Shown here: in pieces, positions 1 to 32,664 of the stretch | Layout: each line of letters opens with the position of its first letter | Numbering within the stretch: the first letter of the stretch is position 1 | From: a virus | Direction: 5' to 3' (one strand) | Virus genome (UHGV): UHGV-2169520 | Length of the DNA stretch: 32,664 nucleotides | Notes under the pieces: model-generated | What the model was told of the DNA's origin: nothing | The model's database searches: none | The model's input: only the letters and a program-made list of their open reading frames with translations | Program-made: the position numbers and the translations under genes

Positions 1-222
1 ATGTTGTTTTCCCTTCGCACCAGCTTTAAAGCCACTCTTGTTAACGATGATGGTACGCCACGGATCACTGCCGAGGTGAGGAATGTGACACCTGATGATA
101 TCGGGAAGGTGGCGGAACTTGTCAGGGATGTTTTTGGTACTCCTTCCGGTACCTGCCGTTCAGACTCTGCGGCCAGGGTTGACAGGCAGGATGTTAACGC
201 CGGGTGGCTTACGCGCCTCTGA
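1..222 (+). CDS. 3' end of an ORF entering from the left edge; product unknown, possibly host gene flanking the prophage junction
   Basis: Frame open from position 1 to TGA 220-222, followed by hairpin 233-247; start not in window; no motif recognised. Confidence 0.25.
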   Translation: MLFSLRTSFKATLVNDDGTPRITAEVRNVTPDDIGKVAELVRDVFGTPSGTCRSDSAARVDRQDVNAGWLTRL

Positions 223-324
223 ATGATGATGCCCTCACTGGTGAGGGTGACAAAAAAGCCCTCTCAATGGCGGGCAAATCTGGTTTTTTGTTTTGTCTCT
301 ACAGGGAAAGGGCGCCATATCGGC

Positions 325-724
325 CCACCCCAACAACCGGATAGCGGGGAATTTCTCCCCCGCTGCGGTTTCTTACGGTTTACACTGCAAGAACGCCGCA
401 AAACGCGCTCCCCAGATATCAAAGCTGAATTCACATAACGAATCGTGGACCATCCAGATGACCAGGGTTATTGTCAGGCATCAAATGCCAACAATAATCG
501 TTTTTTGCGGTATAGCGCTTGCTCCTTTTACAAAGAGGCGCTAACCTTCCACTTGTCACGGTAGGAAGGGTCAGGCCTCGGTTAAACACAGATGTTTTCC
601 GGGGCCTTTCCACATCCGGCCTTCAGGTTTTCCCTCCGGCCATCAGCCGAAAGGCACCCGTTTCTTTTTGTTGCGGCAATATTTCAGGTGTCAGTTGGGG
701 TGGGCTGTATCTTGTCTGATGCAT
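325..724. repeat. Copy 1 of a ~400-bp structured non-coding element (copy 2 at 2333-2745)
   Basis: Alignable with 2333-2745; 3' ~230 bp nearly identical, 5' part diverged; hairpin 343-364 kept by compensatory changes; substitutions in embedded ORFs show no third-position bias. Confidence 0.6.
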
Positions 725-821
725 AAAAAAATGCCCGCGCTTTGGCGGGCAAAAGACAAGACTTTTCGTTTGTATATCATGGATAATGGACACCCTTCCT
801 GTTGTCAGGTGGCAGGCACCC
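725..821 (-). ncRNA. Candidate small RNA unit B1 (body class alpha)
   Basis: Minus-strand -35 TTGAGA (851-856), 17-bp spacer, -10 TAGATT (828-833); terminator GCCCGCC..GGCGGGC plus U7 (725-750); predicted ~95 nt; no credible ORF. Confidence 0.35.
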
Positions 822-925
822 GTGGTTAATCTACTGTTTTTGTGCTTTTGTCTCAACCCTGAAGTTTTCATGGAAAATCAGGGTTGCTTCATATGTGCCA
901 GGAAGGTGCGGCTATGATAACTGCC

Positions 926-1018
926 AAAAAAAGCCCGCTTTCCGGCGGGCAAAACAGCAATGTGAGTTGTCTGTCATTGATACTGGACAGCCTTCCTGTT
1001 GTCAGGTGGAAGGTACCC
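926..1018 (-). ncRNA. Candidate small RNA unit B2 (body class beta)
   Basis: -35 TTGAGA (1048-1053), 17-bp spacer, -10 TAGATT (1025-1030); terminator hairpin 933-950 plus U-run (926-932 on plus strand); 5' hairpin CCUUCC..GGAAGG. Confidence 0.35.
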
Positions 1019-1122
1019 GTGGTTAATCTACTGTCTTTGTGCTTTTGTCTCAACCCTGAAGTTTTCATGGAAAATCAGGGTTGCTTCATGTGAACCAGGA
1101 AGGTGAGGCGATGGTAACCGCC

Positions 1123-1148
1123 AAAAAAATGCCCGCTTTCCGGCGGGC
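1123..1148 (-). terminator. Intrinsic terminator, minus strand
   Basis: Hairpin GCCCGCTTTCCGGCGGGC 1131-1148 preceded on plus strand by A7 (U-tract on minus strand). Confidence 0.6.
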
Positions 1149-1369
1149 AAAACAAGGAAGTACGGATCATGTATTATTGATTACGAGGCATTCCACCATG
1201 CCCACGTTTAATTTAGCTAGTTTTCATTTTATTCACAATATAGTTACTTATCATATTTATGAACAAAACTGTAATTTCATCTATAGGTATAAGTGATTTG
1301 CATTAACATGTTTCTTCTGTATTGCTGTTGGTTTTCCGATGCTGATATTTATGATACATTCAAGGGCAA

Positions 1370-1575
1370 ATGAGGTTGTTCCACAGAAACGATGTTGAGA
1401 TATTTCTGCTCCAGAAAGGACAAGCTAAAAAAATAAAGTGATATTATGATATGTCAGGGATGTTCAGGCATGTCAGTGTCTTATTAATAAACTCGTTGCT
1501 GCTGTAATAACACCAAAAAAATCAAAGCATAATCTGCATGTTGTTCCTGATGACCCAATAACCACAAAAGAATAA
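1370..1575 (+). pseudogene. Decayed copy of the 71-codon ORF family (intact copy at 3197-3412)
   Basis: ATG 1370 opens MRLFHRNDVEI then frame breaks (stop after 23 codons); C-terminal homologous segment ..RDVQACQCLI..HVVPDDPITTKE present out of frame; same flanking AT-rich region and terminator as the intact copy. Confidence 0.55.
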
Positions 1576-1668
1576 AAAAAATGCCCGCTTTCCGGCGGGC
1601 AAAACAGCAATGTGAGTTGTCTGTCATTGATACTGGACACCCTTCCTGTTGTCAGGTGGAAGGCACCC
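1574..1668 (-). ncRNA. Candidate small RNA unit B3 (body class beta)
   Basis: -35 TTGAGC (1698-1703), 17-bp spacer, -10 TAGATT (1675-1680); terminator hairpin 1583-1600 plus U-run. Confidence 0.35.
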
Positions 1669-1772
1669 GTGGTTAATCTACTGTCTTTGTGCTTTTGGCT
1701 CAACCCTGAAGTTTTCATGGAAAATCAGGGCTGCTTTGTGTGCGCCAGGGAAGGCGCCTCGATGGCAGGCGC

Positions 1773-1799
1773 AAAAAAAATGCCCGTGCTTCGGCGGGC
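1773..1799 (-). terminator. Intrinsic terminator, minus strand
   Basis: Hairpin 1782-1799 (one mismatch) preceded on plus strand by A8. Confidence 0.5.
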
Positions 1800-2026
1800 A
1801 AAATAAGGAAGTACAGGTTACATGTTATTGATAAAGTAGCATTGCTCTGTCCGTCTTTAATCTAACGAGTTTTGAGTTTTTTCACAATATTGTTACCTGT
1901 CATGTTATAGATGAAACTGCAATTTCATCTATAGGTATAAATGATTTGTATTAATGTGTGTCCACTGTTTGTCTGCTTTCTGGTTTTCAGTTGACTGTGT
2001 TTCTGATGAATTCAGGAGGTTGTCTT

Positions 2027-2125
2027 ATGAGGCTGTTCCACAGAAACGATATTGAGATTGAACTGCATTTCTCCTCCGGTGAGGATAAGGTTAAATCATT
2101 GTTGATGAAAAAAACAAAGATTTAA
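2027..2125 (+). pseudogene. Truncated copy (32 codons) of the 71-codon ORF family
   Basis: Strong SD AGGAGG 8 nt before ATG 2027; first 24 codons near-identical to 3197-3268 (2 of 3 differences synonymous) then divergence and early stop. Confidence 0.5.
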
Positions 2126-2194
2126 TTTATTGATATAAAGGATTTGTATCAGCGTATGTCCACGCAGTGACCACATTTTCGAGAGGTAGAGTAA

Positions 2195-2220
2195 GCCCGC
2201 AACATTGCGGGCTTTGTCTT
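2195..2220 (+). terminator. Intrinsic terminator, plus strand
   Basis: Hairpin GCCCGCAACATTGCGGGC 2195-2212 followed by TTTGTCTT. Confidence 0.6.
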
Positions 2221-2264
2221 ATAGTCTGATCACTGTTTCAAGTCGGTGAGGACACCAAAAAGAA

Positions 2265-2298
2265 AACCCGCAGTTTTTATGCTGCGGGTTTGTTTGTT
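2265..2298. terminator. Bidirectional hairpin terminator
   Basis: AACCCGCAG..CTGCGGGTT hairpin 2265-2290 with T-rich tract after it on the plus strand and U-rich tract after it on the minus strand. Confidence 0.5.
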
Positions 2299-2332
2299 CA
2301 TGTCTGTGAGATAGGGTGCCTTATCGACCTTA

Positions 2333-2745
2333 CCCTGGCAACCGATTGACGGGGGATTGCTCCCCCGTCGCGGTTTCCTTACTTCTTACATTGTAAGAAC
2401 GCCGCAAACTCCGCTCCCCAGAAGCTCATCCGTATTTCGCACAGCGAACCGTGCAATATCCAGATGATGAGGATTGCCGTCACGCAGAACGTGATGGCCG
2501 TAAGCGATTTTTGCGACATAGCACTTGCTCCTTTTCCGGAGAGGCGCTAACCTTTCACTTGTCAAGGTAATGCGGTTAGGGCCTCGGTTAAACAGAAATG
2601 TTTTCCGGGGCCTTTCCACATCCGGCCTTCAGGTTTTCCCTCCGGCCATCAGCCGAAAGGCACCCGCGCGTAATTTAACTGTTTCTTTTTGTTGCGGCAA
2701 TATTTCAGGTGTCAGTTGGGGTGGGCTGTATCTTGTCTGATGCAT
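2333..2745. repeat. Copy 2 of the ~400-bp structured non-coding element
   Basis: Alignable with 325-724; hairpin 2348-2369 GACGGGGGA-TTGC-TCCCCCGTC; 15-bp insertion relative to copy 1. Confidence 0.6.
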
Positions 2746-2841
2746 AAAAAAATGCCCGCGCTTCGGCGGGCAAAAAACAAGACTTTTCGTTTGTATATCA
2801 TGGATAATGGACACCCTTCCTGTTGTCAGGGGGAGGTACCC
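2746..2841 (-). ncRNA. Candidate small RNA unit B4 (body class alpha)
   Basis: -35 TTGAGC (2871-2876), 17-bp spacer, -10 TAGATT (2848-2853); terminator hairpin 2754-2771 plus U-run. Confidence 0.35.
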
Positions 2842-2945
2842 GTAGCTAATCTACTCACTTTGTGCCCGCAGCTCAACCCTGAAGTTTTCATGGAAAATCA
2901 GGGCTGCTTTGTGTGCGCCAGGGAAGGCGCCTCGATGGCAGGCGC

Positions 2946-2972
2946 AAAAAAAATGCCCGCTCTCCGGCGGGC
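2946..2972 (-). terminator. Intrinsic terminator, minus strand
   Basis: Hairpin GCCCGCTCTCCGGCGGGC 2955-2972 preceded on plus strand by A8. Confidence 0.6.
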
Positions 2973-3196
2973 AAAACAATGATCTACGTCACATTATATT
3001 GATAACCGGGCATTCCTCCATGCCCATTTTTAATTTAGCCATTTTTCATTTTGTTCACAATATAGTTATCTATCATATTCATGAATGAAATTATAATTTC
3101 ATCTATAGGTATAAATGATTTGTGTTAATATGTTTCTCCTGTCTAACTGTTTTCTCATTTTTCGATACTAGTATTTCTGATATATTCAGGGGGCGT

Positions 3197-3412
3197 ATGA
3201 GATTGTTCCGAAGAAACGATATTGAGATTGAACTGCATTTCTCCTCCGGTGAGGATAAGGTTAAATCAATAAAGGTGAAACTAAGACATGCCCGGGATGT
3301 TCAGGCGTGTCAGTGTCTTATTGATGAACTCGTTGCTGCCGGAGGAACGCCAAAAAAACAAAAATATAATCTGCACGTGGTTCCTGATGACCCCATAACC
3401 ACAAAAGAATAA
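3197..3412 (+). CDS. Small hydrophilic protein (71 aa), function unknown; only intact member of a three-copy family
   Basis: ATG 3197 with G-rich SD; MRLFRRNDIEIELHFSSGEDKVKSIKVKL..; convergent with ogr; AT-rich upstream region with conserved hairpin 3008-3036. Confidence 0.6.
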   Translation: MRLFRRNDIEIELHFSSGEDKVKSIKVKLRHARDVQACQCLIDELVAAGGTPKKQKYNLHVVPDDPITTKE

Positions 3413-3505
3413 AAAAATGCCCGCTTTCCGGCGGGCAAAAAACAATTTAGGTCATATTTCATCATGGATAATTAAATACTTGCCCGTGGTTGCGGGAAAG
3501 TATCT
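3411..3505 (-). ncRNA. Candidate small RNA unit B5 (body class gamma), immediately downstream of ogr
   Basis: -35 TTGAGA (3535-3540) starts 15 bp after ogr stop; 17-bp spacer; -10 TAGATT (3512-3517); terminator hairpin 3419-3436 plus U7; also the likely terminator for ogr. Confidence 0.35.
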
Positions 3506-3554
3506 GCCGTTAATCTACTTGCCTTATGATGTCCTCTCAACCTGATTATTGTTC

Positions 3555-3806
3555 TTAAATATCAAGATTAATCTGAGTATTCCCCCTGTGAGATCCCGGA
3601 AAATCTTCCCACGGTATCCGCTCTGTACCCTGCGGCGACGGGGCGCGTTTTGATGTGAATTTGTTAAAACCCTCCAGTGTGGTAAAGCCGATCCCGCATT
3701 CGAGGTTATTGCACTGGTAGTACTTCAGGCGAACTGTGCCTGAATCATTTTCATTGCGACTGGTGCGGATACGTGCGGATGCACCGCATAGGGGACAACG
3801 GAACAT
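3555..3806 (-). CDS. ogr: Ogr/Delta-family zinc-finger late-gene activator
   Basis: MFRCPLCGASARIRTSR...YYQCNNLECG: C-x2-C...C-x4-C zinc finger matching P2 Ogr; SD AGGAGA 4 nt before ATG. Confidence 0.9.
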   Translation of the reverse strand: MFRCPLCGASARIRTSRNENDSGTVRLKYYQCNNLECGIGFTTLEGFNKFTSKRAPSPQGTERIPWEDFPGSHRGNTQINLDI

Positions 3807-3849
3807 GGCTTCTCCTTATCTGGCTGAGTGGAGATGGCTCATTTTAATT

Positions 3850-4941
3850 TTATCCGCCTGAATCTGCTATCCATTCGGGGATTTTCGCTTCCAGCTCCAG
3901 TTGTGTGGTGAAGCCGCTTTCATCTATGATGTGCTCCACCCTGGCAATAATCCAGTCCTGATTGTCCACCTCGCTTTTAAAACCTGTTACCCTGCCGTGC
4001 ATTTCGGGGTACAGGTCGGCACGACCCCGTGCCAGAGTGATGGAGAATGCCGCTGCTCCCCGCTGTAACTCCTGCCACTTTGCCGCAGCTGCACGTCGTG
4101 CGGTTTCTTCATTCTGGTAAGTCCTGCGCAGAACGTAGACGTTCCCTTCCGCGCCTTCCATGTAATCACCCTCCCGGCTGCTGCTCTTCTCCTGTTTCTG
4201 TTTCCCGGCTTCCCTGCGTCGCTTCACGTTCACTTTTTTCTTTTGCCCGAACTTCAGATCGAGCCAGTGCGCCCGGACCCCCGTATACGCATCACGGTCA
4301 GCAATGCGAAAGCGGTGACTGTCGCCGCTGCTGCGGGTAATGGCGAACGAAGGCAGGGCTCTTCCGTCCGGCCCGGTTCCGCCACCCGGCAGAATGAATA
4401 ACAGGCTGCCGTTTTTTACGGTGGCAATCGCACCCAGCATTTCAGCCATGCGGGTCAGGAAGGATATATCGCTCTCTTCGGTCTGGTCAGCGTGGTCAAT
4501 TTCGATATCCATGAGGATTTCGCTTATCTGTGTCTTCAGGCCGTAGCGGTGAGCGATGGCTGACACAACCTGTTTTACGGTCACGTCGTGCCAGGATACC
4601 TCCCGCCTCACGTTGAACTCTTCCCGAAAATCTGCGCTGCTGGCGGTGATGATCAGTTTATCTGGAGGTCCTTCCCACGCAACCTCATCAACGACGTAGG
4701 TGCCCTTGTTAACCAGTGATTCTCCTCGCCAGCCAATCATCACTCTCAGGCGTGCGCCACGTGGTGGCAACTGTAACTGCCCGTCCGTATCGTCAAGGGT
4801 GAGGGTGACGCGGTCTGCCTCAAAGGCCCGGTTATCCGTCAGGGTCAGCGTCATGAGTCGCTCTGTGAGGTTTGCCAGTGTGTTGTTGTTGATGGTGATG
4901 TCGATATCCGGTGACGGAACGGTAACTGACAGCTCTTTCAT
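3850..4941 (-). CDS. D: Tail protein D
   Basis: P2 gpD-like over full length; start set at ATG 4941 (SD AGGAGAG) rather than the ORF-track start 4977, which lacks an SD. Confidence 0.85.
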   Translation of the reverse strand: MKELSVTVPSPDIDITINNNTLANLTERLMTLTLTDNRAFEADRVTLTLDDTDGQLQLPPRGARLRVMIGWRGESLVNKGTYVVDEVAWEGPPDKLIITASSADFREEFNVRREVSWHDVTVKQVVSAIAHRYGLKTQISEILMDIEIDHADQTEESDISFLTRMAEMLGAIATVKNGSLLFILPGGGTGPDGRALPSFAITRSSGDSHRFRIADRDAYTGVRAHWLDLKFGQKKKVNVKRRREAGKQKQEKSSSREGDYMEGAEGNVYVLRRTYQNEETARRAAAAKWQELQRGAAAFSITLARGRADLYPEMHGRVTGFKSEVDNQDWIIARVEHIIDESGFTTQLELEAKIPEWIADSGG

Positions 4942-5005
4942 GGTGTTCTCTCCTGGTGCGTTCTGTAATGGTTTCATGCACCGTAGCGGCGTTGAATGGC
5001 TGTTT

Positions 5006-5029
5006 TGTTGTCGCTGTCAGGAGACAACA
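5006..5029. promoter_or_regulatory. Candidate Ogr-type activator site in the divergent D/FI intergenic region
   Basis: TGTTGTC-N10-GACAACA, containing TGT-N12-ACA (5009-5026), centred ~55 bp from plausible start sites on either side. Confidence 0.45.
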
Positions 5030-5102
5030 TCAAAGGGGTGAGATTACCGCGTGTGTGGGTAATGATTACGCAAAATCAACCAGCCAGACAAGGGTGAAAC
5101 AT

Positions 5103-6386
5103 ATGAGTGAAACACGCTTTCATGGTGCGCGCGTAAGGGAAAGTACCGGCCTTGCCACCGCCATTAATGATGTGGATTCCAGTGTTATTGGTATTGTGGC
5201 TACGGCAGATGACGCGGATGAAACTCTGTTCCCGCTGAACAAACCCACACTGCTGACCCGCGTCAGTGATGTGCTGGGTAAGGCCGGCACAAAGGGGACG
5301 CTTTACAAATCGCTTAAGGCTGTCGCCGACCAGGTGAGCACGAAGGTGATTGTGGTGCGCGTTCCTGATGCCAGTTCTCAGGGCGCCCCGGATACAGGAG
5401 TTACATCATTCGGTCATCTGGATCCTGAAGACAGGGCATTTTTTGGTATTGATGAGTCTGAAGATGCACATCCTGTATACCCACACAAAACGCAGGACCA
5501 GTATGTCATTGGTGGCACGGATGGCGACGGTAATTATACCGGTATGTATGCACTTCTGATAGCTGAACAGGATGATGCCATCGGTTACCGTCCGCGCATC
5601 ATCGCAGCTCCCGGACTGGATACTGAAGCTGTCACAAAATCCCTGTGTGTAATTGCAGAAAAACTTCGCGCATTTGTCTACGCGGGCTGTCACAACTGCA
5701 AGAAGCCCGCTGATGCAATCAGCTACCGCGCCAGATTTAACGAGCGCGAACTTATGCTGCTCTGGCCTGACTTCATCGCCTATAACCCGAAATCCGGCGC
5801 TAATGAGGTCTTCCCGGCTGCGGCGTACGCCTGCGGTTTACGTGCACGTATTGACCACGAACAGGGCTGGCATAAATCGCTGTCCAACGTGCCGGTAAGA
5901 AATGTGCTGGGTATTTCCAGCCCGGTGTTCTGGTCCCTTCAGTCCGAAGACAGCGATGCCAACAATCTCAACAACAAGGAAATCACTACCATCATTTGCC
6001 GTAACGGTTTCCGCTTCTGGGGCAACCGTACGCCGGAAACGAAGGCGTATATCTTTGAGGTGTACACGCGAACCGCTCAGGTGCTGGCTGATTCCATTGC
6101 GGAAGCGCAGTTTGAAACGATTGATGCCCCGCTGACCCCTGCTAATGTGAAAGACGTGTTAAGCGCAATTCGCGCAAAACTGGATGCGCTGGTTACGTCA
6201 GGACGTCTCATTGGTGCGGAGTGCTGGTATGACGTGGTGGATAACAGCACCACGGAACTTCGTCAGGGACGCGTGCGTATCCGCTACAAGTACACGCCCG
6301 TTCCGCCGCTTGAGGATATGGAACTTTACCAGACGTTTACTGATGAATTCTTTGGTCCTGCATTTGCGACGCTTGGAGGTGCTTAA
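5103..6386 (+). CDS. FI: Tail sheath protein FI
   Basis: MSETRFHGARV.. P2 gpFI-like; ATG 5103 preferred over upstream in-frame start. Confidence 0.9.
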   Translation: MSETRFHGARVRESTGLATAINDVDSSVIGIVATADDADETLFPLNKPTLLTRVSDVLGKAGTKGTLYKSLKAVADQVSTKVIVVRVPDASSQGAPDTGVTSFGHLDPEDRAFFGIDESEDAHPVYPHKTQDQYVIGGTDGDGNYTGMYALLIAEQDDAIGYRPRIIAAPGLDTEAVTKSLCVIAEKLRAFVYAGCHNCKKPADAISYRARFNERELMLLWPDFIAYNPKSGANEVFPAAAYACGLRARIDHEQGWHKSLSNVPVRNVLGISSPVFWSLQSEDSDANNLNNKEITTIICRNGFRFWGNRTPETKAYIFEVYTRTAQVLADSIAEAQFETIDAPLTPANVKDVLSAIRAKLDALVTSGRLIGAECWYDVVDNSTTELRQGRVRIRYKYTPVPPLEDMELYQTFTDEFFGPAFATLGGA

Positions 6387-6904
6387 TGGCCGTACCAAAA
6401 AATCTCAGGGTGTTCACGCTGTTTACTGACGGGGTGAACCAGATTGGCAGGGTGACCGGCTTCACGCCCCCCAAACTGACCCGTAAAACGGAAGCCTATC
6501 GCGGTGGTGGTATGGCCGGCGCGGTGAATATCGACCTTGGTCTGGATGACGGCGCGCTGGATGCGAGTTTCACCATGGGCGGGCCGACCCGCGAACTGTT
6601 CCTTAAGTACGGCGGCACGATCGACGGTACGCTGCTGCGCTTTGTCGGTGAGTACTACAACGATGAAGAGCAGAGCGACCTGTATGAAATTGAGCTTCGC
6701 GGCCGCGTGACGGAAATTGATACGGGGGAGGCAAAACAGGGTGAGGTCACGTCTCACACCTATGCGGTCAGGAGTACCTACTACAAACTCAGCATTAACG
6801 ACCGTCCGGTGCTGGAGATTGATTTACTGAACCACATCGAACGCAAGGACGGCAAAAACGTCTTCCCGGACCGCGTGCGCTCGGCGATTGGTCTTGGTGG
6901 TTAA
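6386..6904 (+). CDS. FII: Tail tube protein FII
   Basis: MAVPKNLRVFTLFTDGVNQIG.. P2 gpFII-like; start overlaps FI stop (TAATG). Confidence 0.9.
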   Translation: MAVPKNLRVFTLFTDGVNQIGRVTGFTPPKLTRKTEAYRGGGMAGAVNIDLGLDDGALDASFTMGGPTRELFLKYGGTIDGTLLRFVGEYYNDEEQSDLYEIELRGRVTEIDTGEAKQGEVTSHTYAVRSTYYKLSINDRPVLEIDLLNHIERKDGKNVFPDRVRSAIGLGG

Positions 6905-6954
6905 TGTTTCCCACGGCGGCGCGCGGCGTCGCCCCCTGATTTGAGGTTTTATGC

Positions 6955-7317
6955 ATGAAAGAAAATCCGGTTGTTGCCCCTGTTACTGACGGTGCTGATG
7001 CGGCGGACGTGACCAGTGAGCGCGGCGTGACGCTGAAAACGCCCCTTGTGCTCGGTAACAAAAAAATCACGTATGTGGAAATCACGCCTGCTGTACAGCA
7101 GGCCGGTTCACTGCGCGGGCTGTCACTGCTTGACGTGCTGAACATGAAAACGGACGCGATGTTTGAGTTACTCCCGCGCGTCACTTCGCCGCGACTGGAC
7201 GAGGTTCTGCTTAAGCGCATGGGGTCCGCTGATTTTATTCAGCTGTGCGGGGTGGCGGTTAATTTTTTGGCCGGTCAGGACTCTGGCGGGAAGAGCGGGG
7301 CGGCGACGGCAGGCTGA
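6955..7317 (+). CDS. E: Tail assembly chaperone E
   Basis: Position between tube and tape measure; ends 50 nt after the T6G slippery site. Confidence 0.8.
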   Translation: MKENPVVAPVTDGADAADVTSERGVTLKTPLVLGNKKITYVEITPAVQQAGSLRGLSLLDVLNMKTDAMFELLPRVTSPRLDEVLLKRMGSADFIQLCGVAVNFLAGQDSGGKSGAATAG

Positions 7318-7481
7318 TAACCGTCGTGCCCTTTGAGCACATTGAAGACTTTGTGGCGGATATCGCCGTTATTTTCAACTGGTCTCCCGCTGAAATCTTC
7401 CTGATGGATCCCGGCGAGGTGGTCGCCTGGCGTGAGCGGGCGGCCCTTCGCAGCGGGAACGCAGAGCATGAAAACGCTTGA
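6955..7481 (+). CDS. E+E-prime fusion made by -1 frameshift at TTTTTTG (7263-7269)
   Basis: The -1 frame after the slippery heptamer stays open to TGA 7479-7481, overlapping the start of T, as in P2. Confidence 0.6.
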
Positions 7482-10400
7482 TATACGGGTCGCCTTCAGC
7501 GCTGTTGACAGGCTGACCCGTCCCACCGAAAACGCCCGTCGCATGATGGGCCAGCTTGGCGACTCCATACAGAGAACGCAGGGTGCGATCAAAAACCTGG
7601 AACGCCACGCCCGTTCATTTGATCGCGCCCGCGAGGCTGCAAACAAGGCCGGAAACGGCATTGTCAGGGCGCAACGCCAGTTAAGCGCACTTCAGCAAAT
7701 TCAGCGCGCCGGAACCGTGCTGTCTGACAAACAGAAAAAGCTGATGAATGATTTGAGCCTCAAACTTGAGCGTCTCAATGAGGTCCGTGCGCGTGAAGTT
7801 CAGCGAATGCGCGAACTGGGTGGTGAGCTGCGGCGCCACGGTATTGCGCTTTCCGGCAGTGACAACACCATTCAACAGGCCATACGGCGAACACAGCAAT
7901 ACAACGACCAGCTGGAACGCGAACGGCAGGCGCTGGCACGTGTCACGCAGGCACGCCAGCAATATTCCCGTGCTCAGGAGACGGCGGGAAAACTTAAAAC
8001 GGTCGGACTTACGGCGGTTGGTACGGCGGCGGCAGGCGGCTATGCGGCCGGACGTTTCCTGCAACCGGCGGTCAGTTTTGGTAAGGAGATGTCGCGCGTC
8101 CAGGCGCTGACCCGTATTGACAAAAACAGTCCGCAGTTTAAGGCGCTGCGCGAACAGGCCATTAAGCTGGGCTCTGAAACGCAGTTTACCGCCGGTGATG
8201 CTGCCAGCGGTCAGGCGTTCCTTGCCATGGCCGGCTTCACACCACAGGCCATACAGGCGGCGCTACCCGGCGTGCTTGATCTGGCAATGGCTGCAGGGAT
8301 GGACCTGGGACAGACTGCCGATATCAGTTCGAATATCCTCACACAGTTTGGTCTGTCCGCTGACCAGATGGATCGCGTGGGTGACACGCTGGCCGCCACC
8401 TTCACACGAACCAATACGGATCTCCGTTCGCTGGGTGAAACCATGAAGTACACGGGGCCGGTTGCAGCTTCACTTGGCCTGTCCCTTGAACAGGCGGCAG
8501 CCATGACGGGTGTCCTTGGCAGTGTGGGGATCCGTGGAAGTGATGCAGGTACGGCGCTGCGTGCCAGTCTGTCACGTCTGGTTGATCCGCCGAAGGCCGC
8601 TGCAATGGCACTGAAAGAGCTTGGCGTGGAGACGCAGGATGCTTACGGGAACATGCGCCGGATGGAAAATATCCTGAATGAGCTGTACCAGGCCACCCGA
8701 AAATACGGTAATGCCGCGCAGGTCTCCTTTTTCAGGGCTATTGCCGGGCAGGAGTCCTATGTTTCCCTGATGAATCTTGTCACTGCGGCGGGGGAAAATA
8801 ATCTTCCCCGTCTTACGCAGGAGATTGAACTGGCCACCGGGGAACTTAATCAGACTGCCCGTGTTATGGCTGATAACCTGGACGGTGACCTGAAATCACT
8901 GAACAGCGCATGGGAAGGACTGCGTATCCGTGTCGCTGACCTCGTTGACGGGCCGCTGCGTTCTGTCACGCAGTCGTTCACCCGGGTTATTGCGAAAGTC
9001 ACCGCGCTGGCTCAGGCGCACCCTGAACTGACAAAACAACTGCTGATTGCCGGTGGTGTACTGCTGGCTGCGGTTGCGGCCATGGGGGCGCTGTCACTTG
9101 CCACTGGTGTGTTGATGGGGCCGCTGGCAAAACTGCGTCTTGGGTTTGCCCTGCTGACCGGCACATCCGGCCTCGGTCGTGCGCTGCCGTTACTGACGCA
9201 GCTGCGCGGCGTACTCGGTGGTCCGCTGGGCGGTATCGGTGGCTGGCGCGTGCTGTTTGTCGGTATCACCTCCGGTGCCGGACGGTTTGCTGCACTGCTG
9301 GGCGTAGTTGCGGGGCGGCTTCGTGGTGTGCAGGCGGGACTTGGCGCGCTGCGTGGTGGTCTGCTGGCTGCGTTCACTTCACCTGGCGGCGCACTGATTT
9401 CACTGGGGCGCGGTATCGGAATACTGGCGCTCAGACTGTCAGGTCTGCCCGCACTGTGGGGGATGGTGAGTGGTGCGGTGGGCGCACTTGGCGGGGCGCT
9501 GGGTTTTCTGTTAAGTCCGGTGGGCCTTGTGGTGGCGACACTGGTCGGTGCGGCAGTGCTTATCTGGCGGCACTGGGACCATTGTTTGAGTATGTCGGGC
9601 AGACAATCGGGCGTGTGTGGCAGTGGTTCGTGGATTTGTTCGCGCCGGTAAGCACAACAAAGGATGAGCTGGACAAGTGCACGGAAGCCGGGCGGACGTT
9701 CGGGCAGAAGGTCGGGGAGTTTATCAGCAATCTGGTGACCGGTCCGGTTACGCTGCTGATTGACTCATTAACCCGGGTGCTGGAAAAACTCGGGCTGATT
9801 CCGTCAGCGGTTGAGCGCGCCCGGAAAAAAGCGGAAGAACTAAAACAGAAGGAGTTGCTGAACGAGAAAGCTGCCATGCTTCTGGCGGATGTTAACGTCA
9901 TTAATCCGCCGAAAAAGGACGAGGATAAAAAAGACGGCGAAAAACCCAAAGGGGGGCAACCACCCCTGACGGGGGAGAATACCGGCACTATGCGCCGCCT
10001 GAACAAAATCGTCGATAACACCGGTGGTCTGCTGGATGAGGCGAAACAGGCGAAAAAACGCGCTGGTCCCGGCGATATTATCTTTAAAAACCTGCCGGAA
10101 GCGCTGGCCGTTCGTGGTGAGTGGAAGGAGGAACGCTTTAACCGCGCAGCTTCCCTGTTACCGGGTAGTGTCAGTGAGCCACCTGTCAGACTGCCGCAGG
10201 TGCCGTCGGTCAGTGTGCCTTCGTTGCCACCGCTGCCAGCGCCACCGCCTGTCAGTGTTTCGCCGCTGATATCCACCACGGCGAACGTGTCGCCGGTCGT
10301 GAAGCCGGTGGTGTCCGTGAATAATGTGCCGGTTATTCCTCCGGTCGTCCGTCCGGTACTGTCCGGTAATATTACGCCAGTGGTTCCGCCGGTGATCAAA

Positions 10401-10694
10401 CCGGTTATGACTCACGATGTCATGCCGACGTTCTCCCCGCTAATGACACCAGTGATGGCGGCAACATCCCGTCCGGTGGTTGAGGCTGTGCGCCAGCCCA
10501 TATCCCCCGCATCGCCCCGACCGCGCCAGAGTGAGGCGGCACCATGGGGATTAACTGGCGAACTGCATATTCACCTGCATGATGTTCACACGCAAAACCC
10601 GCGCGAACTGGCAAAAATGGTGGGTGATGCCGTCCGTGCGGAAATGGAACGCCGTATCCGCCAGACAGTCGGTAGTTTCCGTGACAGAGATTAG
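7468..10694 (+). CDS. T: Tail tape measure protein; reading frame broken near 9566-9572 (possible pseudogene or sequencing indel)
   Basis: P2 gpT-like coiled N-terminal half and Gly/Ala/Leu-rich segment; two overlapping ORFs (7432-9651 frame 1, 9456-10694 frame 3); protein sense switches at ..AAVLIW / ALGPLFEYVGQ. Confidence 0.85.
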
Positions 10695-10705
10695 GAGTAC
10701 CTCGC

Positions 10706-11194
10706 ATGATGATGATTTACGGCATGTTTGTTTTTGAGTTGCGTACGCTGCCTCATCAACAACTGCAACATAATAAAACCTGGCGCCACGTTAAAAATGA
10801 ACGCATCAATCGTTCGGCCAGCTGGCAGTATATCGGGGCGGGTGACGACCAGATCACGTTGTCCGGTGTGCTTTATCCCGAAATTACCGGCGGTGAGGTT
10901 TCCCTCAGCCTTTTAACGACGCAGGCTTACACTGGTCGCCCATGGCCGCTGATTGACGGTGTGGGGCAGATATACGGCATGTATGTGATAACGGCTGTCC
11001 GCACAACGCGAAGCGAACTTGACCGCCACGGTAAGGCCAAAAAAATTGAGTTCACTGTCAGTCTGGAACGCTGTGATGAGGATTTGCGGGAGAGTATGGC
11101 CTCGTCGCCGGTGTCTGATATGCTTTCGGGAATGAAAGGGAAGTTAAGTTCGGTCTGGAATACCACAGTAAGCGGCGTAAATGATCTGATGTGA
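10706..11194 (+). CDS. U: Tail protein U
   Basis: MMMIYGMFVFELRTLPHQQLQ.. matches P2 gpU; SD AGGAG upstream. Confidence 0.9.
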   Translation: MMMIYGMFVFELRTLPHQQLQHNKTWRHVKNERINRSASWQYIGAGDDQITLSGVLYPEITGGEVSLSLLTTQAYTGRPWPLIDGVGQIYGMYVITAVRTTRSELDRHGKAKKIEFTVSLERCDEDLRESMASSPVSDMLSGMKGKLSSVWNTTVSGVNDLM

Positions 11195-11264
11195 AGGTAA
11201 TGTGCCGCATTCTTGCGGCACCTGCATGATGAATTATTTATGAATGCCCGTTCCTTTTCCCCGC

Positions 11265-11876
11265 TCATTCCATTTCTGGTGGTGTTTCCGGCCAGCTTAT
11301 TTCAGGCTCCGTGCTGATATCCAGTGCGTTCAGCTCGTCGATATAATCCAGCACGGCATTCAGTTTTGCCGTTTCTTCTGGTGTCAGACTGCGACCTGCC
11401 CGCAACTTAAGGTTGATGAGGTCGATGGACTTCATCGCCTGATCCACCCGTTCCTTGCGTTGCTGTCTGGCAACCTCCAGCTCTTCGGCTTGCTGCCGTT
11501 CTGTATCGGTTACCCACGCCTCACCGTTCCAGGTATCCCATGGTGTGGCAGGCTGTTTTGTCGTTGTCCCTTCCGGGTAGTCACCTGGTTGGGTAATCTG
11601 GACCGGATTACCGTTCTCTGTGCTGTATACCGTCTCTCCACGATGATCGGGGACATACTCCCACCCGTCCAGCGTGGACGTCCGGCAAATCACGTAACCC
11701 GGCATTGCCTCTGGCGGGGCATCGGCGCATGAATGTGCCGGGGTACCCACCCCCAGGGCGAGATACTCCACAGAGGATGAGGTGTATTCCCGGGTTTCCT
11801 CATCATAGTGATATACAGTGATATCGCCTGCGAAAGTGGCGATACCGTTTTCATCCAGAACTGCAGTGTTACTCAT
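11265..11876 (-). CDS. G: Tail fibre assembly protein
   Basis: P2 gpG-like; start overlaps H stop (TAATG). Confidence 0.85.
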   Translation of the reverse strand: MSNTAVLDENGIATFAGDITVYHYDEETREYTSSSVEYLALGVGTPAHSCADAPPEAMPGYVICRTSTLDGWEYVPDHRGETVYSTENGNPVQITQPGDYPEGTTTKQPATPWDTWNGEAWVTDTERQQAEELEVARQQRKERVDQAMKSIDLINLKLRAGRSLTPEETAKLNAVLDYIDELNALDISTEPEISWPETPPEME

Positions 11877-14119
11877 TAAACTGCCCTCACAATATAATTA
11901 AAAGCGATATTGCGCGGTCTGATCGCTATCCATCTGTCTTTTTCATTACTCACCAGCTTACCGGCTCTGGCTATTGCCCATCTGTCAACTGGTTTTGTGC
12001 CGTACAGGATGCCGTTACCGGTTCTGGGTTGATCAGGGGTTATGTTTATGATGTCGTTATCATGTGATGCAAATGAAATCCCTGCCTGAATATCTGCACC
12101 TCCCGCTACGCCGTGGTACGCCTGTATGGCGGTACAAATATATGTTGCTTCCTGTGTGGATAACAATAAGCGTCCCCTGTCAATCATTCGCAGGNNNNNN
12201 NNNNCATCCCATCCACGAATAAATTCCCCGCGCAAATCTGGTAGCCTGAGGTCAGGGTAGGCCACCGCCAGTTTTGGGTATTTTGTACGCGTGAATGCGG
12301 CACCGTTGCACTGTAACCACCCCTCAGGTGGTCTTGACGAAGGCCACGGAACGGGTACGCCAACTGGCAGCGTCGAGCCTTCTCCTAAACCAAAGTAATC
12401 AAGAATATCTTTTATGCTTTGTTTACCCATGATGACGCGGGCAACAGACGAAAAAACAGGGGCGTCTGTGATCTGAGCCCAGCGATGAGTGTGGGCTGCC
12501 GAGGCTTTGCTGTTGGCAAGGTCATACGCAGCTTTAACAGCTTTTGGTGTGGCCGCCAGCGTTTCGGAATTGCTGTTTGTGGCGCTGCTTAGCTGTACGA
12601 TGCCTTTGCGTCCGGTGGTTGCATCCTGTCCTGTATACTTGCTCGTCAGCATATCGTGTAAGGCTTTAACCGCTTTGGGGGTGGCGGCCTCAGTCTCTGA
12701 CTCACTGTTTGTGGCACTGCTCAGCTGTACGGTGCCTTTTGCCGTCAGCGAGGCTGATGGCACNNNNNNNNNNNNNNNNNNNNNNNNNNNNNNNNNNNNN
12801 NNNNNNNNNNNNNNNNNNNNNNNNNNNNNNNNNNNNNNNNNNNNNNNTGTGGCCGCCAGCGTTTCGGAATTGCTGTTTGTATCGCTGCTCAGCTGTACGA
12901 TGCCTTTGCGTCCAGTTGTTGCATCTGTGTTTGTCACCTCCACCCACTCTGACCATGGGCCGTTACCGTTAAAGTTTCCGGTAACTGTCCTGATAAATTT
13001 TCGTGGCGGATCCCAGCTCGTGTATTCATGCTGGCAGAATCCCCATGCACCAACACGGATGCGTAACTCTCCTGCCTTCTCTACAGGATAGTTTCTGTCT
13101 GTTCTCGCACCTGAGTCACTCTGCTGGTAATAATCTCCCGCGTCTTCCTTACGCCCCAGAGTGTTCAGGTCTGTTTCCCCCAGGGATGTTGTTGGCTTCA
13201 CGAACGCCATGCTCAGTGCATCACTTACTGCCTTCGGTGTGGCCGCCAGTGTTTCGGAATTGCTGTTTGTGGCGCTGCTCAGCTGTACGATGCCTTTGCG
13301 TCCGGTGGTTGCATCCTGTCCTGTATACTTGCTCGTCACCATATCGTGTAAGGCTTTAACCGCTTTGGGGGTGGCCGCCTCAGTCTCTGACTCACTGTTT
13401 GTGGCACTGCTCAGCTGTACGGTGCCTTTTGCCGTCAGCGAGGCTGATGGCACACCAGTTATCTGATTCCACGGGTGGGTGTGGCTGGCGGGTGCTTTAC
13501 CGGCTGCAAGGTCATATGCAGCCTTGACGGCCTTCGGTGTGGCGGCCAGTGTTTCAGAGGTGCTGTTTGTGGCGCTGCTCAGTTGGGTGAATCCTTTTTC
13601 TGTCAGTGTCGCGTCAGGGTGGTTACGGGAACGTGCGTGTTCCGCTATTTTCTCATCAATGTAGTCCGTGGTCGGCAGAATTGTTGTTGTGTCCATGACC
13701 AGTTCCACCACGGCGTCGGAGGTGACGGTGATTACTGCACGGAATATCTGCGCCCGCCCTGAACCTTCCTCTCTGGTGGGCTTGTAACTTTCAGCGGTAT
13801 TTCCTACTGCAATCATTGTACCTGTATCATCAAACACACCAATTTCACGCACCCAGAATCCGCCGGTTTCAGGAGGAATGACCAGTTCGGCGATGAGGCG
13901 GTTCGGGTTCTCCGGGTCGGTGAAGACGCGGTTGACAGACTGGCGCCAAACCTCATTGTAAAGCGATGTCTGGTTTTTCTGCGGCTGACGAAGCTCTCCA
14001 TTGCCGTCCCCTACAGCCATGTGCGTAAGGCGTACAGGTCTACCGCCAGGCGCCGTTGTTGCGGCCAGCTTTGCCAGCCCGATGTCGGTGATAAGGGTTC
14101 TGAATTTTCTCGTGCTCAT
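11876..14119 (-). CDS. H: Tail fibre protein; interrupted by two N gaps, internal repeats
   Basis: N-terminus MSTRKFRTLITDIGLAKLAA.. matches P2 gpH; repeated ..ATTGRKGIVQLSSATNSNSETLAATPKAVK.. blocks; C-terminal PDLRGEFIRGWD motif; N runs 12195-12204 and 12764-12847. Confidence 0.85.
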   Translation of the reverse strand: MSTRKFRTLITDIGLAKLAATTAPGGRPVRLTHMAVGDGNGELRQPQKNQTSLYNEVWRQSVNRVFTDPENPNRLIAELVIPPETGGFWVREIGVFDDTGTMIAVGNTAESYKPTREEGSGRAQIFRAVITVTSDAVVELVMDTTTILPTTDYIDEKIAEHARSRNHPDATLTEKGFTQLSSATNSTSETLAATPKAVKAAYDLAAGKAPASHTHPWNQITGVPSASLTAKGTVQLSSATNSESETEAATPKAVKALHDMVTSKYTGQDATTGRKGIVQLSSATNSNSETLAATPKAVSDALSMAFVKPTTSLGETDLNTLGRKEDAGDYYQQSDSGARTDRNYPVEKAGELRIRVGAWGFCQHEYTSWDPPRKFIRTVTGNFNGNGPWSEWVEVTNTDATTGRKGIVQLSSDTNSNSETLAATXXXXXXXXXXXXXXXXXXXXXXXXXXXXVPSASLTAKGTVQLSSATNSESETEAATPKAVKALHDMLTSKYTGQDATTGRKGIVQLSSATNSNSETLAATPKAVKAAYDLANSKASAAHTHRWAQITDAPVFSSVARVIMGKQSIKDILDYFGLGEGSTLPVGVPVPWPSSRPPEGWLQCNGAAFTRTKYPKLAVAYPDLRLPDLRGEFIRGWDXXXXLRMIDRGRLLLSTQEATYICTAIQAYHGVAGGADIQAGISFASHDNDIINITPDQPRTGNGILYGTKPVDRWAIARAGKLVSNEKDRWIAIRPRNIAFNYIVRAV
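12195..12204. other. Assembly gap (10 N) inside tail fibre gene H
   Basis: Run of N. Confidence 0.95.
12764..12847. other. Assembly gap (84 N) inside tail fibre gene H, within the repeated block
   Basis: Run of N flanked by near-identical repeat copies. Confidence 0.95.
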
Positions 14120-14122
14120 GGT

Positions 14123-14686
14123 TCAGTCTTCCGGGTAAATGGTGATGATGTCGCCGTCGTAACCTGCGGCAGCGGCGTAAATGGCACCGTGTATTTCCTG
14201 GATGATACTAAGCCCCACGAGGTGGCGGCTGACGGGGCGCGCATCGGCAATCAGACGCTCCATTTCTTCATGCAGCTCTTCACTTACTCCGGTTTCAAGT
14301 GTGCCAATCTCAATGGTGAAGGTCCCGGGCGAGCCGTCAAACTCCCACCATTCTGATACACGGATGAGGTAGCCCAGTGGTTCAACGATGCGGCGGAGTG
14401 CACTGATGGTCCCTTTGTGGCGATGTATCATCCATGCGTCCCGAATCACCTGTCGCCTGGTCTCTTCCGGCCAGTTGCGGTCCCAGCTGTCAACGGAACA
14501 TGCCCATGCAAGGTAGGGCAGGAGGTGAGCAGGGCAGCGGTCCGGCGACCACAGGGTGTCGGCGTCCACCGGTATGGTACTGATGCGTACTCCTGTCGCC
14601 TCTGTGGCGCGCATGAATGGCCCTGCGGACGGTGGAAGCAGTGATGTACTGTGCTGTGCGCTGTCTGTTTTTTTCCTGTCACTCAT
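14123..14686 (-). CDS. I: Baseplate protein I
   Basis: P2 gpI-like; start set at ATG 14686 (SD GGAGG, overlaps J stop). Confidence 0.8.
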   Translation of the reverse strand: MSDRKKTDSAQHSTSLLPPSAGPFMRATEATGVRISTIPVDADTLWSPDRCPAHLLPYLAWACSVDSWDRNWPEETRRQVIRDAWMIHRHKGTISALRRIVEPLGYLIRVSEWWEFDGSPGTFTIEIGTLETGVSEELHEEMERLIADARPVSRHLVGLSIIQEIHGAIYAAAAGYDGDIITIYPED

Positions 14687-15575
14687 TGCGTCCTCCTTCG
14701 CTGATGCTGAATGTGGTACATCTGGCTGCCTGAGTGTCACTGATGGTGATGTTCTGCGTGGGTTTTATGACCTCAACGCGCTGGACACCGTGAACATGCA
14801 GCGCTGCAGTGATGGCTGACAGGGCCACGTCCTGACCGATACGGCCCTGGTCTGCCAGCCATGCACGGAAAGCGGCGTCAGCGGCCGCAAGCATGGGTTC
14901 AGACTCCGGCCCTGGATAAAAATACAGCTTCGCTTCCATTACCCAGTTCACGATGGTAGCACTCTGCACAGTCAGGCGGTCGGCAACCGGGCGCACGTTC
15001 TCGGCATTCAGGGCGGTGCGCACCGTGTTCAGTAACGCCTCACCGGCGGTGCCGTCACCGTCTGCTGACAGGATGGAGACGGTGACTGTGGCCGGTGACG
15101 GGCTGATGGCGCGCGCATCACGGACAAGACCGCTTGCGCTCCGGGCAAAATACTCATACGCGCCGGACGGTCCGGCCACACTCAGGCCGTCCCAGGCTGA
15201 CTGGGCACGCAGACGCAGCGATGTGTCGCTTTCCATCACTGCTTCCGTGGTATCAGTGGCCGGATGAATGACCAGGCGGCGGGTGTTGTTGTTGGCGGCC
15301 AGATTGTCCAGGTCACTGCCCCGGCTGTGGCTGAGCATGCAGGCGCGGGCGGCTTCATTGATGCGCTGGCGAAGCAGCATTTCACGAAAGGCCATGGCCT
15401 GGGAAATGATGTTCAATGGCTCGGATTCCAGAGTAAGGGCACGGGTGACGGCGGCGCGGTATTCTTCCGGGAAGGAGCTCACCATCATGGTTTTAATGTC
15501 TGCCAGGATGGACTCAAAATCCGGCTGCGCGATGATGGCCGGTTCCGGTAACTGTGACAGGTCAACGGAAGGCAT
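14679..15575 (-). CDS. J: Baseplate protein J
   Basis: P2 gpJ-like over full length; SD GAGGGAG. Confidence 0.9.
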   Translation of the reverse strand: MPSVDLSQLPEPAIIAQPDFESILADIKTMMVSSFPEEYRAAVTRALTLESEPLNIISQAMAFREMLLRQRINEAARACMLSHSRGSDLDNLAANNNTRRLVIHPATDTTEAVMESDTSLRLRAQSAWDGLSVAGPSGAYEYFARSASGLVRDARAISPSPATVTVSILSADGDGTAGEALLNTVRTALNAENVRPVADRLTVQSATIVNWVMEAKLYFYPGPESEPMLAAADAAFRAWLADQGRIGQDVALSAITAALHVHGVQRVEVIKPTQNITISDTQAARCTTFSISEGGRNE

Positions 15576-15578
15576 GAT

Positions 15579-15929
15579 TTACTCCCTCAGGGTGATACTG
15601 AATGTGATGTTCTGCATGGTTTCGGTGATGATGCCGGATAACGTCACCACGGCGCGTCCGCCAGCCCGCCAGTTCACATCGACGTTCTGCAGTGCTATAC
15701 GGGGTTCATGGCGCGCCAGCGCAGTCACCGTGGCGCTCATGCACTGTAAACGCGTGGTGTCGTTCATGGGCTCGTCGATGAGGTCCGGTAACAGGCTGCC
15801 GTATTCGCGGCGCATCACCCGGCTGCCTGGCGGTGTGGTCAGGATATCCCGCACGCTGTTTTTCAGGTGTTCGCTGTCGCTCAGCGTGCCGGTTCCCTGC
15901 GGGTTCATCCCCCTGTAAACAGCGGTCAT
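15579..15929 (-). CDS. W: Baseplate wedge protein W
   Basis: P2 gpW-like; start set at ATG 15929 (ATGA overlap with V stop; SD GGGAGG). Confidence 0.85.
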   Translation of the reverse strand: MTAVYRGMNPQGTGTLSDSEHLKNSVRDILTTPPGSRVMRREYGSLLPDLIDEPMNDTTRLQCMSATVTALARHEPRIALQNVDVNWRAGGRAVVTLSGIITETMQNITFSITLRE

Positions 15930-16507
15930 TGCGGGCCTCCCGTGGTGCCCGGGCCCGTCCTGACGCCACCGTGGGTGTGCGTATGAACGGTGATACCGTT
16001 GGATGTCAGGCTGCCGCCGCTGTGGGATATGCTGCCGCGCATCTCGCCGCCGTTCTGCACCTCCAGGGTGGCGGTGATAAGTTTGCGGGTACACACCACC
16101 TCCGACGTGTCCAGGGTGATGCGCGTGTCGGCCTGAATGCTGGCTGTTTTAATCCCCTTAACCTCCAGTGCACCGGCGTCTGCATCGTAGCGGAATACCG
16201 CACCGTCCGGTGCTGTCATGATGATTTCCTTCAGTGTGCTGCCCGGTGCCGGGATATCATCGCTCCAGAGGCTGCCGATGATTATCGCGGTTTCGGGATT
16301 ACCACCGATACAGACGAACGCCACCTGTTCACCGGTGGCTGGCGGCACCCAGACACTGAACGCGCCCGCCCGCGCGGTGCTCCAGCGAAGCCAGCCTGTC
16401 TCCAGTCCGCCACTGCGCACCCGGACCTCCCAGGTCTGCGGGTTCACGTCGAAAATCACGCCGGTTCTGATGATGTTGCTGATAAGGCGCATTAATTCCG
16501 CGTTCAT
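15926..16507 (-). CDS. V: Baseplate spike protein V
   Basis: P2 gpV-like; ATGA overlap with upstream S. Confidence 0.9.
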   Translation of the reverse strand: MNAELMRLISNIIRTGVIFDVNPQTWEVRVRSGGLETGWLRWSTARAGAFSVWVPPATGEQVAFVCIGGNPETAIIIGSLWSDDIPAPGSTLKEIIMTAPDGAVFRYDADAGALEVKGIKTASIQADTRITLDTSEVVCTRKLITATLEVQNGGEMRGSISHSGGSLTSNGITVHTHTHGGVRTGPGTTGGPQ

Positions 16508-17109
16508 GCCACAGCCCTCGCGATATTGTCCATAATGATACGCTGAATAAGTCGTTCATCTGCCGGTGTTATTCCAAGAAGTTCACGGGCCGGATAATCC
16601 GTATACATCCCTGCGGCCACCCGGTCGCGCTCCCCGAACTGGTGAACGCGGGCAATGCGTGCCGCCACGCCGCTGTAGCCCACCGTCACGCCTGATGCGT
16701 CCGCCTTCACTTTCAGATAACGGGCCGTGCGCAGCTTCGCAAACATCGGCACCGTTTTTGTGGTGTCACGGTTGATGCGGCGTGTCCTGATTTCAAGGAA
16801 ACGGAGGATATCACTCCGGTAAAAGGTACGTATGCCGCTCCGGTCTTCATCCCAGCCGGTGATGGTCTGGCCGTATTTTCCTGAACCGTGATGCCAGTTT
16901 TTCAGGGTGCGGTTCTGGTTTTGCCAGATAAAGCTGATGCGCTCCTGAAGGCGTGATATACGGCGTTTACGGCGTGTCCACACCGAACCGTCCGGCGCTT
17001 TCTGGGCGCGCATCCGGCTCTGGTTCACGCGCCGCAGCTCCTTACCCACATGCGCGGCAATGCGCTTCACTGCCTGCGGGCTGGTTGCCAGCCGGATATT
17101 GACAAACAT
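16504..17109 (-). CDS. S: Tail completion / virion morphogenesis protein S
   Basis: Position between R and V; start chosen at ATG 17109 with SD AAGGA; exact start uncertain. Confidence 0.7.
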   Translation of the reverse strand: MFVNIRLATSPQAVKRIAAHVGKELRRVNQSRMRAQKAPDGSVWTRRKRRISRLQERISFIWQNQNRTLKNWHHGSGKYGQTITGWDEDRSGIRTFYRSDILRFLEIRTRRINRDTTKTVPMFAKLRTARYLKVKADASGVTVGYSGVAARIARVHQFGERDRVAAGMYTDYPARELLGITPADERLIQRIIMDNIARAVA

Positions 17110-17175
17110 GTTACTCATTCCTTCAGCGGGAACGAGGTTACGGTATCTCAGTTTCCCCATAACATTCTCCGCGTG

Positions 17176-17640
17176 TTATCCGGTGACAATGTTCCACGTC
17201 ACATCCTCCAGAATGTGTGACCAGTCGCCGTCCTGCGGGATGCGTGATTTCGGCTCCGGTAGATGTTCTGTCATGAGGGTGCCGTCATCCCTGCGGGTGA
17301 CGCGCACGCGTTCACGTAACGGCAGCTCAAACAGCACGTCCGCGCTGTCGTCGTCGTTAATGGCCGCCGTGAACTGAATATCGTTGTTGCGCTCAGGATT
17401 AAGCAGCAACTGCGGCTGGTTCTCTGCCAGCCAGACAATCAGTGGAAGCGTCAGGTTGTCCAGATCGCCCGTGTAGTCCATCACGAACATCACCAGCCGG
17501 TAGTTGTACACGAACGTCGGCGTCTCGCCGGTGGTCTCTATCCCGCCACGTTCAATGAACACGGTGAACTTTTCCGGGTTGGCCCTGCACCACCGGCACG
17601 CTGTACTCATGTGTGTGCTCAGGGATTTACTTTTCAGCAT
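17176..17640 (-). CDS. R: Tail completion protein R
   Basis: MLKSKSLSTH.. resembles P2 gpR MLKPDSL..; start at ATG 17640. Confidence 0.8.
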   Translation of the reverse strand: MLKSKSLSTHMSTACRWCRANPEKFTVFIERGGIETTGETPTFVYNYRLVMFVMDYTGDLDNLTLPLIVWLAENQPQLLLNPERNNDIQFTAAINDDDSADVLFELPLRERVRVTRRDDGTLMTEHLPEPKSRIPQDGDWSHILEDVTWNIVTG

Positions 17641-17911
17641 GCGCCTCTCCGTTCTGTCGGTTGAGTCTCCGGCGCTCCATCGCCTCAATGGCCCGTTTGT
17701 CTGCGTTGCAGGTTTCCAGTGCATCCAGGAGGCTGTCGCTCCATATCCCGATATTTCCCCAGGTGGGGTGTTCAGGGAAGGGCGGGGGCCGTGTTCCCGT
17801 CGTCAGTCCCGCCGGAATGAACCGGAAGGAGGGCGCGGGCAGTGGCGCGTTTCGTGTGTTCGCGCAGCCGGTCAGTAAAACGGTGGTCAGGAAGAGTGCC
17901 GGCGCACTCAT
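17627..17911 (-). CDS. lysC: Outer-membrane spanin (Rz1/LysC-like lipoprotein)
   Basis: Lipobox LTGC after hydrophobic leader; Pro-rich; starts inside lysB in another frame and extends past it. Confidence 0.75.
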   Translation of the reverse strand: MSAPALFLTTVLLTGCANTRNAPLPAPSFRFIPAGLTTGTRPPPFPEHPTWGNIGIWSDSLLDALETCNADKRAIEAMERRRLNRQNGEAHAEK

Positions 17912-18179
17912 CCGTCGCAGCAATTTCGCGAAGCTGTTCACGTCTGACTTCTCCTTCCTGTGCCCTTTTCTGTCGCTGCGTCATCACCTCATGCAGTACG
18001 GCGGAGGCATCGCTGATAACGGCGGAGGACTCACGCAGCGCCCGGCTGTATTCGCCCAGCTGCTGCTCTGCGGCGTCACGTGCCTCACCGGCACGCCCCA
18101 GCCGGTATGACTGCCACATGGCCGCCGCCGTCAGGGTGGTCACCATGAGGGCAACAATCACGGCGTAAACCGGTCTCAT
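17772..18179 (-). CDS. lysB: Inner-membrane spanin (Rz/LysB-like)
   Basis: N-terminal TMD MRPVYAVIVALMVTTLTAAAMW then charged coiled region; ATGA overlap with endolysin stop; SD GGAGG. Confidence 0.75.
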   Translation of the reverse strand: MRPVYAVIVALMVTTLTAAAMWQSYRLGRAGEARDAAEQQLGEYSRALRESSAVISDASAVLHEVMTQRQKRAQEGEVRREQLREIAATDECAGTLPDHRFTDRLREHTKRATARALLPVHSGGTDDGNTAPALP

Positions 18180-18721
18180 GTGCTGCCTCCCGTGTCGCGA
18201 AGACACCACTGTCTGAACTCCTCCCGGCGGTTAACCAGCCCCTGTGAGCGGCGTCCGCCACTGTTGACAAAATCGGTCAGTCTCCCGCACATCGCCACCC
18301 AGCGGTGCGCCTGTGCGTGCTTCCAGATGGTGGTGCGCTGCCGGTTGCCGCTCCTGTCCCGGTACCACATCAGGCCGGTACAGCCGACGTTGAACGCCGC
18401 GTCGGTCATCGCCTCAAAGGCGGACTGGGGCATGGCGGCACCGCTGAAGTTCTGGTTGATACAGTTTTCCGCGTGCCGCAGGTCATTCACCCAGCGGCGG
18501 GCCACCTCCTTTTCTCCGTAAACCCGGTTCTCCACGCCCCCTGTTGAACCACATCCCACGGTCATTACTCCTGCAATATCACGGTACGGTGTCGCCCGGC
18601 ACTCTTCCCGGGTGGCGATTTTTATCTGTGCTTCCCGTGAGGTTCTCAGTTCACCGGGTGCCATGGAGACGCCCAGCGCCACAATGGCCGCCACCGCATA
18701 ACGTTTTACCGGCAGTTTCAC
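18176..18721 (-). CDS. SAR endolysin (lysozyme, P1 Lyz-like)
   Basis: Weakly hydrophobic Gly/Ala-rich N-terminus; E-x8-D-x5-T catalytic motif; CINQNFSG..AMTDAAFNVGC and FVNSGG..RREEFRQWCL blocks as in P1 Lyz. Confidence 0.85.
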   Translation of the reverse strand: MKLPVKRYAVAAIVALGVSMAPGELRTSREAQIKIATREECRATPYRDIAGVMTVGCGSTGGVENRVYGEKEVARRWVNDLRHAENCINQNFSGAAMPQSAFEAMTDAAFNVGCTGLMWYRDRSGNRQRTTIWKHAQAHRWVAMCGRLTDFVNSGGRRSQGLVNRREEFRQWCLRDTGGST

Positions 18722-19008
18722 CGCTCTTCTCCGTCCTGTCTCACGCTGTCCAGTGCCCGTCTCTCACCGTCGTGAAGCTCGCGGTTTTCTGAACGTGCCA
18801 GGATGCGGGCGATAAGGTCATTGCGGCGCTTCATTGCCTGCTCCGTACGCCTGCGGTGGCACCAGGCATGGATGGCGGAAAGTGACCCCAGAAGCAGCCC
18901 GGCCAGCGCAATTTTTTCGCTGATGGTCATAACACCAATGGTTGTTGCCGTCACTGACGCCCAGAAGGTGATCCAGTCACTGACGCGCTGAAAAAATCCC
19001 GTCACCAT
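18718..19008 (-). CDS. Holin, two predicted TMDs (pinholin-like)
   Basis: Two hydrophobic segments followed by highly charged C-terminus; immediately upstream of SAR endolysin. Confidence 0.7.
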   Translation of the reverse strand: MVTGFFQRVSDWITFWASVTATTIGVMTISEKIALAGLLLGSLSAIHAWCHRRRTEQAMKRRNDLIARILARSENRELHDGERRALDSVRQDGEER

Positions 19009-19199
19009 AGCTTTACCTTTTCGCGTTGCTGTTTCCTTTCCGGCTCCGGCATCTCCACCTCCTGTCCCGCTTCCAGAATTACCTGGCGGCAGAGCCCGGG
19101 ATTGGCATCAAGTACCTGTGCGGTCACCCCCTGCGTGGTGCCGTAGTGCCGGAAACAGAGTAAATCGACGGTATCCCCCTGGAGTGCCCTCACTTTCAT
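19002..19199 (-). CDS. X: Tail protein X
   Basis: MKVRALQGDTVDLLCFRHYG..ANPGL..LW resembles P2 gpX; start at ATG 19199. Confidence 0.8.
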   Translation of the reverse strand: MKVRALQGDTVDLLCFRHYGTTQGVTAQVLDANPGLCRQVILEAGQEVEMPEPERKQQREKVKLW

Positions 19200-19693
19200 C
19201 ACACCAGCTCCGCAAAAAGACGGGGGCGACCCAGAATATCTGCCACGGACCAGCGCACATCGCGCCATAAGTCTTCCATCTGCTCATCCAGTGCGTCAGC
19301 CCGGCGGTTCCCTTTATCAGTGGTGTCCACATCCCGCCAGCGTTCCAGAATCAGGGCGCGGGTGGCGCTGTAGACGGCGTTGCGGTAATGCCATACGTTG
19401 ACGCTCTCACCGTTGATGGTGGCGGCAGGCACTTCTGCGAGGATGCTGAACCCTGCGGCAGACTGCGTCTTCTGCCACTCTTCCAGCTCCCGCGTGACGT
19501 GAGCCACGGCTCCCGTGGCAACGTGCGCCAGACGTGTGGAGGTGATGCGGCCCGGCAGGCGTACTGCAAGGCGCAGCTCCCGCAGCACAATCTCCGGCCA
19601 GAATGCCCCGGCGGTGATGGTGGCGTCGCCGTCGTCGGTGTCGGGGATATCGTCCCGTGCAGGGGCGGCTTCCGGTCTTGCGACCATGCTCAT
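19199..19693 (-). CDS. L: Head completion protein L
   Basis: Position and size as P2 gpL; SD AAGGAG. Confidence 0.8.
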   Translation of the reverse strand: MSMVARPEAAPARDDIPDTDDGDATITAGAFWPEIVLRELRLAVRLPGRITSTRLAHVATGAVAHVTRELEEWQKTQSAAGFSILAEVPAATINGESVNVWHYRNAVYSATRALILERWRDVDTTDKGNRRADALDEQMEDLWRDVRWSVADILGRPRLFAELV

Positions 19694-19796
19694 AAATCGC
19701 TCCTTCAGAAAAAAAAGGCGGTGGGTGCCGGGTGTAAGGGGAACGGAAAACCGTAACCGGAACGCCCGGCACGCCGCCTTCTGACGGGGTCAGCCG

Positions 19797-20564
19797 TTAA
19801 CCACGTTTCGCCTTCGCTTTCGCCTTCGGCGTCGTGGTCTGTTCTCTGGTTGTATCTTTCTGTGCCGCAGGCTCCTGTGCGGCAGCGGCTTCATCCTGTC
19901 CGGCCTTTTTCAGGGCCCGTGAAAGCGTGGCAATCTCACGTTTTACCCCCGCATTCGGGTTAAGGTGCATTGCCTCACGGAACAGCTTCAGACTCACCGC
20001 CATGCTGTCGGCATCGGTCAGGCCACGACGGGCAAAGGCGCATGCCTTGCACAGCTTGGCGCGGACCTCATCGGGCATGTCCCGGTTCGCGACAATTTGC
20101 CAGAGGGTGTCCAGCGGTTCGATGTAGCCGGACAAATCGGCGTGTGCATCCGTTCCGGCCTGTGTCAGAACAGGGTTGCAGATTTCCTCGGTCAGTACCG
20201 TGGCTGCCGTACGCCCGAAGTTGTCAGGCATCGTGAGGTTGTGGCGAACCACATAATCCCCGATGCGCAGTGCAAGCGCCAGGTCGCCACAGTCCACGGC
20301 CCACACCATNNNNNNNNNNNCCTGCTGTCCGCCGTCGGCTTCCAGCGTGCCGTCTATCCAGCCTGCAAAACCCGGCAGCATTTCACGCTTGAGCGCGGCC
20401 TTTGCCGCTTTTGCCTGGACGCCCTTTATGCGTTGCTGTGCCAGGCGCAGACGGTGAAGGACCTGCTCATGAGCCGTGCGGGCCACGATATCCTCGTTTT
20501 CTGCTGCCGTTCCTGCCCGTAAAGCCATCACGTGCTGGAAATGAGCCTGTGCCGGTGTCAGCAT
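19797..20564 (-). CDS. M: Terminase small (endonuclease) subunit M; contains N gap
   Basis: P2 gpM-like; N run 20310-20320 inside the gene. Confidence 0.8.
   Translation of the reverse strand: MLTPAQAHFQHVMALRAGTAAENEDIVARTAHEQVLHRLRLAQQRIKGVQAKAAKAALKREMLPGFAGWIDGTLEADGGQQXXXXMVWAVDCGDLALALRIGDYVVRHNLTMPDNFGRTAATVLTEEICNPVLTQAGTDAHADLSGYIEPLDTLWQIVANRDMPDEVRAKLCKACAFARRGLTDADSMAVSLKLFREAMHLNPNAGVKREIATLSRALKKAGQDEAAAAQEPAAQKDTTREQTTTPKAKAKAKRG
20310..20320. other. Assembly gap (11 N) inside terminase gene M
   Basis: Run of N. Confidence 0.95.
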
Positions 20565-20566
20565 GG

Positions 20567-21706
20567 TTAATCCTCCTCTTCCCCTGCATCCTTGTCTTCA
20601 GCCTGCGCTGACAGTGCTTTTATGTCCTCCCGGTACCAGTCCGGCGCGTCATGGTCATATGTGGCAAAGCTGATATTCTCAATCAGTGCGCACTTACCAT
20701 GGTCCTCAACCACATAGCAGTCGTTAACGGACTGATAGATGGCGATACGGTTGTATTCGGGCTCATCCTTCATGAGACGACGCATGGACCCCTTCTGCCA
20801 GTAAACCGACAGGTTGCTGAATGAGGTGATGAGCATTGACTGAGCCGGGAAAAATGGCGCAAGGTACACATCAAGGCCGCCAATGGTCCGCGTTGACACA
20901 ATGAGCTGTCCGGCAAGCAGTTCGGCATTCGCATTCTGCATGCTGATACTGTTCAGGACCGGCAGGCGCAGGGAGTTAAAGAGGTTTCGCCCCATGATGA
21001 CAACGAGGTCGTCTGCGTCCTTGTGCCATTCGTCAAGCAGGGATGAGCGTGCATCCTGGACCAGTGCATCGGGATTGGCGTATCTGCCTGTGTATGCCAC
21101 CGAATTGTCCATATTGCGCGCAGTCAGCATCACGTCTTTCATGACGCGTTGCGGGGCCTGGTCCCTGATATCCTGCAGCCACCCCTTATTGACGTCCTCA
21201 AGTCGCGGGTGTTTTTTTATATCCGAGACTTCCGCATGGTGCGTACCGTTAAAACCTGTCATGATGCGATCAAGTGCCACCTGTCTGGCAATCTGGCGAC
21301 TCACACGCAGCTGGAAGTCAGGGTGTCCGGCCCACATGTCAAGCTGAGGGTAGGAGATGAAGGTGTCGTAGTTCACCTGCTCGCACTCATAGCGTCGCGC
21401 TTTCATGTCCACCACATTCAGCGGGTTACGACGATTTGTACCGTCATAACTGCTGTTCGTGCGCGCAACCGGCCCGGTGGTGTCCAGGAGTACCTTTTCA
21501 CCTTTCTGCTCTGTCACACCAATGCTGTTGGCTTTCTGAAGAAAATCATGGCTTTCCTTTGATGCGTTTTCAAATCTCTGCTGCACTGCCGGCTGTACCG
21601 AAAAGCGGGAGGAGAGCGCAGATATCGTGATGTTATTCATCTCCGCCTGTTGTGCCTGGTAAGCAAAAAGCTCGGCCCGCGCGGCATCGCTCATGATCAG
21701 ATTCAT
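20567..21706 (-). CDS. N: Major capsid protein N
   Basis: Aligns with P2 gpN (..GFNG.. and ..VVIMGRNLF.. blocks); SD AGAGGTGA. Confidence 0.9.
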   Translation of the reverse strand: MNLIMSDAARAELFAYQAQQAEMNNITISALSSRFSVQPAVQQRFENASKESHDFLQKANSIGVTEQKGEKVLLDTTGPVARTNSSYDGTNRRNPLNVVDMKARRYECEQVNYDTFISYPQLDMWAGHPDFQLRVSRQIARQVALDRIMTGFNGTHHAEVSDIKKHPRLEDVNKGWLQDIRDQAPQRVMKDVMLTARNMDNSVAYTGRYANPDALVQDARSSLLDEWHKDADDLVVIMGRNLFNSLRLPVLNSISMQNANAELLAGQLIVSTRTIGGLDVYLAPFFPAQSMLITSFSNLSVYWQKGSMRRLMKDEPEYNRIAIYQSVNDCYVVEDHGKCALIENISFATYDHDAPDWYREDIKALSAQAEDKDAGEEED

Positions 21707-21734
21707 CGGTTATCACCTCTTGTGGTTATTTCTG

Positions 21735-22571
21735 TCAGTAGTCAGCCAGTTGTCTGGACTGCCCGCCGGTTGCCGTAAAACGACTTTCCTGATCAGCGTC
21801 CAGTCCGCGCAGTCTGTTTTTCAGCTCTGCCAGCTCAGTGGACAGGGTGGCGATTTTCTGTCTGTCTGCCTGATGGCGCGATTCCAGTGCACTGAAGCGG
21901 TCGAGAAGGTCGGCATGCGATGAGGCTATCCCCTCAACGGCGTCATGAATGCGGGAGAACCGGGTGTCGTCAGCCCTGCGTCCTCGCCCAATCATGTTCA
22001 TCACGCGGTTAAGCCACTGCGCACCTTCCTCGCTGCGGCGCTCCGTCAGTTCGATCACTTCAGCCTCAATGGCGTCAGAGAACATCGGTGCTTCCGTCTG
22101 CTGATTATTGAAGGTCATGACCGAACGGCGCTGCTGCAGGGCGAACTGAAGACGCTCCGTGCCGATGCTTGCCGGGGTGTCTGTCATGGCAAGGCCAATA
22201 AGATACGGGGTGCCCGTAGGGGTGAAATTTCGTGCCAGCTCAATACTGGAGTAAATTTTCTTACCCCGGGAGACCAGATTTTTCATGCGGTCGGTGGGTT
22301 CGATTTCCGCATACAGCGCAGTACGACCGACCAGCGGACCTTCGGTGATTTCTTCTGTGCTCAGTGCCGTCACATCACCCATGGCGGAAAATTCACTGGA
22401 CGGAACCGGTGAAAGCCAGTGCTCCACGTTCACGCGTGCGCCGTAAATCTCAGGGTTGAAGTTACTGGCCGCCGCGCGCAAATCTGCGGCACTGATTTCG
22501 CGACCGTCTGCGGTGGGACCGGAAACGGCCACGCGGAATGTTTTACGGGATGTTTTTTTCTGTTCAGGCAT
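21735..22571 (-). CDS. O: Capsid scaffolding protein O
   Basis: P2 gpO-like; start set at ATG 22571 (MPEQKKTSRK) rather than ORF-track 22712. Confidence 0.85.
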   Translation of the reverse strand: MPEQKKTSRKTFRVAVSGPTADGREISAADLRAAASNFNPEIYGARVNVEHWLSPVPSSEFSAMGDVTALSTEEITEGPLVGRTALYAEIEPTDRMKNLVSRGKKIYSSIELARNFTPTGTPYLIGLAMTDTPASIGTERLQFALQQRRSVMTFNNQQTEAPMFSDAIEAEVIELTERRSEEGAQWLNRVMNMIGRGRRADDTRFSRIHDAVEGIASSHADLLDRFSALESRHQADRQKIATLSTELAELKNRLRGLDADQESRFTATGGQSRQLADY

Positions 22572-22639
22572 TGTCGGGCCCTCGTGATGATCGTTTGTCT
22601 CATGATGGCAAAACGGGGCAGGGACAGACAAAGTGCGTT

Positions 22640-22663
22640 TGTTGTAAGCGAATGCCGACAACA
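22640..22663. promoter_or_regulatory. Candidate Ogr-type activator site in the divergent O/P intergenic region
   Basis: TGTTGT-N12-ACAACA, containing TGT-N12-ACA (22643-22660); same extended arms as the site at 5006-5029. Confidence 0.45.
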
Positions 22664-22725
22664 CCGGGCATGGCAGGAGGCCTGTAAGGGGTGAGTAAAC
22701 TGCCTGAATCACATGAGGGGGAGAA

Positions 22726-24477
22726 ATGATTCAGGATACATTTGTTCGCCAGCGGGCACGCCAGCTGTACTGGCAGGGTTACCCTGTTGCGGAAATTTCC
22801 CGCCTTATGGGTATCAACCAGAACACGATCCATTCGTGGAAAAAACGCGACCAGTGGGATGAGACGCCCCCGGTTCAGCGTGTCACGCAGTCCATGGATG
22901 CGCGACTCATTCAGCTCACGGAAAAACAGAATAAAACAGGCGGGGACTTTAAGGAAATTGATTTGCTGACCCGTCAGCTTAAAAAGCTGCATGACGGTCT
23001 GCCGGATGAGACGGCAACAGGAAAGAAAGGCCGGGCGAAAAAACGCAAAAATCATTTCACGCCGGAACAGATCGCGGCGCTGCGGGAAAAAATTACCGAC
23101 AGGCTGGCCGGACACCAGCGCAAATGGCTTGATGCTATCGGTGCCTGTGAGCGTGCCGGAATTACTGACAGGATGATCCTGAAATCCCGCCAGATTGGGG
23201 CGACCTGGTATTTTGCGCAGGAAGCGCTGCTGATGGCGCTGCGTGACGATGTGGCACAACCTTACCAGCGTAACCAGATTTTTTTGTCTGCGTCTCGTCG
23301 TCAGGCGCTCCAGTTTAAAAGCATTATTCAGAAGGCTGCATCTGAAGTTGATGTGGAACTGAAAGGGGGCGATAAAGTCATCCTCTCCAACGGTGCAGAG
23401 CTGCATTTTCTCGGCACTTCTGCGGCCACCGCGCAAGCGTACACAGGGAATCTGTATTTTGATGAGTTTTTCTGGACGGGGCGTTTCGCAGAGCTGCGCA
23501 AGGTGGCTGCTGCTATGGCAACGCTGGATGGTTTGCGGTGTACCTATTTTTCCACGCCATCAAGTGAAACACATGAGGCGTATGCATACTGGAACGGCGA
23601 TCACTGGAATGAAGGGCTTCGTACTCATAAACGTCAGCATTTTGATGTGAGCTGGAATGCGCTTCATAACGGCCTTATCTGTCCTGACTATATCTGGCGG
23701 CAAATTGTGACGCTGGAAGATGTGGTCAGTCAGGGATGGACGTTAACCAACATTGACAAAATCCGGCGCAATAACACTGAAGACGAGTTCCGCAATCTCT
23801 ACATGTGTGAATTTGCTCGCGAAGGGGAATCGGCATTTAACCTGAATATCCTGATTGGCTGCGGTGTTGACGGATACGACGAGTGGCCGGACTGGAAGCC
23901 GTTTGCACCGCGTCCGATGGGGAACCGCCCTGTGTGGATTGGGTACGACGCCAACGGCAGTAGCGGGAACGGTGACAGCGGGGCGGTTGTCGTGGTGGTG
24001 CCGCCAGCCGTACCGGGCGGGCGTTTTCGCACCGTGGAGACGCGGCGGGTGCAGGGGCTGGAGTTTGAGGCGCAGGCGAAGGTGATTGAAGAGTTCACCT
24101 TTCGCTATAACGTTGAGCATATCGGTATTGACGTAACCGGCGGTCACGGGGATGCGGTGTATCAGATTGTGAAGCGCTTTTTTCCGGCAGCCATTCCCTA
24201 CACCTTCACCCTGTCATCAAAGCGCACGCTGGTTCTGAAGATGCTGCAGCTCATGCGCGCCGGGCGGTGGGAGTACGACCGCAGCGAGCGCGAACTGGTG
24301 AGCGCCTTTAACGCGGTACGCAAAACAAAAACGCAGGCCGGATTTATCACCTACGAAACAGATCGCGCAAGAGGCGTAAGCCATGGCGATCTTGCATGGG
24401 CCACCATGCTGGCCGTTATCAACGAACCTGTCGGCGGTGAACATGATGCCGCCCCCTTCAGTGTTACGGAGTTCTGA
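22726..24477 (+). CDS. P: Terminase large (ATPase) subunit P
   Basis: P2 gpP-like over full length. Confidence 0.9.
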   Translation: MIQDTFVRQRARQLYWQGYPVAEISRLMGINQNTIHSWKKRDQWDETPPVQRVTQSMDARLIQLTEKQNKTGGDFKEIDLLTRQLKKLHDGLPDETATGKKGRAKKRKNHFTPEQIAALREKITDRLAGHQRKWLDAIGACERAGITDRMILKSRQIGATWYFAQEALLMALRDDVAQPYQRNQIFLSASRRQALQFKSIIQKAASEVDVELKGGDKVILSNGAELHFLGTSAATAQAYTGNLYFDEFFWTGRFAELRKVAAAMATLDGLRCTYFSTPSSETHEAYAYWNGDHWNEGLRTHKRQHFDVSWNALHNGLICPDYIWRQIVTLEDVVSQGWTLTNIDKIRRNNTEDEFRNLYMCEFAREGESAFNLNILIGCGVDGYDEWPDWKPFAPRPMGNRPVWIGYDANGSSGNGDSGAVVVVVPPAVPGGRFRTVETRRVQGLEFEAQAKVIEEFTFRYNVEHIGIDVTGGHGDAVYQIVKRFFPAAIPYTFTLSSKRTLVLKMLQLMRAGRWEYDRSERELVSAFNAVRKTKTQAGFITYETDRARGVSHGDLAWATMLAVINEPVGGEHDAAPFSVTEF

Positions 24478-25532
24478 TGAGCAGAAAAAATAAACAACGA
24501 CGTACGAACGCCCGCGCAGCGCAGGGCAGCCTTGCGGATTCCCTGCGAAGCGACCCGACACTAAGTGCCTTCACGTTTGAAGGACCTTACCGGCTGTCAG
24601 GGGCCGACCTGCTGGACAGCATGTACTGCGCCGACAACGGGCGGTGGTTTGAAACGCCCGTTGACTGGTACGGACTGGCACGGGCTGCCCGCCAGACGTC
24701 CTGGCACCAGTCGGCGCTCAGCTTCAAACGTAATGTGCTGCTGGGCTGCTATATTCCACATCCTCTGCTGTCCCGCCAGGAGTTCGCCGGGGTGGCGATG
24801 GACTGGTTTGTGTTCGGTAATGCCTGTCTTGAGCTGCGGCGCAACATGCTTGGCGAACCGCTGGCCCTGCGCCGGGCGCTGGCGAAATACATGCGACGTG
24901 GCAGCGATATGAAATCATGGTGGTATATACAGGAAGGACAGGAAGAGTACCGCTTTCGTGAGGGGACGATATGCCACCTGATGAATCCTGATATCAACCA
25001 GGAGATTTACGGGATGCCGGATTACCTGGGCGGCCTGCTGTCTGCCAGCCTGTCACATTCCGCCGATATCTTCCGCAAGCTCTACTACGATAACGGCTCA
25101 CACGCGGGCTGTATTGTCTACATCGGTGCGGCGCAGGTTGACCGTGAAAGCATGGAAAAACTGCGGGAAACACTGCAAAGCGCGCGTGGTGGCGGGGCGT
25201 TTAAAAATCTGCTCATCCACGCGGCGGGAGGTGGTAAGGATGGCGTACAGATTTTGCCGTTTCAGCAAATCACCGCAAAGGATGAGTTCATGAACGTCAA
25301 GGCTGCATCGCGTGATGATGTGCTGTCCGTGCACCGTGTACCGCCGCAGCTGATGGGGGCCATGCCGGGTGAGAAGGGGTCATTCGGGGATGTGGAGAAG
25401 GCAGCCCGTGTGTTTGCCATTAACGAACTGATGCCCGTCATGGAAGCAATGAAACACGTCAACGACTGGCTGGGCGAAGAGGTGATCCGTTTTAACCCTT
25501 ACGCACTGTTAGACACCCAGCCCATATCCTGA
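24477..25532 (+). CDS. Q: Portal protein Q
   Basis: P2 gpQ-like; start overlaps P stop. Confidence 0.9.
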   Translation: MSRKNKQRRTNARAAQGSLADSLRSDPTLSAFTFEGPYRLSGADLLDSMYCADNGRWFETPVDWYGLARAARQTSWHQSALSFKRNVLLGCYIPHPLLSRQEFAGVAMDWFVFGNACLELRRNMLGEPLALRRALAKYMRRGSDMKSWWYIQEGQEEYRFREGTICHLMNPDINQEIYGMPDYLGGLLSASLSHSADIFRKLYYDNGSHAGCIVYIGAAQVDRESMEKLRETLQSARGGGAFKNLLIHAAGGGKDGVQILPFQQITAKDEFMNVKAASRDDVLSVHRVPPQLMGAMPGEKGSFGDVEKAARVFAINELMPVMEAMKHVNDWLGEEVIRFNPYALLDTQPIS

Positions 25533-25559
25533 CGCGCTTCGCTTGTCTGCTGCTTCGCC

Positions 25560-25582
25560 GGGGCATAAAAAATTTATGCCCC
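25560..25582. terminator. Hairpin between convergent Q and the 237-codon cargo gene
   Basis: GGGGCATAAA-aaa-TTTATGCCCC, 10-bp stem; no clear U-tract on either side. Confidence 0.3.
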
Positions 25583-25598
25583 GACTCTCCAGCTCTGC

Positions 25599-26312
25599 TT
25601 AACGAAGTGCTGATGGCGCTCGCTTTTTCAGGTGATTAGCGATGTGCTTTTTCATGTGCATAACAACATCGCCCCAGGCTTCTTCGCTGGGTTTATTGAT
25701 AAATACGCGAACAGAAATATCGTCTTCCACCCGGACTCTCAGAGACACCCGTTCCGCATCTACTGAATATAATTCAAGTGCAATAACCACGCTTACCGGG
25801 TAGCTGCTGTCAGATGACTTAACCCAGGTTCGCACGGCCATGCGGAAAATATTGTCTGGTGCAGATGCGATATTGTGGACTGAAAGAGGACTAAAATCCG
25901 CCGCTGTCTTACATGGCAAGCCTGTCTCCACGTAGCGGTGCAGGTCGCCATCATCGTCTTCCCAGTACATGGATGGAAGCCCCAGCCATTCTTCATAGAA
26001 ATCAATCAGCCTTGCCGCTTCATCCCGCAAAATTTGAGCTGCCTCAGCGCGTTTTTCTTCAGCTTCACGATTGATCTGGCATAAATCATTAAAGTGGCTC
26101 ATGACATTATCCTCTTTTGAGTTGATGCCTGCCGCTATTCTGACTTTGCCCGGGTTCTCCTGCAAGCTGGTTATTCCTTCAGATAATTTCACAACATCTC
26201 CAACCTTGTAGCCATCATCGCCGGGCGGATGCTTACGCAACCCCGCAACTCTGACGACATATTCTCGCTGCCTCAGTGCGATTTTGACGGCCTTATCTTT
26301 CACCCCCATCAA
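25599..26312 (-). CDS. Hypothetical cargo protein (237 aa, or 167 aa from ATG 26102), no recognisable domain
   Basis: Long ORF; internal ATG 26102 has strong SD AAGAGGA, first ATG has none; own transcription unit. Confidence 0.6.
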   Translation of the reverse strand: MMGVKDKAVKIALRQREYVVRVAGLRKHPPGDDGYKVGDVVKLSEGITSLQENPGKVRIAAGINSKEDNVMSHFNDLCQINREAEEKRAEAAQILRDEAARLIDFYEEWLGLPSMYWEDDDGDLHRYVETGLPCKTAADFSPLSVHNIASAPDNIFRMAVRTWVKSSDSSYPVSVVIALELYSVDAERVSLRVRVEDDISVRVFINKPSEEAWGDVVMHMKKHIANHLKKRAPSALR

Positions 26313-26528
26313 ATCAAGCTTTTACGTCTTTTTTACGCTCAGCGTGAGAAATACAGCCATTCTGTTGTGTCGCTGCAACATCGTTCAGGGAATGCTATTT
26401 ACCCCCTGAAACGCGGGCTGTTCCCCCGTCACCTGCGCGCAGAAAAAGGCCTTTTTTCGTGCACGCACGGATCCCCGACGGATCCAGACGCCACACGGGC
26501 CGGAAGGGCAAAAAGTCGTTCAAAAAAA

Positions 26529-26555
26529 TTGTGCAAATTTGTGCACTATTGTGCA
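26529..26555. repeat. Three direct TTGTGCA repeats at exact 10-bp spacing (candidate regulator binding sites)
   Basis: TTGTGCA at 26529, 26539, 26549, between the operon terminator and the 237-codon gene. Confidence 0.4.
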
Positions 26556-26564
26556 TTGAAATAA

Positions 26565-26587
26565 ACGCCCTGGAGGAGGGCGTTTTG
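26565..26587. terminator. Bidirectional intrinsic terminator ending the A-linked cargo operon
   Basis: ACGCCCT-GGAGG-AGGGCGT hairpin then TTTG on plus strand; U-rich tract after it on minus strand. Confidence 0.6.
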
Positions 26588-26592
26588 CTCAT

Positions 26593-26994
26593 CTATTTAT
26601 AGCCTTGCCCCTTACTGGCCAGCGCCCTGATGGCAGGGCGTGCCAACACCATATTTTGGCAATGATGAATTGCCCGGCAAAATTCATCTCTACCCATTGG
26701 ATGCTCAACTGGCAATGTAAAATACAGGTTCCATGCATCGCCTAAAAGTTGGGCTATCTTTTGTTCTTCAGATGTCAGCAAGCGGTACTCCCCATCCTTG
26801 ATGTAGTCACTTGTGCCATCGACCTGCTGTTCTGCAATGTGGAAAGCACCTATTGGTTTTGCTTCCAGCGATGCCAAAGCAATCCGTGCCAGTTTTTCCG
26901 CTTCTTCGGCTGGCAGTACAACGTTGCTACCAGGTCCGTATGTTTCGCGCCACTGCCTGATTGTCAGTAGTCGCTCTTTGGTTATAGTGGTCAT
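26593..26994 (-). CDS. Hypothetical cargo protein (133 aa)
   Basis: SD GAGGA 7 nt before ATG; ATGA overlap with upstream gene stop. Confidence 0.65.
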   Translation of the reverse strand: MTTITKERLLTIRQWRETYGPGSNVVLPAEEAEKLARIALASLEAKPIGAFHIAEQQVDGTSDYIKDGEYRLLTSEEQKIAQLLGDAWNLYFTLPVEHPMGRDEFCRAIHHCQNMVLARPAIRALASKGQGYK

Positions 26995-27200
26995 TTGTTA
27001 ATCCTCAAAACTTTATGCCCGGGCGCAAAAGCACGAGTTTTGTCTTTGCTTATTCGCCAGCCATCCTTACGCGCCTCTTTTGCACAGCCAGTCCATGACG
27101 TACCGATATATTCACCGAAGTCTGGCGTTTGATATTTACCATTTGTACACTGGCGACAATCACAATAGAGATGCATGGTGTAACTTGCGGCAATAGCCAT
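26991..27200 (-). CDS. Hypothetical Cys-cluster protein (69 aa), possible metal-binding
   Basis: SD AGGAGA 5 nt before ATG; ..HLYCDCRQC.. and ..TGCAKE.. Confidence 0.6.
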   Translation of the reverse strand: MAIAASYTMHLYCDCRQCTNGKYQTPDFGEYIGTSWTGCAKEARKDGWRISKDKTRAFAPGHKVLRINK

Positions 27201-27201
27201 A

Positions 27202-27516
27202 TCAGTCTCCTTTGATGCCAGTGTTTACAACCTGACAAGCCTCTTTGAGCACCCAGTCAACAGCGTCTTGCCATGCTCCGGTTTCGACTGGCGGATTCTC
27301 ACGCTTTACCAGTTCATAGAAACGTACTGCTCTAACCAGTCCATCTGACGGTTTTGCCTGTAGTGCAGCCTGAGCTATGCGGTATACCTGGAGCATACAG
27401 GCGTCGTTGATATCCATTCCGAATGGAATATCTGATGACTGAGATTCCACATCTTCCAGCCTGGCAATTTCTTTACGTAAGAAGCCTTTCAGTTCCTGCT
27501 TCTGTTTCCTGTTCAT
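27202..27516 (-). CDS. Hypothetical cargo protein (104 aa)
   Basis: ATG 27516 with SD AAGGA at 7 nt; the ORF-track start is a TTG five codons upstream. Confidence 0.6.
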   Translation of the reverse strand: MNRKQKQELKGFLRKEIARLEDVESQSSDIPFGMDINDACMLQVYRIAQAALQAKPSDGLVRAVRFYELVKRENPPVETGAWQDAVDWVLKEACQVVNTGIKGD

Positions 27517-27527
27517 ATATTTTTCCT

Positions 27528-27722
27528 TCAAAGTTCGGTTCGCTGACAGGGTTTCTCTTTACGGCAGACAATGACGCTGCCTTTGCTCGAGTCGGTGATT
27601 GTTACCGTGCCGTCATCACACTGGACAATGACAACGGTGTTGCTCTTTTTCGCTACGCAGTTCGGCGTGGCTGATTGTGCGAATGGCGCGAAAAACAGCA
27701 GAAAAAGTAATATTCTGCTCAC
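27528..27722 (-). CDS. Small secreted 4-Cys protein (64 aa; predicted signal peptide)
   Basis: GTG start 27722 with SD GGGAGG at 8 nt; VSRILLFLLFFAPFAQS-ATPNC.. signal-like leader; Cys-containing mature part of ~47 aa. Confidence 0.55.
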   Translation of the reverse strand: MSRILLFLLFFAPFAQSATPNCVAKKSNTVVIVQCDDGTVTITDSSKGSVIVCRKEKPCQRTEL

Positions 27723-28150
27723 TGTTGTTTCCTCCCGTTCTGTGCTGGTCTGGCGAATGAATTGCGTTGTGGTGAAAAGACCATTCGCGCCAGCGCGGCC
27801 TTGTGATTGACTGTGTTCAGTGTTCTGGCCAGTCCGCCGTTGTGCCTGCGTGTCCGCTCTTCGTGATATCTCTGCATGATTTTCCCGGCAGGCGTGCACG
27901 GCTCCGGTTCCTCCGGCGAACGGCGCGGACGAATGACGACAGTCCAGCTATGGCTCTCGCTGCCCGGCCGCCTGTTGAGTATGTCGGCGATGGTGGTCTC
28001 CGTGGTGCGATCGGGGCTGACTATCGTGATTTCCAGCTCGTCGCCCGGTTGTGGCCTTGTGGCAGGCCTGAACAGTGTCAGCACCGGCATACGCTGGCGC
28101 ATGATGGCCTCAAACTGTGGGCGCTGCATGGTGCAGCAAAATCGCGTCAT
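27719..28150 (-). CDS. Hypothetical basic cargo protein (143 aa), coupled to gene A
   Basis: ATGA overlap with A stop (28147-28150); SD GGAGG; Arg-rich C-terminus. Confidence 0.6.
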   Translation of the reverse strand: MTRFCCTMQRPQFEAIMRQRMPVLTLFRPATRPQPGDELEITIVSPDRTTETTIADILNRRPGSESHSWTVVIRPRRSPEEPEPCTPAGKIMQRYHEERTRRHNGGLARTLNTVNHKAALARMVFSPQRNSFARPAQNGRKQQ

Positions 28151-30657
28151 GCTCCCGCCTCCACTGGCTGCTCTGTGATGATGTGACGGGCTGACTCATC
28201 CCAGTACGCTGTTCCCCCGTTATCCAGACGCACACGGGCACCGTTACGCACGGAGATGATGGCCGCGTCAGGCAACTGCACACCCAGCGCATCAAGTTCG
28301 CGGGCGATTTGCGTGTCCGTCGCGGTATCCGCAGGCACGACAATCCCCACCCTTACAGGGGTGTCAGATGCCGGTGTGGTGTCGTTTTGTCCGGTTTTTG
28401 CGCCCGACGGCTGATTTTTAATCTGATTACGCAGTTTTCTCCGATCGCCCCTGCTTAACGTATTCAGCCAGCTTTCCAGGTTCTCTTCGGGAAGCGTCAG
28501 TCGTCCGGGGTCCTGCCTGTTTTCTGGTCCGTGATTGTCTGTTTTTTCATCCCGGGGACAGTTATTGCCACGAGTCCAAGGGGCGACGGGGTCGCCCTGA
28601 AGGTCAAAACCCTCGCCCGTGCGGTTGTCTGGTGTTGTTTCTTTTTTAACCAGTTTCCACTCGTCCGGATGGGTGCATATGGTGTACCGCTCTCCGAGCG
28701 ACGGGGCGCAGATTCCGTAGATACGTTGAGGGAACTCACCGTAGTCGTTGGCTTCGTCTGCGGTTTCGTATGCGGTGCGGACCAGATACTGGTTGCGCGG
28801 AATGAGCACACCACCCTGTTTCATGATGTAGGTGGCAAAACATCCCACATCTGCGGCAGCCATAATGGCGTCAATATCGTCATGATCGAGGTGCTTCGGT
28901 GATGCCGGGTTGCGCTCCATCTGGCTTGCAAGGCGGCGGAGTTCACGCCATACCTGGCGGGGCGGAATGCCGAAAAACTGGAACTGACGGATGCGGTGAA
29001 GGCTTGCCCAGGCAATGGCGTTCTCCACGGTTTCCGCCATGGTTTTCCCGGATTCCTCATCAACGTAAGGTTTTCCGGTTTTCGGATCATTGTTGTGGAA
29101 AGCGCTGGCGTCCAGGTTCTTACCGATATAGGTTGCGATATAGCTTGCCGGTGTGCCTTTTTCCGGGTCTATCTTCTCGCATTTAAAGCGCGGTGAAATA
29201 TCGTCCCCCAGTTCGTGGCGATCTGATTTAATTGCTGCTTCGCGCATAATTTCGATGATGCGCTCTGCGTTCTCCGGGGAAGTGAATACCAGCATATGCC
29301 AGTGTGGCGTGCCGTCATGGTGTGGCTCAGCGGTTCGCACGCCGTACCAGCCCAGCCCCTCTTTTTTTATTTTTTTTCTTACGGCTGCGAAGAAGTCGTA
29401 AACCAGATAATCACTGGCATCTCGTACTGTGGCACCGTTGTATTTCGGGTTCAGGCTGCCGTTCTCGTTCACGCTGTGAAAGCGGGAAGGGGTGGTTACT
29501 GTGATGAAGAATGCGACGTCAGCCCGTAATTCGGCCACCATCTCCATCCCTCTGACGCAGACCATCATTTCATTGCGGCGGTTGCGTGGATTACCCAGGC
29601 CAGCCCAGTACACGTCCTCCAGACTCAGGCGCTCGCCGTCTTCGTTTTCAATATCCCAGCTTTTGAGAAAGTCACGGGTGCGCTGGCGCTTCTCGCGGAA
29701 CTCCAGTAGTGACTCATGGCTGATATAGGGGGATTGTTTACGTGACACTCTGCCGGCGGCGCGCAGTAACTCCTCCCGCCAGAGATCGGCGACGTGGCGT
29801 AACTGGTTGTTCCACCAGGTCGCGCAGGTGATGCGCAGTACCGCACCCGGAACCCGTTCAGGGTCCGGCGGTGTGCGTCGGTTGTGCCTGATTTCGAGTT
29901 CCGGCCAGTATGGCGGGACCACGCCCAGAATTAAGGCTGTGCGTGCCACCTTCTGGTAGGCCAGCAGCCAGATAACCGGGCTGTCATTATCCTTGCCTGT
30001 CCGTTCAAGAACTTCATCACATATGCGTTCAAATTCTGCGGCGAATGCCTGGGCTGTCAGTGTGGCGATGCGCTGGATTTCGTCACGGGTGAGTTGCGGC
30101 AGTGTGAGCAGTTCTTCAAGGCGATGGCGCACGACGGTGGTTTTGAATGCCGGCGTTGCAAAGCGGTCGTTAACCCTTTCAATACGTTTCAGGCGCGCAC
30201 GCAGTCCACGGCGAACGAAATTATCGGCCACGTATGCGCTGTTGTTTTTTACACCTTCACTGCGGGCACTTTGCTGTTTCCGGTTCAGTCGTGCCAGATC
30301 ACGGATCAACACACTGGCAAGAAACGAGGGCAGGGTGCGAAGTTCGGCTATCGCCTCCGATACCGCCGTTGGCGGATTTTCGCGTCTGTGTCGTGCCAGC
30401 TTATCCAGCCTTATCTGCCGCTCTTCGTCCCGGTGAAGGTGTGAATTAATTTGCTTACCTTTGTCCGTGGTTGTCAGGAAGGCCACGGTTTCTTCATCCA
30501 GCCGGGCCTCAGTGCGAATGTCTTCGGTGAGGTAGTCACGGATTGCCCGTTGTAATGCGGTTGGCTTCTGCGGTAATGCTCTGCCGAATGTCTCAGGATC
30601 AATAACCGGCAGCGGGGCGTTCCACGGGTACGCCAGGTGCGTGTGGTGATGGCTCAT
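28147..30657 (-). CDS. A: Replication initiation endonuclease A
   Basis: ..YGVRTAEPHHDGTPHWHMLVF.., ..WASLHRIRQFQFFGIP.., ..YGICAP.. blocks as in P2 gpA. Confidence 0.9.
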   Translation of the reverse strand: MSHHHTHLAYPWNAPLPVIDPETFGRALPQKPTALQRAIRDYLTEDIRTEARLDEETVAFLTTTDKGKQINSHLHRDEERQIRLDKLARHRRENPPTAVSEAIAELRTLPSFLASVLIRDLARLNRKQQSARSEGVKNNSAYVADNFVRRGLRARLKRIERVNDRFATPAFKTTVVRHRLEELLTLPQLTRDEIQRIATLTAQAFAAEFERICDEVLERTGKDNDSPVIWLLAYQKVARTALILGVVPPYWPELEIRHNRRTPPDPERVPGAVLRITCATWWNNQLRHVADLWREELLRAAGRVSRKQSPYISHESLLEFREKRQRTRDFLKSWDIENEDGERLSLEDVYWAGLGNPRNRRNEMMVCVRGMEMVAELRADVAFFITVTTPSRFHSVNENGSLNPKYNGATVRDASDYLVYDFFAAVRKKIKKEGLGWYGVRTAEPHHDGTPHWHMLVFTSPENAERIIEIMREAAIKSDRHELGDDISPRFKCEKIDPEKGTPASYIATYIGKNLDASAFHNNDPKTGKPYVDEESGKTMAETVENAIAWASLHRIRQFQFFGIPPRQVWRELRRLASQMERNPASPKHLDHDDIDAIMAAADVGCFATYIMKQGGVLIPRNQYLVRTAYETADEANDYGEFPQRIYGICAPSLGERYTICTHPDEWKLVKKETTPDNRTGEGFDLQGDPVAPWTRGNNCPRDEKTDNHGPENRQDPGRLTLPEENLESWLNTLSRGDRRKLRNQIKNQPSGAKTGQNDTTPASDTPVRVGIVVPADTATDTQIARELDALGVQLPDAAIISVRNGARVRLDNGGTAYWDESARHIITEQPVEAGA

Positions 30658-30662
30658 TCCGC

Positions 30663-31076
30663 TTACTCCCCTGCTGTTGCCTTCTCAAATGCAGCCCGGT
30701 ACAGCACAAGAAGGCGCTGGTATTCAGCGATAAAGTCTTCTGCTGTTTTAATCCCTTTCACGACCACGCTGTGGGTGGTCATTTCCAGAACGAGCACCAT
30801 TTCTGACGATGACCAGCTGATAACGCTGCTGTCGCACCCGTTGATGTGGAACAGGCCCAGCACCATGCTGTGGTTCTGGTCTCTGACATCCACGCGGTAA
30901 CGGTCATCAACGGTGAAGGAAAAATTCCCGTATGTGGTGGCGCTGCTGGCGGCCTGTTTACAGGCGCGGCGGTAATAGTCATGCAGGTCATTGAGACGGG
31001 AAGCGAGGCGTGGATCCACCGCCCACATCCAGTTAAAAAAATCCTGAATATCTGAAAGTCCCTTAACGCTCTTCAT
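30663..31076 (-). CDS. Hypothetical early-operon protein (137 aa)
   Basis: SD GGAGG 5 nt before ATG; stop 5 nt before A start. Confidence 0.6.
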   Translation of the reverse strand: MKSVKGLSDIQDFFNWMWAVDPRLASRLNDLHDYYRRACKQAASSATTYGNFSFTVDDRYRVDVRDQNHSMVLGLFHINGCDSSVISWSSSEMVLVLEMTTHSVVVKGIKTAEDFIAEYQRLLVLYRAAFEKATAGE

Positions 31077-31144
31077 GAGAACCTCCGGAAACGGACGTGC
31101 GGAAGCCTCCCGCGTACGGGGGCGGGATGGCTCCGGGATGTTGA

Positions 31145-31372
31145 TTAGTGGTGGTAGTGCTGGTTAATGAGGTCCTGCAGCTTGCGCAGGTCATCCGCCA
31201 GGTAGCTGAATACAGCGGCGGAATACATGTTTGACAGTGCGTGGCTGCGCTCATGCAGCATATTGATGTGCATGATATGCGCGACGCGGAATGCGCGGGA
31301 AAGTCTGCGGTTGATTTCAGTCTGGATGTGACGACGCGCAGCGTATGCGCGCTGTTGTTTGCGGTTTGCCAT
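31145..31372 (-). CDS. Hypothetical small basic early protein (75 aa)
   Basis: SD AAGAGG upstream; first gene after the control region. Confidence 0.5.
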   Translation of the reverse strand: MANRKQQRAYAARRHIQTEINRRLSRAFRVAHIMHINMLHERSHALSNMYSAAVFSYLADDLRKLQDLINQHYHH

Positions 31373-31419
31373 GGTGTTTGGCCTCTTCGTTTGTGAGTTT
31401 TTGGATACTCACCATCCAG

Positions 31420-31459
31420 AGGTTGCAATTCTGGGTGGCGAGACGTACAGGGTTGCAAC
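31420..31459. promoter_or_regulatory. Palindromic GGTTGCAA motifs upstream of the early operon (candidate operators)
   Basis: CCAGA-GGTTGCAAT-TCTGG at 31415-31433 and perfect palindrome GGTTGCAACC at 31450-31459, 30 bp apart; third GGTTGCAA at 31597-31604. Confidence 0.4.
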
Positions 31460-31553
31460 CACCGGCAAACGAAGAAACCGGCCCGACCGAAGTCGGCCCC
31501 GTACGCCCCACCATAATTCTGGTGCGAAAAAGACGTGGCGATACGGTACGCAC

Positions 31554-31573
31554 AAAAAAACCGCTGGCGCGGT
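31554..31573 (-). terminator. Intrinsic terminator, minus strand, downstream of the HTH-protein gene
   Basis: Hairpin ACCGC-TGGC-GCGGT (31560-31573) preceded on plus strand by A7. Confidence 0.55.
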
Positions 31574-31695
31574 TGTGCGCTTCGTTTGTCAGCGGGGGTT
31601 GCAATCCCGGCACCCGTTTTATGAGGTGCAGCGGAAATGTAACCTGACTGATTGCGGCATGGCAAGCGGTTTTTTTGTGTGTGCATAGTGGTTAC

Positions 31696-32250
31696 TCAGT
31701 CCGGTAGCAGTTCGCAAAGCACGGTGTCAGCGGCGGTATATCGTGCGTAAAGCCGGGCGAGGACCCATCTTTTAAGGGATATCCCGGTCGTGTCCCGGAT
31801 GTACTTTCTGATTTCGCTGAATGTCATCCCCTGTTCATCGCGCAGTTCAGTTACCAACTCCACCAGGTGATCGCTGTATCTGGCTCTGTGGTGGAGTTCC
31901 CCGTATTTCCTGAACCGGTACCCTCTTTTTCTCAGGTTCAGTCCCACCGTGGATGTCGAGCGCCCCAGTTCATTCGCGAGTTCCCGGATGGTTTTTGTGT
32001 GGCGATTCCTGATGAGCGTGTTGAGTTCTTTTGTATTCAGGGGGGGTTGTTTGGTGTGGATAACCCCCTGAGAGAGCAAAAGACGGATGCGGCTTCGTAT
32101 TGCTGGCCCGGTTCTCTGAAAGTGTTTTGTCAGTTCTGGTACGGTGTGGGAGGGGTATAAACCGACCAGTAGAGCATCTTCCTGTTGTGTCCAGGCTCTG
32201 ACATGCTTCGGTGGTACACCTGATACACCCATAGGTTTAAGTGCGGGCAT
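31696..32250 (-). CDS. Putative DNA-binding protein with three helix-turn-helix-like repeats (184 aa)
   Basis: Start at ATG 32250 (SD GGAG at 7 nt); segments TVPELTKHFQRTGPAIRSRI, TIRELANELGRSTSTVGLNL, TFSEIRKYIRDTTGISLKRW. Confidence 0.55.
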   Translation of the reverse strand: MPALKPMGVSGVPPKHVRAWTQQEDALLVGLYPSHTVPELTKHFQRTGPAIRSRIRLLLSQGVIHTKQPPLNTKELNTLIRNRHTKTIRELANELGRSTSTVGLNLRKRGYRFRKYGELHHRARYSDHLVELVTELRDEQGMTFSEIRKYIRDTTGISLKRWVLARLYARYTAADTVLCELLPD

Positions 32251-32349
32251 AGTTGTTCTCCGTTGTTCTGTTTTGTGTCGGGGTAATGGTCCGGTTTTTT
32301 CGCCTTCAACCGGAAAAGAAGGGCGTGTTAGCATTGATGAATCCGCCGT

Positions 32350-32664
32350 TCAGTGGATCTGGCGGACACTTTGTTCAACACGCCCGGGGGTAAAGATGTC
32401 TGGCTGCAAAAATTCCACGAGCCAGGTTACCCTGCACTCTGCGCTGATTAGGGGCAGAGCGATGACGATGAGGGATAAAACACCATGCAAAACAACCAAC
32501 GTAAAAAATCGAGAGAACGGGATGAGGTCATGTTCCGTCTCTGGTACAGCTACTGGCTGGAGCGCATCGCGGCGGTGTTCAATCGTCGCCTTGATGCGAT
32601 CATCAACATTTTGATCCTTGCGGCGGGTGCGTTCATCGTAGCCGGCTGGCATTTCGGCTGGGTG
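32350..32664. other. Coding region of unresolved strand at the right edge
   Basis: Minus-strand ORF 32350-32652 (no SD visible, may start beyond window) overlaps a plus-strand frame from ATG 32485 (SD GAGGG) running off the window; both encode a hydrophobic segment. Confidence 0.3.

Follow-up and report, generated by a model that had tools for sequence, protein, structure and literature searches.

In the 32,664-nt stretch of DNA analysed here as a whole (UHGV virus genome UHGV-2169520, hereafter the window), a gap of 323 nt at positions 31,373-31,695 separates an HTH gene from the next gene of the early operon. RefSeq leaves this gap unannotated; some phage records place hypothetical, Ash-family or regulator CDSs there. 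The locus raises the question of what the repeated short motifs in the gap are for. A preliminary description, based on the letters of the sequence, had taken them for operators of a repressor missing from the window. Our analysis assigns them instead to an antisense RNA of the C4/CI type and the two sites that it targets, as the single-stranded elements through which these pair. We are fairly confident that the gap encodes, on its minus strand, a P4/P1-type antisense-RNA control module of a P88-like (P2-family) E. coli prophage, lying within the early operon.

Repeated motifs in the gap

The motif GGTTGCAA occurs at 31421-31428, 31451-31458 and 31597-31604, with no further copy in the 32,664-nt window. 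A second-strand copy at 31453-31460 overlaps the one at 31451-31458, resulting in the perfect 10-bp palindrome GGTTGCAACC (31451-31460), and the first copy is flanked by CCAGA/TCTGG (31416-31434). The three GGTTGCAA-centred motifs of the preliminary description, namely the flanked copy, the palindrome and the copy at 31597-31604, as well as its minus-strand terminator, were all recovered in place. Taken alone, the clustering of this 8-mer is not beyond chance: shuffling the window 100 times gave at least four matches in 23 cases, and in first-order Markov simulations some 8-mer was present three times within 200 nt in 57% of the windows. Interleaved with the GGTTGCAA copies is a 9-mer triple, CAAACGAAG / CTTCGTTTG, at 31385, 31466 and 31580; these are the sole copies in 32.6 kb, and both triples share the orientation target-antisense-target. 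It is this second triple, together with two Rfam matches above the gathering score and the covariation of three sites in related loci, that shows the motifs to be real.

Two structured RNAs and their target sites

The elements of the module are listed below in the direction of transcription.
31636..31665, minus strand: promoter-like site for the leader RNA, from a consensus scan (-35 TTGCCA at 31665..31660, 18-nt spacer, -10 TACATT at 31641..31636)
31554..31629, minus strand: IsrK-like leader RNA, counterpart of the P4 seqA region (Rfam RF01394 isrK and fold)
31597..31604, minus strand: a1 target UUGCAACC, presented by the loop of hairpin 2 (third motif of the preliminary description); covaries with a'
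31580..31588, minus strand: b1 target CAAACGAAG, in the single-stranded segment that links hairpin 2 to the terminator; covaries with b'
31554..31574, minus strand: intrinsic leader terminator, AACCGC-GCCA-GCGGUU followed by U7, at the 3' end of the isrK model
31431..31518, minus strand: C4/CI-like antisense RNA (Rfam RF01695 C4 and MFE fold)
31466..31477, minus strand: b' element, the C4 loop UUUCUUCGUUUG with the core CUUCGUUUG (31474..31466); pairs with CAAACGAAG at b1 and b2
31453..31460, minus strand: a' element GGUUGCAA in the C4 junction, within the palindrome at 31451-31460; pairs with UUGCAACC at a1 and a2
31416..31434, minus strand: a2 target UUGCAACC (31428..31421) in the loop of a CCAGA/UCUGG hairpin (first motif of the preliminary description with its flanks)
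31382..31393, minus strand: b2 target, CAAACGAAG plus AGG; the Shine-Dalgarno AAGAGG that it overlaps stands 9 nt ahead of the ATG at 31372

The leader matches the isrK model RF01394 in full length (31629..31554, model positions 1-77 of 77) with 61.9 bits against a gathering score of 50. Its fold (-30.8 kcal/mol, z -2.3) comprises hairpin 1, hairpin 2 presenting a1, the single-stranded b1 and the intrinsic terminator, which agrees with the two 5' hairpins and the terminator of isrK. The Rfam model RF03163 c4-a1b1 gave no match at E <= 1 in the interval 31250-31800, where isrK covers the respective region instead; on P4 itself, c4-a1b1 reaches 44.1 bits, which is below its gathering score of 46.7. 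The leader is predicted to start at about 31629, which is where position 1 of the isrK model aligns and is about 60 nt downstream of the stop codon of the HTH gene. With 9 of 12 consensus matches, the promoter-like site is weak, and the scan yields no more sites than shuffled sequences do. Nevertheless, both hexamers are invariant in 51 related loci despite the differing upstream gene, and P4 has a counterpart, TTGCCT-17-TATAGT, at the equivalent place. The stretch 31665..31636 may well act as the internal promoter of the leader. The minus-strand terminator is a real one, with its stem at 31574..31559 and the U7 tract reaching to 31554; rather than separating the HTH gene from the operon, as had been suggested, it ends the leader RNA. 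By analogy with IsrK of Gifsy-1 (PMC4825925), its partial read-through would be needed for the production of C4 and the mRNA.

The second RNA matches the C4 model RF01695 in full length as well (31518..31431, model positions 1-87 of 87; 79.3 bits against a gathering score of 45). Its MFE fold is identical to the Rfam structure (-46.4 kcal/mol, z -5.1), and 0 of 200 shuffles were as good. A closing stem of 17 bp encloses a tetraloop hairpin and a second hairpin whose 12-nt loop is b'; a' lies in a single-stranded junction, and a CCCA tail forms the 3' end. This tail, following the closing stem, is the only processing-related feature visible in the C4 sequence. RNase P processing of C4/CI RNA is known for P1 and P4 (PMC5499578), and by analogy C4 would be excised by RNase P from a longer transcript to act as a trans-acting repressor.

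All six pairing elements are exposed in the folds: hairpin loops present a1 and a2, b1 and b2 lie in unpaired stretches, and in C4 the 12-nt loop holds b' and the unpaired junction a'. C4 is complementary to sites on the same strand both upstream (a1, b1) and downstream (a2, b2), over 8 bp for a and 9-12 bp for b; b':b2 comprises up to 12 pairs, two of them G.U, and b':b1 9 bp. The 3' end of b2 overlaps an AGAGG or GGGG Shine-Dalgarno in every type found among the relatives. Duplex energies of a' and b' with their targets (ViennaRNA) are modestly better than those with shuffled targets (11-92 of 500 shuffles were as good), and the non-cognate targets of P88 and phiSM gave energies similar to the cognate ones. 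As the energies fail to separate cognate from P88 or phiSM targets, specificity rests on covariation and not on energy.

Covariation in P88-like loci

The comparative set comprised 51 related P88-like loci, in which pairing was tested against partners slid out of register. Within a nearly invariant scaffold, 6 a types and 12 b types were found in 20 combinations, and variation is confined mostly to four short blocks changing as complementary pairs. The address of P88, for example, is UUUCCACC for a and CAACUACAG for b. The motif search in related prophages, which the preliminary description had proposed, shows a and b sequences that differ among the loci yet vary in concert at the three sites: 90-95% of the cells are paired, compared to 26-53% for slid partners.

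Covariation was observed at each of the four pairings. For a1:a' and b1:b' together, 95.5% of the cells are paired (26-53% when slid), and 11 of 17 pairs show compensatory changes; the covariation score of 0.633 (versus 0.124) was reached by 0 of 500 shuffles. Considering b1:b' alone, 99.3% of the cells are paired and 7 of 9 pairs are compensatory. On the downstream side, a':a2 and b':b2 are paired in 90.5% of the cells (41-51% when slid) with 11 of 20 pairs compensatory, and the score of 0.534 (versus 0.113) was likewise reached by 0 of 500 shuffles. The 7-pair core of a':a2 is Watson-Crick in 357 of 357 cells across the 51 loci. Leaving aside one recombinant locus, the non-Watson-Crick cells of the cores are either G.U on the RNA-sense strand or U.C within b2, and none is A.C. 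Altogether, 52 of 53 distinct upstream regions, including that of the window, carry cognate sets. In the natural recombinant, L077, C4, a2 and b2 stay cognate while a1 and b1 are mismatched, which suggests that the pairing of C4 with a2/b2 is under the stronger constraint.

Downstream genes and genomic setting

Three minus-strand genes follow the module.
31145..31372, minus strand: 75-aa ORF, distant homologue of P4 epsilon (anti-repressor, "derepression protein"), from Pfam, BLASTP and hhalign
30663..31076, minus strand: 137-aa ORF between the epsilon-like gene and gpA (PHROG 3237, function unknown)
28147..30657, minus strand: replication endonuclease gpA of 836 aa, carried downstream on the controlled transcript (Pfam Phage_GPA, 349 bits; PHROG 91 "nicking at origin of replication")

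The 75-aa ORF, for which RefSeq also uses the name "derepression protein", matches Pfam PF25738 Derepression only marginally (28.2 bits at a cut-off of 27), compared to 170 bits for P4 epsilon on the same model. Its homology to P4 epsilon is seen in BLASTP (29% identity, E 3e-8) and in the hhalign comparison of the two families (91.5%, E 8.7e-7); a PDB sequence search gave no meaningful match. Based on this similarity, the product may have anti-repressor activity, and the position of b2 makes this gene most likely its direct target. The 137-aa ORF has no Pfam or NCBIfam match and no similarity to P4 orf151, and NCBIfam likewise gave no match for the 75-aa ORF or gpA.

Both genes flanking the gap lie on the minus strand, so that a divergent repressor/cox arrangement is not found there, which had been read as a departure from the P2 C/cox layout. 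However, near-identical prophage DNA carries repressor, cox and integrase in the P2 arrangement beyond the end of the window. This was the case for a contig that matches the terminal 8.7 kb of the window at 99.97% identity (HTH_3 repressor, Phage_Cox gene and integrase) as well as for an E. coli chromosome 100% identical over window positions 30600-32664. In these prophages, the HTH_3 repressor, a C repressor of 113 aa, is divergent from the Phage_Cox gene, next to int, and the three genes lie about 2.4-4.4 kb past the window end, adjoining dmsA. Their C/cox intergenic region contains unrelated repeats, with GGTTGCAA absent. The preliminary description was prepared to abandon its motifs if a repressor lay outside the window and the motifs were unconserved; taken literally, both are the case, and the motifs are nonetheless functional at the RNA level.

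For the upstream HTH protein, a scan of genome contigs found no relative. A search for LexA boxes (CTGT-N8-ACAG, at most one mismatch) gave none near the module or in the early region, leaving a link to SOS unsupported by sequence. A region partly overlapping the gap matches 1221 of 5426 complete E. coli genomes, most of these matches being partial and at 80-90% identity.

Proposed mechanism and alternative explanations

The module most likely blocks translation of the anti-repressor-like gene and of the replication genes behind it; we infer the direction of regulation, the RNA processing and the polarity on gpA. Leader transcription would start at about 31629 from the internal promoter (about 31665..31636), and some transcripts would end at the terminator (31574..31554), giving a 76-nt IsrK-like RNA that carries a1 UUGCAACC and b1 CAAACGAAG. 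Read-through transcripts, and probably also those from an upstream early promoter, would contain the C4/CI-like RNA (31518..31431), which RNase P and other nucleases may cut out as is the case for P1 c4 and P4 CI. Its a' GGUUGCAA is predicted to pair with a2 in the hairpin loop and its loop b' CUUCGUUUG with b2 just downstream. With b2 lying over the Shine-Dalgarno of the 75-aa gene, this pairing would stop translation, and the loss of translation together with Rho-dependent polarity would lower expression of the 137-aa ORF and the gpA replicase. The leader elements a1 and b1 would provide a competing partner for C4, either as a decoy or activator, as in the case of Gifsy-1 IsrK, or as a termination target, as for P4 seqA. 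The a and b sequences would represent a two-part specificity address differing between related phages.

Every early transcript carries C4 and both target sites, despite the escape of the replication genes in lytic growth; this is a point against the main reading.

Part of the earlier interpretation stands: this is regulatory DNA ahead of the replication section of the early operon, with a promoter-like site and an internal terminator. Could its motifs, as then assumed, be protein operators? The copies of GGTTGCAA, and possibly of CAAACGAAG, would be DNA sites for the upstream HTH protein or an unseen repressor at a promoter of the replication genes. Three copies of GGTTGCAA in 184 bp, one of them palindromic, near a promoter-like site and with an HTH-type gene immediately upstream would fit this, and an inverted copy of a DNA site would mimic covariation. 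However, the copies fall exactly in the unpaired loops of two Rfam-modelled RNAs, and the partners in the cores, L077 aside, deviate by G.U (in the RNA sense) or U.C and never by A.C. Moreover, the a type is not tracked by the class of the upstream gene (2-6 a types per class), the real C/cox switch lies 2.4-4.4 kb away with its own repeats, and the homologous elements of P4, P1 and Gifsy-1 act as RNA (PMC3632133, PMC4825925). We consider protein operators very improbable and the motifs RNA pairing elements. A protein-coding function of the region, by 207-aa or 98-aa ORFs on the minus strand or 100-/109-aa ORFs on the plus strand, is hardly credible: long ORFs do exist on both strands and GenBank records of relatives annotate CDSs under the match, but the overlapping ORFs have no Pfam match (Phage_ASH was included in the test), close relatives differ by indels of 1-2 nt (alignment columns 110, 280, 307 and 331-332), the variation in four complementary blocks shows no codon pattern, and RefSeq is blank here.

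An RNA switch could also be wired differently. The homologous module of Gifsy-1 is mainly a cis-inhibitory structure relieved by IsrK, and hence the sign or route of regulation could differ here as well. In such a case, the read-through transcript would fold in cis (a1/b1 with a'/b') and stay silent, the IsrK-like RNA would activate translation of ORF75 in trans, and C4 would be no independent trans-repressor. The isrK match of 61.9 bits is in line with this, as is the conservation of a1/b1 and their covariation with a'/b', which equals that of a2/b2; experiments on Gifsy-1 have demonstrated this logic with an anti-repressor as output (PMC4825925). On the other hand, b':b2 across the Shine-Dalgarno (up to 12 bp) exceeds b':b1 (9 bp), which is in keeping with C4 occluding the site directly, as it does in P1 and P4; an orf45-like leader ORF is missing, the controlled ORF beginning right after b2; and L077 preserves the C4/a2/b2 set at the expense of a1/b1. 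We regard this wiring as unlikely, and favour direct repression by C4.

Novelty and significance

The module is a switch of a known type, not previously described from this phage group. Searches of full texts gave no paper linking C4 or isrK terms with P2-like or Peduoviridae terms, and a term search of the P88 description, the phiSM description and a 2026 survey of P2-like phages found no mention of antisense RNA. The mechanism class itself is textbook knowledge (P1 c4 in 1990, P4 CI in 1995, IsrK in 2016), and the finding is therefore of specialist interest rather than a surprise. Still, a 323-nt stretch left blank in RefSeq holds two RNA genes and four target sites, and a P4-type antisense immunity cassette with an epsilon-family gene is also present in P2-family phages, i.e. 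in the helper family of P4, directly before the replication genes. It offers a testable route to prophage induction and heteroimmunity in the P88-like group as well as a naturally occurring set of orthogonal RNA addresses, each in two parts, on a scaffold that stays constant. A considerable fraction of complete E. coli genomes carries P88-like P2-family phages.

A broader and more tentative possibility is that P88-like phages possess a second, P4-type RNA layer of immunity and induction on top of C/cox, with heteroimmune addresses and a cassette exchanged with P4. If so, gpA and an epsilon-type anti-repressor acting on the C repressor of the same phage would be silenced by C4/CI RNA and freed again by the IsrK-like RNA, which could account for P88 being mitomycin-inducible and P2 not. 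The freely reassorted 6 x 12 a/b types would define many heteroimmune specificities in one genus and would be kept orthogonal to the addresses of co-resident P4-like satellites and lambdoid prophages. The shared promoter-seqA-CI-seqC-epsilon cassette would represent a core control module exchanged between P4 satellites and their helper family.

Comparison with known systems

Neither C4 nor isrK gave a match at E <= 0.1 in the early region of P2 or of 186, which makes the RNA module an extra layer in P88-like phages. The P2 C/cox switch (cI/apl in 186) is also present in the near-identical prophages and is unrelated to the motifs.

In the Gifsy-1 region isrK-orf45(STnc1160)-anrP, isrK has its own promoter and a leaky terminator and is followed by a C4-like processed RNA; the output is an anti-repressor triggering prophage induction, and IsrK was shown to be a trans-activator (PMC4825925). 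Gifsy-1 differs in being lambdoid and in having a 45-aa leader ORF with translational coupling, whereas there is no leader ORF here. Lambdoid and Stx phages also have homologous modules, which lie in front of Rha or anti-repressor genes.

Rfam C4 was founded on c4 of P1, where b2 lies at the ribosome-binding site and an anti-repressor is the product under control; differences in c4 make P1 and P7 heteroimmune. According to Citron & Schuster in 1990, the antisense RNA of P1 immI (a', b') is reportedly cut from a transcript with a1/b1 upstream and a2/b2 downstream. The genes under control bear no relation to each other, being icd/ant in P1 and the epsilon-like gene and gpA here. To our knowledge, P1 has no isrK-type terminated leader. 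P1 is absent among the blastn matches listed, being too diverged.

In P4, control is exerted by CI-dependent premature termination. The literature equates IsrK with seqA and C4 with CI (PMC3632133, PMC4825925), and the P4 immunity region gives the same two Rfam matches (C4 74.9 bits, isrK 60.8 bits). P4 is a satellite, whereas here the module resides in a complete P2-family phage that possesses a C/cox switch itself, and the replicase is gpA instead of the alpha primase. The a' types found here do not overlap with those of the P4-like modules in the sample, and two look polarity-swapped; a scan of genome contigs with P4 epsilon gave 6 loci, too few to catalogue satellite addresses. P4 carries the PLE promoter, seqA, CI RNA, seqC, a 65-aa ORF, epsilon and the alpha primase, while here the epsilon-like gene directly follows b2. 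Both elements share the order promoter, a1b1, terminator, C4 (b' in the loop, a' in the junction), a2 hairpin and b2 over the Shine-Dalgarno, with an epsilon-family gene and the element's replication gene downstream. Around the start codon, the leaders are collinear almost to the nucleotide, with ...CAUCAUGGC in P4 and ...CACCAUGGC here.

An isrK/C4-type RNA module upstream of an epsilon-like gene

The early control region lies between two minus-strand genes and contains full-length Rfam matches to two RNAs, isrK and the C4 antisense RNA, together with two sets of target elements (a1/b1 and a2/b2) and the complementary elements a' and b' within C4.

Features of the intergenic region and its neighbours (all elements on the minus strand)
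32334..31696, -, HTH-type ORF
31373-31695, intergenic gap
31665..31636, -, promoter-like site TTGCCA-18-TACATT; predicted start at isrK model position 1
31629..31554, -, isrK (RF01394), 61.9 bits (gathering 50)
31604..31597, -, a1, UUGCAACC, loop of the second IsrK hairpin
31588..31580, -, b1, CAAACGAAG
31518..31431, -, C4 antisense RNA (RF01695), 79.3 bits (gathering 45)
31474..31466, -, b', CUUCGUUUG (complement of CAAACGAAG), 12-nt loop of C4
31460..31453, -, a', GGUUGCAA, unpaired junction of C4
31428..31421, -, a2, UUGCAACC, loop of the CCAGA/UCUGG hairpin directly 3' of C4
31393..31385, -, b2, CAAACGAAG
31372..31145, -, 75-aa ORF

Within the window, GGTTGCAA occurs only at 31421, 31451 and 31597; the first copy is bordered by CCAGA/TCTGG, the second forms the perfect palindrome GGTTGCAACC (31451-31460), and a hairpin at 31574..31559 (-) is followed by U7. 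The preliminary description had reported the motif positions, flanks and minus-strand terminator accurately. The terminator is real, but it falls at the 3' end of the isrK match (31629..31554) and does not act as the proposed separator of HTH gene and early operon. Overlooked at that stage was the b set, which is laid out like the a set and whose 9-mer (CAAACGAAG/CUUCGUUUG) has no further copies in the 32.6 kb. The GGTTGCAA repeat alone is statistically unremarkable, with at least four matches in 23/100 window shuffles and some 8-mer present thrice within 200 nt in 57% of simulated windows. Other repeats in the window include a 197-nt tandem repeat near the left end (770-1154; 1.9 copies, 91% identity), into which the CAACCCTGA and CAGGAAGG triples of the k-mer cluster test fall, and CCGGCCAC, present three times with an exact 84-nt period (28 codons) at 15088-15263 inside a minus-strand ORF (14679..15575), pointing to a segment repeated in the protein. 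Masked or unresolved bases appear as runs of N at 12195-12204, 12764-12847 and 20310-20320.

The predicted C4 fold (-46.4 kcal/mol, z -5.1) leaves b' and a' unpaired, and the IsrK-like RNA is predicted to form two hairpins with b1 open, followed by the terminator; both folds match the Rfam structures. Extended by AGG, b2 could form as many as 12 pairs with the loop of C4, in a helix spanning the Shine-Dalgarno sequence AAGAGG, which precedes the ATG of the 75-aa ORF by 9 nt. At the module we found no match to the c4-a1b1 Rfam model, and near it no LexA box. The RefSeq annotation of the E. coli genome NZ_CM144243.1 (locus L226, 6274-6596) shows no ncRNA in the gap, though both RNAs exceed the Rfam gathering scores.

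Covariation of the pairing elements among relatives

Relatives were fetched via the 75-aa protein, yielding 80 IMG/VR loci and the phages P88 and Shae_phiSM, and the module is located upstream of the gene in 82/82 loci. Across 51 distinct aligned sequences, hardly any variation occurs in the promoter hexamers, IsrK hairpin 1, terminator, C4 closing stem, tetraloop hairpin and start-codon context; it is the a and b blocks that are hypervariable, co-varying at all three sites. Pairing of a1:a' and b1:b' reached 95.5%, compared with 26-53% for slid partners and 68.9% for shuffles, with both-side changes in 11/17 pairs and a covariation score of 0.633 vs 0.124; for a':a2 and b':b2, pairing was 90.5% vs 41-51% slid, 11/20 pairs were compensatory and the score was 0.534 vs 0.113. 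In both cases 0/500 shuffles scored as high, a control which relatedness alone can exceed; here, the slid-partner control and the occurrence of several pair types at each position speak against relatedness as the source of the covariation. Duplex energies were not discriminating.

Altogether, 6 a types and 12 b types form 20 combinations, and the a and b halves therefore reassort. Cognate sets are present in 52/53 distinct sequences. The sole exception, the P88-like locus L077 (151-510), is a natural recombinant: its IsrK part carries TTTCCAC / CAAACGAAG as a1/b1, its C4, a2 and b2 belong to a different type (GTTGAGAA / CTTTGCTCT), and its leader is therefore unable to pair with its own C4. 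Besides that, a 17-nt insertion in another P88-like C4 (L038, 55-429) creates two consecutive b' loops, CTTTGCTCT and CTTGTGTAG, the second of which matches b1 and b2; this RNA may be a recombination intermediate or have dual specificity.

Controlled genes and possible modes of action

Judged by its sequence, the 75-aa ORF is a member of the P4 epsilon (anti-repressor) family: it scores 28.2 bits on the Pfam Derepression model (cut-off 27; P4 epsilon, 170 bits), matches P4 epsilon by BLASTP (E 3e-8), and the two families match in profile-profile comparison (91.5% probability). It is followed by a 137-aa ORF, to which the searches assigned no family, and the replication endonuclease gene gpA (Phage_GPA, 349 bits).

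Most likely, C4 makes the ribosome-binding site of the epsilon-like gene inaccessible. By analogy with P1, P4 and Gifsy-1, from which promoter activity, processing, the sign of regulation, Rho-dependent polarity and anti-repressor activity are carried over, C4 would be released from read-through transcripts, its a' and b' would pair with a2 and b2, and expression of the replication genes would be lowered too, by polarity. Competition for C4 would come from the IsrK-like RNA or, in cis, from the a1/b1 segment. A live variant is the Gifsy-1 wiring, where a cis-inhibitory fold is relieved by IsrK in trans.

The motifs had been proposed to be an operator/promoter region of the early operon. Protein operators are, however, very unlikely: the elements are positioned in RNA loops, their type does not follow the adjacent gene, and the true switch is located elsewhere. 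Moreover, outside L077 the non-Watson-Crick cells are G.U (RNA-sense strand) or U.C within b2 and never A.C, a pattern predicted by RNA pairing but not by copies of a DNA site. It is also very unlikely that ORFs running across the gap are coding, since 1-2-nt frame-breaking indels separate close relatives, these ORFs have no Pfam family and the gap is blank in RefSeq.

Prophage context and the C/cox switch

The window represents an E. coli prophage; in chicken isolates, 30600-32664 is present at 100% identity, adjoining dmsA. This stretch gave megablast matches in 1221/5426 complete E. coli genomes, only 25 of which cover at least 80% of it. Among named phages, P88 and Citrobacter phage Shae_phiSM (Peduoviridae, Xuanwuvirus) are its closest relatives.

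Contrary to the suggested departure from the P2 C/cox layout, a P2-type switch is present about 2.4-4.4 kb beyond the window end. The proposed search for a repressor and integrase outside the window located both in the IMG/VR contig L085, which matches the last 8.7 kb at 99.97% and continues with DUF4754 and DUF4761 genes, a Phage_Cox gene, a divergent HTH_3 repressor and an integrase, in agreement with the RefSeq gene order. Its C/cox intergenic region (1429-1531), where GGTTGCAA was not found, contains the direct repeat TCATCAAAA twice with 10-bp spacing and the perfect 22-bp palindrome AAGATAACCGTACGGTTATCTT, candidates for the true operators of the prophage. Neither C4 nor isrK matched the P2 and 186 early regions at E <= 0.1; the RNA module is therefore an addition in P88-like phages. 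Between the HTH gene and the small early genes, the early operon contains an oppositely oriented 160-aa ORF without Pfam family (32486-32664, +, cut by the window end; L085 4104..4586, -), which resembles a moron, an inserted cargo gene.

Wider distribution and comparison with known systems

Scanning IMG/VR with an IUPAC pattern of the C4 core gave 120 loci, including 60 modules with a2 and b2 and 47 with all four targets. The first ORF after b2 was a Rha-type regulator of lambdoid phages (21), a P4-like 63-69-aa ORF (15), a member of the 75-76-aa epsilon-like family of P88-like phages including the window (13) or a 64-80-aa ORF of a probably related group (8), with single cases of a clearer Derepression-family ORF (L132) and a Tad2-like ORF (L203). 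Within the limited set sampled, P88-like modules share no a' type with P4-like or lambdoid modules, and two of their a' types resemble the complement of P4 or lambdoid types. In scans of genome contigs, P4 epsilon recovered 6 loci, too few for a catalogue of satellite addresses, and the HTH protein of the window recovered no relative. The L203 module (about 5886, +; all four targets) lies directly 5' of the 85-aa Tad2-like ORF (Thoeris anti-defence, PF11195, 31.6 bits), where a C4-family RNA may gate an anti-defence gene. L132, a 17.6-kb viral contig, carries two modules with different addresses (249, + and 7873, +), one before the Derepression-family ORF (49.8 bits) and the other P88-like; it may be a satellite beside its helper or a doubly equipped phage.

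This kind of system is already well known. IsrK and C4 are structural homologues of P4 seqA and CI, and similar systems exist in P1, P7 and N15 (Barquist et al. PMC3632133; Hershko-Shalev et al. PMC4825925). The P4 immunity locus gave the same Rfam pair (C4, 74.9 bits, CI RNA; isrK, 60.8 bits, seqA region). Pfam Phage_ASH (PF10554) matches residues 22-85 of the old P4 "cI" ORF (8168-8584, -), a stretch corresponding to the translated CI RNA/seqC region, and the Ash family may partly model a translated RNA gene; PF10554 served as "epsilon" marker in a P4-satellite survey (PMC8628076), and real epsilon is PF25738. In the literature, we found no account of a C4/isrK-type module in P2-family or P88-like phages. 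The P4 pairing logic is that of the window, with GUGAGAA as a1 and a2, UUCUCAC as a', UUCACAGG as b1 and b2, and CCUGUGAA as b', and b2 likewise lies over a Shine-Dalgarno sequence. However, in P4 b2 is followed by a 65-aa ORF and then epsilon, whereas here the epsilon-like gene comes straight after b2. In P88-like phages, the module would, by analogy, directly control an epsilon homologue and gpA, and the combinatorial code of its a/b addresses inside a single genus lends itself to testing.

What the first reader, a model, noticed from the sequence alone, without database searches (positions are those of the whole stretch)
31696..32250. Protein with three helix-turn-helix-like repeats upstream of the early operon
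Three segments with HTH-like character recur at ~45-residue intervals. The gene has a good RBS, its own terminator, and the same orientation as the early operon. It could be a regulator or a replication or partition accessory protein; I cannot place it in a known P2 gene.
Basis: seen in the sequence. Interest (0 to 1): 0.4.

Follow-up and report, generated by a model that had tools for sequence, protein, structure and literature searches.

The report
Three-HTH accessory DNA-binding phage protein
The gene is real and encodes a small, very basic protein made of three helix-turn-helix modules, an optional DNA-binding gene of unknown target that P2-like and Mu-like prophages of E. coli and Salmonella carry among their early genes; it is ordinary rather than surprising.

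Summary
The minus-strand ORF 32250->31696 is a real 184-aa gene in a P88-like (Xuanwuvirus, P2-related) E. coli prophage. Two AlphaFold models (pLDDT 82 and 88) give three separate three-helix bundles. Profile comparison shows they are homologous and in register (module 1 vs 2 E=1e-13; 2 vs 3 E=1e-5). The period is 51-54 residues, not ~45.

Module 1 is Myb/SANT-like. The nearest folds are multi-HTH DNA binders (Tc3, Mos1, Pax, Cbp1). The protein has pI 10.3. The HTH helices are the most variable parts; the N-tail, second linker and C-terminus are conserved.

The RBS is good. There is no terminator of its own. The DNA after the stop codon is the promoter of an isrK sRNA, followed by a P1-type C4 antisense RNA, an epsilon-like derepression protein gene and gpA.

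The gene lies inside the early region, not upstream of it. It is optional: P88 and six other related phages lack it. It also occurs without isrK/C4 in Mu-like prophages, so it is probably not their dedicated regulator.

Best reading: a monomeric, modular, sequence-specific DNA-binding accessory regulator whose target is unknown. It belongs to an uncharacterised family of a known kind. Interest is low to moderate.

The parts
31696..32250 (-). CDS, 184 aa plus TGA stop (identical to RefSeq WP_001111137.1, annotated 'hypothetical protein' or 'DNA-binding protein')
   Evidence: ORF list. Sixteen to twenty-five full-length homologues align with the same start and end. The exact sequence is seen on 385 contigs. 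RefSeq annotation.
32258..32261 (-). Shine-Dalgarno GGAG, 7 nt before the ATG at 32250
   Evidence: Read directly from the sequence.
32194..32250 (-). Conserved, probably disordered N-terminal tail (res 1-19; family consensus LKPMGxPGxxPxHVRAW)
   Evidence: Low pLDDT (50-73). Low column entropy. Conserved between P2-like and Mu-like copies.
32071..32193 (-). HTH module 1 (res 20-60), Myb/SANT-like; W20, D25, R46 and R54 invariant or nearly so
   Evidence: Helices 22-34, 37-44 and 48-60. The family profile matches c-Myb repeats at E=9e-8. Relatives carry PF00249 hits.
31921..32040 (-). HTH module 2 (res 71-110)
   Evidence: Helices 73-82, 88-95 and 99-108. hhalign against module 1 gives E=1.1e-13. 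The profile matches Cbp1 (2lvs) at 1.7e-5 and the Mos1 HTH at 2.4e-4.
31879..31920 (-). Basic linker 2 (res 111-124; 5 K/R within it, 6 in the 109-126 segment scored), with family-invariant K115 and G117
   Evidence: Invariant columns. Charge and entropy by segment.
31741..31878 (-). HTH module 3 (res 125-170). It has the best-conserved first helix (D127...LRD138) and the most variable third helix. The same linker-plus-module-3 unit stands alone as a 108-aa protein in Vibrio phages.
   Evidence: Helices 127-138, 144-155 and 161-169. hhalign against module 2 gives E=1e-5. Entropy by segment. Vibrio phage matches.
31699..31740 (-). Conserved C-terminal helix and tail (res 171-184; family consensus TAxDxxxRELLP)
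   Evidence: Helix 173-181. Conservation.
31636..31665 (-). Context, not part of the gene: the isrK promoter (TTGCCA-18-TACATT), starting 31 nt after the stop codon
   Evidence: Promoter scan. Both hexamers are conserved in the 14 loci where isrK follows directly; the spacer differs in L022 and L023. The promoter ends 7 nt before the isrK 5' end.
31431..31629 (-). Context: isrK sRNA (31629->31554) and C4 antisense RNA (31518->31431)
   Evidence: Rfam scores of 61.9 and 79.3 bits, both above the gathering thresholds. The same pair is found in 11 related loci.
32485..32664 (+). Context: the 5' part of a reversed 160-aa gene for a probable membrane protein (two hydrophobic stretches; phrog_6315). 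It is divergent from the HTH gene and runs off the window.
   Evidence: RefSeq annotation. Codon-position mismatches of 41/24/81 support the + frame. The + strand protein is 58/40/51% identical across three phages, against 35/24/32% for the minus-strand translation. PHROG match.

Best explanation
The gene encodes a 184-aa, strongly basic (pI 10.3) protein built as beads on a string. It has a short conserved N-terminal tail, three independently folded tri-helical HTH modules (the first Myb/SANT-like) joined by basic linkers, and a conserved C-terminal helix.

The most likely mechanism, which is inferred and not shown, is this. The protein binds double-stranded DNA as a monomer. The third helix of each module lies in successive major grooves, and the tail and linkers track the minor groove, as in Myb R2R3, the Tc3/Mos1/Pax bipartite domains and Cbp1. 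It would thereby read an extended asymmetric site of roughly 25-35 bp and act as a repressor, roadblock or activator.

It lies within the early (lytic) region of a P88-like P2-family prophage and is presumably transcribed with the early (lytic) genes. It is an optional cargo gene, not part of the phage core. Its alleles have diverged mainly in the HTH helices, which suggests different alleles recognise different sites. Its target is most likely outside the conserved phage backbone, for example a host gene or a competing mobile element. It is not a dedicated regulator of the adjacent isrK/C4 module.

Approximate confidence by step: folded three-HTH protein 0.95; binds nucleic acid 0.8; optional accessory gene 0.9; transcription regulator with a non-core target 0.4.
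For: FOLD. Two AF2 models agree on three 3-helix bundles. pLDDT exceeds 90 inside the modules. pTM of 0.53 means the relative orientation of the modules is not fixed. The modules are homologous and in register.

DNA-BINDING KIND. The family profile hits c-Myb (E=9e-8), Cbp1 (1.7e-5) and the Mos1 HTH (2.4e-4) among PDB sequences. The top Foldseek PDB hits for both models are multi-HTH DNA binders: the Tc3 bipartite domain (probability 0.97-0.98), Pax5/6, Mos1, Cbp1, Reb1, SETMAR and CENP-B. BFVD hits at E 2e-5 to 8e-4 are phage multi-HTH proteins and the DNA-binding parts of homing endonucleases. Pfam gives only HTH families, all below threshold. PHROG 323, labelled 'transcriptional regulator', scores 2e-27. 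Net charge is +14, and the second linker segment (res 109-126) holds 6 K/R.

DIVERSIFYING RECOGNITION SURFACE. Column entropy is highest in helices 2 and 3 of each module (1.2-1.8 bits). It is lowest in the first helix of module 3, the N-tail, linker 2 and the C-terminal helix (0.45-0.82 bits).

OPTIONAL GENE. P88 and six other related phages (nine records in all) share the flanking isrK-C4-derepression DNA at 88-90% identity but lack the gene. Only Citrobacter phage Shae_phiSM has it.

SLOT. In P2-like prophages it is the last or second-last accessory gene before the isrK/C4-derepression-gpA block. In Mu-like prophages it lies between the gam region and gemA/mor.

NOT TIED TO isrK/C4. Each occurs without the other. 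The isrK promoter sequence does not co-vary with HTH alleles that are only about 50% identical.
Against: No binding site, target or phenotype is known for any member of the family. No experimental paper was found. All Foldseek PDB E-values are 0.05 or higher, because the modules are not rigidly arranged, so the fold assignment rests on the ranking and on sequence profiles. SANT-type and HTH-repeat domains can bind proteins instead of DNA; Ltp of phage TP-J34 appears among the weak hits. The strongly conserved tails point to a conserved partner that the DNA-binding model does not explain. Early-operon co-transcription is inferred from position only. In this prophage a reversed gene and 234 nt of non-coding DNA lie directly upstream, and no sigma-70 promoter was found there.
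Confidence: 0.5

Rival explanations
1. It is a local regulator of its neighbours. It would bind the isrK promoter just past its stop codon, or the conserved 234-nt region it shares with the divergent gene for a probable membrane protein. It would set the level of the isrK/C4 immunity RNAs or of that reversed cargo gene.
For: In the 14 Xuanwuvirus-type loci and one Salmonella P2-like locus (L030) where isrK follows directly, the isrK promoter begins 30-60 nt after its stop codon. The divergent pairing with the membrane-protein gene recurs in a second lineage. There the HTH protein is only 47% identical and the membrane protein 62% identical, yet the intergenic DNA is 83% identical. All 31 E. 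coli genomes that have the membrane-protein gene match a query that includes this intergenic region.
Against: P88 and six other related phages have isrK/C4 and its promoter but not the gene. Mu-like prophages have the gene but no isrK/C4. The isrK promoter is unchanged between alleles 50% apart. Most alleles have no membrane-protein gene upstream. Yersinia phage vB_YenM_42.18 has the membrane-protein gene without an HTH gene beside it. No repeat or palindrome in the intergenic region stands out from chance.
Confidence: 0.15
2. It is an orphan DNA-binding module of homing-endonuclease origin. It would be either a decayed mobile endonuclease gene that lost its nuclease, or a site-occupying protein that protects its phage from a related endonuclease.
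For: PHROGs annotated as HNH endonuclease share the HTH array (phrog_1891 at 1e-5, phrog_59 at 0.018). BFVD structural hits include endonucleases of BcepSauron, Acinetobacter phage ME3 and others. The gene shows presence/absence polymorphism between conserved flanks.
Against: There is no nuclease domain or motif anywhere in the 184 aa. The full-length architecture, including both tails, is conserved at 31-50% identity across E. coli and Salmonella, and across P2-like and Mu-like phages. That pattern indicates purifying selection on a stand-alone protein, not decay. No full-length relative with a nuclease fused was found among the best 150 representatives.
Confidence: 0.1
3. It binds a protein rather than DNA. 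The HTH or SANT-like repeats and the conserved tails would dock onto a host or rival-phage protein, for host takeover, exclusion or anti-defence.
For: The N-terminal tail and the C-terminal ELLP tail are the most conserved parts and are predicted to be partly disordered. Ltp, a phage exclusion protein made of HTH repeats, is among the weak structural hits. Salmonella copies sit beside typical early accessory genes: Dam methylase, DUF4406 and PAPS-reductase-like.
Against: A net charge of +14 and basic linkers fit nucleic acid better. There is no signal peptide or lipobox like that of Ltp (sequence). There is no match to any PADLOC defence model. Variability concentrated in the third helices is the pattern expected for changing DNA specificity.
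Confidence: 0.12
4. It is a replication or partition accessory protein: an origin- or centromere-binding factor that helps gpA or a ParM-type partition system.
For: It lies just upstream of the replication block. Some relatives carry ParM/StbA and Plasmid_stab_B genes after gpA.
Against: The gene is absent from P88 and six other related phages that have the same gpA block. It is present in transposing Mu-like prophages. It has no similarity to ParB, ParR or replication-initiator families. This window has no ParM-like ORF after gpA.
Confidence: 0.05

Closest known systems
Myb/SANT repeats (c-Myb R2R3; Pfam PF00249 and PF13921)
   Same: Tandem tri-helical HTH modules of about 50 residues. Module 1 has the W-x2-E-D ... 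R-T ... R signature. The family profile matches c-Myb repeats at E=9e-8. Salmonella relatives are annotated SANT/Myb and carry PF00249 hits.
   Different: This protein has no PF00249 match at E<=1. Only one of the three spaced tryptophans is kept. Modules 2 and 3 are generic HTH. It is a phage protein with extra conserved tails.
Bipartite HTH DNA-binding domains of Tc3/Mos1 (IS630-Tc1-mariner) transposases and Pax paired domains
   Same: These are the top-ranked folds for both models (Tc3 1u78 at probability 0.97-0.98; Mos1; Pax5/6). There are weak profile hits to the Mos1 HTH (2.4e-4) and to the IS630 N-terminus (0.0024). The design of separate HTH modules joined by a basic linker is the same.
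   Different: It has three modules, not two. There is no DDE catalytic domain. E-values are not significant for the whole chain.
Cbp1, the CRISPR-repeat-binding protein of Sulfolobus (PDB 2lvs)
   Same: A small stand-alone protein made only of imperfect HTH repeats on flexible linkers. The profile match is E=1.7e-5 over about 80 residues. Foldseek probability is 0.85-0.92.
   Different: Cbp1 is an archaeal host protein with no phage context, and its target is known. Sequence identity is about 22%.
PHROG 323 ('transcriptional regulator, D5-like') and the unannotated multi-HTH proteins of phages (Goslar, Pantoea AAM22, Vibrio phages)
   Same: This is the best library match (2e-27, residues 33-179 of the 212-aa reading). 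BFVD hits fall at 2e-5 to 8e-4. Partial homologues carry modules 1+2 only, or linker plus module 3 only.
   Different: The PHROG profile is 319 positions long, and only positions 82-230 are matched. The label is an annotation, not a tested function. None of these proteins has been characterised.
GcrA N-terminal DNA-binding domain (PF07750)
   Same: Long multi-repeat relatives of module 1 hit the first ~50 positions of PF07750, so the module type is shared.
   Different: This protein has no PF07750 match. It lacks the sigma-70-binding C-terminal half of GcrA.

Membership tests
Myb/SANT DNA-binding domain (PF00249) | Score at or above the Pfam gathering threshold (24.4 bits) | tested here: not met
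   PF00249 is not listed even at E<=1 for this protein. Relatives do have precomputed PF00249 hits, some of them faint. The family profile hits c-Myb chains at 9e-8.
Myb/SANT DNA-binding domain (PF00249) | Three regularly spaced aromatic (Trp) residues forming the core of each repeat | tested here: not met
   Only W20 is present and invariant. The other two positions are aliphatic or Tyr, and modules 2 and 3 have none.
Tri-helical HTH DNA-binding fold (generic) | Three-helix bundle with helix 2, a turn, and helix 3 | tested here: met
   Found three times in two independent AF2 models, with pLDDT 88-97 in the modules. The top structural neighbours are all HTH DNA binders.
Tri-helical HTH DNA-binding fold (generic) | Actual binding to DNA | not testable with these tools
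   Needs EMSA, SELEX or ChIP.
AsnC/Lrp regulators (the name given to Salmonella relatives) | C-terminal AsnC/RAM ligand-binding domain (PF01037) after a single wHTH | tested here: not met
   No PF01037 hit. There are only sub-threshold HTH_24 and HTH_AsnC-type-like matches. The architecture is three HTH modules.
Known phage P2 early genes (cox, B, A, orf78-83, tin, old) | Sequence similarity to a P2 gene product | tested here: not met
   A tblastn against 50,697 phage records gave 8 records, none of them P2. Its neighbours are assigned: Derepression PF25738 and Phage_GPA.
Homing endonucleases (HNH, GIY-YIG, LAGLIDADG) | A nuclease catalytic domain | tested here: not met
   No nuclease family appears in the Pfam, NCBIfam or PHROG alignments. 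Only the HTH part of the HNH PHROGs is matched.
IS630/Tc1-mariner transposases | A DDE/DDD catalytic domain after the bipartite HTH | tested here: not met
   NF033545 scores 17.4 bits against a cut-off of 100, and only profile positions 12-106 are matched. The protein ends at residue 184.
ParB / partition centromere-binding proteins | A ParB-type or RHH/ParR-type domain, with a partner NTPase gene adjacent | tested here: not met
   There is no such hit above noise (RHH_1 at E=0.18). No ParA or ParM gene is adjacent in the window.
Known anti-phage defence systems (PADLOC-DB 2.0) | A match to any defence-system protein model | tested here: not met
   Zero families at E<=0.01.

The most novel reading that the evidence does not exclude
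The family is a retargetable DNA-recognition adaptor used in conflicts between mobile elements. The invariant N- and C-terminal tails would recruit one conserved partner, either a host factor or a phage enzyme. The fast-evolving third helices of the three modules would redirect that partner to different DNA sites in rival phages, satellites (for example P4-like elements that exploit P2-type helpers) or host loci. That would explain why P2-like and Mu-like phages carry highly divergent alleles in the same optional early slot.
Probability: 0.08. Interest if true: 0.55.

Novelty: new member of a known kind. Interest (0 to 1): 0.2.

Why it matters
The result removes a false lead. The gene is not an unrecognised core regulator, replication factor or partition factor of a P2-type phage. 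It is optional early-region cargo from a widespread, uncharacterised family of poly-HTH proteins. About 4,000 representative proteins share the module, many of them as arrays of 3-12 copies.

The pattern of variable recognition helices on a conserved scaffold makes the family a tractable case for studying how small modular DNA binders change specificity. Knowing its target would show what P2-like and Mu-like phages gain from it.

The surrounding corrections matter for annotating this phage group. The 'non-coding' stretch downstream is a P1-type isrK/C4 antisense module in front of an epsilon-like derepression protein and gpA. 'Ash-like' ORF calls over that stretch are probably artefacts.

Tried and rejected
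(1) The 212-aa reading from the ATG at 32334 was rejected. All homologues start at the Met of 32250, which has the GGAG.

(2) The 'own terminator' was rejected. No minus-strand terminator precedes the one belonging to isrK.

(3) A single-sequence repeat test was not significant. A shallow-alignment hhalign was only weak. The deeper alignment was needed.

(4) The genome-contig scan with the family alignment found no relative. That collection holds one genome per species, so E. coli prophage cargo is easily missed.

(6) PADLOC gave no defence-system match for the gene or its neighbours.

(7) Pfam scans of 20 long multi-repeat relatives looked for informative fusions. They found only more HTH, apart from one SNF2-type helicase and one Ros/MucR fusion.

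(8) The idea of an obligatory regulator-effector pair with the divergent membrane-protein gene was examined and weakened. Each gene occurs without the other.

(9) The idea of a dedicated isrK/C4 regulator was examined and weakened by double dissociation and by the lack of co-variation.

(10) Repeat and palindrome searches around the gene found nothing beyond chance-level matches.

(11) Literature searches (Xuanwuvirus; isrK/C4/P2-like; Myb-like prophage; DUF4406) found no study of this protein.

Full report
WHAT IS THERE.
The window is most of a P88-like (genus Xuanwuvirus, Peduoviridae) P2-family prophage of E. coli. The DNA around the finding matches P88 and eight other related records at 88-90% identity. 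An identical stretch in E. coli chromosomes is flanked by int, C, cox and dmsA.

The finding's coordinates are exactly a minus-strand ORF, 32250->31696, of 184 codons plus TGA. A GGAG lies 7 nt before the ATG. The reading frame is open up to an ATG at 32334 (212 aa). However, every homologue of 177-187 aa starts at the Met of 32250. The exact protein occurs on 385 contigs. It is named 'DNA-binding protein' or 'hypothetical protein' (WP_001111137.1).

THE REPEAT OBSERVATION.
Two AlphaFold2 models made from different alignments agree. One used 16 close alleles (pLDDT 82.3) and one used 25 more diverse members (pLDDT 87.7). Both show three separate three-helix bundles: residues 22-60, 73-108 and 127-169. 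Both also show a C-terminal helix (173-181) and a low-confidence N-terminal tail. A pTM of 0.53 with module pLDDT of 88-97 means the modules are confident but their mutual arrangement is not, that is, beads on a string.

With the single sequence, the similarity between segments is at chance level. With profiles it is not. Module 1 vs 2 gives hhalign probability 98% and E=1.1e-13 over 41 columns. Module 2 vs 3 gives probability 82% and E=1e-5. Module 1 vs 3 gives E=0.002. All three alignments are in the same HTH register (a weaker version appears).

The observation of three HTH-like repeats is therefore confirmed.

WHAT KIND OF PROTEIN.
Pfam and NCBIfam give only sub-threshold HTH matches. PHROG 323 ('transcriptional regulator, D5-like') matches at 2e-27. 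HNH-endonuclease PHROGs match only through their HTH part.

A profile of the family hits c-Myb repeats among PDB sequences (E=9e-8, module 1). It also hits the three-HTH CRISPR-repeat-binding protein Cbp1 (1.7e-5) and the Mos1 transposase HTH (2.4e-4, module 2).

Foldseek against the PDB ranks multi-HTH DNA binders first for both models. These are the Tc3 bipartite domain, Pax5/6, Mos1, Cbp1, Reb1, SETMAR and CENP-B. No E-value is below 0.05, as expected for a flexible chain. Against viral models, the best hits (2e-5 to 8e-4) are uncharacterised multi-HTH proteins of phage Goslar and the DNA-binding parts of phage endonucleases.

An exhaustive profile search finds 4,084 representative proteins at E<=0.001. 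About 20 clusters are full-length ~180-aa relatives. The rest are mostly longer proteins that carry the module 3-12 times. In the 20 long ones scanned, Pfam sees Myb, GcrA-N, sigma-70 region 4 and other HTH families. It sees almost no other domain, apart from one helicase fusion and one Ros/MucR fusion.

The protein has pI 10.3 and net charge +14, and its second linker is rich in K/R.

WHERE THE FAMILY VARIES.
Column entropy was computed in 16 E. coli alleles and in 24 family-wide sequences. It is highest in helices 2 and 3 of each module, the third helix of module 3 being the most variable. It is lowest in the first helix of module 3, the N-terminal tail (LKPMGxPGxxPxHV+xW), the second linker (invariant K115 and G117, with D127 invariant or nearly so just after it) and the C-terminal TAxD...ELLP. 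This is the pattern expected if alleles keep a common scaffold, and perhaps a common partner, but read different DNA sequences.

(i) The gene is not upstream of the early operon. In the complete prophage, int, C and cox and about eight further genes (seven on the early strand, one reversed) lie beyond the window's end. The gene sits between them and the replication block.

(ii) The gene has no terminator of its own. The sequence after its stop codon is a sigma-70-like promoter, TTGCCA-18-TACATT (31665->31636). In the 14 loci where isrK follows directly, the hexamers are conserved, and in two of those loci the spacer differs. The promoter ends 7 nt before an isrK sRNA (31629->31554, 61.9 bits). 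A C4 antisense RNA follows (31518->31431, 79.3 bits).

(iii) Directly upstream in this prophage there are 234 nt of non-coding DNA. Beyond that lies a reversed 160-aa gene for a probable membrane protein with two hydrophobic stretches (phrog_6315), starting at 32485 on the + strand. Codon-position statistics and cross-phage conservation show that the + strand is the coding one. The 100-aa minus-strand ORF 32350-32652 is therefore probably spurious.

IS IT CORE OR CARGO?
P88 and six other related phages keep the isrK-C4-derepression-gpA DNA but lack the gene. P88 has an SPFH-domain gene in that slot. Only Citrobacter phage Shae_phiSM carries an 85% identical orthologue.

Other E. coli Xuanwuvirus-type prophages carry alleles only 47-54% identical in the same slot, between flanks that are about 88-90% identical.

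Salmonella P2-like prophages carry 31-39% identical members, often right after a DUF4406 gene. In one case the order is Dam-DUF4406-HTH-PAPS-reductase-like. Mu-like prophages of E. coli and Salmonella carry members between the gam region and gemA/mor.

The family is thus an optional early-region gene of at least two unrelated temperate phage types.

TESTING THE LOCAL-REGULATOR IDEA.
isrK/C4 occur without the gene in P88. The gene occurs without isrK/C4 in Mu-like prophages. The isrK promoter does not change between alleles that are 50% apart.

The divergent pairing with the membrane-protein gene does recur in a second lineage with a well-conserved intergenic region (83% identity). However, most alleles lack that gene. 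A Yersinia P2-like phage has the membrane-protein gene without an HTH gene next to it. No significant repeat or palindrome marks an operator. A dedicated local role is therefore possible but not favoured.

MOST LIKELY MECHANISM.
Shown: a folded, basic, three-HTH protein of a conserved stand-alone family that is optional for the phage.

Inferred: monomeric binding of an extended asymmetric DNA site, by analogy with Myb R2R3, Tc3/Pax and Cbp1. Each third helix would lie in a major groove, with the basic tail and linkers in the minor groove. The protein would act as an accessory transcription regulator or roadblock during early development. Allele-specific targets would lie outside the conserved backbone.

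Rivals, with my estimates: a local regulator of isrK/C4 or of the reversed cargo gene (0.15); a protein-binding repeat protein (0.12); an orphan homing-endonuclease DNA-binding module (0.10); a replication or partition accessory (0.05).

COMPARISON AND NOVELTY.
The protein works like known multi-HTH DNA binders, but it is not a member of any curated family. PF00249 is not reached and the Trp triad is missing. It has no AsnC ligand domain, no nuclease, no DDE domain, no ParB or ParR domain, no PADLOC hit and no P2 homologue. No publication on it was found.

I rate it a new member of a known kind, with interest about 0.2. The most novel reading not excluded is a retargetable adaptor: conserved tails recruit a partner and variable helices choose the site, for use in conflicts between mobile elements. 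I give that a probability of about 0.08.

SIDE OBSERVATIONS.
The C4 loop (UCUUCGUUUG) and bulge (GGUUGCAA) are each complementary to two places. One pair lies in isrK. The other pair lies in the leader of the 75-aa PF25738 'Derepression' ORF, where the match overlaps its Shine-Dalgarno sequence. This reproduces the a1b1 / a'b' / a2b2 layout of the phage P1 immI region (my own knowledge of P1; C4 function as summarised in PMC12197685; isrK in Gifsy-1 from PMC4825925). Here the layout sits in front of an epsilon-like derepression protein and gpA of a P2-type phage.

The 205-207-aa 'ash-like' ORFs called over these RNAs are probably artefacts. These are window 31063-31686 and, in relatives, L004 6547-7164 and L030 6537-7139.

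Noticed in passing
window 31431-31665 (- strand): The 'non-coding' gap downstream of the gene holds a promoter (TTGCCA-18-TACATT), an isrK sRNA (31629->31554) and a C4 antisense RNA (31518->31431). Both RNAs score above their Rfam gathering thresholds. The same pair is present in 11 related P2-like loci, including P88.
   Followed up: yes
window 31355-31629 (- strand): The C4 loop UCUUCGUUUG and bulge GGUUGCAA are each complementary to two places. One pair lies inside isrK (UUGCAACC, CAAACGAAG). The other lies in the leader of the 75-aa PF25738 'Derepression' ORF (UUGCAACC and CAAACGAAGA), where it overlaps the Shine-Dalgarno 12 nt before the ATG at 31372. This is a P1 immI-like antisense layout controlling an epsilon-like derepression protein just ahead of gpA in a P2-type phage. 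gpA therefore lies downstream of the terminator-like sites in isrK and C4.
   Followed up: partly
window 31063-31686 (- strand); L004 6547-7164; L030 6537-7139: A 205-207-aa ORF, called 'ash family' or weak PF10554 in relatives, overlaps isrK, C4 and (in the window) the 75-aa derepression ORF. The window copy has no Pfam hit. It is probably a gene-caller artefact laid over RNA genes.
   Followed up: partly
window 32485-32664 (+ strand, runs off the end); L033 7186-7668: A reversed 160-aa gene for a probable membrane protein with two hydrophobic stretches (phrog_6315, function unknown) is inserted antisense to the early operon and divergent from the HTH gene. Codon-position mismatches (41/24/81) and conservation (58/40/51% against 35/24/32%) show the + strand is coding. 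The 100-aa minus-strand ORF 32350-32652 is thus probably spurious. The gene is found in 31 of 5,426 complete E. coli genomes.
   Followed up: yes
L035 4288-4953 (Yersinia phage vB_YenM_42.18, OM046624.1): The deposited annotation (gp008, a 221-aa hypothetical protein) is on the strand opposite to the conserved homologue of the 160-aa membrane protein (41% identity, + strand 4501-4935). The annotation is probably on the wrong strand.
   Followed up: partly
window 32251-32484 vs L034 3497-3739: The 234-nt region between the HTH gene and the reversed membrane-protein gene is 83% identical between two lineages, and about 90% identical in the half next to the HTH gene. The flanking proteins are only 47% and 62% identical. 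No sigma-70 promoter or clear operator was recognised in the region.
   Followed up: partly
L030 5699-6540, L031, L032 4722-7577, L028 4690-6549 (Salmonella prophages): In Salmonella the HTH gene repeatedly follows a DUF4406 gene, with a 4-nt overlap in the P2-like prophages. In L032 the order is Dam methylase - DUF4406 - HTH - PAPS-reductase-like. This may be a DNA-modification or anti-restriction neighbourhood. No literature on DUF4406 function was found.
   Followed up: partly
L036 1444-1770 (Vibrio phage 1.276.O) and L037 2495-2956 (Pantoea phage AAM22): Parts of the protein exist as separate phage genes. Linker 2 plus module 3 stands alone as a 108-aa protein (43-48% identity) in four Vibrio phages. 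Modules 1+2 occur in a 153-aa Pantoea phage protein. The modules are therefore shuffled as independent units.
   Followed up: no
L001 1-611, L002 1-620, L004 10448-11726 (relatives); window 26593-28150: P88, Shae_phiSM and several prophages carry a ParM/StbA-like gene after gpA, and in the prophages (L004-L007) a Plasmid_stab_B gene follows it. This window instead has four small ORFs there with no Pfam hit, so this is another variable cargo slot.
   Followed up: no
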